Shown here: positions 1 through 64,000 of the stretch, piece after piece
Layout of the letters: each line of letters opens with the position of its first letter
Position numbering within the stretch: position 1 is the first letter of the stretch
The notes under the pieces: model-generated
The model's input: the letters and a program-made list of their open reading frames with translations, nothing else
Database searches by the model: none
Told to the model about the DNA's origin: nothing
Translations under genes and position numbers: made by a program
Source: Escherichia coli
GTDB lineage: Bacteria > Pseudomonadota > Gammaproteobacteria > Enterobacterales > Enterobacteriaceae
Reading direction: 5' to 3' (one strand)
Assembly (NCBI RefSeq): GCF_046105845.1
Contig: NZ_CP151004.1
Length of the DNA stretch: 64,000 bases

Positions 1-10426: not shown

Positions 10427-11287
10427 TTAAGATGCCTTTCTAATCAACCGATGCCCCTCATTCATCATCAGGATTTTGCTATACACATCTTCCTCGACGG
10501 CGTTTTTTGCTGATGCCATCACTCGTGCCAGATTCGCCTCGTTGTGATTATTCACATACGCTTTGCCGACGGCGGTGATAAACGCTTTGCGCAGATCGCT
10601 GGCGATATTTACTTTAGCGACGTGATAATTAACAAAGCTGCGCAATATCTCCGGGGCGATACCGGAGCCGCCGTGAATAACCAACGGCACCGGACAGACT
10701 TCGGCAATGCGCTTCAGCAAGGGGATATCGATCCGCGGTATATCGTCCAGACCATGAACGTTACCAATAGAAACTGCCAGCATGTCGCAACCGGTGCGCT
10801 CGACAAAGGTCTTCACCTTTTCCGGTTCCGTTTTGCAATCGGCTTCGCTGACGTGATCATCTTCTTTGCCGAGAATCGCCCCCAGCTCCGCTTCAACCGG
10901 TACGCCATAGGATTTACAGAAATCGACAGCTTCCTGGGTGAAAGCGATATTCTCTTCAAAAGAGAATGCGGCACCGTCAATCATGACCGAGGTAAAGCCC
11001 GCGCGCACCGCCTGTTTAACATCCTCCTGAGTTTTCCCGTGATCCAGATGAAGACTGACCGGAACATCCATTTTATCGGCGTGACGTTTCACGATTTCAT
11101 AAATGTAATCGTATCCCGAGAGTTGTGCATTGGTGGGCGCAATCTGAATGAAGTTGGGTAATCCTGAACGCTCAATGGCGTTTAAAATTGAAATCGTCGT
11201 CTCCAGATTGGTGGTATTAAACGCGCCCGCTAATACCCGTTTTTCCTGAATGCGGTCGAGCAGTATCCGTCCATTAACTAATGGCAT
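10427..11287 (-). CDS. Class II ketose-bisphosphate aldolase (FbaA/GatY/KbaY family)
   Basis: 286-aa ORF with LLDRIQEKRVLAGAFN, LHLDHG and VIHGGSG motifs typical of class II zinc aldolases; GAGG SD upstream. Confidence 0.8.
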   Translation of the reverse strand: MPLVNGRILLDRIQEKRVLAGAFNTTNLETTISILNAIERSGLPNFIQIAPTNAQLSGYDYIYEIVKRHADKMDVPVSLHLDHGKTQEDVKQAVRAGFTSVMIDGAAFSFEENIAFTQEAVDFCKSYGVPVEAELGAILGKEDDHVSEADCKTEPEKVKTFVERTGCDMLAVSIGNVHGLDDIPRIDIPLLKRIAEVCPVPLVIHGGSGIAPEILRSFVNYHVAKVNIASDLRKAFITAVGKAYVNNHNEANLARVMASAKNAVEEDVYSKILMMNEGHRLIRKAS

Positions 11288-11317
11288 TTGAAAACCTCAT
11301 CTTTTAATATCAGTTAA

Positions 11318-11587
11318 TTATTCAGCTTCACCGAAGCGGTCACGAAATAAGGCGGTGAGAGTTTGTATTGCCTCATTTTCATCATCGCCTTCGCAGCGTA
11401 TTTCCACCGTTTTACCGCCTTTTATTCCGGCGCGCATAATATTCATCATGCTGGTGGCATTAATATCATTACCCTCATAATGCAGCGTCACTTTACAGCT
11501 AAACTTTTTGGCGGCTTTTACCAGACAAGCCGCCGGACGTGCATGCAGGCCAGTACTGTTTCTGACCTCCACGGTTTTACTCAACAT
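11318..11587 (-). CDS. HPr-family phosphocarrier protein (operon-encoded HPr paralog)
   Basis: 89-aa ORF with GLHARPA (His15) and a Ser at position 46; GGAGG SD upstream; overlaps the 3' end of the kinase gene by 11 bp. Confidence 0.75.
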   Translation of the reverse strand: MLSKTVEVRNSTGLHARPAACLVKAAKKFSCKVTLHYEGNDINATSMMNIMRAGIKGGKTVEIRCEGDDENEAIQTLTALFRDRFGEAE

Positions 11588-13085
11588 AGTGCTCCTCCCG
11601 ATGGTGTAATGGCATCACGCCTTCTTGCTGTAATTTCAACTGATACCAGCTTTTCCATTTGTGCTGATAACGCTGTAATTGATGGTATCTCGCCCGATTC
11701 GGTAACAAACGTTGGGCTATGGTAACTTGCGGCGGTGGAATATCCGGTGCGGCAGTTAATAATGCTCCGACAGAAACCGCCTCGTTAAATGCAATTGCCT
11801 CAACCGGACGCTGTAAAATATCCGCCTTTAATTGCAGCCAAAGGGGATTATGGGTTGCCGGGCCGATTACTTTTAACGCGCTGGTGCCAGGCACATTAAA
11901 ACAGGCGAAGCAGTTGGCAAATTCCATGGTTAATCCCAGTGAGACGCTGGCAATTAACATGTCAATATTTAACGTATCGCTAAGCCCATAAAATAATCCA
12001 CGGGTATGGCGATTTTTATAGGGCGAACCCGAACCGCGAAGATGTGGAATAAAGAGGGGAATGTCATCGAGCGACCAGTTCCCCGCCAGGTAATCCGCAT
12101 GTCCGCGAGTAAGTGATGCGGCGATCTCCTCATCGGTTAGCCGGAACGTGTTACGCAGCCACTCCAGAGCGAAACCGCCCACGGGCAGCGACGCAAACAG
12201 GGTGAACTGGTTTGCAAGCGAATAACAGCCGTTTGCCAGCTTGTCACGTTTGGCCTGTTCATCCAGCGTCGGTTGTGTATCCAGTTGCAGAATGCCTTCT
12301 GTGGTCCCCGTCGAGTTAAGGATATCGCCCGGCATCATCTGCAACGCCCGTGCACCCACCATATGGTCATGTCCGGCCAGCGTCACGCTGACCGGTTGCG
12401 AGAACCCAAGCGTTTTGCAGAGCGACTCGCTGACCCATCCGGCGTGTTCGCCTGGCTGCACCAATGGCGCAAATGCTGAACAGGGAACGTGTAACAACGC
12501 CGCCGCTTTCGCTGACCATTCGCCTTTGCGCACGTCCAGACACAGCGTGCGGCTGGCTAAGGTGATATCCGTGCGCTGTTCGCCGGTCAGCCGCCAGAGC
12601 AGTACTTCCGGCGCATGTAGCCAACGCAGGCCGCGGCGATTACGCAGTGGGTAATGTTCCAGCAACCAACGCATTTTGAAGGCAGAGTAATTGCTGTGCA
12701 GCGGTAACCCGCAAATGTCATAAAGTGCCGCACTGTCTGCCTCGCTAAGTGTAGCCAGATACTCTTCACCGCGACGGTCATACCAGGCCAGCATTGGCGT
12801 CAGGATCTCGCCATGCTCGTCAAGGAACACGCCTGACTCGCCAAAACTGGCAATGCTTATCCGCCTGACTGGCAGCGGCGAAGCGGCGTTCAGTTGCGCT
12901 ATCGCCTGGCGGACCTCCTGCCAGAGGGCGTCGATATCGAAATCGACATCGCCCTGTGGGGAGATCTGTTTTGCCGTCACGAATTTATGCGCGCCCAACG
13001 TCGTTGCGTCCAGGCAGGAAAAGCAGGTGACTTTGCAATTGGTGGTGCCAATATCGATAACGATAGCTGCGCTGTTATCAGGCAT
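11577..13085 (-). CDS. FGGY-family carbohydrate kinase
   Basis: 502-aa ORF with N-terminal AIVIDIGTTNCKV (FGGY phosphate-1 motif) and two-domain actin-like fold size; overlaps the EIIC stop by 8 bp. Confidence 0.8.
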   Translation of the reverse strand: MPDNSAAIVIDIGTTNCKVTCFSCLDATTLGAHKFVTAKQISPQGDVDFDIDALWQEVRQAIAQLNAASPLPVRRISIASFGESGVFLDEHGEILTPMLAWYDRRGEEYLATLSEADSAALYDICGLPLHSNYSAFKMRWLLEHYPLRNRRGLRWLHAPEVLLWRLTGEQRTDITLASRTLCLDVRKGEWSAKAAALLHVPCSAFAPLVQPGEHAGWVSESLCKTLGFSQPVSVTLAGHDHMVGARALQMMPGDILNSTGTTEGILQLDTQPTLDEQAKRDKLANGCYSLANQFTLFASLPVGGFALEWLRNTFRLTDEEIAASLTRGHADYLAGNWSLDDIPLFIPHLRGSGSPYKNRHTRGLFYGLSDTLNIDMLIASVSLGLTMEFANCFACFNVPGTSALKVIGPATHNPLWLQLKADILQRPVEAIAFNEAVSVGALLTAAPDIPPPQVTIAQRLLPNRARYHQLQRYQHKWKSWYQLKLQQEGVMPLHHREEHYVE

Positions 13086-14436
13086 AAACCGTGCTCCGCG
13101 TCATTCGGAAAATACCATACAGTACCAGGGCGATAACCGGCACCAGACCAATGGCGATGAGATTGCCGTTGAAGATTTCCAGCAGCCAGAAGCGGAACGG
13201 GTTACCGCCATCAAGGAAACTGGAGACCTGGCCGCTGGAGCCTTCGGCAAATTTGAAATTAACGTCTTTCGCCATTCCGGTAATAAACGGCGCGATTTTA
13301 GTCGCAATCCACAGATCGGCAATAATCACCGGGATCGCCGCCAGAACGGTGCGGAAAATGTTGCCACGGCTGGCTAAAGCAATCATCGACGCCATTACCG
13401 CCAGGTTGGCAAGGTCGCCAAGCGGCAGGACTTCATTACCCGGAAGGACAAACGCGATAAAGACCGAGATTGGCGTCAGCAGCAGGGCGGTGGAGATAAT
13501 CGCCGGGTTACCTACGGCAACGGCGATATCCAGGCCGATATAGAGATCGTCACGGTCAGGGTATTTGGCATTGAGATACTTTTTAATGGCTTCAGACAGC
13601 GGTAATAAACCTTCCATCAGGATGCGTACCATGCGTGGCAGGATGAACATCACACCGCCAATGCTGATGCCAAGCAGCAAGACTTTTTTGAAATCGTATC
13701 CGGCAATTACGCCGAGCAGAATGCCCAGAATAGTACCAACCATCATCGGTTCGCCGAATATGCCAAACTTTTTCTGTACGGTTTCCGGATCGATATGAAT
13801 ACGATTGAGGCCGGGGATATGGTCGATGATTTTGTCGACCAGCAGACCGACCGGAAAGAACACCACCGAAGAGAGCGTCGGCAATGAGATCCCTTCCAGG
13901 CCAAAGTATTTTTGTACCAGTGGCGCAGACCAGTCGGCGAGTTTAAGTACTACCACCGCAGCAATCGCCGCCGCCAGTAAACCAAAAAACAGGCTGCCGG
14001 TGCTGTAATAAACCAGCGTACCAGCAAGGGCAAAATGCCAGTAGTTCCACATATCTACATCAACGGTGCGGGTTTTATTTAACGCCAGCATCGCCACGTT
14101 AATCAGAATAGTCAGGGGAATAACAAACGGGGCAATTGGCGAACCCCATGTAATAGCGGAAAGCGGCGGCCAGCCTAAATCCACCACCGGTAAATTAATT
14201 CCGGTGCGTTCAACCATCGCCTGGGCCGCTGGCCCGACATTGCTGGTAAGAATATCGAAAATGGCATAAATACCGACAAAACCAATGCCGACCGTTAATG
14301 ACGAACGTAAGGCTTTAGCGGGTTTTACTTTAAAACAGAGAGCAAGAATAAATAACACCAACGGCAACATTACCGTGGGACCAAATCCCAATATATATTG
14401 CACTATATTATAGAGGGTATGCGCGATATCGTTCAT
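13078..14436 (-). CDS. PTS galactitol-family EIIC permease
   Basis: Track ORF 13078..14466 (GTG); start refined to ATG 14436 with AAGAGG SD; multi-TM protein colinear with GatC (LGPTVMLP, GIGFVGI, GEP motifs). Confidence 0.85.
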   Translation of the reverse strand: MNDIAHTLYNIVQYILGFGPTVMLPLVLFILALCFKVKPAKALRSSLTVGIGFVGIYAIFDILTSNVGPAAQAMVERTGINLPVVDLGWPPLSAITWGSPIAPFVIPLTILINVAMLALNKTRTVDVDMWNYWHFALAGTLVYYSTGSLFFGLLAAAIAAVVVLKLADWSAPLVQKYFGLEGISLPTLSSVVFFPVGLLVDKIIDHIPGLNRIHIDPETVQKKFGIFGEPMMVGTILGILLGVIAGYDFKKVLLLGISIGGVMFILPRMVRILMEGLLPLSEAIKKYLNAKYPDRDDLYIGLDIAVAVGNPAIISTALLLTPISVFIAFVLPGNEVLPLGDLANLAVMASMIALASRGNIFRTVLAAIPVIIADLWIATKIAPFITGMAKDVNFKFAEGSSGQVSSFLDGGNPFRFWLLEIFNGNLIAIGLVPVIALVLYGIFRMTRSTVYA

Positions 14437-14450
14437 AATAAACCTCTTTT

Positions 14451-14483
14451 TCAGGCGAGAGCGCACCTCGCGTTAGCGCCTGA
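14451..14483 (-). other. Intra-operon stem-loop between PTS EIIB and EIIC genes
   Basis: TCAGGCG...CGCCTGA 7-bp stem enclosing a GC-rich sub-hairpin, in the 76-bp EIIB-EIIC spacer. Confidence 0.35.
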
Positions 14484-14512
14484 TGGAGTGGGTTGAAATT
14501 AATTATTATTAA

Positions 14513-14794
14513 TTACTTTTTAAGGATCGAAACAATTTGCGCCAGTACTTTCTCTTCGCCAATACCGGTAATAATCGGCAAGCCGTTAACCACCGGGACG
14601 TCGAGTTCATAAGGCACTTTAGTCGTTGAGACTACCAGTGCTACGCCATCAGTATTTCCAGGTAAAGAGGCAACGTTGGTTTGGGAATAATTGACGTTAA
14701 GACCGTGCTCTTTACAATATTCCATGACTTTTTCTGTTACCGCCGTGGATGTGGCAATACCCGTGGCGCAGACAAATAAAATGGTTTGACTCAT
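14513..14794 (-). CDS. PTS galactitol-family EIIB component
   Basis: 93-aa ORF with ILFVCATGIATS (phosphoryl-Cys loop) resembling GatB. Confidence 0.8.
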   Translation of the reverse strand: MSQTILFVCATGIATSTAVTEKVMEYCKEHGLNVNYSQTNVASLPGNTDGVALVVSTTKVPYELDVPVVNGLPIITGIGEEKVLAQIVSILKK

Positions 14795-15264
14795 ATTTCA
14801 CCTCGTTCTTTCATTTTGTTTAAGATTACTGTGTGTATTTCTGTTGTTTCCATCGTAAGCAGGGCGCGCATAAAGGGCGTATCCTGAATCATCTCCATAA
14901 TCCAGCCCAGGGCATTTAATTGTTTATTACTTTCGCTTAAGGCGAGCAAAAAAATCACCCTGACAGGTACGGGGTCAGGATCGCCGCCCATATCGGCAAA
15001 CTCTACCGGTTCCGGCAGGATGCCGACGGCAATTGCATTGTGCCTGACATGTTTATGGTCCGTGTGCGGAATGGCGACACACGGTGGTTCGGTAGGCAGC
15101 CCCGTTGGGTACGTCGCCTCACGTTTCAGTACGTGATCGGCAAAATCAGGGACCACCAGCTCGGCGGCAACCAACGGTTGCGCTAACTGACGGATGATCT
15201 GTTCAACGCTTAACCCTGCCGGAAGTCGTTGAATATAATTTTCCTGAAACTGTATGCCTTGCAT
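14791..15264 (-). CDS. PTS EIIA component (mannitol/fructose/galactitol type fold)
   Basis: 157-aa ORF with CVAIPHTDHKH active-site His region resembling GatA; 4-bp overlap with the EIIB start. Confidence 0.8.
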   Translation of the reverse strand: MQGIQFQENYIQRLPAGLSVEQIIRQLAQPLVAAELVVPDFADHVLKREATYPTGLPTEPPCVAIPHTDHKHVRHNAIAVGILPEPVEFADMGGDPDPVPVRVIFLLALSESNKQLNALGWIMEMIQDTPFMRALLTMETTEIHTVILNKMKERGEI

Positions 15265-15288
15265 TTTATTCCTCTTAAAAAAGTGTAC

Positions 15289-16035
15289 TTAACTCACTTC
15301 CCGCCGTTGCAGCACGGTGCCCAGATAATATTTATTTCCTTTTAACCAGACGTTGCCAAACTCAACGGGTAACTCTCGGGAGAAAAAGACTAACTGCTCC
15401 AGATGCAAAACGGGTGCATCTTCACTGATATCTAAAAAATGACCGCGTTCATTACCAATTAATCGCGCGGCATAGCGACTTTCAGAGTAACGAATTTTTC
15501 TTTGCGACAAACTTTCTATTGTTGGAAATAAATTGTGTTGATTAAAATCGATTTCCACGATGCCGGGACATAGCTCAATATTGATACGGTTCTCTATCAG
15601 CATCGCTTTTTCATCACCAATTGAACGTAACCGCTCAAGGTAAAGAATATCCTGACCGGGCGTTATTCTTAATTTCTCTGCCACATAACGATTAGCCGGT
15701 TCAATCCGTGACGTAATAACTTCAGTGGTAAAGTGTATTTTCTGGCTTTCCAGCGATTCCGCGAATGACAATAATCCTTCACCTAACGGATATGCCACGT
15801 TCTCTTTTTTGACAAATGTTCCCTTCCCCTGGACCTGAATCAACACGCCTTCTTTTACCAGTTGGGCGACCGCTTTTTTAACGGTTCCCCGACTCACTTC
15901 CAGCATATCCATAATCTGGTATTCCGAAGGAATGCGATCGTCTTCCACCAGATCCCCGGTATAAATACTTTCTCTTATCCACTCCACCACTTGTTGATAG
16001 AGCGGTATTTGTGACGACTTACTTAATGATTTCAT
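15289..16035 (-). CDS. GntR/HutC-family transcriptional regulator (HTH + UTRA effector domain)
   Basis: Track ORF 15289..16044 (GTG); start refined to ATG 16035 (AGGTG upstream); N-terminal wHTH (IPSEYQIMDMLEVSRGTVKKAVAQLVKEGVL) and C-terminal UTRA-like domain. Confidence 0.8.
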   Translation of the reverse strand: MKSLSKSSQIPLYQQVVEWIRESIYTGDLVEDDRIPSEYQIMDMLEVSRGTVKKAVAQLVKEGVLIQVQGKGTFVKKENVAYPLGEGLLSFAESLESQKIHFTTEVITSRIEPANRYVAEKLRITPGQDILYLERLRSIGDEKAMLIENRINIELCPGIVEIDFNQHNLFPTIESLSQRKIRYSESRYAARLIGNERGHFLDISEDAPVLHLEQLVFFSRELPVEFGNVWLKGNKYYLGTVLQRREVS

Positions 16036-16058
16036 GGCGCGCACCTGAACATTTACAG

Positions 16059-16072
16059 TTGTCTATGGACAA
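16059..16072. promoter_or_regulatory. Palindrome TTGTC-TATG-GACAA upstream of the island GntR/HutC regulator gene; candidate operator
   Basis: Perfect 5-bp inverted arms 24 bp upstream of the regulator ATG, followed by a third TGGACAA half-site at 16076-16082. Confidence 0.4.
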
Positions 16073-16233
16073 TCATGGACAACTTCAAGCGTATAGTAGG
16101 TGAACGGGAGAAAAAGAGGATCGAAGCGTCTCACATTTTGAGGGACCAAATCGTGATCAAAAAAATGTGACGTGAGTCGATATTTGTCAGAAGTTTACTG
16201 CGCCGTAAGGAAATAACGGCGCGTTGGTAGGTG

Positions 16234-19037
<2,804 letters not shown>

Positions 19038-19041
<4 letters not shown>

Positions 19042-19982
19042 GCGTGCGCTCCTTCATGACGACGAATGCGCGGGTCCAGCGCGGCGTTGAGTAAATCAAC
19101 AATCAAATTACAGACGACAAAAACCACCACCATCATCAGCGTAAAGCACTGGATCACCGGATAGTCACGGTTAAAAATCGCCGACACCGCATAGCGCCCG
19201 ACGCCCGGCCAGGCAAAGATGTTTTCGATAATCATCGTCCCGCCAATCAGTTCGCCAATGTGCATCCCCACGGCGGTGATCATCGGCAGCGAGGCATTGC
19301 GCAGAATATGGCGACGTTCGGTCTGTTTGTCGTTCAGGCCGCGTAGCCGCGCCCAGGTGACGTGACGCTGACCGGCGACGTCCAGCATACTGGCGCGCAG
19401 CAGCCGCGCGTTAATCGCCAGCGACATAAAGGCAATGGAAACCGCAGGCAAAATGATGTGCTGCCAGCCGCCGTAGCCCATCGCGGGTAGCCATTGCAGA
19501 TACACCGAAAACGCCATCACCAGTAAAAACGCCAGCCAGAAGTTAGGCATCGACACGCCAAGAAACGCGATGAAACGTACGGCGAAATCCGGCAGACGAT
19601 CGCGATGGCGCGCCGCCCAGATACCGAGCGGTACGGAAGTGAGCAGAATTAACACCAGCGCGGCACCTGCAAGTTCCAGCGTGGCGGGCAGGAAGTTCAG
19701 CATATCGTCCAGCACCGGGCGTTGGCTGGCGAATGAGATACCAAAGTCAAGATGCAGCGCCTTCCACAACCAGGTGCCGTACTGGACGTACAGCGGCTGA
19801 TCCAGCCCGAGCATGGTGCGGGTAGAAGCCAGCATCTCCGGCGTCGGCGGCAGGTTAGATAAACGCAGATAATCGAGCGCCGGGTCGCCGGTGCCGAGGC
19901 GCAGCATCAGAAAAATGATCACCGAGGCGGCGAGCACCATCGGGATCAGCAGCAGAAAGCGGCGTAATACGTAACGCAACAT
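19038..19982 (-). CDS. nikB: Nickel ABC transporter permease NikB
   Basis: 314-aa Opp/Dpp-type permease starting [14 protein letters not shown]. Confidence 0.93.
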
Positions 19983-21556
19983 TAAGGTTTCACCGGTTTA
20001 ATCTGTTCGAACGGAATTTCGGTGGCGATCGGCGCGTAGGGGATATTACCCAGCTCCGGTTTTGATACCACCATCATCGAGATGTAGCTGATAGGCAGAT
20101 AAACCGCCTCGTCATGCAGACGGGTCAGAATGTCGCGATACAGCGCCTGACGTTGCGTTTCGTCATGGGTTGCCAGCACTTCGCCGATCTCTTTATCAAT
20201 CAGCGGCTTGTCGGCTAATCCTTGCTGTGCCTGGAAATCAGCGTGCGACGGTACGCGCATTGAACTCAGGAAGGCGTGTGGATCGTATGGCGCGCCCCAG
20301 GTGCGATGGAAAATCATGCCAAAACGACCGTCGCGCTGACGAGCATAGATACTGCTCTCTTCTTCGCCAACCAGTGAGACATCTGCGCCAATCTGGCGCA
20401 TATCAGCCTGAATGATTTCCGCCATCGATTTGCTTAACGCATCGGTGCCGATGAACGACAGTTCAATGCGCAGCGGCTGACCATTTTTCTCGCGGATGTC
20501 TTTGCCCGCAGGAAGCGTCCAACCGGCTTTTTCCAGCAACGCTTTCGCTTTCTGCGGATCGTACTGGCGCGGTTTCAGGCCGAGGTTGGCGTAGGGCACA
20601 GAAGGGGCAAACAGGGTGTCGGCGACCTGCTGGGTGCCATACAACGCGTTATCAATCAGCGATTTTTTGTTTACCGCGTAATTAAGAGCTTCACGTACTG
20701 CCAGCTCGTTGGTAGGGGCTTTGGCGGTGTTGAGTGCCAGCATCACGGTTTCGATCGGCTGTGACAGTTGGGTGTGGTAAGCCGGGTTCTGGCTAAAGCG
20801 GGCGAAGGTATCGAGCGGTAATAACCCTTCGTTTCCGTACAGCAGGTCGATATCGCCAGTTTCAAACGCTACCGCGCGGGTAGTCGGGTCCGGGATCACG
20901 TTAAAAGTGATCTTCTTAATCGCCGGCTTCTCGCCCCAGTAGTTTTCGTTACGGACGAAGACATCGTACTGATTCAGTTTCGATTCCTGTAAAACCCACG
21001 GCCCGGTGCCAATTGGCGCTTTAATCCCGTTCATGGTTTCATGGTTTTTAAACTGCGAGGGGGCGATAAAGCGGAAAGGGCGCGGCAGGGCCAGTTCTTG
21101 CAGGAAAGGATAGTAGGCGCTTTTCAGGGTGATTTGCAGCTCTGTTTTACTGAGTGCTTTGACATCAACAATCTGGTTTGCCAGCTCCAGCCAGGCGTGA
21201 CGTTGACGGTTATCGAGTACTGCGCGGAAGTTTTCTGCCGCCGCCTCGGCATCGAACGGTTCACCGTTGGAGAATTTCACGTCATCACGCAGGGTGAAGG
21301 TCCAGGTTTTACCATCTTCTGAATGAGTCCAGCTTTTTGCCAGCCACGGGATCACCGAACCGTCTGCCTGATATTTCACCAATGGTTCATAAACCATGCT
21401 CTGGGCGAACATCTGGTTAGGTGTGTAAAGGTGCGGGTTTAGTGGCCCGACATTCACCGGCCAGGCGGTGGTGATTTCATCTGGTGCAGCGGCATGGACG
21501 ATAAAAGACGCACAAGCCAGCAGCACAAATAGAGTGCGGCGGAGTGTGGAGAGCAT
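19982..21556 (-). CDS. nikA: Periplasmic nickel-binding protein NikA
   Basis: 524-aa family-5 solute-binding protein with signal peptide; preceded by a NikR operator. Confidence 0.95.
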
Positions 21557-21593
21557 GGTAACCCCAATGGATTAAAATAGATGGCGGAAATAA

Positions 21594-21621
21594 GTATGAC
21601 GATTTTAAGTATTCGTCATAC
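21594..21621. promoter_or_regulatory. NikR operator (GTATGA-N16-TCATAC) in the nikA promoter
   Basis: Exact GTATGA-16 nt-TCATAC dyad 38 bp upstream of the nikA start codon. Confidence 0.85.
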
Positions 21622-21666
21622 TGATAACCTGTTCTGGATCAAAAGATGGGCAGTCGGGTGGGCGGA

Positions 21667-22254
21667 TCAGTTAACTGAATCGATCCATTGCACACTGTCG
21701 GCGGAGAGCGTAAAGGGGGTGGGAGTGCAGATCGCCAGGCTTAAATTATCAAGCTGGCAATGGCTGACCGACAGTGATGAGTGATAGGTGCTGTCTACGC
21801 TGACGATTTGCCATGCGCTGCCGCCACGCTGTTTAACGATGGCTTCTTTGCGCGTCCAGATGCGCCAGAACATTTCCAGTTGCTGATCAGGATGCACGGC
21901 GTCCATCTCGGCATGTTCCCCAAGGCTGAATACGGCGTTCGCCAGCCAGCGCCAGTTGGCGCGCGGGCGAATCACTTCGATATCGCAGCCGACTTCGCCT
22001 TCATCGCTCAACAGCAGGGCGATATCGTCACCGCTATGGCTTAAGTTGAACCATAGCGGCGTTTCCGGCGCGAATGCCGGTTTGCCTTGTTCGCCATAGA
22101 TGATCTCCGGTAGCGGGGAAAGCGTGTGCGAAAGCAATGCACGCCCCGCCAGCCAGCGTTCGCGTCGTGGACCTTGCGGTGCTTGCTCGCGTAAACCCGG
22201 TGGCAGAGGAGCTGCGCTTAAGGTCGAAACTTTCCCCAGAACTATCCGATACAT
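21667..22254 (-). CDS. acpT: 4'-phosphopantetheinyl transferase AcpT
   Basis: 195-aa ORF, PPTase family; position between nikA and yhhT. Confidence 0.9.
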   Translation of the reverse strand: MYRIVLGKVSTLSAAPLPPGLREQAPQGPRRERWLAGRALLSHTLSPLPEIIYGEQGKPAFAPETPLWFNLSHSGDDIALLLSDEGEVGCDIEVIRPRANWRWLANAVFSLGEHAEMDAVHPDQQLEMFWRIWTRKEAIVKQRGGSAWQIVSVDSTYHSSLSVSHCQLDNLSLAICTPTPFTLSADSVQWIDSVN

Positions 22255-22308
22255 ATCAGGGCCAACGTTTAATGGAAAATGAAAGTGCGTATCGTATCAC
22301 TTGTCGCC

Positions 22309-23358
22309 TCATCCCGGTAACCGACTTTTCGGTCTGCCTGGCCCCAGTAAAATCGCCAGTTTGCTACCGCCTTTCGTAGTTTCCATCCAGATTTTACACA
22401 CGCTGGTTAATGGCACCGAAAGTAGCATCCCTACCGGGCCGAGCAGCCATCCCCAAATTAACAATGAAAGAAATACCACCATGGTGGACATCCCCAGGCG
22501 ATGGCCCATCATCCGTGGTTCTAAAATATTGCCGATGACCATATGGACCACTAAAAACAATGCGCCGACCAGAATACATTCGTAAATACCATTAAACAGC
22601 AGCACCTGAACCATTGGCGGTACGGCGGAAATTACCGCGCCGATATTGGGCACGTAGTTGAGCAAAAACGCCAGTACTGCCCACATCAGCGCAAACTGTA
22701 CGCCCATTAGCGCCAGCCCCAGCCAGACGATGACACCTGTCCATAAACTGAGTAGCGTCTTCAATGCAAGATAGTGCGAAACGCCTTTAAGTGCGCGGTG
22801 TAATCCTGCGATGTGAATCTGTGGGTTATTCAGCGCAAAACGCATTTTGTAAGGGACGTGGCGCACTTCAAACAGCATGAAAACTACGGTCATCACCAGC
22901 AAAAGCACGCTCGCCATTGCCCCGGAAAGCCCGGTCATTAGCGCCGTGGTGAAGGTAACCACTTTTTCCGAGTCCATCCGCTGCAGCATTCGCTCCGGCG
23001 ACATATGTAAATTAAGAAAAGGCAACATCTCCTGCAATTTAAAAAGTTTGCGCGTCAGCTCCTTATTAAACTTCGGCAGCATAGAGATAAATTCGTTAAA
23101 CGATGCCGCCAGTACGCCGACCAGCGCAGTTAGTGCGATCAGCATCACCACCACCACAATCGTAATGGCAACGGGGCGTTGTACTCCCCGACGAATAAAC
23201 CAGGTGACGAGCGGGTTGAGGACGATGGCAAAAAACAGCGCCAGTAACAGCTGCACAATGATATCTGCCGCTGCGTGAATGCCCGCGAGGATCACTACCA
23301 GCGAGGCCAGCTTGAGCAGAATGTGCATGCCCGTTTTATCGGGTTGAGGGGTTTCCAT
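22309..23358 (-). CDS. yhhT: AI-2E family transporter YhhT (putative permease)
   Basis: Track ORF 22309..23439; start refined to ATG 23358 (METPQPDKTGMHILLKL...); multi-TM protein. Confidence 0.88.
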   Translation of the reverse strand: METPQPDKTGMHILLKLASLVVILAGIHAAADIIVQLLLALFFAIVLNPLVTWFIRRGVQRPVAITIVVVVMLIALTALVGVLAASFNEFISMLPKFNKELTRKLFKLQEMLPFLNLHMSPERMLQRMDSEKVVTFTTALMTGLSGAMASVLLLVMTVVFMLFEVRHVPYKMRFALNNPQIHIAGLHRALKGVSHYLALKTLLSLWTGVIVWLGLALMGVQFALMWAVLAFLLNYVPNIGAVISAVPPMVQVLLFNGIYECILVGALFLVVHMVIGNILEPRMMGHRLGMSTMVVFLSLLIWGWLLGPVGMLLSVPLTSVCKIWMETTKGGSKLAILLGPGRPKSRLPG

Positions 23359-23489
23359 TGGGGCTTCCTTGTGACTTTTTGTATTAAGTGTAGCGGGAGT
23401 CACGCCAGCAATATTCTGATTCTTAATGCTGATTTTCACGTCAGCACGTGGTAAAAATGAAACACTGTTGTAAAAATGTGGTGATCCTC

Positions 23490-24707
23490 ATGCCCGAACC
23501 CGTAGCCGAACCTGCGCTAAACGGATTGCGCCTGAATTTGCGCATTGTCTCCATTGTCATGTTTAACTTCGCCAGCTACCTCACCATCGGGTTGCCGCTC
23601 GCTGTATTACCGGGCTATGTCCATGATGTGATGGGCTTTAGCGCTTTCTGGGCAGGATTGGTTATCAGCCTGCAATATTTCGCCACCTTGCTGAGCCGCC
23701 CTCATGCCGGACGTTACGCCGATTTGCTGGGACCCAAAAAGATTGTCGTCTTCGGTTTATGCGGCTGCTTTTTGAGCGGTCTGGGATATCTGACGGCAGG
23801 ATTAACCGCCAGTCTGCCCGTCATCAGCCTGTTATTACTTTGCCTGGGACGCGTCATCCTTGGGATTGGGCAAAGTTTTGCCGGAACGGGATCGACCCTG
23901 TGGGGCGTTGGCGTGGTTGGCTCGCTGCATATCGGGCGGGTGATTTCGTGGAACGGCATTGTCACTTACGGGGCGATGGCGATGGGTGCGCCGTTAGGTG
24001 TCGTGTTTTATCACTGGGGCGGCTTGCAGGCGTTAGCGTTAATCATTATGGGCGTGGCGCTGGTGGCCATTTTGTTGGCGATCCCGCGTCCGACGGTAAA
24101 AGCCAGTAAAGGCAAACCGCTGCCGTTTCGCGCGGTGCTTGGGCGCGTCTGGCTGTACGGTATGGCGCTGGCACTGGCTTCCGCCGGATTTGGCGTCATC
24201 GCCACCTTTATCACGCTGTTTTATGACGCTAAAGGTTGGGACGGTGCGGCTTTCGCGTTGACGCTGTTTAGCTGTGCGTTTGTCGGTACGCGTTTGTTAT
24301 TCCCTAATGGTATTAACCGTATCGGCGGCTTAAACGTGGCGATGATTTGCTTTAGCGTTGAGATAATCGGCCTGCTACTGGTTGGCGTGGCGACTATGCC
24401 GTGGATGGCGAAAATCGGCGTCTTACTGGCGGGGGCAGGGTTTTCGCTGGTGTTCCCGGCATTGGGTGTAGTGGCGGTAAAAGCGGTTCCGCAGCAAAAT
24501 CAGGGGGCGGCGCTGGCAACTTACACCGTATTTATGGATTTATCGCTTGGCGTGACCGGACCACTGGCTGGGCTGGTGATGAGCTGGGCGGGCGTACCGG
24601 TGATTTATCTGGCGGCGGCGGGACTGGTCGCAATCGCGTTATTACTGACGTGGCGATTAAAAAAACGGCCTCCGGAACACGTCCCTGAGGCCGCCTCATC
24701 ATCTTAA
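23490..24707 (+). CDS. yhhS: MFS transporter YhhS
   Basis: Track ORF 23448..24707; start refined to ATG 23490 (MPEPVAEPALNGLRL...); 12-TM MFS-like protein. Confidence 0.88.
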   Translation: MPEPVAEPALNGLRLNLRIVSIVMFNFASYLTIGLPLAVLPGYVHDVMGFSAFWAGLVISLQYFATLLSRPHAGRYADLLGPKKIVVFGLCGCFLSGLGYLTAGLTASLPVISLLLLCLGRVILGIGQSFAGTGSTLWGVGVVGSLHIGRVISWNGIVTYGAMAMGAPLGVVFYHWGGLQALALIIMGVALVAILLAIPRPTVKASKGKPLPFRAVLGRVWLYGMALALASAGFGVIATFITLFYDAKGWDGAAFALTLFSCAFVGTRLLFPNGINRIGGLNVAMICFSVEIIGLLLVGVATMPWMAKIGVLLAGAGFSLVFPALGVVAVKAVPQQNQGAALATYTVFMDLSLGVTGPLAGLVMSWAGVPVIYLAAAGLVAIALLLTWRLKKRPPEHVPEAASSS

Positions 24708-24710
24708 AAC

Positions 24711-25268
24711 TTACTGAATAACCAGCGTATTAATGATGTTTTCTGCGGTGGTCTGCGCTTTTTGCTGATCGTCAGCGGGCAGCGTAATTTGCATGGTCAG
24801 CAGTTGATTACCCACGTTACCCAGAATAACGGAAGAGTACGCCGTCTGGCCTTTTGCGGAGATAATGCTGTCTAACTGCTGCATTTTGTGACCTTTCAGC
24901 TCAATGGCTTTATTGGTTACCACTTGCAGCTGCGGATCGCGGCTACGTTGCTGATCTTCCAGACGCTTCGCCAACACCGCCAGATCTTCTTTCGGATCAT
25001 CGCCCATGATGACGATGACTGCTTTCTGCCCGGTGGCGTCGGACCAGACATGCATGTTATTGGCCTGCGTTCCCAGCTTACCGCTCTGGTCGGTCATATC
25101 CGCTGGCAGCGAGAAACTTAACTTGCCATCAAGCAGGTTGACGGGATTCCCGGTAGCGTTACTATCCGCGACCGAACCCTGCGCCGTAGCGTTAGTGTCT
25201 TTATCATCACAGGCCGCAAGCCCCATAACCAGCAGGCCAATTCCGACATATTTAACCAGATTGCGCAT
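24711..25268 (-). CDS. dcrB: Periplasmic lipoprotein DcrB
   Basis: Track ORF 24711..25322; start refined to ATG 25268 ([20 protein letters not shown] lipobox). Confidence 0.9.
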
Positions 25269-25340
25269 TGACTTCTTCCTTTCGATAAACGGCCATAACG
25301 GCTCATTCATCCATCTTATCACAACTCTGATAACGAACCT

Positions 25341-26006
25341 TTAACTCGCCTGCAAAGCGTTGATTTCGGATTTATCTGCCAGTCTTTTCAACAGCATATT
25401 GAGTAATACGCCATACATTGGCAGGAAGAAAACGATACTGATTAACACTTTGAAACAGTAATCGACCAGCGCGATTTCCATCCAGTGTTCAGCCATAAAG
25501 GCATCCGGGCTACGCCAGAAGGCTATGAAGAAGAAGGCCAGCGTGTCGCTGACGTTACCAAACAGGGTGGAAGCCGTCGGTGCCAGCCACCAGCGACGAC
25601 TCTGACGCAGGCGGTTAAAAACGTGCACGTCGAGGATTTGCCCCAGCGCGTAGGCCATGAAACTGGCGGTGGCGATACGGGCGACAAACAGGTTGAAGTG
25701 GGCGAGCGCGCCGAATCCCTGCCAGGAACCCATATAGAACAGCGACGAGATGACGTAGGAGATCAGCAACGCCGGGATCATCACCGCAAAGATGATACGA
25801 CGGGCCAGCGGTGCGCCAAAAATACGCACGGTCAGGTCGGTAGCAAGGAAAATAAACGGAAAGCTAAATGCGCCCCAGGTGGTATGGAAACCAAAAATGG
25901 AGACGGGAAGCTGAACCAGATAGTTACTGGAGGTGATCACCAGAAGATGAAATAACGATAACCAGAACAACGCCTTATAGCGTTGAGTTTGCGAGAAAAC
26001 GTTCAT
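25341..26006 (-). CDS. yhhQ: Queuosine precursor (preQ0/preQ1) transporter YhhQ
   Basis: 221-aa multi-TM ORF starting MNVFSQTQRYKALFWLSLFHLLVITSSNYL (COG1738 family). Confidence 0.92.
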   Translation of the reverse strand: MNVFSQTQRYKALFWLSLFHLLVITSSNYLVQLPVSIFGFHTTWGAFSFPFIFLATDLTVRIFGAPLARRIIFAVMIPALLISYVISSLFYMGSWQGFGALAHFNLFVARIATASFMAYALGQILDVHVFNRLRQSRRWWLAPTASTLFGNVSDTLAFFFIAFWRSPDAFMAEHWMEIALVDYCFKVLISIVFFLPMYGVLLNMLLKRLADKSEINALQAS

Positions 26007-26048
26007 ATTGTACCTTTTTGATTAACCATTGGGGTGAGGGAACCCAAT
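26007..26048 (-). promoter_or_regulatory. Candidate preQ1-I-like riboswitch / translational control hairpin in the yhhQ 5' leader
   Basis: Leader RNA reads AUUGGG-UUCCCUCAC-CCCAAU followed by the A-rich tail UGGUUAAUCAAAAAGGUACAAU-AUG: a 5-6 bp stem, 9-nt loop and A-rich tail containing the SD, as in class I preQ1 aptamers. Confidence 0.35.
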
Positions 26049-26226
26049 ACGTACGACACGTCTGTTACCTTAACATAATAACGTGCTGACCCTTTTTTCG
26101 AGCCGCCGCATGATACTGCTTTACGTTGACAATGCAATGGTTAATTTTCACGCAATCGTTAACCTGGTTTGCTTACGGACTCACAGGGCGTAAACTAGCG
26201 CCGTTTTTTTATGTGATGAGAAGAAA

Positions 26227-26472
26227 ATGACCGATCTCTTTTCCTGCCCTGACCACACACTCGACGCACTTGGCCTGCGCTGCCCGGAACCAGTAATGAT
26301 GGTGCGCAAAACAGTGCGCAATATGCAGCCAGGTGAAACGTTGCTGATTATCGCCGACGATCCGGCCACTACCCGCGATATTCCTGGGTTTTGTACCTTT
26401 ATGGAACACGAACTGGTTGCTAAAGAGACGGATGGATTGCCTTATCGTTATTTGATTCGCAAAGGCGGTTGA
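26227..26472 (+). CDS. tusA: Sulfur carrier protein TusA
   Basis: 81-aa ORF with CPxP motif ([14 protein letters not shown]). Confidence 0.95.
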
Positions 26473-26503
26473 TGGGGAAAGATTGGCTTCGATGCCGCCT
26501 TTT

Positions 26504-26568
26504 CCCCTCACCCTAACCCTCTCCCCAGAGGAGCGAGAGGACCGATCGCGCTCAATGTTGCGATCGGT
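26504..26568. repeat. GC-rich intergenic repeat (CCCCTCACCCTAACCCTCTCCCC...) plus hairpin between tusA and zntA; same family as the ugpB-ugpA repeat
   Basis: Shares the 21-mer CCCTCACCCTAACCCTCTCCC and GACCGATCG with 44238-44280; adjacent ACCGATCGC-N10-GCGATCGGT hairpin likely terminates the convergent genes. Confidence 0.6.
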
Positions 26569-26573
26569 TTGCC

Positions 26574-28772
26574 TTATCTTCTGCGCAACAACCTTAACGC
26601 ATTCGCCGTTACCAGCACCGTCGCACCCGTATCTGCCAGCACCGCCAGCCATAGCCCGGTCATTCCTAACAGTGTGGTGACGAGGAAGATCCCTTTCAGC
26701 CCCAGCGCAATAGTGATGTTCTGGCGGATATTGGCGTGAGTGGCGCGTGCCAGTTCAATCATTTGCACCAGGCCGCGCAGGTGGTTATGGGTTAATGCTG
26801 CATCGGCGGTTTCCAGCGCCACGTCTGTGCCACTGCCCATTGCAATCCCGATGGCGGCGGCTTTCATCGCTGGCGCGTCGTTAATACCGTCACCGACCAT
26901 CGCCAGCGGCGCATGTTGATTCAGTTCGGTTACCGCTTTGACTTTATCTTCCGGCAATAGGCCCGCTTTAAACTCCAGCCCCAGTTCCCCGGCGATTGCC
27001 GCCGCTGCGCGTGGATTATCGCCGGTGAGGATCACTCCTTTAACCCCCAGCGCGTTCAGTTCACTTATGGCAGTTGCAGCATCGGCGCGTAGAGTATCCT
27101 GCAATGCAATGATACCCAGCACGTCATCGTTACGTACTACCAGCACTACCGTTTGCCCGGCGCTTTCCAGTTCATTAATCAAACCAGCAAATGCAACAGC
27201 CGGATGTTTCCCGGCAGCGCATATCAACACGCGCTCACCGTTAACCTGCGCTTCAATGCCAGACCCAACCAGCGCCCGCTGTGATTCGGCGGCGGGAATG
27301 GCGAGTTCAGCAACCTGTGCTTCGCGTACGATGGCTTGCGCCAGTGGATGCGTCGCGCCTTGCTCGACCGCCGCTGCCAGTGTCAGCAGTTCAGATTCAC
27401 TAATACCCGTTGCCGGATGAATCGCGGTAACGCGCGGTTTACCGACGGTCAGCGTACCGGTTTTATCAAACGCCACCTGGGTAACACGACCTAGTTGTTC
27501 CAGCGCCGCACCGCCTTTAATCAACGCCCCACGACGCGCTGCTGCTGCCAGCCCGGAGGTTATCGCCGCAGGCGTTGAGATAACTAACGCACACGGGCAA
27601 CCAATCAGCAGCAGCGTCAGCCCTTTATAAATCCACTCTTGCCAGCTGGCGGCAAACAGCAGCGGCGGCACCAGCGTTACCAGCAGGGCGACGGCCATAA
27701 TCGCGGGCGTGTAGATACGGCTGAAACGGTCGATAAACCGCTCAATGGGGGCGCGACGCTCTTCGGCTTCTTCGATCAGTTTCAGAATCCGGTCAATGGC
27801 GCTGGCACCCGGTTCTGACAGCACTTCCAGCGTTACCAGACGGTCTACGCTGGTGGCTCCTGCAGGAACTTTTTCGCCCGTCGCGCGCTCCACAGGAATG
27901 GATTCTCCGGTCAGGGCGCTTTCATCAAAACTGGCAAACGGTGAGAGCAGTTTACCGTCGGCAGGCAAACGTCCACCTGCGGCGACTTCAATCACATCGC
28001 CAGGGCGCAGGCTGTTAATCGCCACCTCTTCACGCTCACCGTTACGCAGGCGCGTGGCGGTTTCTGGTTTCAGCGCCATTAACGCGCTAACGCCCTGACG
28101 CGCGCGGCTGGCGGCCCAGCCTTCCAGTCGTTCACCAATCAAAAACAGCAGCAACACCATCGCAGCTTCAGCCGTTGCGCCAATAAACAGCGCACCAATA
28201 GCGGCTACGCTCATTAAGGTTTCAATGGCGAAGTAGCTGCCGGATTTGATCAGCCGTAATGCCTGACGAGCAATCGGGTACAGCCCAACCAGCGTGGTCG
28301 CGATAAACGCCAGTTGACCGAACGGATGATTAAACTGCTCCAGCCCCCAACTGATTGCCATCAACACGATTAGCGTAATCAGCGGCAAATTCTCTTTCAG
28401 GCGTGATGCTTGCGGTTCGTCGGCGGCCTGTTCATCGCGCAGGGAGTAGCCCGCTTTTTGCACCGCAGATTCAACCTGGGCACGGATGTCATTGTCGGCA
28501 TCCACCACCAGTTTTTCGGTGGCGAACAACACCTGCACCTGATTCACGCCTGCAAGCTGGCGCACGGCATTTTCCACTTTGCGCGCACAGGCGGCGCAGT
28601 CCATGCCGCTGACTTTCCAGCTATAGCGGGTGCCGGAGACGTTTTCAGAGAGCGTTGGCGTGCTGGAACATGCGCCGTCGCAGCAACAGTCGTTGGCGTT
28701 CTGTACCGTGGTTAGCGGTTTGAACGCAGCAAAGTGAGGGGCTTTCTTGCCGTGATTGTCAGGAGTCGACAT
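26574..28772 (-). CDS. zntA: Zn/Cd/Pb-translocating P-type ATPase ZntA
   Basis: 732-aa ORF with N-terminal GMDCAACARKVE metal-binding motif, CPC transduction motif and DKTGTLT phosphorylation site. Confidence 0.96.
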   Translation of the reverse strand: MSTPDNHGKKAPHFAAFKPLTTVQNANDCCCDGACSSTPTLSENVSGTRYSWKVSGMDCAACARKVENAVRQLAGVNQVQVLFATEKLVVDADNDIRAQVESAVQKAGYSLRDEQAADEPQASRLKENLPLITLIVLMAISWGLEQFNHPFGQLAFIATTLVGLYPIARQALRLIKSGSYFAIETLMSVAAIGALFIGATAEAAMVLLLFLIGERLEGWAASRARQGVSALMALKPETATRLRNGEREEVAINSLRPGDVIEVAAGGRLPADGKLLSPFASFDESALTGESIPVERATGEKVPAGATSVDRLVTLEVLSEPGASAIDRILKLIEEAEERRAPIERFIDRFSRIYTPAIMAVALLVTLVPPLLFAASWQEWIYKGLTLLLIGCPCALVISTPAAITSGLAAAARRGALIKGGAALEQLGRVTQVAFDKTGTLTVGKPRVTAIHPATGISESELLTLAAAVEQGATHPLAQAIVREAQVAELAIPAAESQRALVGSGIEAQVNGERVLICAAGKHPAVAFAGLINELESAGQTVVLVVRNDDVLGIIALQDTLRADAATAISELNALGVKGVILTGDNPRAAAAIAGELGLEFKAGLLPEDKVKAVTELNQHAPLAMVGDGINDAPAMKAAAIGIAMGSGTDVALETADAALTHNHLRGLVQMIELARATHANIRQNITIALGLKGIFLVTTLLGMTGLWLAVLADTGATVLVTANALRLLRRR

Positions 28773-28814
28773 GGCATCCTCCGGTTAAGTTTTTTCTCAT
28801 TAACCGAAGGATAC

Positions 28815-28836
28815 ACTCTGGAGTCGACTCCAGAGT
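28815..28836. promoter_or_regulatory. ZntR (MerR-family) operator palindrome in the zntA promoter
   Basis: Perfect 22-bp palindrome ACTCTGGAGTCGACTCCAGAGT between a TTGACT -35-like hexamer (reverse strand) and the zntA start. Confidence 0.75.
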
Positions 28837-28845
28837 CAAGTTTTA

Positions 28846-29472
28846 TCAGAGATACAGTGAGCGGACGATGAGGAAGTGACCAGCAAAGTAGCAGGCCGCA
28901 GCAATCGCGTTGTCCGCACGGAAGCGTCGGCGATAGTGACTACCCAGCCAGACAAAGTTACTGATAAACAGCAACGAAGCGCCGACAAACGCAGAGAGCG
29001 CCGGAGCGGTCGGACGGAAGAACCACAGTTCACCTGCCAGCCACACCATCACCAGCGTCATGCCGATAAACGTGCAGATAGGCCAACGATACTCTTCCAG
29101 ACGCGTCCAGATAATCGCCAGTAACAGCGCGCCCAGAACCAGCAACACCAGTGGCAGAGGCCAGAAGAAAGAGAGCGTCATCTGACTGGCGAAATAGATG
29201 GTGTACAGCAGGTGTGAGAGGAAAAACGCGCCGATGGCGTACATCAGACGTTGACGAGGCAACAGGGTTAGCGCATCGCCCAGCAGTGAGGCGCACAGTC
29301 CCGCCAGCACCAGATAGCTAATGGCGTCGAACATTGGCGCTTGCCAGGCCAGCAATAGCAGGAGAAGAAGGGTTAATGGTTTAAATACCCAGCGTTGCCA
29401 GGTTGGCCCACGATACGATGCATCCACAGATAGCCATGCGGAAAGACAGACAGCGATAAACGACCAAAGCAT
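28846..29472 (-). CDS. yhhN: Inner membrane protein YhhN
   Basis: 208-aa multi-TM ORF starting [23 protein letters not shown]. Confidence 0.9.
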
Positions 29473-29612
29473 CTTAGTTCCTTGAATTCGTTATTTTTTC
29501 GTAAGCGGAATGCCTACGGTCTTGCTTCCAGTTTAGTGGCGAGGGTGGACGGATGACAACACCATAACTGGCAGGGTATGCTTAATTCCGCATTTTCCGA
29601 TGAGGGATAAAG

Positions 29613-29972
29613 ATGAGCAAACCACCTCTTTTCTTTATTGTTATCATTGGCTTAATCATCGTCGCCGCATCGTTTCGTTTTATGCAACAACGACGGGAAA
29701 AAGCTGATAATGATATGGCACCGCTCCAGCAAAAGCTGGTGGTGGTGAGCAACAAGCGGGAAAAACCGATTAACGATCGCCGTTCGCGCCAGCAGGAAGT
29801 AACTCCGGCAGGCACCAGTATGCGCTATGAGGCAAGCTTCAAACCGCAAAGCGGAGGAATGGAGCAGACGTTTCGCCTCGACGCCCAGCAGTACCACGCC
29901 CTGACAGTGGGCGATAAAGGTACGCTGAGCTATAAAGGAACGCGCTTTGTTAGCTTTGTTGGCGAACAATAA
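29613..29972 (+). CDS. yhhM: Uncharacterized protein YhhM (DUF2500)
   Basis: 119-aa ORF with N-terminal TM segment (MSKPPLFFIVIIGLIIVAASF). Confidence 0.88.
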   Translation: MSKPPLFFIVIIGLIIVAASFRFMQQRREKADNDMAPLQQKLVVVSNKREKPINDRRSRQQEVTPAGTSMRYEASFKPQSGGMEQTFRLDAQQYHALTVGDKGTLSYKGTRFVSFVGEQ

Positions 29973-29974
29973 GG

Positions 29975-30244
29975 TTATTTTTTAACTTTAAATTTCTTCT
30001 GCCAGACCAGCAGTTCAAACACGCCGAAAAGGAAAATCCGCACCTTTTCGGCGGTGGTCATCTGCGGGCCATCTTTCGGTAAAGTGGATTTCAATAGCGC
30101 CAGCTGCATACCATGCATCAGCACGGTAAAAATCAGCGCCACGTTAACGAAAATATTCAGCGGGCGCGGGAAGGGATGCACCAGGTTGAGGATTAAAAAT
30201 CCCCAAACGCAGAGCATTAACAAACGTCCAATATTAATCAGCAT
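29975..30244 (-). CDS. yhhL: Small membrane protein YhhL (DUF1145)
   Basis: Track ORF 29975..30367; start refined to ATG 30244 (MLINIGRLLMLCVWGFLILNL...), which overlaps the 3' end of rsmD by 11 bp. Confidence 0.85.
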   Translation of the reverse strand: MLINIGRLLMLCVWGFLILNLVHPFPRPLNIFVNVALIFTVLMHGMQLALLKSTLPKDGPQMTTAEKVRIFLFGVFELLVWQKKFKVKK

Positions 30245-30830
30245 CACTTTCTCCTTGTGCTTCGCGTTGATACAGCCGATAAGCCACCTGACCCGCCACT
30301 TTTTCCCGATGCAATGACCAGTTTGCCGGAACAGTGGGCAGACCGTTTTCGACTTCGCTTTCGACATAAATCAGGGCTTCGTCAGCCAGCCAGCCGTTAT
30401 CTTCCAGTAAATTTATCGTCTCTTCTAACAAGCCACGGCGGAACGGCGGATCGACAAACACGATATTATGCGGTGTGCCTTTTTGCGCCAGGAATGACAT
30501 CGCGTTGCTGTTCACCACGCGTGCATTGCCTGCTTTTAGTGTCGCCAGATTCTTAATTAACTGCTGAGAAACCGCGCGATCCATCTCAATCAACGTGGCC
30601 CCCGCAGCGTAGCGCGATAACGCTTCCAGCCCCAGCGCGCCGCTCCCGGCGAAGCAATCCAGACATTGGGCATCAACAATGACCGGAGCCAGCCAGTTAA
30701 ACAACGTTTCGCGTACGCGGTCGGTGGTGGGGCGCAGACCTGGGCTATCAGGAACCGGGAGTTTACGGCCTCGCCACTGCCCGCCAATAATGCGGATTTG
30801 GCCGCTGCCGGAATGATTCGGTTTTTTCAT
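30234..30830 (-). CDS. rsmD: 16S rRNA m2G966 methyltransferase RsmD
   Basis: 198-aa ORF with SAM-binding LDCFAGSGALGLEALSR motif and DPPF motif. Confidence 0.93.
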   Translation of the reverse strand: MKKPNHSGSGQIRIIGGQWRGRKLPVPDSPGLRPTTDRVRETLFNWLAPVIVDAQCLDCFAGSGALGLEALSRYAAGATLIEMDRAVSQQLIKNLATLKAGNARVVNSNAMSFLAQKGTPHNIVFVDPPFRRGLLEETINLLEDNGWLADEALIYVESEVENGLPTVPANWSLHREKVAGQVAYRLYQREAQGESDAD

Positions 30831-30979
30831 GATAAATTGCTCAATCCGCCAGATAACACATACTTGCAGGCGGTGATGTGAATTAAGTTAAGTGATAGAC
30901 TATTTCATCATTTTTTTAGCTGCTATGTACATAGCGTTAACGCTGTGCCATGAAGCAACAGCGAGGAGTGTAGTCGCAA

Positions 30980-32476
30980 ATGGCGAAAGAAAAAAAACGT
31001 GGCTTTTTTTCCTGGCTGGGCTTTGGTCAAAAAGAGCAGACCCCGGAAAAAGAGACAGAAGTTCAGAATGAACAACCGGTTGTAGAAGAAATCGTTCAGG
31101 CGCAAGAGCCTGCGAAGGCTTCGGAACAAGCCGTTGAAGAGCAGCCGCAGGCGCATACTGAGGCCGAAGCGGAAACTTTTGCTGCCGAAGTTGTGGAAGT
31201 CACTGAACAGGTTGCTGAAAGTGAAAAAGCGCAGCCTGAAGCGGAAGTCGTTGCACAGCCGGAACTGGTCGCAGAAGAAACGCCGGAGCCAGTGGCTATC
31301 GAACGTGAAGAGCTGCCGTTGCCGGAAGACGTCAACGCCGAAGAGGTTTCGCCAGAAGAGTGGCGGGCTGAAGCGGAAACCGTAGAGATTGTCGAAGCGG
31401 CGGAAGAAGAAGCGGCTAAAGAAGAAATCACCGACGAAGAGCTGGAAGCACAGGCGCTGGCTGCCGAAGCGGCAGAAGAGGCGGTGATGGTGGTTCCTCC
31501 GGCAGAAGAAGAGCAGCCGGTGGATGAAATCGCTCAGGAGCAGGAAAAACCGACCAAAGAAGGTTTCTTCGCGCGCCTGAAACGCAGCCTGTTAAAAACC
31601 AAAGAAAATCTCGGTTCCGGATTTATCAGCCTGTTCCGCGGTAAAAAAATCGACGATGATCTGTTTGAGGAGCTGGAAGAGCAGCTTTTGATCGCCGATG
31701 TGGGTGTGGAAACCACACGTAAAATTATCACCAATCTGACGGAAGGCGCATCCCGCAAGCAGCTTCGTGATGCCGAGGCGCTCTATGGCCTGCTGAAAGA
31801 AGAGATGGGCGAGATTCTGGCGAAAGTCGATGAGCCGCTGAATGTTGAAGGTAAAACGCCGTTCGTGATCCTGATGGTGGGCGTCAACGGTGTGGGTAAA
31901 ACCACGACGATTGGTAAGCTGGCACGTCAGTTTGAGCAGCAGGGTAAATCGGTGATGCTGGCGGCGGGCGATACTTTCCGTGCAGCAGCGGTTGAGCAGC
32001 TTCAGGTCTGGGGTCAGCGCAACAATATTCCGGTGATTGCCCAGCATACCGGGGCGGATTCCGCCTCTGTTATCTTCGACGCCATTCAGGCCGCTAAAGC
32101 GCGTAATATCGACGTCCTGATTGCCGATACCGCCGGACGCCTGCAGAACAAATCGCACCTGATGGAAGAGTTGAAGAAAATCGTCCGCGTGATGAAGAAA
32201 CTCGACGTTGAAGCGCCGCATGAAGTTATGCTGACTATCGATGCCAGCACCGGGCAGAACGCGGTAAGCCAGGCCAAACTGTTCCATGAAGCCGTTGGCT
32301 TAACCGGCATCACGCTAACGAAACTGGACGGCACGGCGAAAGGCGGGGTAATTTTCTCGGTGGCTGACCAGTTTGGTATTCCTATCCGCTACATTGGTGT
32401 CGGCGAACGTATTGAGGATTTGCGTCCGTTTAAGGCGGACGACTTTATAGAGGCACTTTTTGCCCGAGAGGATTAA
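30980..32476 (+). CDS. ftsY: Signal recognition particle receptor FtsY
   Basis: 498-aa ORF; acidic Glu/Ala-rich N-terminal A domain followed by NG GTPase domain (GVNGVGKTT, DTAGR). Confidence 0.96.
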   Translation: MAKEKKRGFFSWLGFGQKEQTPEKETEVQNEQPVVEEIVQAQEPAKASEQAVEEQPQAHTEAEAETFAAEVVEVTEQVAESEKAQPEAEVVAQPELVAEETPEPVAIEREELPLPEDVNAEEVSPEEWRAEAETVEIVEAAEEEAAKEEITDEELEAQALAAEAAEEAVMVVPPAEEEQPVDEIAQEQEKPTKEGFFARLKRSLLKTKENLGSGFISLFRGKKIDDDLFEELEEQLLIADVGVETTRKIITNLTEGASRKQLRDAEALYGLLKEEMGEILAKVDEPLNVEGKTPFVILMVGVNGVGKTTTIGKLARQFEQQGKSVMLAAGDTFRAAAVEQLQVWGQRNNIPVIAQHTGADSASVIFDAIQAAKARNIDVLIADTAGRLQNKSHLMEELKKIVRVMKKLDVEAPHEVMLTIDASTGQNAVSQAKLFHEAVGLTGITLTKLDGTAKGGVIFSVADQFGIPIRYIGVGERIEDLRPFKADDFIEALFARED

Positions 32477-32478
32477 CA

Positions 32479-33147
32479 ATGATTCGCTTTGAACATGTCA
32501 GCAAGGCTTATCTCGGTGGGAGACAGGCGCTGCAGGGCGTTACGTTCCATATGCAGCCGGGTGAGATGGCGTTTCTGACCGGTCATTCCGGCGCAGGGAA
32601 AAGTACCCTCCTGAAGCTGATCTGTGGGATTGAGCGGCCCAGCGCCGGGAAAATCTGGTTTAGCGGCCATGACATCACGCGTCTGAAAAACCGTGAAGTT
32701 CCGTTTCTGCGCCGCCAGATTGGCATGATTTTCCAGGATCACCATCTCCTGATGGACCGTACTGTCTACGATAATGTGGCGATCCCGCTGATTATCGCCG
32801 GTGCCAGCGGTGACGATATTCGCCGCCGTGTATCCGCGGCACTGGATAAAGTCGGGCTACTGGACAAAGCGAAGAACTTCCCTATTCAGCTTTCGGGCGG
32901 TGAACAACAACGTGTTGGCATTGCCCGCGCGGTGGTGAACAAGCCCGCGGTACTGCTGGCGGACGAACCGACTGGTAACCTGGACGACGCGTTGTCGGAA
33001 GGCATTTTACGTCTGTTTGAAGAGTTTAACCGCGTTGGGGTAACCGTATTGATGGCAACGCACGACATCAACCTGATCTCGCGGCGTTCCTATCGCATGC
33101 TCACCCTGAGCGATGGTCACTTGCATGGAGGCGTGGGCCATGAATAA
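32479..33147 (+). CDS. ftsE: Cell division ABC ATPase FtsE
   Basis: 222-aa ABC ATPase ([17 protein letters not shown]). Confidence 0.96.
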
Positions 33148-34198
33148 GCGCGATGCAATCAATCATATTCGGCAGTTTGGCGGGCGTCTGGATCGCTTCC
33201 GTAAATCGGTCGGCGGCTCAGGCGACGGCGGTCGTAACGCGCCAAAACGCGCGAAATCCTCGCCAAAACCGGTAAATCGCAAAACCAACGTTTTCAACGA
33301 ACAGGTGCGCTATGCCTTCCACGGCGCATTGCAAGATCTGAAAAGTAAACCGTTCGCCACGTTTTTAACGGTGATGGTTATCGCCATCTCTCTGACGCTG
33401 CCCAGCGTCTGTTATATGGTGTACAAAAACGTTAACCAGGCGGCGACGCAATATTATCCGTCACCGCAAATCACTGTTTATCTGCAAAAAACGCTGGACG
33501 ATGACGCTGCTGCGGGCGTGGTGGCACAGTTGCAGGCCGAGCAAGGCGTGGAGAAAGTGAATTATCTTTCTCGTGAAGACGCACTGGGTGAGTTCCGTAA
33601 CTGGTCTGGTTTTGGTGGTGCGCTGGATATGCTGGAAGAAAACCCGCTTCCGGCAGTGGCGGTGGTGATCCCGAAACTCGATTTTCAGGGGACGGAATCA
33701 CTCAATACGCTGCGTGATCGTATCACGCAGATTAACGGCGTTGACGAAGTGCGGATGGATGACAGCTGGTTTGCCCGTCTGGCGGCGTTGACCGGGCTGG
33801 TCGGGCGCGTTTCGGCGATGATCGGCGTGTTGATGGTGGCGGCAGTGTTCCTCGTCATCGGCAACAGTGTGCGTCTGAGCATCTTTGCTCGCCGTGACTC
33901 CATTAACGTGCAGAAACTGATTGGTGCGACGGATGGTTTCATCCTGCGCCCGTTCCTGTACGGAGGCGCATTGCTGGGATTTTCTGGCGCATTGCTGTCA
34001 TTAATTTTGTCAGAAATTCTGGTACTGCGTTTGTCATCGGCGGTTGCGGAAGTGGCACAGGTTTTCGGAACGAAGTTCGATATCAATGGCTTATCGTTCG
34101 ATGAATGCCTGCTATTGCTGCTGGTATGCTCGATGATTGGCTGGGTGGCAGCGTGGCTTGCCACGGTACAACATTTACGCCACTTTACGCCGGAATAA
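33140..34198 (+). CDS. ftsX: Cell division ABC permease-like protein FtsX
   Basis: Track ORF 33113..34198; start refined to ATG 33140 ([15 protein letters not shown]...), overlapping the ftsE stop. Confidence 0.93.
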
Positions 34199-34213
34199 TA
34201 AAATCGTGTTATA

Positions 34214-34250
34214 CTCTTTCCCTGCAATGGGTTCCGTAGCAGGGAAAGAG
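34214..34250 (+). other. 12-bp perfect inverted repeat downstream of ftsX, within the rpoH upstream region
   Basis: CTCTTTCCCTGC-N13-GCAGGGAAAGAG read directly. Confidence 0.45.
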
Positions 34251-34322
34251 ACCCCGTTGTCTCTTCCCGGTATTTCATCTCTATGTCACATTTTGTGCGT
34301 AATTTATTCACAGCGTTGCATT

Positions 34323-34349
34323 GAACTTGTGGATAAAATCACGGTCTGA
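34323..34349 (+). promoter_or_regulatory. Sigma-E-type promoter of rpoH (GAACTT-N16-TCTGA)
   Basis: GAACTT at 34323-34328 and TCTGA at 34345-34349 with a 16-nt spacer, about 95 bp upstream of the rpoH ATG. Confidence 0.7.
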
Positions 34350-34442
34350 TAAAACAGTGAATGATAACCTCGTTGCTCTTAAGCTCTGGCACAGTTGTTG
34401 CTACCACTGAAGCGCCAGAAGATATCGATTGAGAGGATTTGA

Positions 34443-35297
34443 ATGACTGACAAAATGCAAAGTTTAGCTTTAGCCCCAGTTGGCAACCTGGATTCCTACA
34501 TCCGGGCAGCTAACGCGTGGCCGATGTTGTCGGCTGACGAGGAGCGGGCGCTGGCTGAAAAGCTGCATTACCATGGCGATCTGGAAGCAGCTAAAACGCT
34601 GATCCTGTCTCACCTGCGGTTTGTTGTTCATATTGCTCGTAATTATGCGGGCTATGGCCTGCCACAGGCGGATTTGATTCAGGAAGGTAACATCGGCCTG
34701 ATGAAAGCAGTGCGCCGTTTCAACCCGGAAGTGGGTGTGCGCCTGGTCTCCTTCGCCGTCCACTGGATCAAAGCAGAGATCCACGAATACGTTCTGCGTA
34801 ACTGGCGTATCGTCAAAGTTGCGACCACCAAAGCGCAGCGCAAACTGTTCTTCAACCTGCGTAAAACCAAGCAGCGTCTGGGCTGGTTTAATCAGGATGA
34901 AGTTGAAATGGTGGCCCGTGAACTGGGCGTAACCAGCAAAGACGTACGTGAGATGGAGTCGCGTATGGCGGCACAGGACATGACCTTTGACCTGTCTTCC
35001 GACGACGATTCCGACAGCCAGCCGATGGCTCCGGTGCTCTATCTGCAGGATAAATCATCTAACTTTGCTGACGGCATCGAAGATGATAACTGGGAAGAGC
35101 AGGCGGCAAACCGTCTGACCGACGCGATGCAAGGTCTGGACGAGCGTAGCCAGGATATCATCCGCGCGCGCTGGCTGGACGAAGACAACAAGTCCACGTT
35201 GCAGGAACTGGCTGACCGTTACGGTGTTTCCGCTGAGCGTGTGCGCCAGCTGGAAAAGAACGCGATGAAAAAACTTCGCGCTGCCATTGAAGCGTAA
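34443..35297 (+). CDS. rpoH: RNA polymerase heat-shock sigma factor sigma-32 (RpoH)
   Basis: 284-aa [46 protein letters not shown]...; sigma-70 family regions 2 and 4. Confidence 0.97.
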
Positions 35298-35316
35298 TTT
35301 CCGCTACTCAGCAGAG

Positions 35317-35351
35317 AACCCTGGATGAGAATCCGGGGTTTTTGTTTTTTG
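35317..35351 (+). terminator. rpoH rho-independent terminator
   Basis: AACCCTGGAT-GAGA-ATCCGGGGTT hairpin followed by TTTTGTTTTTT. Confidence 0.8.
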
Positions 35352-35568
35352 GACCTCTGCAATAATCAGTTTCCCCCTCCGGCAAAACGCCAATCCCCAC
35401 GCAGATTGTTAATAAACTGTCAAAATAGCTATTCCAATATCATAAAAATGGGGTATGTTTTAGCAGAGTATGCTGCTAAAGCACGGGTAGTCATGCATAA
35501 AACGAAATAAAGTGCTGAATCACAACACCACAACACACGTAATAACCAGAAGAATGGGGATTCTCAGG

Positions 35569-36672
35569 ATGAATATAAAGGGTAAAGCGTTACTGGCAGG
35601 ATGTATCGCGCTGGCATTCAGCAATATGGCTCTGGCAGAAGATATTAAAGTCGCGGTCGTGGGCGCGATGTCTGGTCCGGTGGCCCAGTACGGTGACCAG
35701 GAGTTCACTGGCGCAGAGCAGGCAGTAGCGGATATCAATGCTAAAGGCGGCATTAAAGGCAACAAACTGCAAATCGTAAAATATGACGATGCCTGTGACC
35801 CGAAACAGGCGGTTGCGGTGGCGAACAAAGTCGTTAACGACGGCATTAAATATGTGATTGGTCACCTCTGTTCTTCATCAACGCAGCCAGCGTCAGACAT
35901 CTATGAAGATGAAGGCATTTTAATGATCACCCCAGCGGCAACCGCGCCGGAGCTGACCGCCCGTGGCTATCAGCTGATCCTGCGCACTACCGGCCTGGAC
36001 TCCGACCAGGGGCCGACGGCGGCGAAATATATTCTTGAGAAAGTGAAACCGCAGCGTATTGCTATCGTCCACGACAAACAGCAGTACGGCGAAGGTCTGG
36101 CGCGTGCGGTGCAGGACGGCCTGAAGAAAGGCAATGCTAACGTGGTGTTCTTTGATGGTATCACCGCTGGGGAAAAAGATTTCTCAACGCTGGTGGCGCG
36201 TCTGAAAAAAGAGAATATCGACTTCGTTTACTACGGCGGTTATCACCCGGAAATGGGGCAAATCCTGCGTCAGGCACGCGCGGCAGGGCTGAAAACTCAG
36301 TTTATGGGGCCGGAAGGCGTGGCTAACGTCTCGCTGTCTAACATTGCGGGTGAATCAGCGGAAGGACTGCTGGTGACCAAGCCGAAGAACTACGATCAGG
36401 TTCCGGCGAACAAACCCATTGTTGATGCGATCAAAGCGAAAAAACAGGACCCAAGCGGCGCATTCGTTTGGACCACCTACGCCGCGCTGCAATCTTTGCA
36501 GGCGGGCCTGAATCAGTCTGACGATCCGGCAGAAATCGCCAAATACCTGAAAGCGAACTCCGTGGATACCGTGATGGGACCGCTGACCTGGGATGAGAAA
36601 GGCGATCTGAAAGGCTTTGAGTTCGGCGTATTTGACTGGCACGCCAACGGCACGGCGACCGATGCGAAGTAA
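35569..36672 (+). CDS. livJ: Leu/Ile/Val periplasmic binding protein LivJ
   Basis: Track ORF 35512..36672; start refined to ATG 35569 ([32 protein letters not shown]); highly similar to the livK product in this window. Confidence 0.93.
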
Positions 36673-36731
36673 TCATTAATCGGCAACTTTGGGTTGCCGC
36701 CAAATTGCTAATATCGAGTACGTTGCTTCAT

Positions 36732-36831
<100 letters not shown>

Positions 36832-36871
36832 ATTTCTCGTTGGTCATCACTTTTGAAATCAAACTTGACGA

Positions 36872-37255
36872 TTAACGCTTCTCCCAGCCGCCCTTTTGTG
36901 CCGTAAACCCCAATGCCTGCATAAACGTCGCCATCACGCCGCGATCTTCCACGCCAGCATCCGCCATCCACCAGCATGAAACGCCAGGATTGTTACGCAA
37001 AACCTCTTCCAGCAGATATTGCCCCACACCGCGACGGCGGGTGACTTCCCGCACGCGCAGGGAATCCAGTGCGCCCTCCGTGCCGCTTAAGGTTACCCGC
37101 ACGGCCGCGAGCAGGCGCTCGTTAAAACGCGCGGCGTAGATACGGTGGTTATCGTCAACCTGTAACGAGGAAGGGGAATACTCCGGCCAGATCTTTTGCA
37201 GGTCAATCCGGTCCTGGTCGCTAAAGTTTTCTAATCGAATGATGGTCAGCTTCAT
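36872..37255 (-). CDS. panZ: PanD maturation factor PanZ/PanM (GNAT fold; formerly YhhK)
   Basis: 127-aa ORF MKLTIIRLENFSDQDRIDLQKIWPEY...; located between livJ and livK. Confidence 0.88.
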   Translation of the reverse strand: MKLTIIRLENFSDQDRIDLQKIWPEYSPSSLQVDDNHRIYAARFNERLLAAVRVTLSGTEGALDSLRVREVTRRRGVGQYLLEEVLRNNPGVSCWWMADAGVEDRGVMATFMQALGFTAQKGGWEKR

Positions 37256-37678
37256 GGGGAACCCGTGTAAATCACAAAAGTGGAACCAGTGTAGCGAAAT
37301 AATTTAATCGGAGGCTTTCTCTTTTTTATTTCTTTTGGCAGGTGATTAATTTTTTTTCAGCAATAATTACAAAGTTAAAACATTAGAGAATGAAAAATAC
37401 CCAGCATAATCCCCTGAATGGTAGTGAATTATTCCGCTCTTTTTGCCGTTATTTTATGCTGACAACGGCACTTTTTTCTGTTTATCTATCAATAAATTCA
37501 GAATATTATCTGTTCTTAATCGACTGAAAAATAGGGATTTTAATCGCTATTATCACAAAATACTGCGCTAAACCCTTAATCAGACAGGCAAAAACAGTGC
37601 AGTATAAAAAAAGAACAGTCTGATTTGTTAACACATAAAAACAAAGCAACACAACATCACGAATGGGGATTTTTGACT

Positions 37679-38788
37679 ATGAAACGGAATGCGAAACCTA
37701 TCATCGCAGGGATGATTGCACTGGCAATTTCACACACCGCTATGGCTGACGATATTAAAGTCGCCGTTGTCGGCGCGATGTCCGGCCCGATTGCCCAGTG
37801 GGGCGATATGGAATTTAACGGCGCGCGTCAGGCGATTAAAGACATTAATGCCAAAGGGGGAATTAAAGGCGATAAGCTGGTGGGCGTGGAATATGACGAC
37901 GCCTGCGACCCGAAACAAGCCGTTGCGGTCGCCAACAAAATCGTTAACGACGGCATTAAATACGTTATTGGGCACTTGTGTTCCTCCTCTACCCAACCTG
38001 CATCAGATATCTACGAAGACGAAGGTATTCTGATGATCTCGCCGGGTGCGACCAACCCGGAGCTGACCCAACGCGGTTATCAATACATCATGCGTACTGC
38101 CGGGCTGGACTCCTCCCAGGGGCCAACGGCGGCAAAATACATTCTTGAGACGGTGAAGCCCCAGCGCATCGCCATCATTCACGACAAACAACAGTATGGC
38201 GAAGGGCTGGCACGTTCGGTGCAGGACGGGCTGAAAGCGGCTAACGCCAACGTTGTCTTCTTCGACGGTATTACCGCGGGTGAGAAAGATTTCTCCGCGC
38301 TGATCGCCCGCCTGAAAAAAGAAAATATCGACTTCGTTTACTACGGCGGTTACTACCCGGAAATGGGGCAGATGCTGCGCCAGGCCCGTTCTGTCGGCCT
38401 GAAAACCCAATTTATGGGGCCGGAAGGTGTGGGTAATGCGTCGCTGTCGAACATTGCTGGCGATGCTGCCGAAGGCATGTTGGTCACCATGCCAAAACGC
38501 TATGACCAGGACCCGGCAAACAAAGGCATCGTTGATGCGCTGAAAGCAGACAAGAAAGATCCATCCGGGCCATATGTCTGGATCACCTACGCGGCGGTGC
38601 AATCTCTGGCAACTGCCCTTGAGCGTACCGGCAGCGATGAGCCGCTGGCGCTGGTGAAAGATTTAAAAGCTAACGGTGCAAATACCGTGATTGGGCCGCT
38701 GAACTGGGATGAAAAAGGCGATCTTAAGGGATTTGATTTTGGTGTCTTCCAGTGGCACGCCGACGGTTCATCCACGGCAGCCAAGTGA
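37679..38788 (+). CDS. livK: Leucine-specific periplasmic binding protein LivK
   Basis: Track ORF 37625..38788; start refined to ATG 37679 ([32 protein letters not shown]). Confidence 0.93.
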
Positions 38789-38796
38789 TCATCCCA

Positions 38797-38822
38797 CCGC
38801 CCGTGAAAAACGGGCGGGTTTA
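38797..38822 (+). terminator. Hairpin plus short U-tract between livK and livHMGF; likely partial terminator
   Basis: CCGCCCG-TGAAAAA-CGGGCGG followed by GTTTA, 9 bp after the livK stop. Confidence 0.5.
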
Positions 38823-38835
38823 GAAAGGTTACCTT

Positions 38836-39762
38836 ATGTCTGAGCAGTTTTTGTATTTCTTGCAGCAGATGTTTAACGGCGTCACGCTGGGCAGTACCTA
38901 CGCGCTGATAGCCATCGGCTACACCATGGTTTACGGCATTATCGGCATGATCAACTTCGCCCACGGCGAGGTTTATATGATTGGCAGCTATGTCTCATTT
39001 ATGATCATCGCCGCGCTGATGATGATGGGCATTGATACCGGCTGGCTACTGGTGGCGGCTGGATTCGTCGGCGCAATCGTCATTGCCAGCGCCTACGGCT
39101 GGAGTATCGAACGGGTAGCCTATCGCCCGGTGCGTAACTCTAAGCGCCTGATTGCACTCATCTCTGCAATCGGTATGTCCATCTTCCTGCAAAACTACGT
39201 CAGCCTGACCGAAGGTTCGCGCGACGTGGCGCTGCCGAGCCTGTTTAACGGTCAGTGGGTGGTGGGCCATAGCGAAAACTTCTCTGCCTCTATTACTACC
39301 ATGCAGGCGGTGATCTGGATTGTCACCTTCCTCGCCATGCTGGCGCTGACGATTTTCATTCGCTATTCCCGTATGGGGCGCGCCTGTCGTGCTTGCGCGG
39401 AAGATCTGAAAATGGCGAGTCTGCTTGGCATTAACACCGACCGGGTGATTGCGCTGACCTTTGTGATTGGCGCGGCGATGGCGGCGGTGGCGGGCGTGCT
39501 GCTCGGTCAGTTCTACGGCGTAATTAACCCCTACATCGGCTTTATGGCCGGGATGAAAGCCTTTACTGCTGCGGTGCTCGGTGGGATTGGCAGCATTCCG
39601 GGAGCGATGATTGGCGGCCTGATTCTGGGGATTGCGGAGGCGCTCTCTTCTGCCTATCTGAGTACGGAATATAAAGATGTGGTCTCATTCGCCCTGCTGA
39701 TTCTGGTGTTGCTGGTGATGCCGACCGGTATTCTGGGTCGCCCGGAGGTAGAGAAAGTATGA
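38836..39762 (+). CDS. livH: Branched-chain amino acid ABC permease LivH
   Basis: 308-aa multi-TM ORF; first permease of livHMGF. Confidence 0.95.
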
Positions 39763-41036
39763 AACCGATGCATATTGCAATGGCGCTGCTCTCTGCCGCT
39801 ATGTTCTTTGTGCTGGCGGGCGTCTTTATGGGCGTGCAACTGGAGCTGGATGGCACCAAACTGGTGGTCGACACGGCTTCAGACATCCGTTGGCAGTGGG
39901 TGTTTATCGGCACGGCGGTGGTCTTTTTCTTCCAGCTTTTGCGACCGGCTTTCCAGAAAGGGCTAAAAAGCGTTTCCGGGCCGAAGTTTATTCTGCCCGC
40001 GATTGATGGCTCCACGGTGAAGCAGAAACTCTTCCTCGTGGCGCTGCTGGTGCTTGCGGTGGCGTGGCCGTTTATGGTCTCACGCGGAACGGTGGATATC
40101 GCCACCCTGACCATGATCTACATTATCCTCGGCCTCGGGCTGAACGTGGTGGTAGGGCTTTCCGGCCTGCTGGTGCTGGGGTACGGTGGCTTTTACGCCA
40201 TCGGCGCTTACACCTTTGCGCTGCTCAATCACTATTACGGTCTGGGGTTCTGGACCTGTCTGCCTATTGCCGGGTTAATGGCAGCGGCGGCGGGCTTCCT
40301 GCTCGGCTTCCCGGTGTTGCGTTTACGTGGCGACTATCTGGCGATCGTTACCCTCGGTTTCGGCGAAATTGTGCGCATATTGCTGCTCAATAACACTGAA
40401 ATCACCGGCGGCCCGAACGGAATCAGTCAGATCCCGAAACCGACGCTCTTCGGACTCGAGTTCAGCCGTACCGCCCGTGAAGGCGGCTGGGATACGTTCA
40501 GTAATTTCTTTGGCCTGAAATACGATCCCTCCGATCGTGTCATCTTCCTCTACCTGGTGGCGTTGCTGCTGGTGGTGCTAAGCCTGTTTGTCATTAACCG
40601 CCTGCTGCGGATGCCGCTGGGGCGTGCGTGGGAAGCGTTGCGTGAAGACGAGATCGCCTGCCGTTCGCTGGGTTTAAGCCCGCGTCGTATCAAGCTGACC
40701 GCTTTTACCATCAGTGCCGCGTTTGCCGGTTTTGCCGGAACGCTGTTTGCTGCGCGCCAGGGCTTTGTCAGCCCGGAATCCTTCACCTTTGCTGAATCGG
40801 CGTTTGTACTGGCGATAGTGGTGCTCGGCGGTATGGGATCGCAGTTTGCGGTGATTCTGGCGGCTGTTCTGCTGGTGGTGTCGCGCGAATTGATGCGTGA
40901 TTTCAACGAATACAGCATGTTAATGCTCGGTGGTTTGATGGTGCTGATGATGATCTGGCGTCCGCAGGGCTTGCTGCCCATGACGCGCCCGCAACTCAAG
41001 CTGAAAAACGGCGCAGCGAAAGGAGAGCAGGCATGA
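39759..41036 (+). CDS. livM: Branched-chain amino acid ABC permease LivM
   Basis: 425-aa multi-TM ORF; 4-bp overlaps with livH and livG. Confidence 0.95.
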
Positions 41037-41800
41037 GTCAGCCATTATTATCTGTTAACGGCCTGATGATGCGCTTCGGCGGCCTGCTGGCGGTGAACAA
41101 CGTCAATCTTGAACTGTACCCGCAGGAGATCGTCTCGTTAATCGGCCCTAACGGTGCCGGAAAAACCACGGTCTTCAACTGCCTGACCGGATTCTACAAA
41201 CCTACCGGCGGCACCATTTTACTGCGCGATCAGCATCTGGAAGGTTTGCCGGGGCAGCAAATTGCCCGCATGGGCGTGGTGCGTACCTTCCAGCATGTGC
41301 GTCTGTTCCGTGAAATGACGGTGATTGAAAACCTGCTGGTGGCGCAGCATCAGCAACTGAAAACCGGGCTGTTCTCTGGCCTGTTGAAAACGCCTTCTTT
41401 CCGTCGCGCCCAGAGCGAAGCGCTCGACCGCGCCGCTACCTGGCTTGAGCGCATTGGTTTGCTGGAACATGCCAACCGTCAGGCGAGTAACCTGGCCTAT
41501 GGTGACCAGCGCCGTCTTGAGATTGCCCGCTGCATGGTGACGCAGCCGGAGATTTTAATGCTCGACGAACCGGCAGCAGGTCTTAACCCGAAAGAGACGA
41601 AAGAGCTGGATGAGCTGATTGCCGAACTGCGTAACCATCACAACACCACTATCTTGTTGATTGAACACGATATGAAGCTGGTGATGGGGATTTCAGACAG
41701 AATTTACGTGGTCAATCAGGGGACGCCGCTGGCAAACGGTACGCCGGAGCAGATCCGTAATAACCCGGACGTGATCCGTGCCTATTTAGGTGAGGCATAA
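41033..41800 (+). CDS. livG: Branched-chain amino acid ABC ATPase LivG
   Basis: 255-aa ABC ATPase (GPNGAGKTT). Confidence 0.95.
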
Positions 41801-41801
41801 G

Positions 41802-42515
41802 ATGGAAAAAGTCATGTTGTCCTTTGACAAAGTCAGCGCCCACTACGGCAAAATCCAGGCGCTGCATGAGGTGAGCCTGCATATCAATCAGGGCGAGATT
41901 GTCACCCTGATTGGCGCGAACGGGGCGGGGAAAACCACCTTGCTCGGCACGTTATGCGGCGACCCACGCGCCACCAGCGGGCGAATTGTGTTTGATGATA
42001 AAGACATTACCGACTGGCAGACGGCGAAAATCATGCGCGAAGCGGTAGCGATTGTCCCGGAAGGGCGTCGCGTCTTCTCGCGCATGACGGTGGAAGAGAA
42101 TCTGGCGATGGGCGGCTTTTTTGCTGAACGCGACCAGTTCCAGGAGCGCATAAAGTGGGTGTATGAACTGTTTCCGCGTCTCCATGAACGCCGTGTTCAG
42201 CGGGCGGGAACCATGTCCGGCGGTGAGCAGCAGATGCTGGCGATTGGGCGCGCGCTGATGAGCAATCCGCGTTTATTGTTGCTTGATGAGCCATCGCTCG
42301 GTCTTGCGCCGATTATCATCCAGCAGATTTTCGACACCATCGAGCAGCTGCGCGAGCAGGGGATGACCATCTTCCTCGTCGAGCAGAACGCCAACCAGGC
42401 GCTGAAGCTCGCTGATCGCGGCTACGTGCTGGAAAACGGTCATGTGGTGCTCTCCGATACCGGCGATGCGCTGCTGGCAAACGAAGCGGTGAGAAGTGCG
42501 TATTTAGGCGGGTAA
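41802..42515 (+). CDS. livF: Branched-chain amino acid ABC ATPase LivF
   Basis: Track ORF 41790..42515; start refined to ATG 41802 (MEKVMLSFDKVSAHYGKIQAL...); ABC ATPase (GANGAGKTT). Confidence 0.93.
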   Translation: MEKVMLSFDKVSAHYGKIQALHEVSLHINQGEIVTLIGANGAGKTTLLGTLCGDPRATSGRIVFDDKDITDWQTAKIMREAVAIVPEGRRVFSRMTVEENLAMGGFFAERDQFQERIKWVYELFPRLHERRVQRAGTMSGGEQQMLAIGRALMSNPRLLLLDEPSLGLAPIIIQQIFDTIEQLREQGMTIFLVEQNANQALKLADRGYVLENGHVVLSDTGDALLANEAVRSAYLGG

Positions 42516-42575
42516 TAACACGTTGATTGATAAGGAGTCAAAAGACTCCTTTGAGACAGGTTACAAATGTAAAAT

Positions 42576-42676
42576 TGCCTGATGCGCTGCGCTTATCAGG
42601 CCTACTGGATGAGTTGCAATATATTGAATTTGCACGATCTTGTAGGCCGGATAAGGCATTTACGCCGCATCCGGCA
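42576..42676. repeat. REP elements downstream of livF
   Basis: TGCCTGATGCGCTGCGCTTATCAGGCCTAC and inverted TGTAGGCCGGATAAGGCATTTACGCCGCATCCGGCA. Confidence 0.9.
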
Positions 42677-42912
42677 TGAAACGATGAGCAATCTGTAGAG
42701 TTTGATTCAGACCTTCTATTTTTCCCGCTTATCCGTGCCCCATCTCCCATTTTCCCTCACCCGTACCGTCACCGCCTTGTCATCTTTCTGACACCTTACT
42801 ATCTTACAAATGTAACAAAAAGGTTATTTTTCTGTAATTCGAGCATGTCATGTTACCCCGCGAGCATAAAACGCGTGAATTCGCGCATTCGGTACAACAA
42901 GAGAGATAAACG

Positions 42913-44229
42913 ATGAAACCGTTACATTATACAGCTTCAGCACTGGCGCTCGGACTGGCGTTAATGGGGAATGCACAGGCAGTGACGACCATTCCGTTCT
43001 GGCATTCTATGGAAGGGGAACTGGGTAAAGAGGTGGATTCTCTTGCCCAACGTTTTAACGCCGAAAACCCGGATTACAAAATTGTACCGACCTATAAAGG
43101 CAACTACGAACAGAATTTAAGCGCGGGGATTGCCGCATTTCGTACCGGCAACGCTCCGGCTATTTTGCAGGTTTATGAAGTTGGCACCGCCACCATGATG
43201 GCGTCGAAAGCCATTAAACCGGTATATGACGTGTTTAAAGAGGCGGGGATTCAGTTCGATGAGTCGCAGTTTGTGCCGACGGTTTCAGGCTACTACTCCG
43301 ACAGCAAAACCGGCCACTTACTCTCCCAGCCGTTCAATAGCTCGACTCCTGTTCTCTATTACAACAAAGACGCCTTCAAGAAAGCGGGGTTAGACCCGGA
43401 ACAGCCGCCGAAAACTTGGCAGGATCTGGCGGACTATGCCGCAAAACTGAAAGCCTCCGGCATGAAGTGCGGCTACGCCAGCGGCTGGCAGGGCTGGATC
43501 CAACTGGAAAACTTTAGCGCCTGGAACGGTCTGCCGTTTGCCAGCAAAAACAACGGCTTTGACGGCACGGACGCGGTGCTGGAGTTCAACAAGCCGGAGC
43601 AGGTGAAACACATCGCCATGCTCGAAGAGATGAACAAGAAGGGCGACTTCAGCTACGTCGGTCGTAAGGATGAATCCACCGAGAAGTTCTATAACGGTGA
43701 TTGCGCGATGACCACCGCCTCTTCTGGTTCTCTTGCCAATATTCGTGAGTACGCCAAATTTAACTACGGCGTAGGCATGATGCCTTACGACGCTGACGCG
43801 AAAGATGCGCCACAAAACGCCATTATCGGCGGAGCCAGCCTGTGGGTAATGCAGGGTAAAGATAAAGAAACTTATACGGGTGTGGCGAAGTTCCTCGACT
43901 TCCTCGCGAAGCCAGAAAACGCTGCCGAGTGGCATCAGAAAACTGGTTATCTGCCAATCACCAAAGCGGCGTATGACCTGACCCGTGAGCAAGGCTTTTA
44001 TGAGAAAAACCCAGGTGCGGATACCGCGACGCGTCAGATGCTGAATAAGCCGCCGTTACCGTTCACCAAAGGGCTGCGTCTGGGCAACATGCCGCAGATC
44101 CGCGTGATTGTGGATGAAGAGCTGGAGAGCGTGTGGACCGGTAAGAAGACACCACAGCAGGCACTGGATACCGCCGTTGAGCGTGGGAACCAGTTACTGC
44201 GCCGCTTTGAGCAGTCTACGAAGTCTTAA
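42913..44229 (+). CDS. ugpB: sn-glycerol-3-phosphate periplasmic binding protein UgpB
   Basis: 438-aa ORF with signal peptide [23 protein letters not shown]. Confidence 0.95.
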
Positions 44230-44237
44230 TTCTCTTA

Positions 44238-44381
44238 CCCTCACCCTAACCCTCTCCCAAAGGGAGAGGGGACCGATCGGCGTGGTATCCAGGTGCCGTG
44301 TCGGTTTGCAACTTCGCTCGGTGGGAAAGTATGCACCGCCTTTCTCCCTCGCCCCTCTGGGGAGAGGGCCGGGGTGAGGGG
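44238..44381. repeat. Pair of inverted GC-rich repeats (CCCTCACCCTAACCCTCTCCC ... GGAGAGGGCCGGGGTGAGGGG) in the ugpB-ugpA intergenic region
   Basis: Two oppositely oriented copies ~100 bp apart, each with its own short hairpin (CCCTCTCCC-AAA-GGGAGAGGG; CCCTCT-GGGG-AGAGGG). Confidence 0.65.
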
Positions 44382-44404
44382 ATCACAACACGAAGAGTTT
44401 AACT

Positions 44405-45292
44405 ATGTCATCATCCCGTCCGGTGTTCCGCTCGCGCTGGCTGCCCTATTTGCTGGTCGCGCCGCAGCTCATCATCACCGTTATCTTTTTTATCTGGCCT
44501 GCGGGCGAAGCGTTGTGGTACTCGCTGCAAAGCGTCGATCCGTTTGGTTTCTCCAGCCAGTTTGTCGGCCTGGATAACTTCGTCACGCTGTTTCATGACA
44601 GCTACTATCTCGACTCCTTCTGGACGACGATAAAATTCAGCACCTTTGTCACCGTCAGTGGTTTGCTGGTGTCGCTGTTCTTTGCGGCGCTGGTGGAGTA
44701 CATCGTGCGCGGCAGCCGTTTCTATCAAACCTTGATGCTGCTGCCGTATGCCGTGGCTCCCGCCGTTGCCGCCGTATTGTGGATCTTCCTGTTTAACCCT
44801 GGTCGCGGGCTGATCACCCATTTTCTCGCTGAGTTCGGCTACGACTGGAACCACGCGCAAAACAGCGGTCAGGCGATGTTTCTGGTGGTGTTTGCCTCGG
44901 TGTGGAAGCAAATCAGCTACAACTTTCTGTTCTTCTATGCCGCGCTGCAATCCATTCCCCGTTCGTTGATCGAAGCCGCAGCCATCGACGGTGCAGGCCC
45001 GATTCGCCGCTTCTTTAAGATTGCGCTGCCGCTTATCGCTCCGGTGAGTTTCTTCCTGCTGGTGGTGAACCTGGTGTACGCCTTCTTCGACACCTTCCCG
45101 GTGATCGACGCCGCCACGTCCGGCGGGCCGGTTCAGGCCACCACGACGCTGATTTATAAGATTTACCGCGAAGGCTTTACCGGACTGGATCTGGCTTCGT
45201 CTGCCGCGCAGTCGGTGGTGTTGATGTTCCTCGTCATCGTGCTGACGGTGGTGCAGTTCCGCTATGTTGAAAGCAAGGTGCGTTACCAATGA
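44405..45292 (+). CDS. ugpA: sn-glycerol-3-phosphate ABC permease UgpA
   Basis: 295-aa MalF-type permease. Confidence 0.95.
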
Positions 45293-46134
45293 TTGAGAAC
45301 CGTCCGTGGCTGACAATATTCAGCCATACCATGCTGATCCTCGGGATCGCGGTGATCCTCTTCCCGCTGTACGTGGCGTTTGTCGCGGCGACGCTGGATA
45401 AACAGGCCGTCTATGCCGCGCCGATGACGCTCATCCCCGGCACACATCTGCTGGAAAATATCCACAACATCTGGGTTAACGGGGTAGGTACGAATAGTGC
45501 GCCGTTCTGGCGGATGTTGCTTAACAGCTTTGTGATGGCGTTTAGCATTACGCTCGGCAAAATTACCGTCTCGATGCTCTCGGCATTTGCCATTGTCTGG
45601 TTTCGTTTTCCACTACGTAACCTCTTCTTCTGGATGATTTTTATCACTCTGATGTTGCCGGTTGAAGTGCGTATTTTCCCGACGGTGGAAGTCATCGCCA
45701 ACCTGAAGATGCTCGACAGCTACGCCGGTTTAACGCTGCCGCTGATGGCCTCGGCGACCGCCACGTTTCTTTTCCGCCAGTTCTTTATGACGCTGCCGGA
45801 TGAGCTGGTGGAAGCGGCGCGGATCGACGGTGCGTCACCAATGCGCTTCTTTTGCGACATCGTTTTTCCGCTCTCCAAAACTAATCTGGCGGCGCTGTTT
45901 GTGATCACCTTTATTTACGGCTGGAACCAGTATTTGTGGCCGTTGTTGATTATTACCGACGTGGATCTCGGCACCACCGTGGCGGGGATTAAAGGGATGA
46001 TCGCCACTGGCGAAGGCACCACGGAATGGAACTCGGTGATGGCGGCGATGTTGTTAACGCTGATCCCACCAGTAGTGATTGTTTTAGTGATGCAGCGTGC
46101 CTTCGTGCGCGGCCTGGTCGATAGTGAGAAATAA
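45289..46134 (+). CDS. ugpE: sn-glycerol-3-phosphate ABC permease UgpE
   Basis: 281-aa MalG-type permease; 4-bp overlap with ugpA. Confidence 0.95.
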
Positions 46135-46135
46135 G

Positions 46136-47206
46136 ATGGCAGGACTGAAATTACAGGCAGTAACCAAAAGCTGGGATGGCAAAACCCAGGTCATTAAACC
46201 GCTGACCCTTGATGTGGCGGATGGCGAATTTATCGTGATGGTCGGGCCGTCTGGCTGCGGGAAATCGACGTTATTGCGAATGGTGGCCGGACTGGAGCGG
46301 GTGACGGAAGGCGATATCTGGATCAACGACCAGCGGGTGACCGAAATGGAGCCGAAAGATCGCGGGATTGCGATGGTGTTCCAGAACTACGCTCTCTACC
46401 CACATATGAGCGTCGAAGAGAACATGGCGTGGGGGCTGAAAATTCGCGGCATGGGCAAGCAGCAAATTGCCGAACGTGTTAAAGAAGCGGCGCGCATTCT
46501 GGAGCTGGACGGCCTGCTTAAGCGCCGCCCGCGTGAGCTATCTGGCGGTCAGCGTCAGCGTGTGGCGATGGGGCGTGCGATTGTGCGTGAGCCGGCAGTG
46601 TTCCTGTTTGATGAGCCGCTCTCTAACCTCGATGCCAAGTTGCGTGTGCAGATGCGTCTTGAACTGCAACAGCTGCACCGTCGCCTGAAAACGACTTCAC
46701 TCTACGTTACCCACGATCAGGTTGAAGCGATGACGCTCGCCCAGCGAGTAATGGTGATGAACGGCGGCGTTGCCGAACAGATTGGCACGCCAGTTGAAGT
46801 GTACGAAAAGCCCGCCAGCCTGTTTGTGGCGAGTTTTATCGGCAGTCCGGCGATGAATCTGCTGGCAGGGCGTGTGAATAACGAAGGCACGCATTTCGAA
46901 CTGGATGGCGGTATCGCGCTGCCGCTAAACGGTGGCTACCGTCAGTATGCTGGACGTAAAATGACTCTCGGCATTCGCCCGGAACATATAGCGCTAAGCT
47001 CGCAGGCAGAAGGTGGTGTGCCGCTGGTGATGGACACGCTGGAGATCCTCGGCGCAGATAATCTGGCGCACGGACGCTGGGGCGAACAGAAGCTGGTGGT
47101 GCGACTGGCGCATCAGGAGCGCCCGACGGCAGGCAGCACGCTGTGGCTGCATCTGCCGGAAAATCAGCTGCATCTTTTTGATGGTGAAACAGGACAACGA
47201 GTATGA
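46136..47206 (+). CDS. ugpC: sn-glycerol-3-phosphate ABC ATPase UgpC
   Basis: Track ORF 46097..47206; start refined to ATG 46136 ([23 protein letters not shown]...); MalK-like ATPase. Confidence 0.93.
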
Positions 47207-47946
47207 GTAACTGGCCTTATCCCCGCATCGTCGCCCATCGTGGCGGCGGTAAACTGGCCCCGGAAAACACCCTGGCGGCAATCGACGTGGGGGCAAAATA
47301 CGGTCATAAGATGATCGAATTTGACGCGAAGTTATCGAAAGATGGCGAGATCTTCCTGCTCCATGACGACAATCTCGAACGTACCAGCAACGGCTGGGGC
47401 GTCGCGGGTGAACTGAACTGGCAGGATTTACTGCGCGTGGATGCGGGCAGTTGGTACAGCAAAGCGTTTAAAGGTGAGCTGCTGCCGTTGCTTTCGCAGG
47501 TGGCGGAACGCTGTCGCGAACACGGGATGATGGCGAATATCGAAATCAAACCCACCACTGGCACCGGGCCATTAACGGGCAAAACGGTGGCGCTGGCGGC
47601 ACGCGAACTGTGGGCCGATATGACGCCGCCGCTGCTGTCATCGTTTGAGATTGATGCTTTAGAAGCTGCACAACAGGCTGCACCGGAACTGCCGCGCGGT
47701 TTGTTGTTGGATGAGTGGCGCGACGACTGGCGAGAATTGACCGCGCGGCTGGGCTGCGTCTCTATTCATCTCAATCATAAGTTGCTCGATAAAGCGCGAG
47801 TGATACAGTTGAAAGACGCCGGATTACGGATTCTGGTTTATACCGTCAATAAACCCCAGCGCGCGGCAGAGTTGCTGCGCTGGGGCGTGGATTGCATCTG
47901 CACCGATGCGATTGACGTGATTGGTCCGAACTTTACGGCCCAATAG
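47203..47946 (+). CDS. ugpQ: Glycerophosphodiester phosphodiesterase UgpQ
   Basis: 247-aa [26 protein letters not shown] (GDPD motif HRG); 4-bp overlap with ugpC. Confidence 0.95.
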
Positions 47947-48373
47947 TTTTCAACGGAATATCAGGCTGCGGCGTGCTGGGCTGATTCAGCATGTCGCCGT
48001 TTCTCCTCTCCGGCAACATATGCTGCTGATTCAACGAACTATCCGGATTACGGTTGCTGTTTAACATCCCGCCGTTGGTGTTGGGCAGCATTTGCTGCCG
48101 GGCGGGATTTCGCTCCCCCGGCTGTGACTGCAACACCCGCTGAGAATTATTGTTTATCTGGTTTTCTAAATGCTGTTGTTGCAACTGAGTTTGCGTTTTC
48201 AGTTGCTGATTCAGCATCCCTTTTTGCTGGATTTGCTGCGTTTGCATTTGAGTTTGCATCCGCTGCTGGCTGGGGATCTGATATCCCGGTTGGTTGGGGT
48301 TGTTCAGAGTATTAATGGGCTGTGCAAAGCCGACAAACGGCAGGAGTGCCGTAAGAATCAGAAGTCGTTTCAT
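47933..48373 (-). CDS. yhhA: Secreted Gln/Asn-rich low-complexity protein YhhA
   Basis: 146-aa ORF with signal peptide ([17 protein letters not shown]) followed by Q/N-rich repeats; its 3' end overlaps the ugpQ 3' end by 14 bp. Confidence 0.85.
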
Positions 48374-48492
48374 CGCGTATCCTCCTCTGAAGATATTCTT
48401 TAAGTTTACTCCTTTCCTGCAATCATCAGGATTAATTCAGAGTTATATACCAGGCTTAGCTGGGGTTGCCCCTTAATCTCTGGAGAATAACG

Positions 48493-50238
48493 ATGATAAA
48501 ACCGACGTTTTTACGCCGGGTGGCCATTGCTGCTCTGTTCACAGGAAGTTGTTTTAGTACGGTAGCCGCGCCACCTGCGCCGTCTCCTGTTTCTTACGGC
48601 GTGGAGGAAGATGTCTTTCATCCGGTACGCGCGAAACAGGGGATGGTGGCGTCTGTAGATGCTACTGCCACTCAGGTGGGGGTGGATATCCTCAAGGAGG
48701 GCGGGAATGCCGTTGATGCCGCCGTGGCTGTGGGCTACGCGCTGGCGGTAACGCATCCGCAGGCAGGGAATCTGGGCGGTGGTGGTTTTATGCTGATCCG
48801 CTCGAAAAATGGCAATACCACTGCTATCGATTTCCGCGAAATGGCACCCGCCAAAGCGACCCGCGATATGTTCCTTGATGATCAGGGTAACCCGGACAGC
48901 AAAAAATCACTCACTTCGCATCTGGCTTCTGGTACGCCCGGTACGGTAGCAGGTTTCTCGCTGGCGTTGGATAAATACGGCACCATGCCGTTGAACAAAG
49001 TGGTGCAACCGGCGTTTAAACTGGCACGCGATGGTTTTATCGTTAACGACGCGTTGGCTGACGATCTCAAAACCTACGGTAGCGAAGTGCTGCCGAATCA
49101 CGAAAACAGCAAGGCTATCTTCTGGAAAGAGGGCGCGCCGCTGAAAAAGGGCGACAAGCTGGTGCAGGCGAACCTGGCAAAGAGCCTGGAGATGATTGCC
49201 GAAAACGGCCCGGACGAATTCTACAAAGGCACGATAGCGGAACAGATTGCCCAGGAGATGCAGAAAAACGGTGGCTTGATCACTAAAGAAGATTTAGCGG
49301 CGTATAAAGCGGTCGAGCGCACACCAATAAGCGGCGATTATCGCGGGTATCAGGTTTACTCCATGCCACCGCCATCTTCCGGCGGGATTCATATCGTGCA
49401 GATCCTCAATATCCTGGAAAACTTCGATATGCAGAAATACGGCTTTGGCAGCGCCGATGCGATGCAAGTCATGGCAGAAGCGGAGAAATACGCCTACGCC
49501 GACCGCTCGGAATATCTTGGCGACCCGGATTTTGTCAAAGTCCCGTGGCAGGCGCTGACCAATAAAGCCTATGCCAAATCTATTGCCGATCAAATCGATA
49601 TCAATAAAGCGAAGCCATCCAGCGAAATTCGCCCCGGCAAGCTTGCGCCTTATGAGAGTAATCAAACTACCCATTACTCAGTGGTGGATAAAGACGGCAA
49701 CGCGGTAGCGGTGACCTATACGCTGAACACCACCTTCGGTACGGGCATTGTCGCGGGTGATAGCGGTATTCTGCTTAATAACCAGATGGATGATTTCTCC
49801 GCCAAACCTGGCGTACCGAACGTTTACGGGCTGGTGGGCGGTGACGCCAACGCGGTCGGGCCGAATAAACGCCCGCTGTCGTCGATGTCCCCAACCATTG
49901 TGGTGAAAGACGGTAAAACCTGGCTGGTTACCGGTAGCCCTGGCGGGAGCCGGATTATCACCACCGTGCTGCAAATGGTAGTGAATAGTATCGATTATGG
50001 CATGAACGTCGCCGAAGCGACCAATGCGCCGCGTTTCCACCATCAGTGGTTGCCGGACGAGCTGCGTGTCGAAAAAGGGTTTAGCCCGGATACGATCAAG
50101 CTGCTGGAAGCAAAAGGTCAGAAAGTGGCGCTGAAAGAGGCGATGGGTAGTACACAAAGCATTATGGTTGGGCCTGACGGTGAGCTGTACGGTGCATCTG
50201 ACCCGCGCTCGGTAGATGATTTAACGGCGGGGTATTAA
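48493..50238 (+). CDS. ggt: Gamma-glutamyltranspeptidase Ggt
   Basis: Track ORF 48466..50238; start refined to ATG 48493 (MIKPTFLRRVAIAALFTGSCFS signal peptide) with GGAGAA SD; Ntn-hydrolase motifs incl. TTHYSVVD autoprocessing site. Confidence 0.95.
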   Translation: MIKPTFLRRVAIAALFTGSCFSTVAAPPAPSPVSYGVEEDVFHPVRAKQGMVASVDATATQVGVDILKEGGNAVDAAVAVGYALAVTHPQAGNLGGGGFMLIRSKNGNTTAIDFREMAPAKATRDMFLDDQGNPDSKKSLTSHLASGTPGTVAGFSLALDKYGTMPLNKVVQPAFKLARDGFIVNDALADDLKTYGSEVLPNHENSKAIFWKEGAPLKKGDKLVQANLAKSLEMIAENGPDEFYKGTIAEQIAQEMQKNGGLITKEDLAAYKAVERTPISGDYRGYQVYSMPPPSSGGIHIVQILNILENFDMQKYGFGSADAMQVMAEAEKYAYADRSEYLGDPDFVKVPWQALTNKAYAKSIADQIDINKAKPSSEIRPGKLAPYESNQTTHYSVVDKDGNAVAVTYTLNTTFGTGIVAGDSGILLNNQMDDFSAKPGVPNVYGLVGGDANAVGPNKRPLSSMSPTIVVKDGKTWLVTGSPGGSRIITTVLQMVVNSIDYGMNVAEATNAPRFHHQWLPDELRVEKGFSPDTIKLLEAKGQKVALKEAMGSTQSIMVGPDGELYGASDPRSVDDLTAGY

Positions 50239-50242
50239 TATC

Positions 50243-50273
50243 TTAAGCCCTCTCCCGATAGGCGAGGGCTTAA
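50243..50273. terminator. Bidirectional hairpin between convergent ggt and yhhY
   Basis: TTAAGCCCTC-N11-GAGGGCTTAA perfect 10-bp stem in the 60-bp intergenic gap. Confidence 0.6.
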
Positions 50274-50298
50274 ATGACAAACTTAGATTGCAAATTCT

Positions 50299-50787
50299 CT
50301 ATTTCACCCGCGCCATATAATACGCATCGACATATTCACCATTACGTAATGCGTACTTCTTGCCAGTCCCTTCAATCTCAAAGCCGAATTTTTTATAGAC
50401 CTTAATTGCTGGCGCGTTATCGACGAACACCGTTAGCTCAATACGATCTACCCGCAACCAGTTGTCGCACATTTCAATCATCTCTCGCATCAGGGCGCTG
50501 GCGACGCCGCGATTCTTCCAACGGGAGTCGACACAAATACCAAAATCGGCAACATGACTGCGGCGTGGGCGCTGTTGCACGTCAATGGTGAGGTGACCCA
50601 CGACGGTTCCATCAATACAGGCAACTAACTGTTTGATGCCGGGACGATCGGCGAGTCGCTCCTGCCACATATGATCGGAAGGATGAGGCACCTGTAGTGT
50701 GTTGCAATACACCTCCGGCTGGGCGTGAATCTGCCTGATGGCCTCGTAATCGCGCGTTTCAGCATGGCGTATCACTATCTCACTCAT
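50299..50787 (-). CDS. yhhY: GNAT-family N-acetyltransferase YhhY
   Basis: Track ORF 50299..50865; start refined to ATG 50787 (MSEIVIRHAETRDYEAI...). Confidence 0.88.
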   Translation of the reverse strand: MSEIVIRHAETRDYEAIRQIHAQPEVYCNTLQVPHPSDHMWQERLADRPGIKQLVACIDGTVVGHLTIDVQQRPRRSHVADFGICVDSRWKNRGVASALMREMIEMCDNWLRVDRIELTVFVDNAPAIKVYKKFGFEIEGTGKKYALRNGEYVDAYYMARVK

Positions 50788-50887
50788 TCCTTTGTCCTCT
50801 TTGGGGTAAATGTCCCTTTCAACATCATTGACTTTCCAATGCGAGTCAAATGCATTTTTTTGCAAAAAGTGTTGGACAAGTGCGAAT

Positions 50888-50906
50888 GAGAATGATTATT
50901 ATTGTC
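50888..50906 (+). promoter_or_regulatory. Fur box overlapping the ryhB promoter
   Basis: GAGAATGATTATTATTGTC immediately upstream of the RyhB 5' end resembles the Fur consensus GATAATGATAATCATTATC. Confidence 0.7.
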
Positions 50907-50908
50907 TC

Positions 50909-50998
50909 GCGATCAGGAAGACCCTCGCGGAGAACCTGAAAGCACGACATTGCTCACATTGCTTCCAGTATTACTTAGCCAGCCGGGTGCTGGCTTTT
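50909..50998 (+). ncRNA. ryhB: Fur-regulated iron-sparing small RNA RyhB
   Basis: GCGATCAGGAAGACCCTCGCGGAGAACCTGAAAGCACGACATTGCTCACATTGCTTCCAGTATTACTTAGCCAGCCGGGTGCTGGCTTTT matches RyhB; ends in a GC hairpin plus U-tract; Fur-box-like AT-rich sequence immediately upstream. Confidence 0.92.
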
Positions 50999-51119
50999 TT
51001 TTGATCTTTCGTTTTCAATTTATCCACGGGAAGTGCTTGTGTTCGTTATGCGCACTCCAGTAGGAACCACGTCCGCTTTGCGCTAAGGTGTAAATAATCA
51101 CCTTAAAAAGGACGAAATC

Positions 51120-52157
51120 ATGGTCATCAACTGCGCCTTTATTGGCTTCGGCAAAAGCACCACCCGTTACCATCTGCCGTATGTACTTAACCGCAAGGAT
51201 AGCTGGCATGTCGCGCATATTTTTCGCCGCCATGCGAAGCCGGAAGAACAGGCCCCCATTTACTCTCATATCCATTTCACCAGCGATCTCGACGAAGTAC
51301 TAAACGATCCCGATGTTAAGCTGGTTGTGGTCTGCACCCATGCAGACAGCCACTTCGAGTACGCGAAGCGCGCGCTGGAAGCCGGGAAAAATGTGCTGGT
51401 CGAAAAACCGTTCACCCCGACGCTTGCCCAGGCGAAGGAGCTGTTTGCGCTGGCGAAAAGCAAAGGACTGACCGTCACGCCGTATCAGAATCGTCGTTTT
51501 GACTCCTGCTTCCTGACAGCGAAAAAAGCGATTGAAAGTGGCAAGTTGGGAGAGATTGTCGAAGTGGAAAGCCATTTTGACTATTACCGCCCGGTGGCAG
51601 AAACCAAACCTGGGCTGCCGCAGGATGGCGCGTTTTATGGCCTTGGTGTGCATACGATGGACCAGATTATTTCTCTGTTCGGTCGCCCGGATCACGTCGC
51701 TTATGACATCCGCAGCCTGCGTAATAAAGCCAATCCTGACGACACCTTTGAAGCGCAGCTGTTTTATGGCGACCTGAAAGCCATCGTCAAAACCAGCCAT
51801 CTGGTGAAAATCGATTATCCGAAATTTATCGTTCACGGTAAGAAAGGTTCGTTTATTAAATACGGTATCGACCAGCAGGAAACCAGTCTCAAGGCTAATA
51901 TTATGCCGGGCGAACCGGGATTCGCAGCGGATGATTCGGTCGGTGTGCTGGAGTATGTCAATGACGAGGGTGTGACGGTCAGAGAAGAGATGAAGCCGGA
52001 GATGGGCGATTACGGGCGCGTTTATGATGCGTTGTATCAAACCATCACCAACGGTGCGCCAAATTACGTCAAGGAATCTGAAGTTCTTACCAATCTGGAA
52101 ATCCTTGAACGCGGATTTGAGCAAGCCTCTCCCTCCACAGTGACTCTCGCGAAGTAA
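51120..52157 (+). CDS. yhhX: Gfo/Idh/MocA-family NAD(P)-dependent oxidoreductase YhhX
   Basis: 345-aa ORF MVINCAFIGFGKSTTRYHLP (Rossmann N-terminus). Confidence 0.92.
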   Translation: MVINCAFIGFGKSTTRYHLPYVLNRKDSWHVAHIFRRHAKPEEQAPIYSHIHFTSDLDEVLNDPDVKLVVVCTHADSHFEYAKRALEAGKNVLVEKPFTPTLAQAKELFALAKSKGLTVTPYQNRRFDSCFLTAKKAIESGKLGEIVEVESHFDYYRPVAETKPGLPQDGAFYGLGVHTMDQIISLFGRPDHVAYDIRSLRNKANPDDTFEAQLFYGDLKAIVKTSHLVKIDYPKFIVHGKKGSFIKYGIDQQETSLKANIMPGEPGFAADDSVGVLEYVNDEGVTVREEMKPEMGDYGRVYDALYQTITNGAPNYVKESEVLTNLEILERGFEQASPSTVTLAK

Positions 52158-52165
52158 GTTTGATG

Positions 52166-52200
52166 GCCCCTCGAATAGTTCAATTTTTTTGAACAGAGGG
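52166..52200 (+). terminator. Hairpin downstream of yhhX
   Basis: CCCCTC...GTTCAA-TTTTTTT-GAAC...GAGGGG imperfect stem-loop followed by TCAATTTT. Confidence 0.45.
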
Positions 52201-52279
52201 GTCAATTTTCACCCTCTATCATCCCAGGCAGATCGGGTCCACACTAAGCCCATCGAAAACATTCAGGGGGCGAATACAA

Positions 52280-52975
52280 ATGATCTACTTACGCAAAGCA
52301 AATGAACGTGGTCATGCAAATCATGGCTGGCTGGACTCCTGGCATACTTTCTCTTTTGCCAACTATTACGATCCGAACTTTATGGGCTTCTCCGCGCTGC
52401 GCGTGATTAACGACGACGTGATTGAAGCAGGGCAGGGCTTCGGCACTCACCCGCATAAAGATATGGAAATTTTGACCTACGTGCTGGAAGGTACTGTTGA
52501 GCATCAGGACAGCATGGGCAATAAAGAGCAGGTTCCGGCGGGTGAGTTCCAGATTATGAGTGCGGGTACGGGTATTCGTCACTCAGAGTACAACCCAAGC
52601 AGCACCGAGCGTCTGCATCTGTATCAGATCTGGATCATGCCTGAAGAAAACGGTATTACGCCGCGTTATGAACAGCGTCGCTTCGATGCCGTACAGGGCA
52701 AACAGCTGGTGCTCTCGCCGGATGCGCGAGATGGTTCGCTGAAAGTGCATCAGGATATGGAACTGTATCGTTGGGCATTGCTGAAAGATGAGCAGTCGGT
52801 GCATCAGATTGCCGCTGAACGCCGCGTCTGGATCCAGGTGGTGAAAGGCAATGTCACCATTAACGGCGTGAAAGCCTCGACCAGCGATGGTCTGGCAATC
52901 TGGGATGAGCAGGCAATCTCCATCCATGCGGATAGCGACAGCGAAGTGTTACTGTTCGATCTGCCGCCGGTTTAA
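52280..52975 (+). CDS. yhhW: Pirin-like quercetin 2,3-dioxygenase YhhW
   Basis: 231-aa cupin-fold ORF with HPHKDMEI metal-binding motif. Confidence 0.92.
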   Translation: MIYLRKANERGHANHGWLDSWHTFSFANYYDPNFMGFSALRVINDDVIEAGQGFGTHPHKDMEILTYVLEGTVEHQDSMGNKEQVPAGEFQIMSAGTGIRHSEYNPSSTERLHLYQIWIMPEENGITPRYEQRRFDAVQGKQLVLSPDARDGSLKVHQDMELYRWALLKDEQSVHQIAAERRVWIQVVKGNVTINGVKASTSDGLAIWDEQAISIHADSDSEVLLFDLPPV

Positions 52976-53198
52976 AACTCAACGGCATCTTTGAAGCCTG
53001 CCTTTTTGCAGGCTTCCTCGCTCGCTCCGGTCGCGTGCTGATGTACGCTTCCGGGGTTTTGCCGCGTCGTTAGCACAATGCGATGCAATTGATTTAGTGT
53101 ATATCTAATAATTGTAAACAAGCACTGTTTTCCCCGGGAAGGTTCTGATGCGTCCGTGTTAAACTAAGAGAATCTATCTCTTTTGTACCTTCAGGACG

Positions 53199-54194
53199 AT
53201 GAAAAAGAAAAGACCCGTACTTCAGGATGTGGCTGACCGTGTAGGCGTGACCAAAATGACGGTCAGCCGCTTTTTGCGTAACCCGGAGCAGGTTTCCGTC
53301 GCTCTACGCGGCAAGATTGCCGCCGCTCTTGATGAACTGGGTTATATTCCCAATCGCGCACCCGATATCCTCTCTAACGCCACCAGCCGGGCGATTGGCG
53401 TCCTGTTACCTTCTCTCACCAACCAGGTTTTTGCGGAAGTATTACGCGGAATCGAAAGCGTCACCGACGCGCACGGTTATCAGACCATGCTGGCCCACTA
53501 CGGTTATAAACCGGAAATGGAGCAAGAACGCCTCGAATCCATGCTCTCCTGGAATATCGACGGCCTGATCCTCACTGAACGTACGCACACGCCGCGCACC
53601 TTAAAGATGATTGAAGTGGCGGGGATTCCGGTGGTGGAGTTGATGGACAGCAAGTCGCCGTGCCTCGATATTGCCGTCGGTTTTGATAACTTTGAAGCGG
53701 CACGCCAGATGACCACCGCCATTATTGCTCGCGGGCATCGCCACATTGCCTATCTCGGCGCACGTCTCGACGAACGTACTATCATCAAACAGAAGGGATA
53801 CGAACAGGCGATGCTGGATGCAGGCTTGGTGCCGTATAGCGTGATGGTTGAGCAATCTTCTTCTTACTCTTCCGGTATTGAACTGATTCGCCAGGCGAGG
53901 CGGGAATATCCGCAGCTGGATGGCGTGTTCTGTACTAATGATGACCTGGCGGTCGGCGCGGCGTTTGAATGTCAGCGTCTGGGGTTAAAAGTTCCTGACG
54001 ATATGGCGATTGCCGGTTTCCACGGTCATGACATTGGTCAGGTGATGGAACCACGGTTGGCGAGCGTACTGACGCCGCGTGAGCGGATGGGCAGTATTGG
54101 CGCTGAACGCCTGCTGGCGCGTATTCGTGGCGAATCTGTGACACCGAAAATGTTAGATTTAGGTTTCACCTTGTCACCGGGCGGATCTATTTAA
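53199..54194 (+). CDS. gntR: Gluconate repressor GntR (LacI family)
   Basis: 331-aa ORF with N-terminal LacI-type HTH (VLQDVADRVGVTKMTVSRFLRN). Confidence 0.95.
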   Translation: MKKKRPVLQDVADRVGVTKMTVSRFLRNPEQVSVALRGKIAAALDELGYIPNRAPDILSNATSRAIGVLLPSLTNQVFAEVLRGIESVTDAHGYQTMLAHYGYKPEMEQERLESMLSWNIDGLILTERTHTPRTLKMIEVAGIPVVELMDSKSPCLDIAVGFDNFEAARQMTTAIIARGHRHIAYLGARLDERTIIKQKGYEQAMLDAGLVPYSVMVEQSSSYSSGIELIRQARREYPQLDGVFCTNDDLAVGAAFECQRLGLKVPDDMAIAGFHGHDIGQVMEPRLASVLTPRERMGSIGAERLLARIRGESVTPKMLDLGFTLSPGGSI

Positions 54195-54273
54195 GCCCAC
54201 AAATTTGAAGTAGCTCACACTTATACACTTAAGGCACGGATGGATATTGCTTCTGATATTGTCCGGCCGGAGA

Positions 54274-54302
54274 ATGTTACCGATAACAGTTACCCGTAAC
54301 AT
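54274..54302. promoter_or_regulatory. Tandem GntR operator-like palindromes upstream of gntK
   Basis: ATGTTACCGATAACAG and GTTACCCGTAACAT (LacI-family type dyads) 30-60 bp upstream of the gntK start. Confidence 0.65.
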
Positions 54303-54332
54303 TTTTAATTCTTGTATTGTGGGGGCACCACT

Positions 54333-54860
54333 TTGAGCACGACTAACCATGATCACCACATTTACGTCTTGATGGGCGTATCGGGCAGCGGCAAATCTGC
54401 GGTCGCAAGTGAAGTGGCGCATCAACTTCATGCCGCGTTTCTTGATGGCGATTTCCTCCATCCACGGCGCAATATCGAAAAAATGGCGTCTGGCGAACCG
54501 CTGAATGACGACGATCGCAAACCGTGGTTGCAGGCGCTGAACGACGCCGCGTTTGCTATGCAGCGCACTAATAAAGTGTCGCTGATCGTCTGTTCTGCAT
54601 TGAAAAAACACTATCGCGACTTGCTGCGTGAAGGTAATCCGAATCTCTCTTTCATCTACCTGAAAGGCGATTTTGATGTGATTGAAAGCCGCCTGAAAGC
54701 GCGCAAAGGCCATTTCTTTAAAACCCAAATGTTGGTGACGCAGTTTGAAACGCTGCAGGAGCCGGGTGCGGACGAAACCGATGTACTGGTGGTGGATATC
54801 GATCAACCGCTGGAAGGTGTTGTGGCAAGCACCATTGAGGTTATTAAAAAAGGCAAATAA
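54333..54860 (+). CDS. gntK: Thermoresistant gluconokinase GntK
   Basis: Track ORF 54312..54860; start refined to in-frame TTG 54333 giving (M)STTNHDHHIYVLMGVSGSGKS (P-loop). Confidence 0.9.
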   Translation: MSTTNHDHHIYVLMGVSGSGKSAVASEVAHQLHAAFLDGDFLHPRRNIEKMASGEPLNDDDRKPWLQALNDAAFAMQRTNKVSLIVCSALKKHYRDLLREGNPNLSFIYLKGDFDVIESRLKARKGHFFKTQMLVTQFETLQEPGADETDVLVVDIDQPLEGVVASTIEVIKKGK

Positions 54861-54863
54861 GTA

Positions 54864-64000: not shown

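Follow-up and report, generated by a model that had tools for sequence, protein, structure and literature searches.

The ggt-yhhY junction

The window, i.e. the whole 64-kb stretch of E. coli DNA that was analysed (GC content 52%), carries genes ggt and yhhY in convergent orientation. Gene ggt encodes a gamma-glutamyltransferase of 580 aa and spans, stop codon included, positions 48496-50238 of the + strand; it was taken from the list of open reading frames, with the start annotated by RefSeq in PCN033, the nearest genome. It aligned with K-12 ggt as far as the TAA stop codon at 50236-50238 (blastn), and Ggt, used as tblastn control against the window, was recovered at 100%. On the - strand, yhhY (50299-50787, stop codon at 50299-50301) encodes a GNAT N-acetyltransferase of 162 aa plus stop, as indicated by its reading frame, the PCN033 annotation and a Pfam match to Acetyltransf_1 (2.8e-19). 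The tail-to-tail gap of 60 bp that had been claimed for these genes was recovered exactly, at 50239-50298, from both the sequence and the reading frames. Sequence, blastn comparisons, population probes and orthology with Escherichia albertii identified this convergent spacer as the unoccupied form of an accessory-gene site, designated ggt|yhhY. None of the 5,426 complete RefSeq E. coli genomes exceeded 98.5% identity over the 24 kb at window 40000-64000 (SCU-102, 19KM1776 and PCN033 came closest), so that the source lineage is not closely represented among them.

The single hairpin that had been claimed between both genes was also found. It corresponds to an inverted repeat (TTAAGCCCTCTCC / GGCGAGGGCTTAA) at 50243-50273, the only one in the 60-bp gap, and its service to both genes is presumptive. 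The fold displayed a 10-bp outer stem (TTAAGCCCTC/GAGGGCTTAA) and two inner C-G pairs; this inverted-repeat pattern occurred once in the window as compared to 0.01 occurrences expected by chance. Taken as RNA, the gap region reached -23.2 kcal/mol (z = -3.45 relative to dinucleotide shuffles), and the gap folded at -18.8 kcal/mol when taken from the + strand and at -20.7 kcal/mol from the - strand. When 49500-51500 was compared to Rfam, RyhB alone was recovered and the spacer had no match. The gene for the RyhB sRNA is located between yhhY and yhhX (50938-51002, + strand; RF00057, 83.1 bits, E = 1e-15) and its terminator is a T-run hairpin at 50977-50995.

The K-12 locus and the nature of its insert

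The window corresponded to K-12 positions 3,635,351 to 3,567,924 in reverse orientation (blastn). Homology stopped at window 50238, the end of the ggt stop codon, and restarted at 50296, two to three bp past the yhhY stop; the ggt-side flank was 95.7% identical and the yhhY-side flank 98.3%, with equal gene order and orientation. This alignment around ggt also confirmed that K-12 is devoid of the 60-bp junction. The statement, in the original prediction, that K-12 carries yhhZ-yrhA-IS1-yrhB between both genes was correct according to the RefSeq annotation of MG1655, where loci b3441-b3447 are arranged as yhhY (3581138-3581626), yhhZ, yrhA split by IS1E (insA6/insB6), yrhD, yrhB and ggt (3585081-3586823). 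The yhhY and ggt stop codons are 3,454 bp apart in this genome (3,452-3,454 bp between homology ends). YhhZ, YrhA, YrhB, YrhD and the K-12 island DNA found no match anywhere in the 64-kb window (tblastn, blastn).

YhhZ (392 aa) matched T6SS_HCP (1.6e-11) and, weakly, HNH (5e-3) in Pfam, while YrhB belonged to Imm35. Published descriptions of YhhZ agree with this, one naming it an "evolved Hcp" whose HNH is degenerate (PMC2907695) and another a His-Me nuclease among Hcp1-family polymorphic toxins (PMC5714182). The GC content of the island was 38% in K-12 (IS1 counted) and 34% in an APEC strain, within an E. coli range of 32-38%. The K-12 insert is an orphan Hcp-toxin/immunity cassette made of AT-rich foreign DNA. 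The label "Rhs-associated", which had been attached to the site, had to be abandoned: the K-12 insert is Hcp-associated, and RHS or YD repeats were not found by Pfam. The site displayed no integrase, no target-site duplication and no transposase besides that of the secondary IS1E in K-12. A search of the literature on yhhZ, yrhA and yrhB yielded no paper devoted to the ggt/yhhY junction.

A YhhZ-like Hcp was also encountered at ggt|yhhY in Citrobacter werkmanii and Citrobacter sp. FP75 (loci L007, 9744-12393, and L038, 9744-13127). Its N-terminal 229 aa were 74% identical to those of YhhZ and its C-terminus was different; the GC content of the island was 44%, and the site of Citrobacter sp. 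FP75 included a YrhB homologue as well. The presence of an Hcp-ET cassette at the same site in Citrobacter suggests that the island may be old or shared between genera, rather than recent in E. coli.

Distribution of site states among E. coli genomes

States were counted with short junction probes at the yhhY edge in the 5,426 complete E. coli genomes. At least four states exist, accounting together for 5,289 genomes. The K-12-type island was by far the most frequent (3,810/5,426), followed by the compact junction (903/5,426, ~17%), which was encountered among others in O25b:H4-ST131, PCN033 and 2012C-4221. An island with DUF4225, found in O157:H7 among others, was present in 343 of the 5,426 genomes, and yrhB was the only island gene in 233. 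The compact state is thus common and already annotated in public genomes, and represents an ordinary presence/absence polymorphism.

Junctions of other species and polarity of the site

Outgroup loci were gathered by a search for Ggt in genome contigs followed by tblastn, and the best 80 loci were listed; these included no E. fergusonii, no cryptic clades by name and no Salmonella. In E. albertii NBRC 107761, the gap between ggt and yhhY was 62 bp. Its spacer was collinear with that of the window over the full length and near-identical outside the hairpin core, all columns there being alignable (e.g. ...CTTAAAT[G/A]ACAA[A/C]CTTAGATTGCAAATTCTCTATT-TCA). The representative of a second Escherichia-like species (L006) displayed a 59-bp gap. 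More widely, the matches listed included more than 20 further members of Enterobacteriaceae and Erwiniaceae in which a compact convergent ggt/yhhY pair was accompanied by a hairpin. In Citrobacter youngae, Enterobacter, Leclercia, Pseudescherichia, Kluyvera, Pluralibacter, Phytobacter, Cedecea, Siccibacter, Pantoea and Erwinia, gaps were mostly 35-154 bp long, a few reaching ~370 bp. Strong secondary structure was predicted for both strands of all compact outgroup gaps, and most of those inspected below 110 bp contained a single GC hairpin.

The occupied alleles examined (K-12, APEC E12053, O157:H7, TUM18780 and 20-16) had in common a different 36-bp hairpin allele after ggt (GGTTAGCGGCCCTCTTCGTGGGAAGAGGGC...). 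The compact 57-bp spacer sequence was absent from all of them, which argues that it is neither a deletion scar nor derivable from a K-12-type allele by deletion. The window, for its part, displayed orthologous and collinear flanks, no remnants of the island and a spacer orthologous to that of the outgroup, as is the case for an empty site. The original reading of the junction as uninterrupted or ancestral was therefore supported by the gaps of E. albertii and the outgroups, by the AT-rich nature of the K-12 insert and by the lack of the compact spacer in occupied alleles. We consider it very probable (roughly 0.85) that the 60-bp junction is the ancestral unoccupied allele, that cassettes replaced the spacer in part of E. 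coli and that states were swapped by recombination of the flanks.

Recombination in the flanking genes

Calculated by blocks of 300 bp, the identity of the window to other E. coli ranged from 83% to 100%. Most pairs of distinct E. coli alleles differed at 24-34 sites in the last 600 bp of ggt, and alleles of yhhY (489 bp) at 19-38 sites. This diversity approaches the level of E. coli-E. albertii differences, which amounted to 30-51 sites in the comparison of the ggt end and yhhY. The 3' end of ggt and yhhY (window 49640-50787) were unusually diverse within the species. The yhhY allele of strain E300010 differed at 88 of the 489 sites and is probably an interspecies import.

A model with two haplotypes was rejected, as ggt/yhhY alleles do not segregate by site state. 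Two B2 strains, of which Z1323PEC0014 is compact and APEC E12053 occupied, possess identical Ggt proteins. Their sequences were identical over the 2,845 bp that end at the ggt stop; 12 differences followed within the first 445 bp of yhhY, beyond which both agreed again as far as position 1,967, a pattern pointing to a homologous-recombination patch that carried the alternative state. Homologous recombination within the hyper-diverse flanking genes is the apparent cause of switches in site state. The window and PCN033 were near-identical close to the junction (~450 bp on its left side, 1,300 bp on its right), and displayed 125 differing sites over the 4.2-kb left flank.

Origin of the compact junction in the window lineage

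Two other histories were weighed for the window lineage. According to one of them, it once possessed a K-12-like island that was then cleanly deleted, the compact junction being derived. A 6-bp ATTTTG motif found at both edges of the K-12 island could in principle mediate such a deletion, and the yrhB-only intermediate is evidence that the island is sometimes lost in part. If the K-12 edges were joined by deletion, this would nevertheless leave behind the K-12-type hairpin after ggt (GGTTAGCGGCCCTCTTCGTGGGAAGAGGGC) together with the hairpin proximal to yhhY in K-12, neither of which is present in the window; its spacer consists instead of 57 bp matching E. albertii, and island-derived sequence is lacking. 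ATTTTG was also the only candidate for a deletion scar or target-site duplication and was discarded, because the window spacer is not a join of the K-12 edges. Secondary deletion is consequently considered extremely unlikely. The other history concerns the lineage rather than the allele: an occupied ancestor would have regained the ancestral-type allele when its ggt 3' end, spacer and yhhY were replaced by recombination with an empty-site donor. The mosaic nature of the region, as reflected by its block identities, is compatible with such an event, as are the near-identity with PCN033, which is confined to the surroundings of the junction, and the difference in state between closely related B2 strains through a patch bounded inside yhhY. 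Against it, nothing pointed directly to a patch boundary peculiar to the window lineage, and the nearest relatives available for comparison displayed at most 98.5% identity. We regard this course of events as unlikely.

With the compact junction read as the ancestral unoccupied allele, the word ancestral is to be understood as applying to the allele; the window lineage, whose flanks are mosaic, may have kept it continuously or regained it by recombination.

The spacer hairpin

A canonical intrinsic (Rho-independent) terminator requires a GC-rich stem-loop directly followed by a U-run (at least five T in eight). The hairpin at 50243-50273 displayed the stem without the U-run, as its tails read TTAAATGA (+ strand) and TTAAGATATT (- strand), and this assignment was rejected. 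Nor was it among the calls of the consensus terminator scan, because there is no T-run on either side. Its placement, i.e. one hairpin common to both strands of a convergent pair, is that of a bidirectional terminator. A class of bidirectional terminators that consist of a hairpin between convergent genes of E. coli was described as relying on pausing and RNA polymerase collision rather than on canonical intrinsic termination (bioRxiv 10.1101/2022.10.23.513370); the lack of U-tracts in the window hairpin agrees with this class. Given its position, the maintenance of a hairpin despite sequence turnover and the existence of this class, it is somewhat more likely than not that ggt and yhhY share this element as a bidirectional terminator or pause site. 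Against this putative role, the hairpin lacks a U-tract either way and escaped the scan.

Alternatively, the hairpin might be nothing more than a decayed enterobacterial palindromic repeat of the CCCTCTCCC...GGGAGAGGG family, inserted between ggt and yhhY and without any role in ending their transcription. Its core (GCCCTCTCCCG...GGCGAGGGC) indeed resembles a repeat present at window 44250-44270 as well as between ggt and yhhY in Enterobacter, Leclercia and Kluyvera, and a U-tract is missing. This explanation is harder to reconcile with the compact gaps inspected, where a hairpin directly followed the ggt stop even when the sequence was unrelated (P. vulneris, Pluralibacter, Pantoea), with the occupied E. 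coli alleles, which retain a hairpin within 36 bp 3' of ggt, and with a stem that outlived inversion between E. coli and E. albertii. We hold a purely repeat-based explanation to be rather improbable; an origin from a repeat and a terminator function are mutually compatible.

The hairpin core was inverted with respect to that of E. albertii (L005, 9750-9778). In reverse complement, 26 of the 29 positions matched with one 2-nt gap; when both cores were aligned without reversal, 24 of 31 did and three gaps were needed. The loop of ST131 (CCGGTAGG) was the reverse complement of the E. albertii loop. As judged from these alignments, the inversion is likely to represent a quasipalindrome template-switch flip. 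When the E. albertii orientation was sought in E. coli genomes, the best junction match was 90.7% identical and no listed match was close enough.

The palindromic family was also noticed in the ugpB-ugpA spacer, where the window displayed a ~170-bp repeat at 44231-44404 (CCCTCTCCC...GGGAGAGGG, ...CCGGGGTGAGGGG) and K-12 a spacer of 96 bp. Members of this family fill the ggt/yhhY gap of Enterobacter cloacae and Pseudocitrobacter as well.

Other variable sites and repeats in the window

The rhsB position had been announced as a further difference from K-12. The difference itself was confirmed, and no rhsB homologue was found in the window; the site is not empty and harbours an alternative cassette of 6.5 kb. 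The latter lies at 9675-16235, between yhhJ and nikR, where K-12 displays rhsB-yhhH-yrhC-yhhI. It is composed of hicA/hicB, a GntR/UTRA regulator, PTS components IIA, IIB and IIC (EIIC-GAT), an FGGY kinase, HPr and a class II aldolase. This combination of hicAB and a PTS sugar operon was present in 1,631 of the 5,426 complete E. coli genomes.

Another variable site was encountered at gntU|yhgN. A RecQ-family helicase occupied it in O157:H7, TUM18780 and ST131 (L086, 15052-18378; L088, 15053-18351; L089, from 12016), accompanied by DprA in O157:H7 and TUM18780; the ST131 locus ends before that position. In K-12 and PCN033, gntU is directly followed by yhgN; the window is arranged likewise and is collinear with K-12 here. 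Finally, a dispersed repeat of ~90-127 nt at window 36723-36849 and 42570-42662 displayed 75-84% identity to several other intergenic places in K-12, and is probably an ERIC/IRU-like element.

Proposed history and comparison with known systems

The following history would account for the site. In the ancestor of Escherichia, and more widely of Enterobacteriaceae and Erwiniaceae, ggt and yhhY would have been convergent and separated by a short spacer with one GC-rich hairpin. In part of E. coli, K-12 included, the spacer distal to the hairpin would then have been replaced by AT-rich foreign cassettes. The commonest of these is the orphan "evolved Hcp" module, in which yhhZ (Hcp-HNH) is joined by yrhA, yrhD and yrhB, the last being an immunity gene of the Imm35 type, and into which IS1E would have come later in K-12; the DUF4225 cassette and the yrhB-only remnant are rarer. 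States would pass between lineages by homologous recombination in the unusually diverse ggt/yhhY region, with neither integrase nor target-site duplication, and the window strain carries the empty allele. K-12 would accordingly represent the derived state at ggt/yhhY, the original arrangement being held by the window strain, ST131 and ~17% of complete genomes.

More tentatively, the gap could be a cross-genus docking site, shared by Escherichia and Citrobacter, which receives orphan Hcp-toxin/immunity and small AT-rich cassettes without integrase, the empty and occupied states forming an old and possibly selectively maintained polymorphism swapped by recombination of the flanks. If true, which we find possible but somewhat doubtful, such a polymorphism would explain why the diversity of the ggt 3' end and yhhY is close to the divergence between E. 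coli and E. albertii. The locus is possibly a clean natural example of an integrase-free hot spot in a convergent pair with one hairpin, the latter being flipped between sister species. The significance of these observations is small and mostly a matter of bookkeeping, and nothing in them should surprise specialists.

Compared to the K-12 locus, the window displays the same flanking genes in the same order and orientation. It differs by the absence of the whole 3,454-bp Hcp-HNH toxin/immunity cassette with IS1E and by another hairpin allele after ggt. Its compact counterparts are the junctions of E. coli ST131, PCN033 and 2012C-4221 and of E. albertii, which share its architecture, a spacer of 58-62 bp and a near-identical sequence; over 140 bp, the junction of 2012C-4221 was 100% identical to that of the window and that of ST131 96.4%. 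Differences among compact junctions are limited to a few loop SNPs, except in E. albertii, where the hairpin core is inverted and two nt longer. With respect to the orphan "evolved Hcp" or Hcp-ET cassettes, which are found at this position in two Citrobacter genomes and in strains of the K-12 type, the window corresponds to the empty docking site. Like the SEnd-seq class of bidirectional terminators (e.g. ynaJ-uspE), its hairpin lies between convergent genes, is formed on both strands and has a non-canonical look; by its position and structure, it is a candidate member of this class.

Follow-up and report, generated by a model that had tools for sequence, protein, structure and literature searches.

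RyhB is an iron-sparing small RNA that represses about 50 genes, mostly those of iron proteins, by means of Hfq and RNase E, and that activates shiA and cirA (PMC4666370). Escherichia coli has been reported to encode a single RyhB (PMC4211561), which in K-12 MG1655 corresponds to the ncRNA gene ryhB (b4451; 3580922..3581016, minus strand), located between yhhX (b3440) and yhhY (b3441). Salmonella RfrA (RyhB-1) and Yersinia RyhB1 are orthologues found in the same genomic context, also repressed by Fur and with a near-identical core (PMC4211561), although they are 66–82% identical overall and the 5' region is divergent. Furthermore, Salmonella and Yersinia carry a second, distal paralogue (RfrB/IsrE and RyhB2, respectively), in contrast to the one copy found in this work. 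There are also functional analogues, i.e., Fur-repressed iron-sparing small RNAs, such as PrrF1 and PrrF2 of Pseudomonas (PMC4211561) or FsrA of Bacillus (Bacillus reference in PMC4666370), but these lack significant sequence homology to RyhB and fall outside the Rfam family RF00057.

Here we have analyzed a stretch of E. coli DNA of 64,000 nucleotides (hereafter the window). We consider it practically certain that positions 50909..51002 of its plus strand encode RyhB, a Fur-repressed and Hfq-dependent small regulatory RNA. The features of the locus, in window coordinates, are the following:

50299..50787, minus strand: yhhY, GNAT N-acetyltransferase, with its ATG at 50787 (Pfam Acetyltransf_1, E 2.8e-19)
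50810..51004, plus strand: spurious 64-aa ATG ORF, not a gene, spanning the promoter and the whole small RNA (ORF list)
50873..50878, plus strand: ryhB −35, TGGACA (promoter scan; same in K-12)
50884..50908, strand not assigned: predicted Fur-binding region, overlapping the −10 and reaching the transcription start (consensus match)
50897..50902, plus strand: ryhB −10, TATTAT, 6 nt before the K-12-equivalent +1 (promoter scan)
50909..51002, plus strand: RyhB transcript (RF00057 and alignment to K-12 b4451)
50912..50940, plus strand: 5' stem UCAGG/CCUGA around a variable insert, with arms at ~50913–50917 and ~50935–50939 (RNAalifold)
50942..50968, plus strand: invariant target-pairing core GCACGACAUUGCUCACAUUGCUUCCAG, a conserved 27-mer at about nt 34–60 of the RNA
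50977..51002, plus strand: Rho-independent terminator and, by analogy with K-12, Hfq-binding 3' module (terminator scan)
51120..52157, plus strand: yhhX, Gfo/Idh/MocA oxidoreductase, 345 aa (ORF list, Pfam)

When the whole window was scanned against all 4227 Rfam families at their gathering thresholds, RF00057 (RyhB) appeared as the sole match, located at 50938–51002 on the plus strand, with a score of 83.1 bits (the gathering threshold being 55), an E-value of 3.6e-14, and the complete model aligned (1–67 of 67). This E-value, together with the identity to K-12 (see below), rules out a chance match. The alignment to K-12 MG1655 and the mapping of its annotation set the transcription start (+1) at G50909, with the T tract running up to 51002, and the sequence from 50909 on reads GCGATCAGGAAGACCCTCGCGGAGAACCTGAAAGCACGACATTGCTCACATTGCTTCCAGTATTACTTAGCCAGCCGGGTGCTGGCTTTTTTTT. 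The 3' end has been placed inside this T tract (50995–51002), with the “90-nt” form ending at 50998. A previous sequence-only reading of the same DNA had named a RyhB small RNA with a Fur box, upstream of yhhX, at 50884–50998, and had suggested its alignment to the Rfam RyhB model. The identification was borne out by that alignment over the full model and by the K-12 counterpart, and the Fur box and the location upstream of yhhX, on the same strand, were found as described; the pairing core proved to be that of K-12 and the terminator intact. Only the span had to be amended, as it runs from the left edge of the Fur box over the first 90 nt of the RNA, the transcript proper being 50909..~51002.

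The locus shares with K-12 the promoter, the Fur box, the 5' stem, the core, the terminator stem, and the neighbours yhhY and yhhX with their orientation. Over the whole stretch that begins upstream of the −35 and closes with the terminator stem, the pairwise alignment shows no base change with respect to MG1655 ryhB, and the single difference within the gene is the terminator tail, of eight T (T8) here versus nine (T9) in K-12; outside the gene there are a few substitutions in the flanking spacers. This identity in sequence and architecture is a direct result of the alignment, and nothing in the sequence contradicts the assignment to RyhB. Beyond yhhY, K-12 has additionally yhhZ, whereas in the window yhhY is followed directly by ggt (50240–50300), as in strain PCN033. 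We take the extra K-12 segment to be the yhhZ-yrhA-IS1-yrhB island. Of 5426 complete E. coli genomes, 5424 matched the 351 bp around ryhB, and a 138-bp segment comprising promoter and RNA had an identity of 99% or higher in 5413 of the 5424 that carry it. What we have located is an intact, ordinary, and long-known E. coli gene, a textbook regulator of iron homeostasis, and no new biology follows from finding it here.

The ryhB promoter (TGGACA-18-TATTAT, 50873–50902) matches the consensus at 10 of 12 positions and was the only sigma-70-like promoter given by a simple consensus scan of 50600–51300. Its −35 site is conserved as T..ACA (TGGACA, TAGACA, or TTTACA) in the 50 loci compared. The best 19-bp match to the Fur box is found at 50888–50906, overlapping the −10, with three mismatches to GATAATGATAATCATTATC; it is unique in the window, and shuffled sequence gave no match to the consensus in any of 100 shuffles. 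Both the Fur-box region and this 19-mer are base-for-base identical to MG1655, and gel-shift assays have been reported in which Fur bound the K-12 sequence, where the site scores 25.2 bits at position −15 (PMC2189734). As for other species, a Fur box (with five or fewer mismatches) was present in the 100 nt upstream of 116 of the 118 usable RyhB-core loci among the matches listed, versus none of 506 control windows coming from the same loci.

The 27-nt core is present in one copy in the window and is identical to that of K-12. By an exact-pattern scan of a collection of species-representative genomes, this core, GCACGACATTGCTCACATTGCTTCCAG, was recovered at no fewer than 120 loci, belonging to Enterobacterales, Aeromonas, Photobacterium, Aliivibrio, Salinivibrio, and Zobellella. 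Nucleotides 38–46 of RyhB (50946–50954, GACAUUGCU) can pair over all 9 nt, without a mismatch, with positions −4 to +5 of K-12 sodB, including the start codon, a complementarity seen directly in the two sequences. The extended duplex with the Shine-Dalgarno region of sodB had an energy of −18 kcal/mol, a value that 4 out of 1000 shuffled cores also attained. These values were computed for the core against the translation-initiation region of K-12 sodB; with the entire RyhB and 100 nt of sodB, RNAduplex gave an unrealistic end-to-end duplex, and core-only pairing was used instead.

Two copies of the RyhB core, each with its own Fur box, were seen in many species, among them members of Yersinia, Photorhabdus, Serratia, Pantoea, and Pectobacterium. 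In these genera the two copies are at separate loci, only one of them being yhhY-linked; in Salinivibrio (loci L082 and L086) they are arranged in tandem, about 300 nt apart.

The RNAalifold consensus of 47 distinct homologues contains three helices, i.e., the 5' stem, a small hairpin within the core, and the terminator stem. In our reading of this consensus the core is single-stranded, with the small hairpin inside, and this hairpin is invariant in the set because the loci were selected by their exact match to the core. The 5' stem was paired in 91% of the cells across the 47 homologues, compared to 20–59% when the partner was slid, and presents compensatory changes (UA>CG, CG>UA, and AU>CG), while the terminator stem was paired in 98% of the cells and includes one compensatory change of AU>CG; taken across both stems, the sliding-partner control gave 20–65%. 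Both the conservation of the elements and their covariation are direct observations on these alignments. The minimum free energy of the whole RNA was no better than that of shuffled sequences (z −0.51), an uninformative outcome that is normal when the core of a trans-acting small RNA stays open.

Based on published work on K-12, whose gene is identical, we infer that in this strain too ryhB is repressed by Fur, depends on Hfq, and brings about the decay of its targets. With sufficient iron, Fe2+-Fur would sit on the Fur box (about 50884–50908) and, as the box overlaps the −10 and the start site, its binding would block RNA polymerase. When iron becomes scarce Fur would leave, the sigma-70 promoter would fire from G50909, and transcription would end at the hairpin and U tail (50977–51002). 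Hfq would then bind the hairpin at the 3' end together with the U tail and the AU-rich sequence preceding them, and the core (50942–50968) would base-pair at the ribosome-binding regions of mRNAs whose products are non-essential iron proteins, such as those of sodB, sdhCDAB, acnB, ftnA, and bfr. This pairing is expected to block translation and to lead to RNase E-dependent decay of both RNAs, by which iron would be spared, a few targets (shiA and cirA) being presumably activated instead.

The order of the genes, with yhhY divergent from ryhB and yhhX co-oriented with it, is that of K-12. The YhhX protein, with a Pfam GFO_IDH_MocA domain and its C-terminal domain (E 3e-31 and 3e-47, respectively), is 100% identical to its K-12 counterpart, and YhhY is 99% identical. 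Upstream, divergent yhhY keeps an almost fixed distance to the RyhB core, of 151–181 nt in genera such as Escherichia, Yersinia, Serratia, Pantoea, and Rahnella and of 213 nt in Hafnia, while among the loci in the matches listed yhhX is downstream only in Enterobacteriaceae, with a ryhB-yhhX spacing that goes from 75 to 1465 nt. The most deeply conserved neighbour of ryhB across genera is the divergent yhhY and not yhhX. The yhhY-linked RyhB loci of other species behave in this respect like the context of Salmonella RfrA and Yersinia RyhB1, and the published contexts in Klebsiella (PMC3423075) and in Salmonella and Yersinia (PMC4211561) agree with the synteny found here.

When the yhhY-ryhB intergenic regions of 50 loci were aligned, a GTCAA block (50850–50854, which reads TTGAC in the minus strand) proved to be conserved some 20 nt before the ryhB −35. 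It is probably the −35 of a divergent yhhY promoter (TTGACT, 17 nt, GATGTT; 50826–50856, minus strand), and two promoters placed back to back would account for the constant distance between yhhY and ryhB in the different genera.

The Fur box could serve mainly to control one of these neighbours, either yhhX, by read-through in a ryhB-yhhX operon, or the divergent yhhY, RyhB being then a part of the output. We regard this as rather unlikely, and it would be compatible with RyhB as the main product rather than a real alternative to it. The site was initially assigned to yhhX, by Vassinova and Kozyrev as they are cited in PMC2189734, and was recognised afterwards as the ryhB promoter (PMC2189734). 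Read-through of about 20% has been described at the ryhB terminator, and the co-transcription of ryhB and yhhX has been suspected, although it is unproven (PMC4509938). In the window, a simple scan of the 117-nt spacer between both genes (51003–51119) gave no sigma-70-consensus promoter, and a second, weak terminator-like hairpin is located at 51025–51041, features that are compatible with the suspected co-transcription. However, the widely variable distance to yhhX and the absence of this gene downstream of ryhB outside Enterobacteriaceae argue against yhhX as the main target. In the case of yhhY, its constant distance across genera would favour such a control, but the likely yhhY −35 (TTGAC, 50854–50850, minus strand) and the Fur box are separated by some 30 nt; the box sits upstream of the likely yhhY promoter and is thus not placed to occlude it.

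With RyhB kept as the main product, ryhB and yhhX may still form an sRNA-mRNA read-through operon similar to sgrS-setA, in which the Fur-controlled promoter would drive YhhX and the T8/T9 length would tune termination and the production of Hfq-competent RyhB; we put this forward tentatively and consider it doubtful. If true, the expression of the YhhX oxidoreductase would respond to iron via the ryhB promoter, which would be of modest interest.

The terminator consists of a stem of seven pairs, five of them GC (50977–50983 with 50989–50995), a CGGGU loop, and the T8 tail (50995–51002), and its hairpin has an energy of −11.0 kcal/mol. The hairpin and the 3'-terminal polyU tail make up the Hfq-binding module, and the RNAs that result from read-through have lost their binding to Hfq (PMC4509938). 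The T8 allele, detected by an exact 48-mer over the tail, is a natural minority variant present in about 8% of the complete E. coli genomes (438 of 5416), a tail one base longer, the T9 of K-12, being found in 4976 of the 5416. A decayed or non-functional copy of ryhB, in whose favour one could cite the U tract one residue below that of K-12, is scarcely credible and has been rejected, as no other base between the −35 and the end of the terminator stem departs from K-12, T8 is shared by 438 complete E. coli genomes, tails of 7–8 T are found in many RyhB homologues of other genera, and a tail of eight U has been reported for functional SgrS (PMC4509938).

An ATG-initiated ORF of 64 codons runs on the plus strand across ryhB (50810..51004), but it is exceedingly improbable that it is a real protein-coding gene in which the RNA signals would be incidental. 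Its start is located 99 nt upstream of the ryhB transcription start, and since the ORF begins before the +1 of the only promoter-like site, the RyhB transcript cannot encode it. Its translation gave no Pfam match above the cut-off (best E 0.044, 14 bits), and it is annotated neither in K-12 nor by PGAP. The one extra T of K-12 moves the stop, so that the same frame reaches 95 aa, and in E. albertii and Citrobacter no start-to-stop ORF goes in frame through the RyhB core. The frame was followed in 122 related loci and is not conserved, as its length varies between 0 and over 100 codons and most other genera have no ORF in it, while the RNA, the Fur box, and the terminator are maintained in loci where it is absent or varies. 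An unconserved frame over conserved RNA elements indicates that the ORF is an artefact of six-frame translation, and the 64-aa protein has been rejected on the basis of its start, the lack of a Pfam family, and the unconserved frame.

The sequence-only reading had likewise called this ORF spurious, and its remark that the RNA is easy to miss holds too, as the RefSeq E. coli records listed have no feature under the ryhB match, which has been left unannotated by the NCBI pipeline. The practical worth of the result is in annotation, given that a naive ORF caller would place a false 64-aa protein at ryhB.

Beyond this locus, the window comes from a lineage (possibly Shigella, a rare phylogroup, or a cryptic clade) that is not represented among the 5,426 complete RefSeq E. 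coli genomes, since none of them reaches 99% identity over the stretches compared: the best one had 98.5% over the 24 kb of core genes at 40000–64000 and 97.4% over positions 1–17000. The ryhB promoter and RNA are unchanged in spite of this. Strain PCN033 is 98.0–98.7% identical to the window over 47 kb, with differences in islands, and 100% identical over the 351-bp ryhB stretch. The window lacks a 15.4-kb island that PCN033 has between yhhT and acpT (about 22274–22313), which contains acyl-carrier, ketoacyl-synthase, MMPL-transporter, and glycosyltransferase genes, as well as its IS1397 insertion between ugpB and livF (about 42661). In the matching E. coli records, DUF4049/yhiJ-type genes lie somewhere under the first 17 kb. 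Finally, positions 1–4000 have a low GC content (35–37%, compared to about 52% elsewhere) and are probably a horizontally acquired segment.

Follow-up and report, generated by a model that had tools for sequence, protein, structure and literature searches.

Several start-type codons stand in frame at the beginning of the gluconokinase gene gntK of Escherichia coli, and the question raised by this locus is which of them initiates translation. The window, that is, the whole stretch of 64,000 nucleotides (nt) that was analysed, contains the gntR-gntK-gntU arrangement of E. coli, with a LacI-type repressor ORF (53199-54194), the gluconokinase ORF, and a 446-aa membrane ORF (54864-56204). A match to positions 54150-54900 of the window was obtained in 5,424 of the 5,426 complete E. 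coli genomes (identity of 96.7-100%), and the features annotated there are always gntR, gntK and gntU. EC1515 is 100% identical to the window over 54150-55150 and 96-98% identical in the flanks, and its RefSeq gntK CDS (WP_000108330.1; positions 1684-2211 of the locus) corresponds to window positions 54333-54860. In K-12 MG1655, gntK (b3437, NP_417894.2) is a 528-nt CDS with TTG as the first codon, and the window is identical to it from -55 to +47. The TTG start of gntK is already known, being present in the RefSeq reference annotation.

The homology with EC1515 stops right after gntU (window position 56200 onward, compared with positions 3556-3751 of the EC1515 locus, L001). At this place, EC1515 carries a RecQ-family helicase gene, whereas the window contains instead a 197-aa membrane ORF on the minus strand (56261-56854) followed by an asd-like ORF (56986-58149). 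The pattern suggests that the site downstream of gntU is an insertion point specific to the strain.

The gntK reading frame and the codons that could open it are laid out as follows.

54306-54308, plus strand: in-frame TAA that bounds the gntK frame upstream, 9 codons before TTG 54333
54312-54314, plus strand: upstream in-frame TTG, rejected as a start (no Shine-Dalgarno sequence, leader of variable length)
54321-54325, plus strand: Shine-Dalgarno (SD) sequence GGGGG, 7 nt before TTG 54333, duplex of -8.4 kcal/mol
54333-54335, plus strand: TTG, the very probable initiation codon of gntK (RefSeq CDS start, first residue of 1KNQ, position 1 of NF008583, comparative data)
54333-54860, plus strand: gntK CDS, 175 codons and TAA, encoding a GntK/IdnK-type gluconokinase (ORF, PDB, RefSeq and profile matches)
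54369-54374, plus strand: internal TTG (codon 13) and first in-frame ATG (codon 14), both rejected as starts (no SD, preceded by translated codons)
54375-54398, plus strand: Walker A motif (P-loop) GVSGSGKS, codons 15-22, read from the sequence

Four start-type codons thus lie in frame before the P-loop, namely, TTG 54312, TTG 54333, TTG 54369 and ATG 54372. The 175-codon gluconokinase ORF, closed by the stop codon TAA 54858-54860, has TTG 54333 in its frame, and translation from this TTG yields (M)STTNHDHHIYVLMGVSGSGKS. The N-terminus quoted in the initial annotation matches this translation except that it omits the initiator Met, TTG at the start position being decoded as fMet. The longest-ORF listing begins at TTG 54312 and gives a product of 182 aa, MYCGGTTLSTTNHDHH..., in which the extension MYCGGTT accounts for 7 residues. 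The first in-frame ATG had been described as lying well inside the ATP-binding domain, and this description has to be corrected: ATG 54372 marks the N-terminal border of the domain, since the Walker A motif begins with the very next residue and the TIGR01313 profile only three residues earlier.

The four candidates differ sharply in their capacity to bind the ribosome. The strength of the SD was estimated from the best duplex that the 3' tail of 16S rRNA can form with the 20 nt preceding each candidate, against a background of 10,000 positions in the window. For TTG 54333, the duplex energy is -8.4 kcal/mol, and only 1.8% of the background positions reach -8 kcal/mol; the pairing segment is found at the distance of a bona fide start (5-10 nt upstream) and is complementary to the 3' end of 16S rRNA. 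The SD is exclusive to TTG 54333 among the four in-frame candidates, the respective values being +0.6 kcal/mol for TTG 54312, +0.6 kcal/mol for TTG 54369, and +1.2 kcal/mol for ATG 54372. Purine-rich SD sequences occur at the equivalent place in all 80 best-scoring species loci, with a mean duplex energy of -8.0 kcal/mol and a range of -11.8 to -5.6 kcal/mol.

In the predicted mode of initiation, the 30S subunit would pair with GGGGG 54321-54325, seven nucleotides upstream of TTG 54333, and the initiator tRNA would read TTG as formyl-methionine, giving rise to the 175-residue protein MSTTNHDHHIYVLMGVSGSGKS... As residue 2 is Ser, the general specificity of methionine aminopeptidase makes removal of the initiator Met probable. 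When the gntK leader was folded from the presumed start of the transcript, its degree of structure did not exceed that of shuffled sequences (z = +1.27), so there is no obvious occlusion of the start site. A riboswitch-like or thermometer-like reading of the leader was considered as well and found to be unsupported, given that the structure is within random expectation.

Comparison across species is the second line of evidence that separates the candidates. One scan of species-representative genomes yielded the set of the best 80 orthologous loci, from Enterobacteriaceae, with 90-99% protein identity, which includes Escherichia, Salmonella, Citrobacter, Klebsiella, Raoultella, Enterobacter, Kosakonia, Kluyvera, Leclercia and Buttiauxella. 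Within these 80 loci, the codon homologous to TTG 54333 is TTG in 77 and ATG in the remaining three (Yokenella, Trabulsiella and Buttiauxella); a synonymous Leu codon was found at this position in none of them, and codon positions 2 and 3 are invariant. The 14 invariant internal Leu positions of gntK are mostly encoded by CTG or other CTN codons in the same loci, and none of these positions is mainly TTG. Downstream of the start, the minor-allele fractions in codons 2-13 are 0.036, 0.017 and 0.207 at codon positions 1, 2 and 3, respectively, and those in the kinase core (codons 14-40) are 0.016, 0.006 and 0.262 (best 80 loci in both cases). Both a restriction to start-type codons and a boundary between noncoding and coding sequence are accordingly located at TTG 54333 in this set.

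The predominance of third-position variation in codons 2-13 indicates that STTNHDHH(I/V)Y(V/I)L belongs to the translated sequence, and the main start consequently cannot be ATG 54372. Initiation at this ATG would produce a 162-residue protein, MGVSGSGKS..., and leave TTG 54333 in the untranslated leader. ATG is the commonest and most efficient start codon, and ATG 54372 is invariant in the best 80 species loci; the invariance, however, is explained by the Met being part of the conserved core. Apart from the lack of an SD, the 12 codons that precede this ATG are under coding-type selection, with variation concentrated in third positions and the pattern STTN.DHH.Y.L conserved, and the alignments with both TIGR01313 and the PDB homologue 3T61 begin three residues before the Met in question (YVLMG and IVVMG, respectively). 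A protein begun at ATG 54372 would lack YVL, the conserved hydrophobic stretch in front of the P-loop. We therefore regard this alternative as exceedingly improbable. Codon 13 (TTG 54369) is CTG in 73 of the best 80 species loci and hence is no start.

The upstream TTG 54312 has more in its favour at first sight. It is the first start-type codon after TAA 54306-54308 and so is the choice of the longest-ORF rule; it is in frame and is found in the closest Escherichia relatives (loci L002-L006); and it would be inside the transcript if transcription begins near position 54283, as proposed below. Translation from this codon would yield the 182-residue protein with the MYCGGTT extension. The leader in which it resides, however, is conserved in neither length nor frame: at least 15 different spacings between the operator anchor CGTAAC and the start occur among the best 80 loci, from 24 to 51 nt and with all residues modulo 3, and an alignment of 23 genera shows large indels in the leader upstream of the gntK start. 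Part of the leader is deleted in Enterobacter and Leclercia, which do not have the segment that carries TTG 54312. Moreover, 36 of the best 80 species loci lack any in-frame start-type codon upstream, and where such codons are present, the associated SD is weak (mean of -1.1 kcal/mol). Nor is the extension present in the RefSeq annotation, in the PDB chain or in the profile NF008583. Together with the failure of the codon to pair with 16S rRNA, the variability of the leader leaves the extension unsupported, and initiation at TTG 54312 appears very improbable. Because this codon is inside the mRNA if the promoter inference is right, its rejection relies on the SD and the comparative evidence, not on transcript boundaries. 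The initial annotation took TTG 54333 to be the sole in-frame start that avoids an unsupported extension; the verdict on the extension stands, with the qualification that a second in-frame TTG does exist 7 codons upstream.

Within E. coli, the start context is nearly uniform. A 35-nt query was used that has the start codon in its middle, so that a differing central codon prevents megablast seeding; with it, the native SD-TTG context was recovered exactly (100% identity) in 5,417 of the 5,426 complete genomes, and the ATG, GTG or CTG variants of the query gave zero matches in these 5,426 genomes.

At the protein level, the same start is found in the available structures and family models. Residues 1-175 of the PDB chain 1KNQ_A (175 aa) align to ORF residues 8-182, counted from TTG 54312, with E = 3e-115 and, apart from the Met at the TTG-encoded position, zero differences in the printed alignment; five further entries (1KO1, 1KO4, 1KO5, 1KO8 and 1KOF) contain the same 175-aa chain. 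The NCBIfam equivalog model NF008583 (PRK11545) recognises the protein as a member with 372.3 bits against a cut-off of 265 (E = 2.6e-112), and the alignment pairs 174 of its 177 positions (1-174) with ORF residues 8-181, which places profile position 1 at TTG 54333. TIGR01313 scores 241.5 bits (cut-off of 113.75), and positions 1-164, the whole model, align to ORF residues 18-180, so that the first aligned residue is Tyr11 in the numbering of the 175-aa protein. Identity as IdnK was rejected because the score of NF007336, 184 bits, is below the cut-off of 304. The protein is recognisable as a P-loop NTPase by GVSGSGKS at codons 15-22, preceded by HIYVLM; Pfam SKI and AAA_33 are above their cut-offs, and all 8 P-loop residues are invariant in the best 80 species loci.

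The RefSeq start, 1KNQ, NF008583, the sole SD and the comparative signature all agree on TTG 54333, and the start codon originally proposed is thereby borne out. The 175-aa GntK is the accepted form of the protein and the form that was crystallised. The PDB sequence, the RefSeq annotation and the profile follow earlier gene models and represent a consensus rather than independent proof of initiation. Taking these lines of evidence together, all of them derived from sequence, we conclude that gntK is very probably translated from TTG 54333.

Dual initiation, with TTG 54333 as the main start and a minor isoform produced from either 54312 or 54372, seems very unlikely: neither of these codons has an SD or comparative support for a minor isoform, and gntK/b3437 is not among the genes in the searched start-site and N-terminomics supplements of TRAINSPOTTER, INRI-seq and TetRP, those of the paper cited for dual initiation included. 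Its absence from these genome-wide data does not count against the start; gntK is expected to be repressed without gluconate. Full-text literature searches on initiation of E. coli gntK (start codon, ribosome profiling, N-terminus) returned no relevant passage. GntK was reportedly purified by Izu et al. in 1996, and that work may report an N-terminal sequence.

Upstream of the start at TTG 54333, the gntR-gntK intergenic region contains a set of conserved elements that could form the gntKU promoter.

54204-54219, plus strand: putative CRP-like site TTTGA-N6-TCACA, read from the sequence and conserved in the genera that retain the region
54247-54252, plus strand: putative -35-like hexamer TTGCTT, inside the block ATTGCTT that is near-invariant in 23 genera
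54270-54275, plus strand: putative -10-like hexamer GAGAAT, in a conserved block
54274-54289, plus strand: GntR-operator-like palindrome 1, ATGTTACCGATAACAG, with one mismatch to ATGTTA-N4-TAACAT
54287-54302, plus strand: GntR-operator-like palindrome 2, CAGTTACCCGTAACAT, with two mismatches, overlapping palindrome 1 by 3 nt

ATGTTA-N4-TAACAT is said to have been described by Peekhaus and Conway in 1998 as the GntR operator consensus. When up to two mismatches are allowed, palindromes 1 and 2 are the only occurrences of this motif in the 64-kb window. Palindrome 1 is nearly identical in the 23 genera, with only four variable columns, and the columns of palindrome 2 are mostly invariant, with variation in the first three and the last. 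The -35-like and -10-like hexamers are separated by 17 nt, without indels in the 23-genus alignment. The proposed promoter comes from phylogenetic footprinting only; a consensus promoter scan returned zero plus-strand promoters upstream of gntK, the region of the -35-like hexamer falling below the threshold. Under this scheme, a predicted CRP-dependent promoter, overlapped by two putative GntR operators, would drive gntK; the mRNA would probably start near 54283, with a poorly structured leader of about 50 nt, and the CRP-like site would be centred at about -71.5 relative to this start.

Two further features of this region can be recorded. At window position 54272, the presumed promoter has a substitution at the strain level: the -10-like hexamer reads GAGAAT, compared with GACAAT in K-12 and 21 of the 22 other aligned sequences and GAAAAT in Esch_ESNIH1. 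The leader between the GntR-like operators and the SD (window 54303-54320) is of hypervariable length, most species having 24-51 nt; the leaders of Klebsiella and Raoultella (positions 1400-1490 of loci L024 and L025) are lengthened by an additional insertion, rich in GC, of roughly 45-50 nt.

Apart from its identification, the TTG start of gntK raises the possibility that a weak start codon is maintained by selection, and the second cistron of the operon is relevant in this respect.

54864-54866, plus strand: GTG start of gntU, 3 nt after the gntK stop (RefSeq CDS start; likewise GTG in K-12)

Across the 78 species in which it was located, the gntU start is GTG in 59, TTG in 19 and ATG in none, and its distance from the gntK stop is +3 nt in 25 species, -1 nt in 27 and -4 nt in 22. 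This layout of the gntK stop and the gntU start is typical of translational coupling. For gntK, the T of the start codon is kept in 77 of the best 80 loci, a level of conservation equalled by only one of the 48 four-fold synonymous sites at invariant gntK residues; the median major-allele count at the four-fold sites is 53 of 80, these counts ignoring phylogeny. That the T of TTG is conserved above 47 of the 48 four-fold sites suggests that purifying selection acts on TTG as such, and not just on the presence of some start codon. In E. coli, this T is fixed in about 5,400 genomes. We tentatively propose, at somewhat below even probability, that the weak TTG start is under selection and that the whole gntKU operon is throttled at the level of translation initiation. 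If this is the case, throttling might limit the levels of gluconokinase and permease or, through coupling, set their ratio. The retention of non-ATG starts on both gntKU cistrons across Enterobacteriaceae suggests that translation of this catabolic operon is held low on purpose.

A separate feature of the gntK-gntU junction is a terminator-like hairpin of 11 pairs (54889-54914) followed by a T-run (window 54889-54924 for the whole element), within the first 20 codons of gntU. The stem is conserved in 30 species, with a covariation term of only -0.29 kcal/mol and one compensatory pair. Because a run of Leu residues is encoded in this region as well, selection on the structure is no more than a possibility. 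The literature reportedly describes an attenuator located between gntK and gntU.

For annotation, the start at TTG 54333 implies that the reference 175-aa model is correct and that both automatic choices, the longest-ORF call (182 aa, TTG 54312) and the ATG-only call (162 aa, 54372), are mistaken. Beyond annotation quality, the significance of this assignment is slight. In E. coli K-12, 81 UUG starts were previously annotated and 9 more were found by profiling, and UUG starts can be efficient (PMC4909307). The TTG start of gntK is a minority case, yet unremarkable.

With respect to known systems, gntK of the window is the same gene as K-12 gntK, which encodes the thermoresistant gluconokinase of the GntI system, and the two show no difference at the start site; the gntR-gntK intergenic regions of the two differ by three substitutions farther upstream, one of these within the -10-like hexamer. 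The thermosensitive paralogue IdnK/GntV shares with the window protein the GntK/IdnK-type fold and the P-loop, both proteins falling under TIGR01313. The mechanism of initiation is like that of the other UUG-initiated genes of E. coli, in which, as in gntK, a canonical SD is combined with a UUG codon read by the initiator tRNA.
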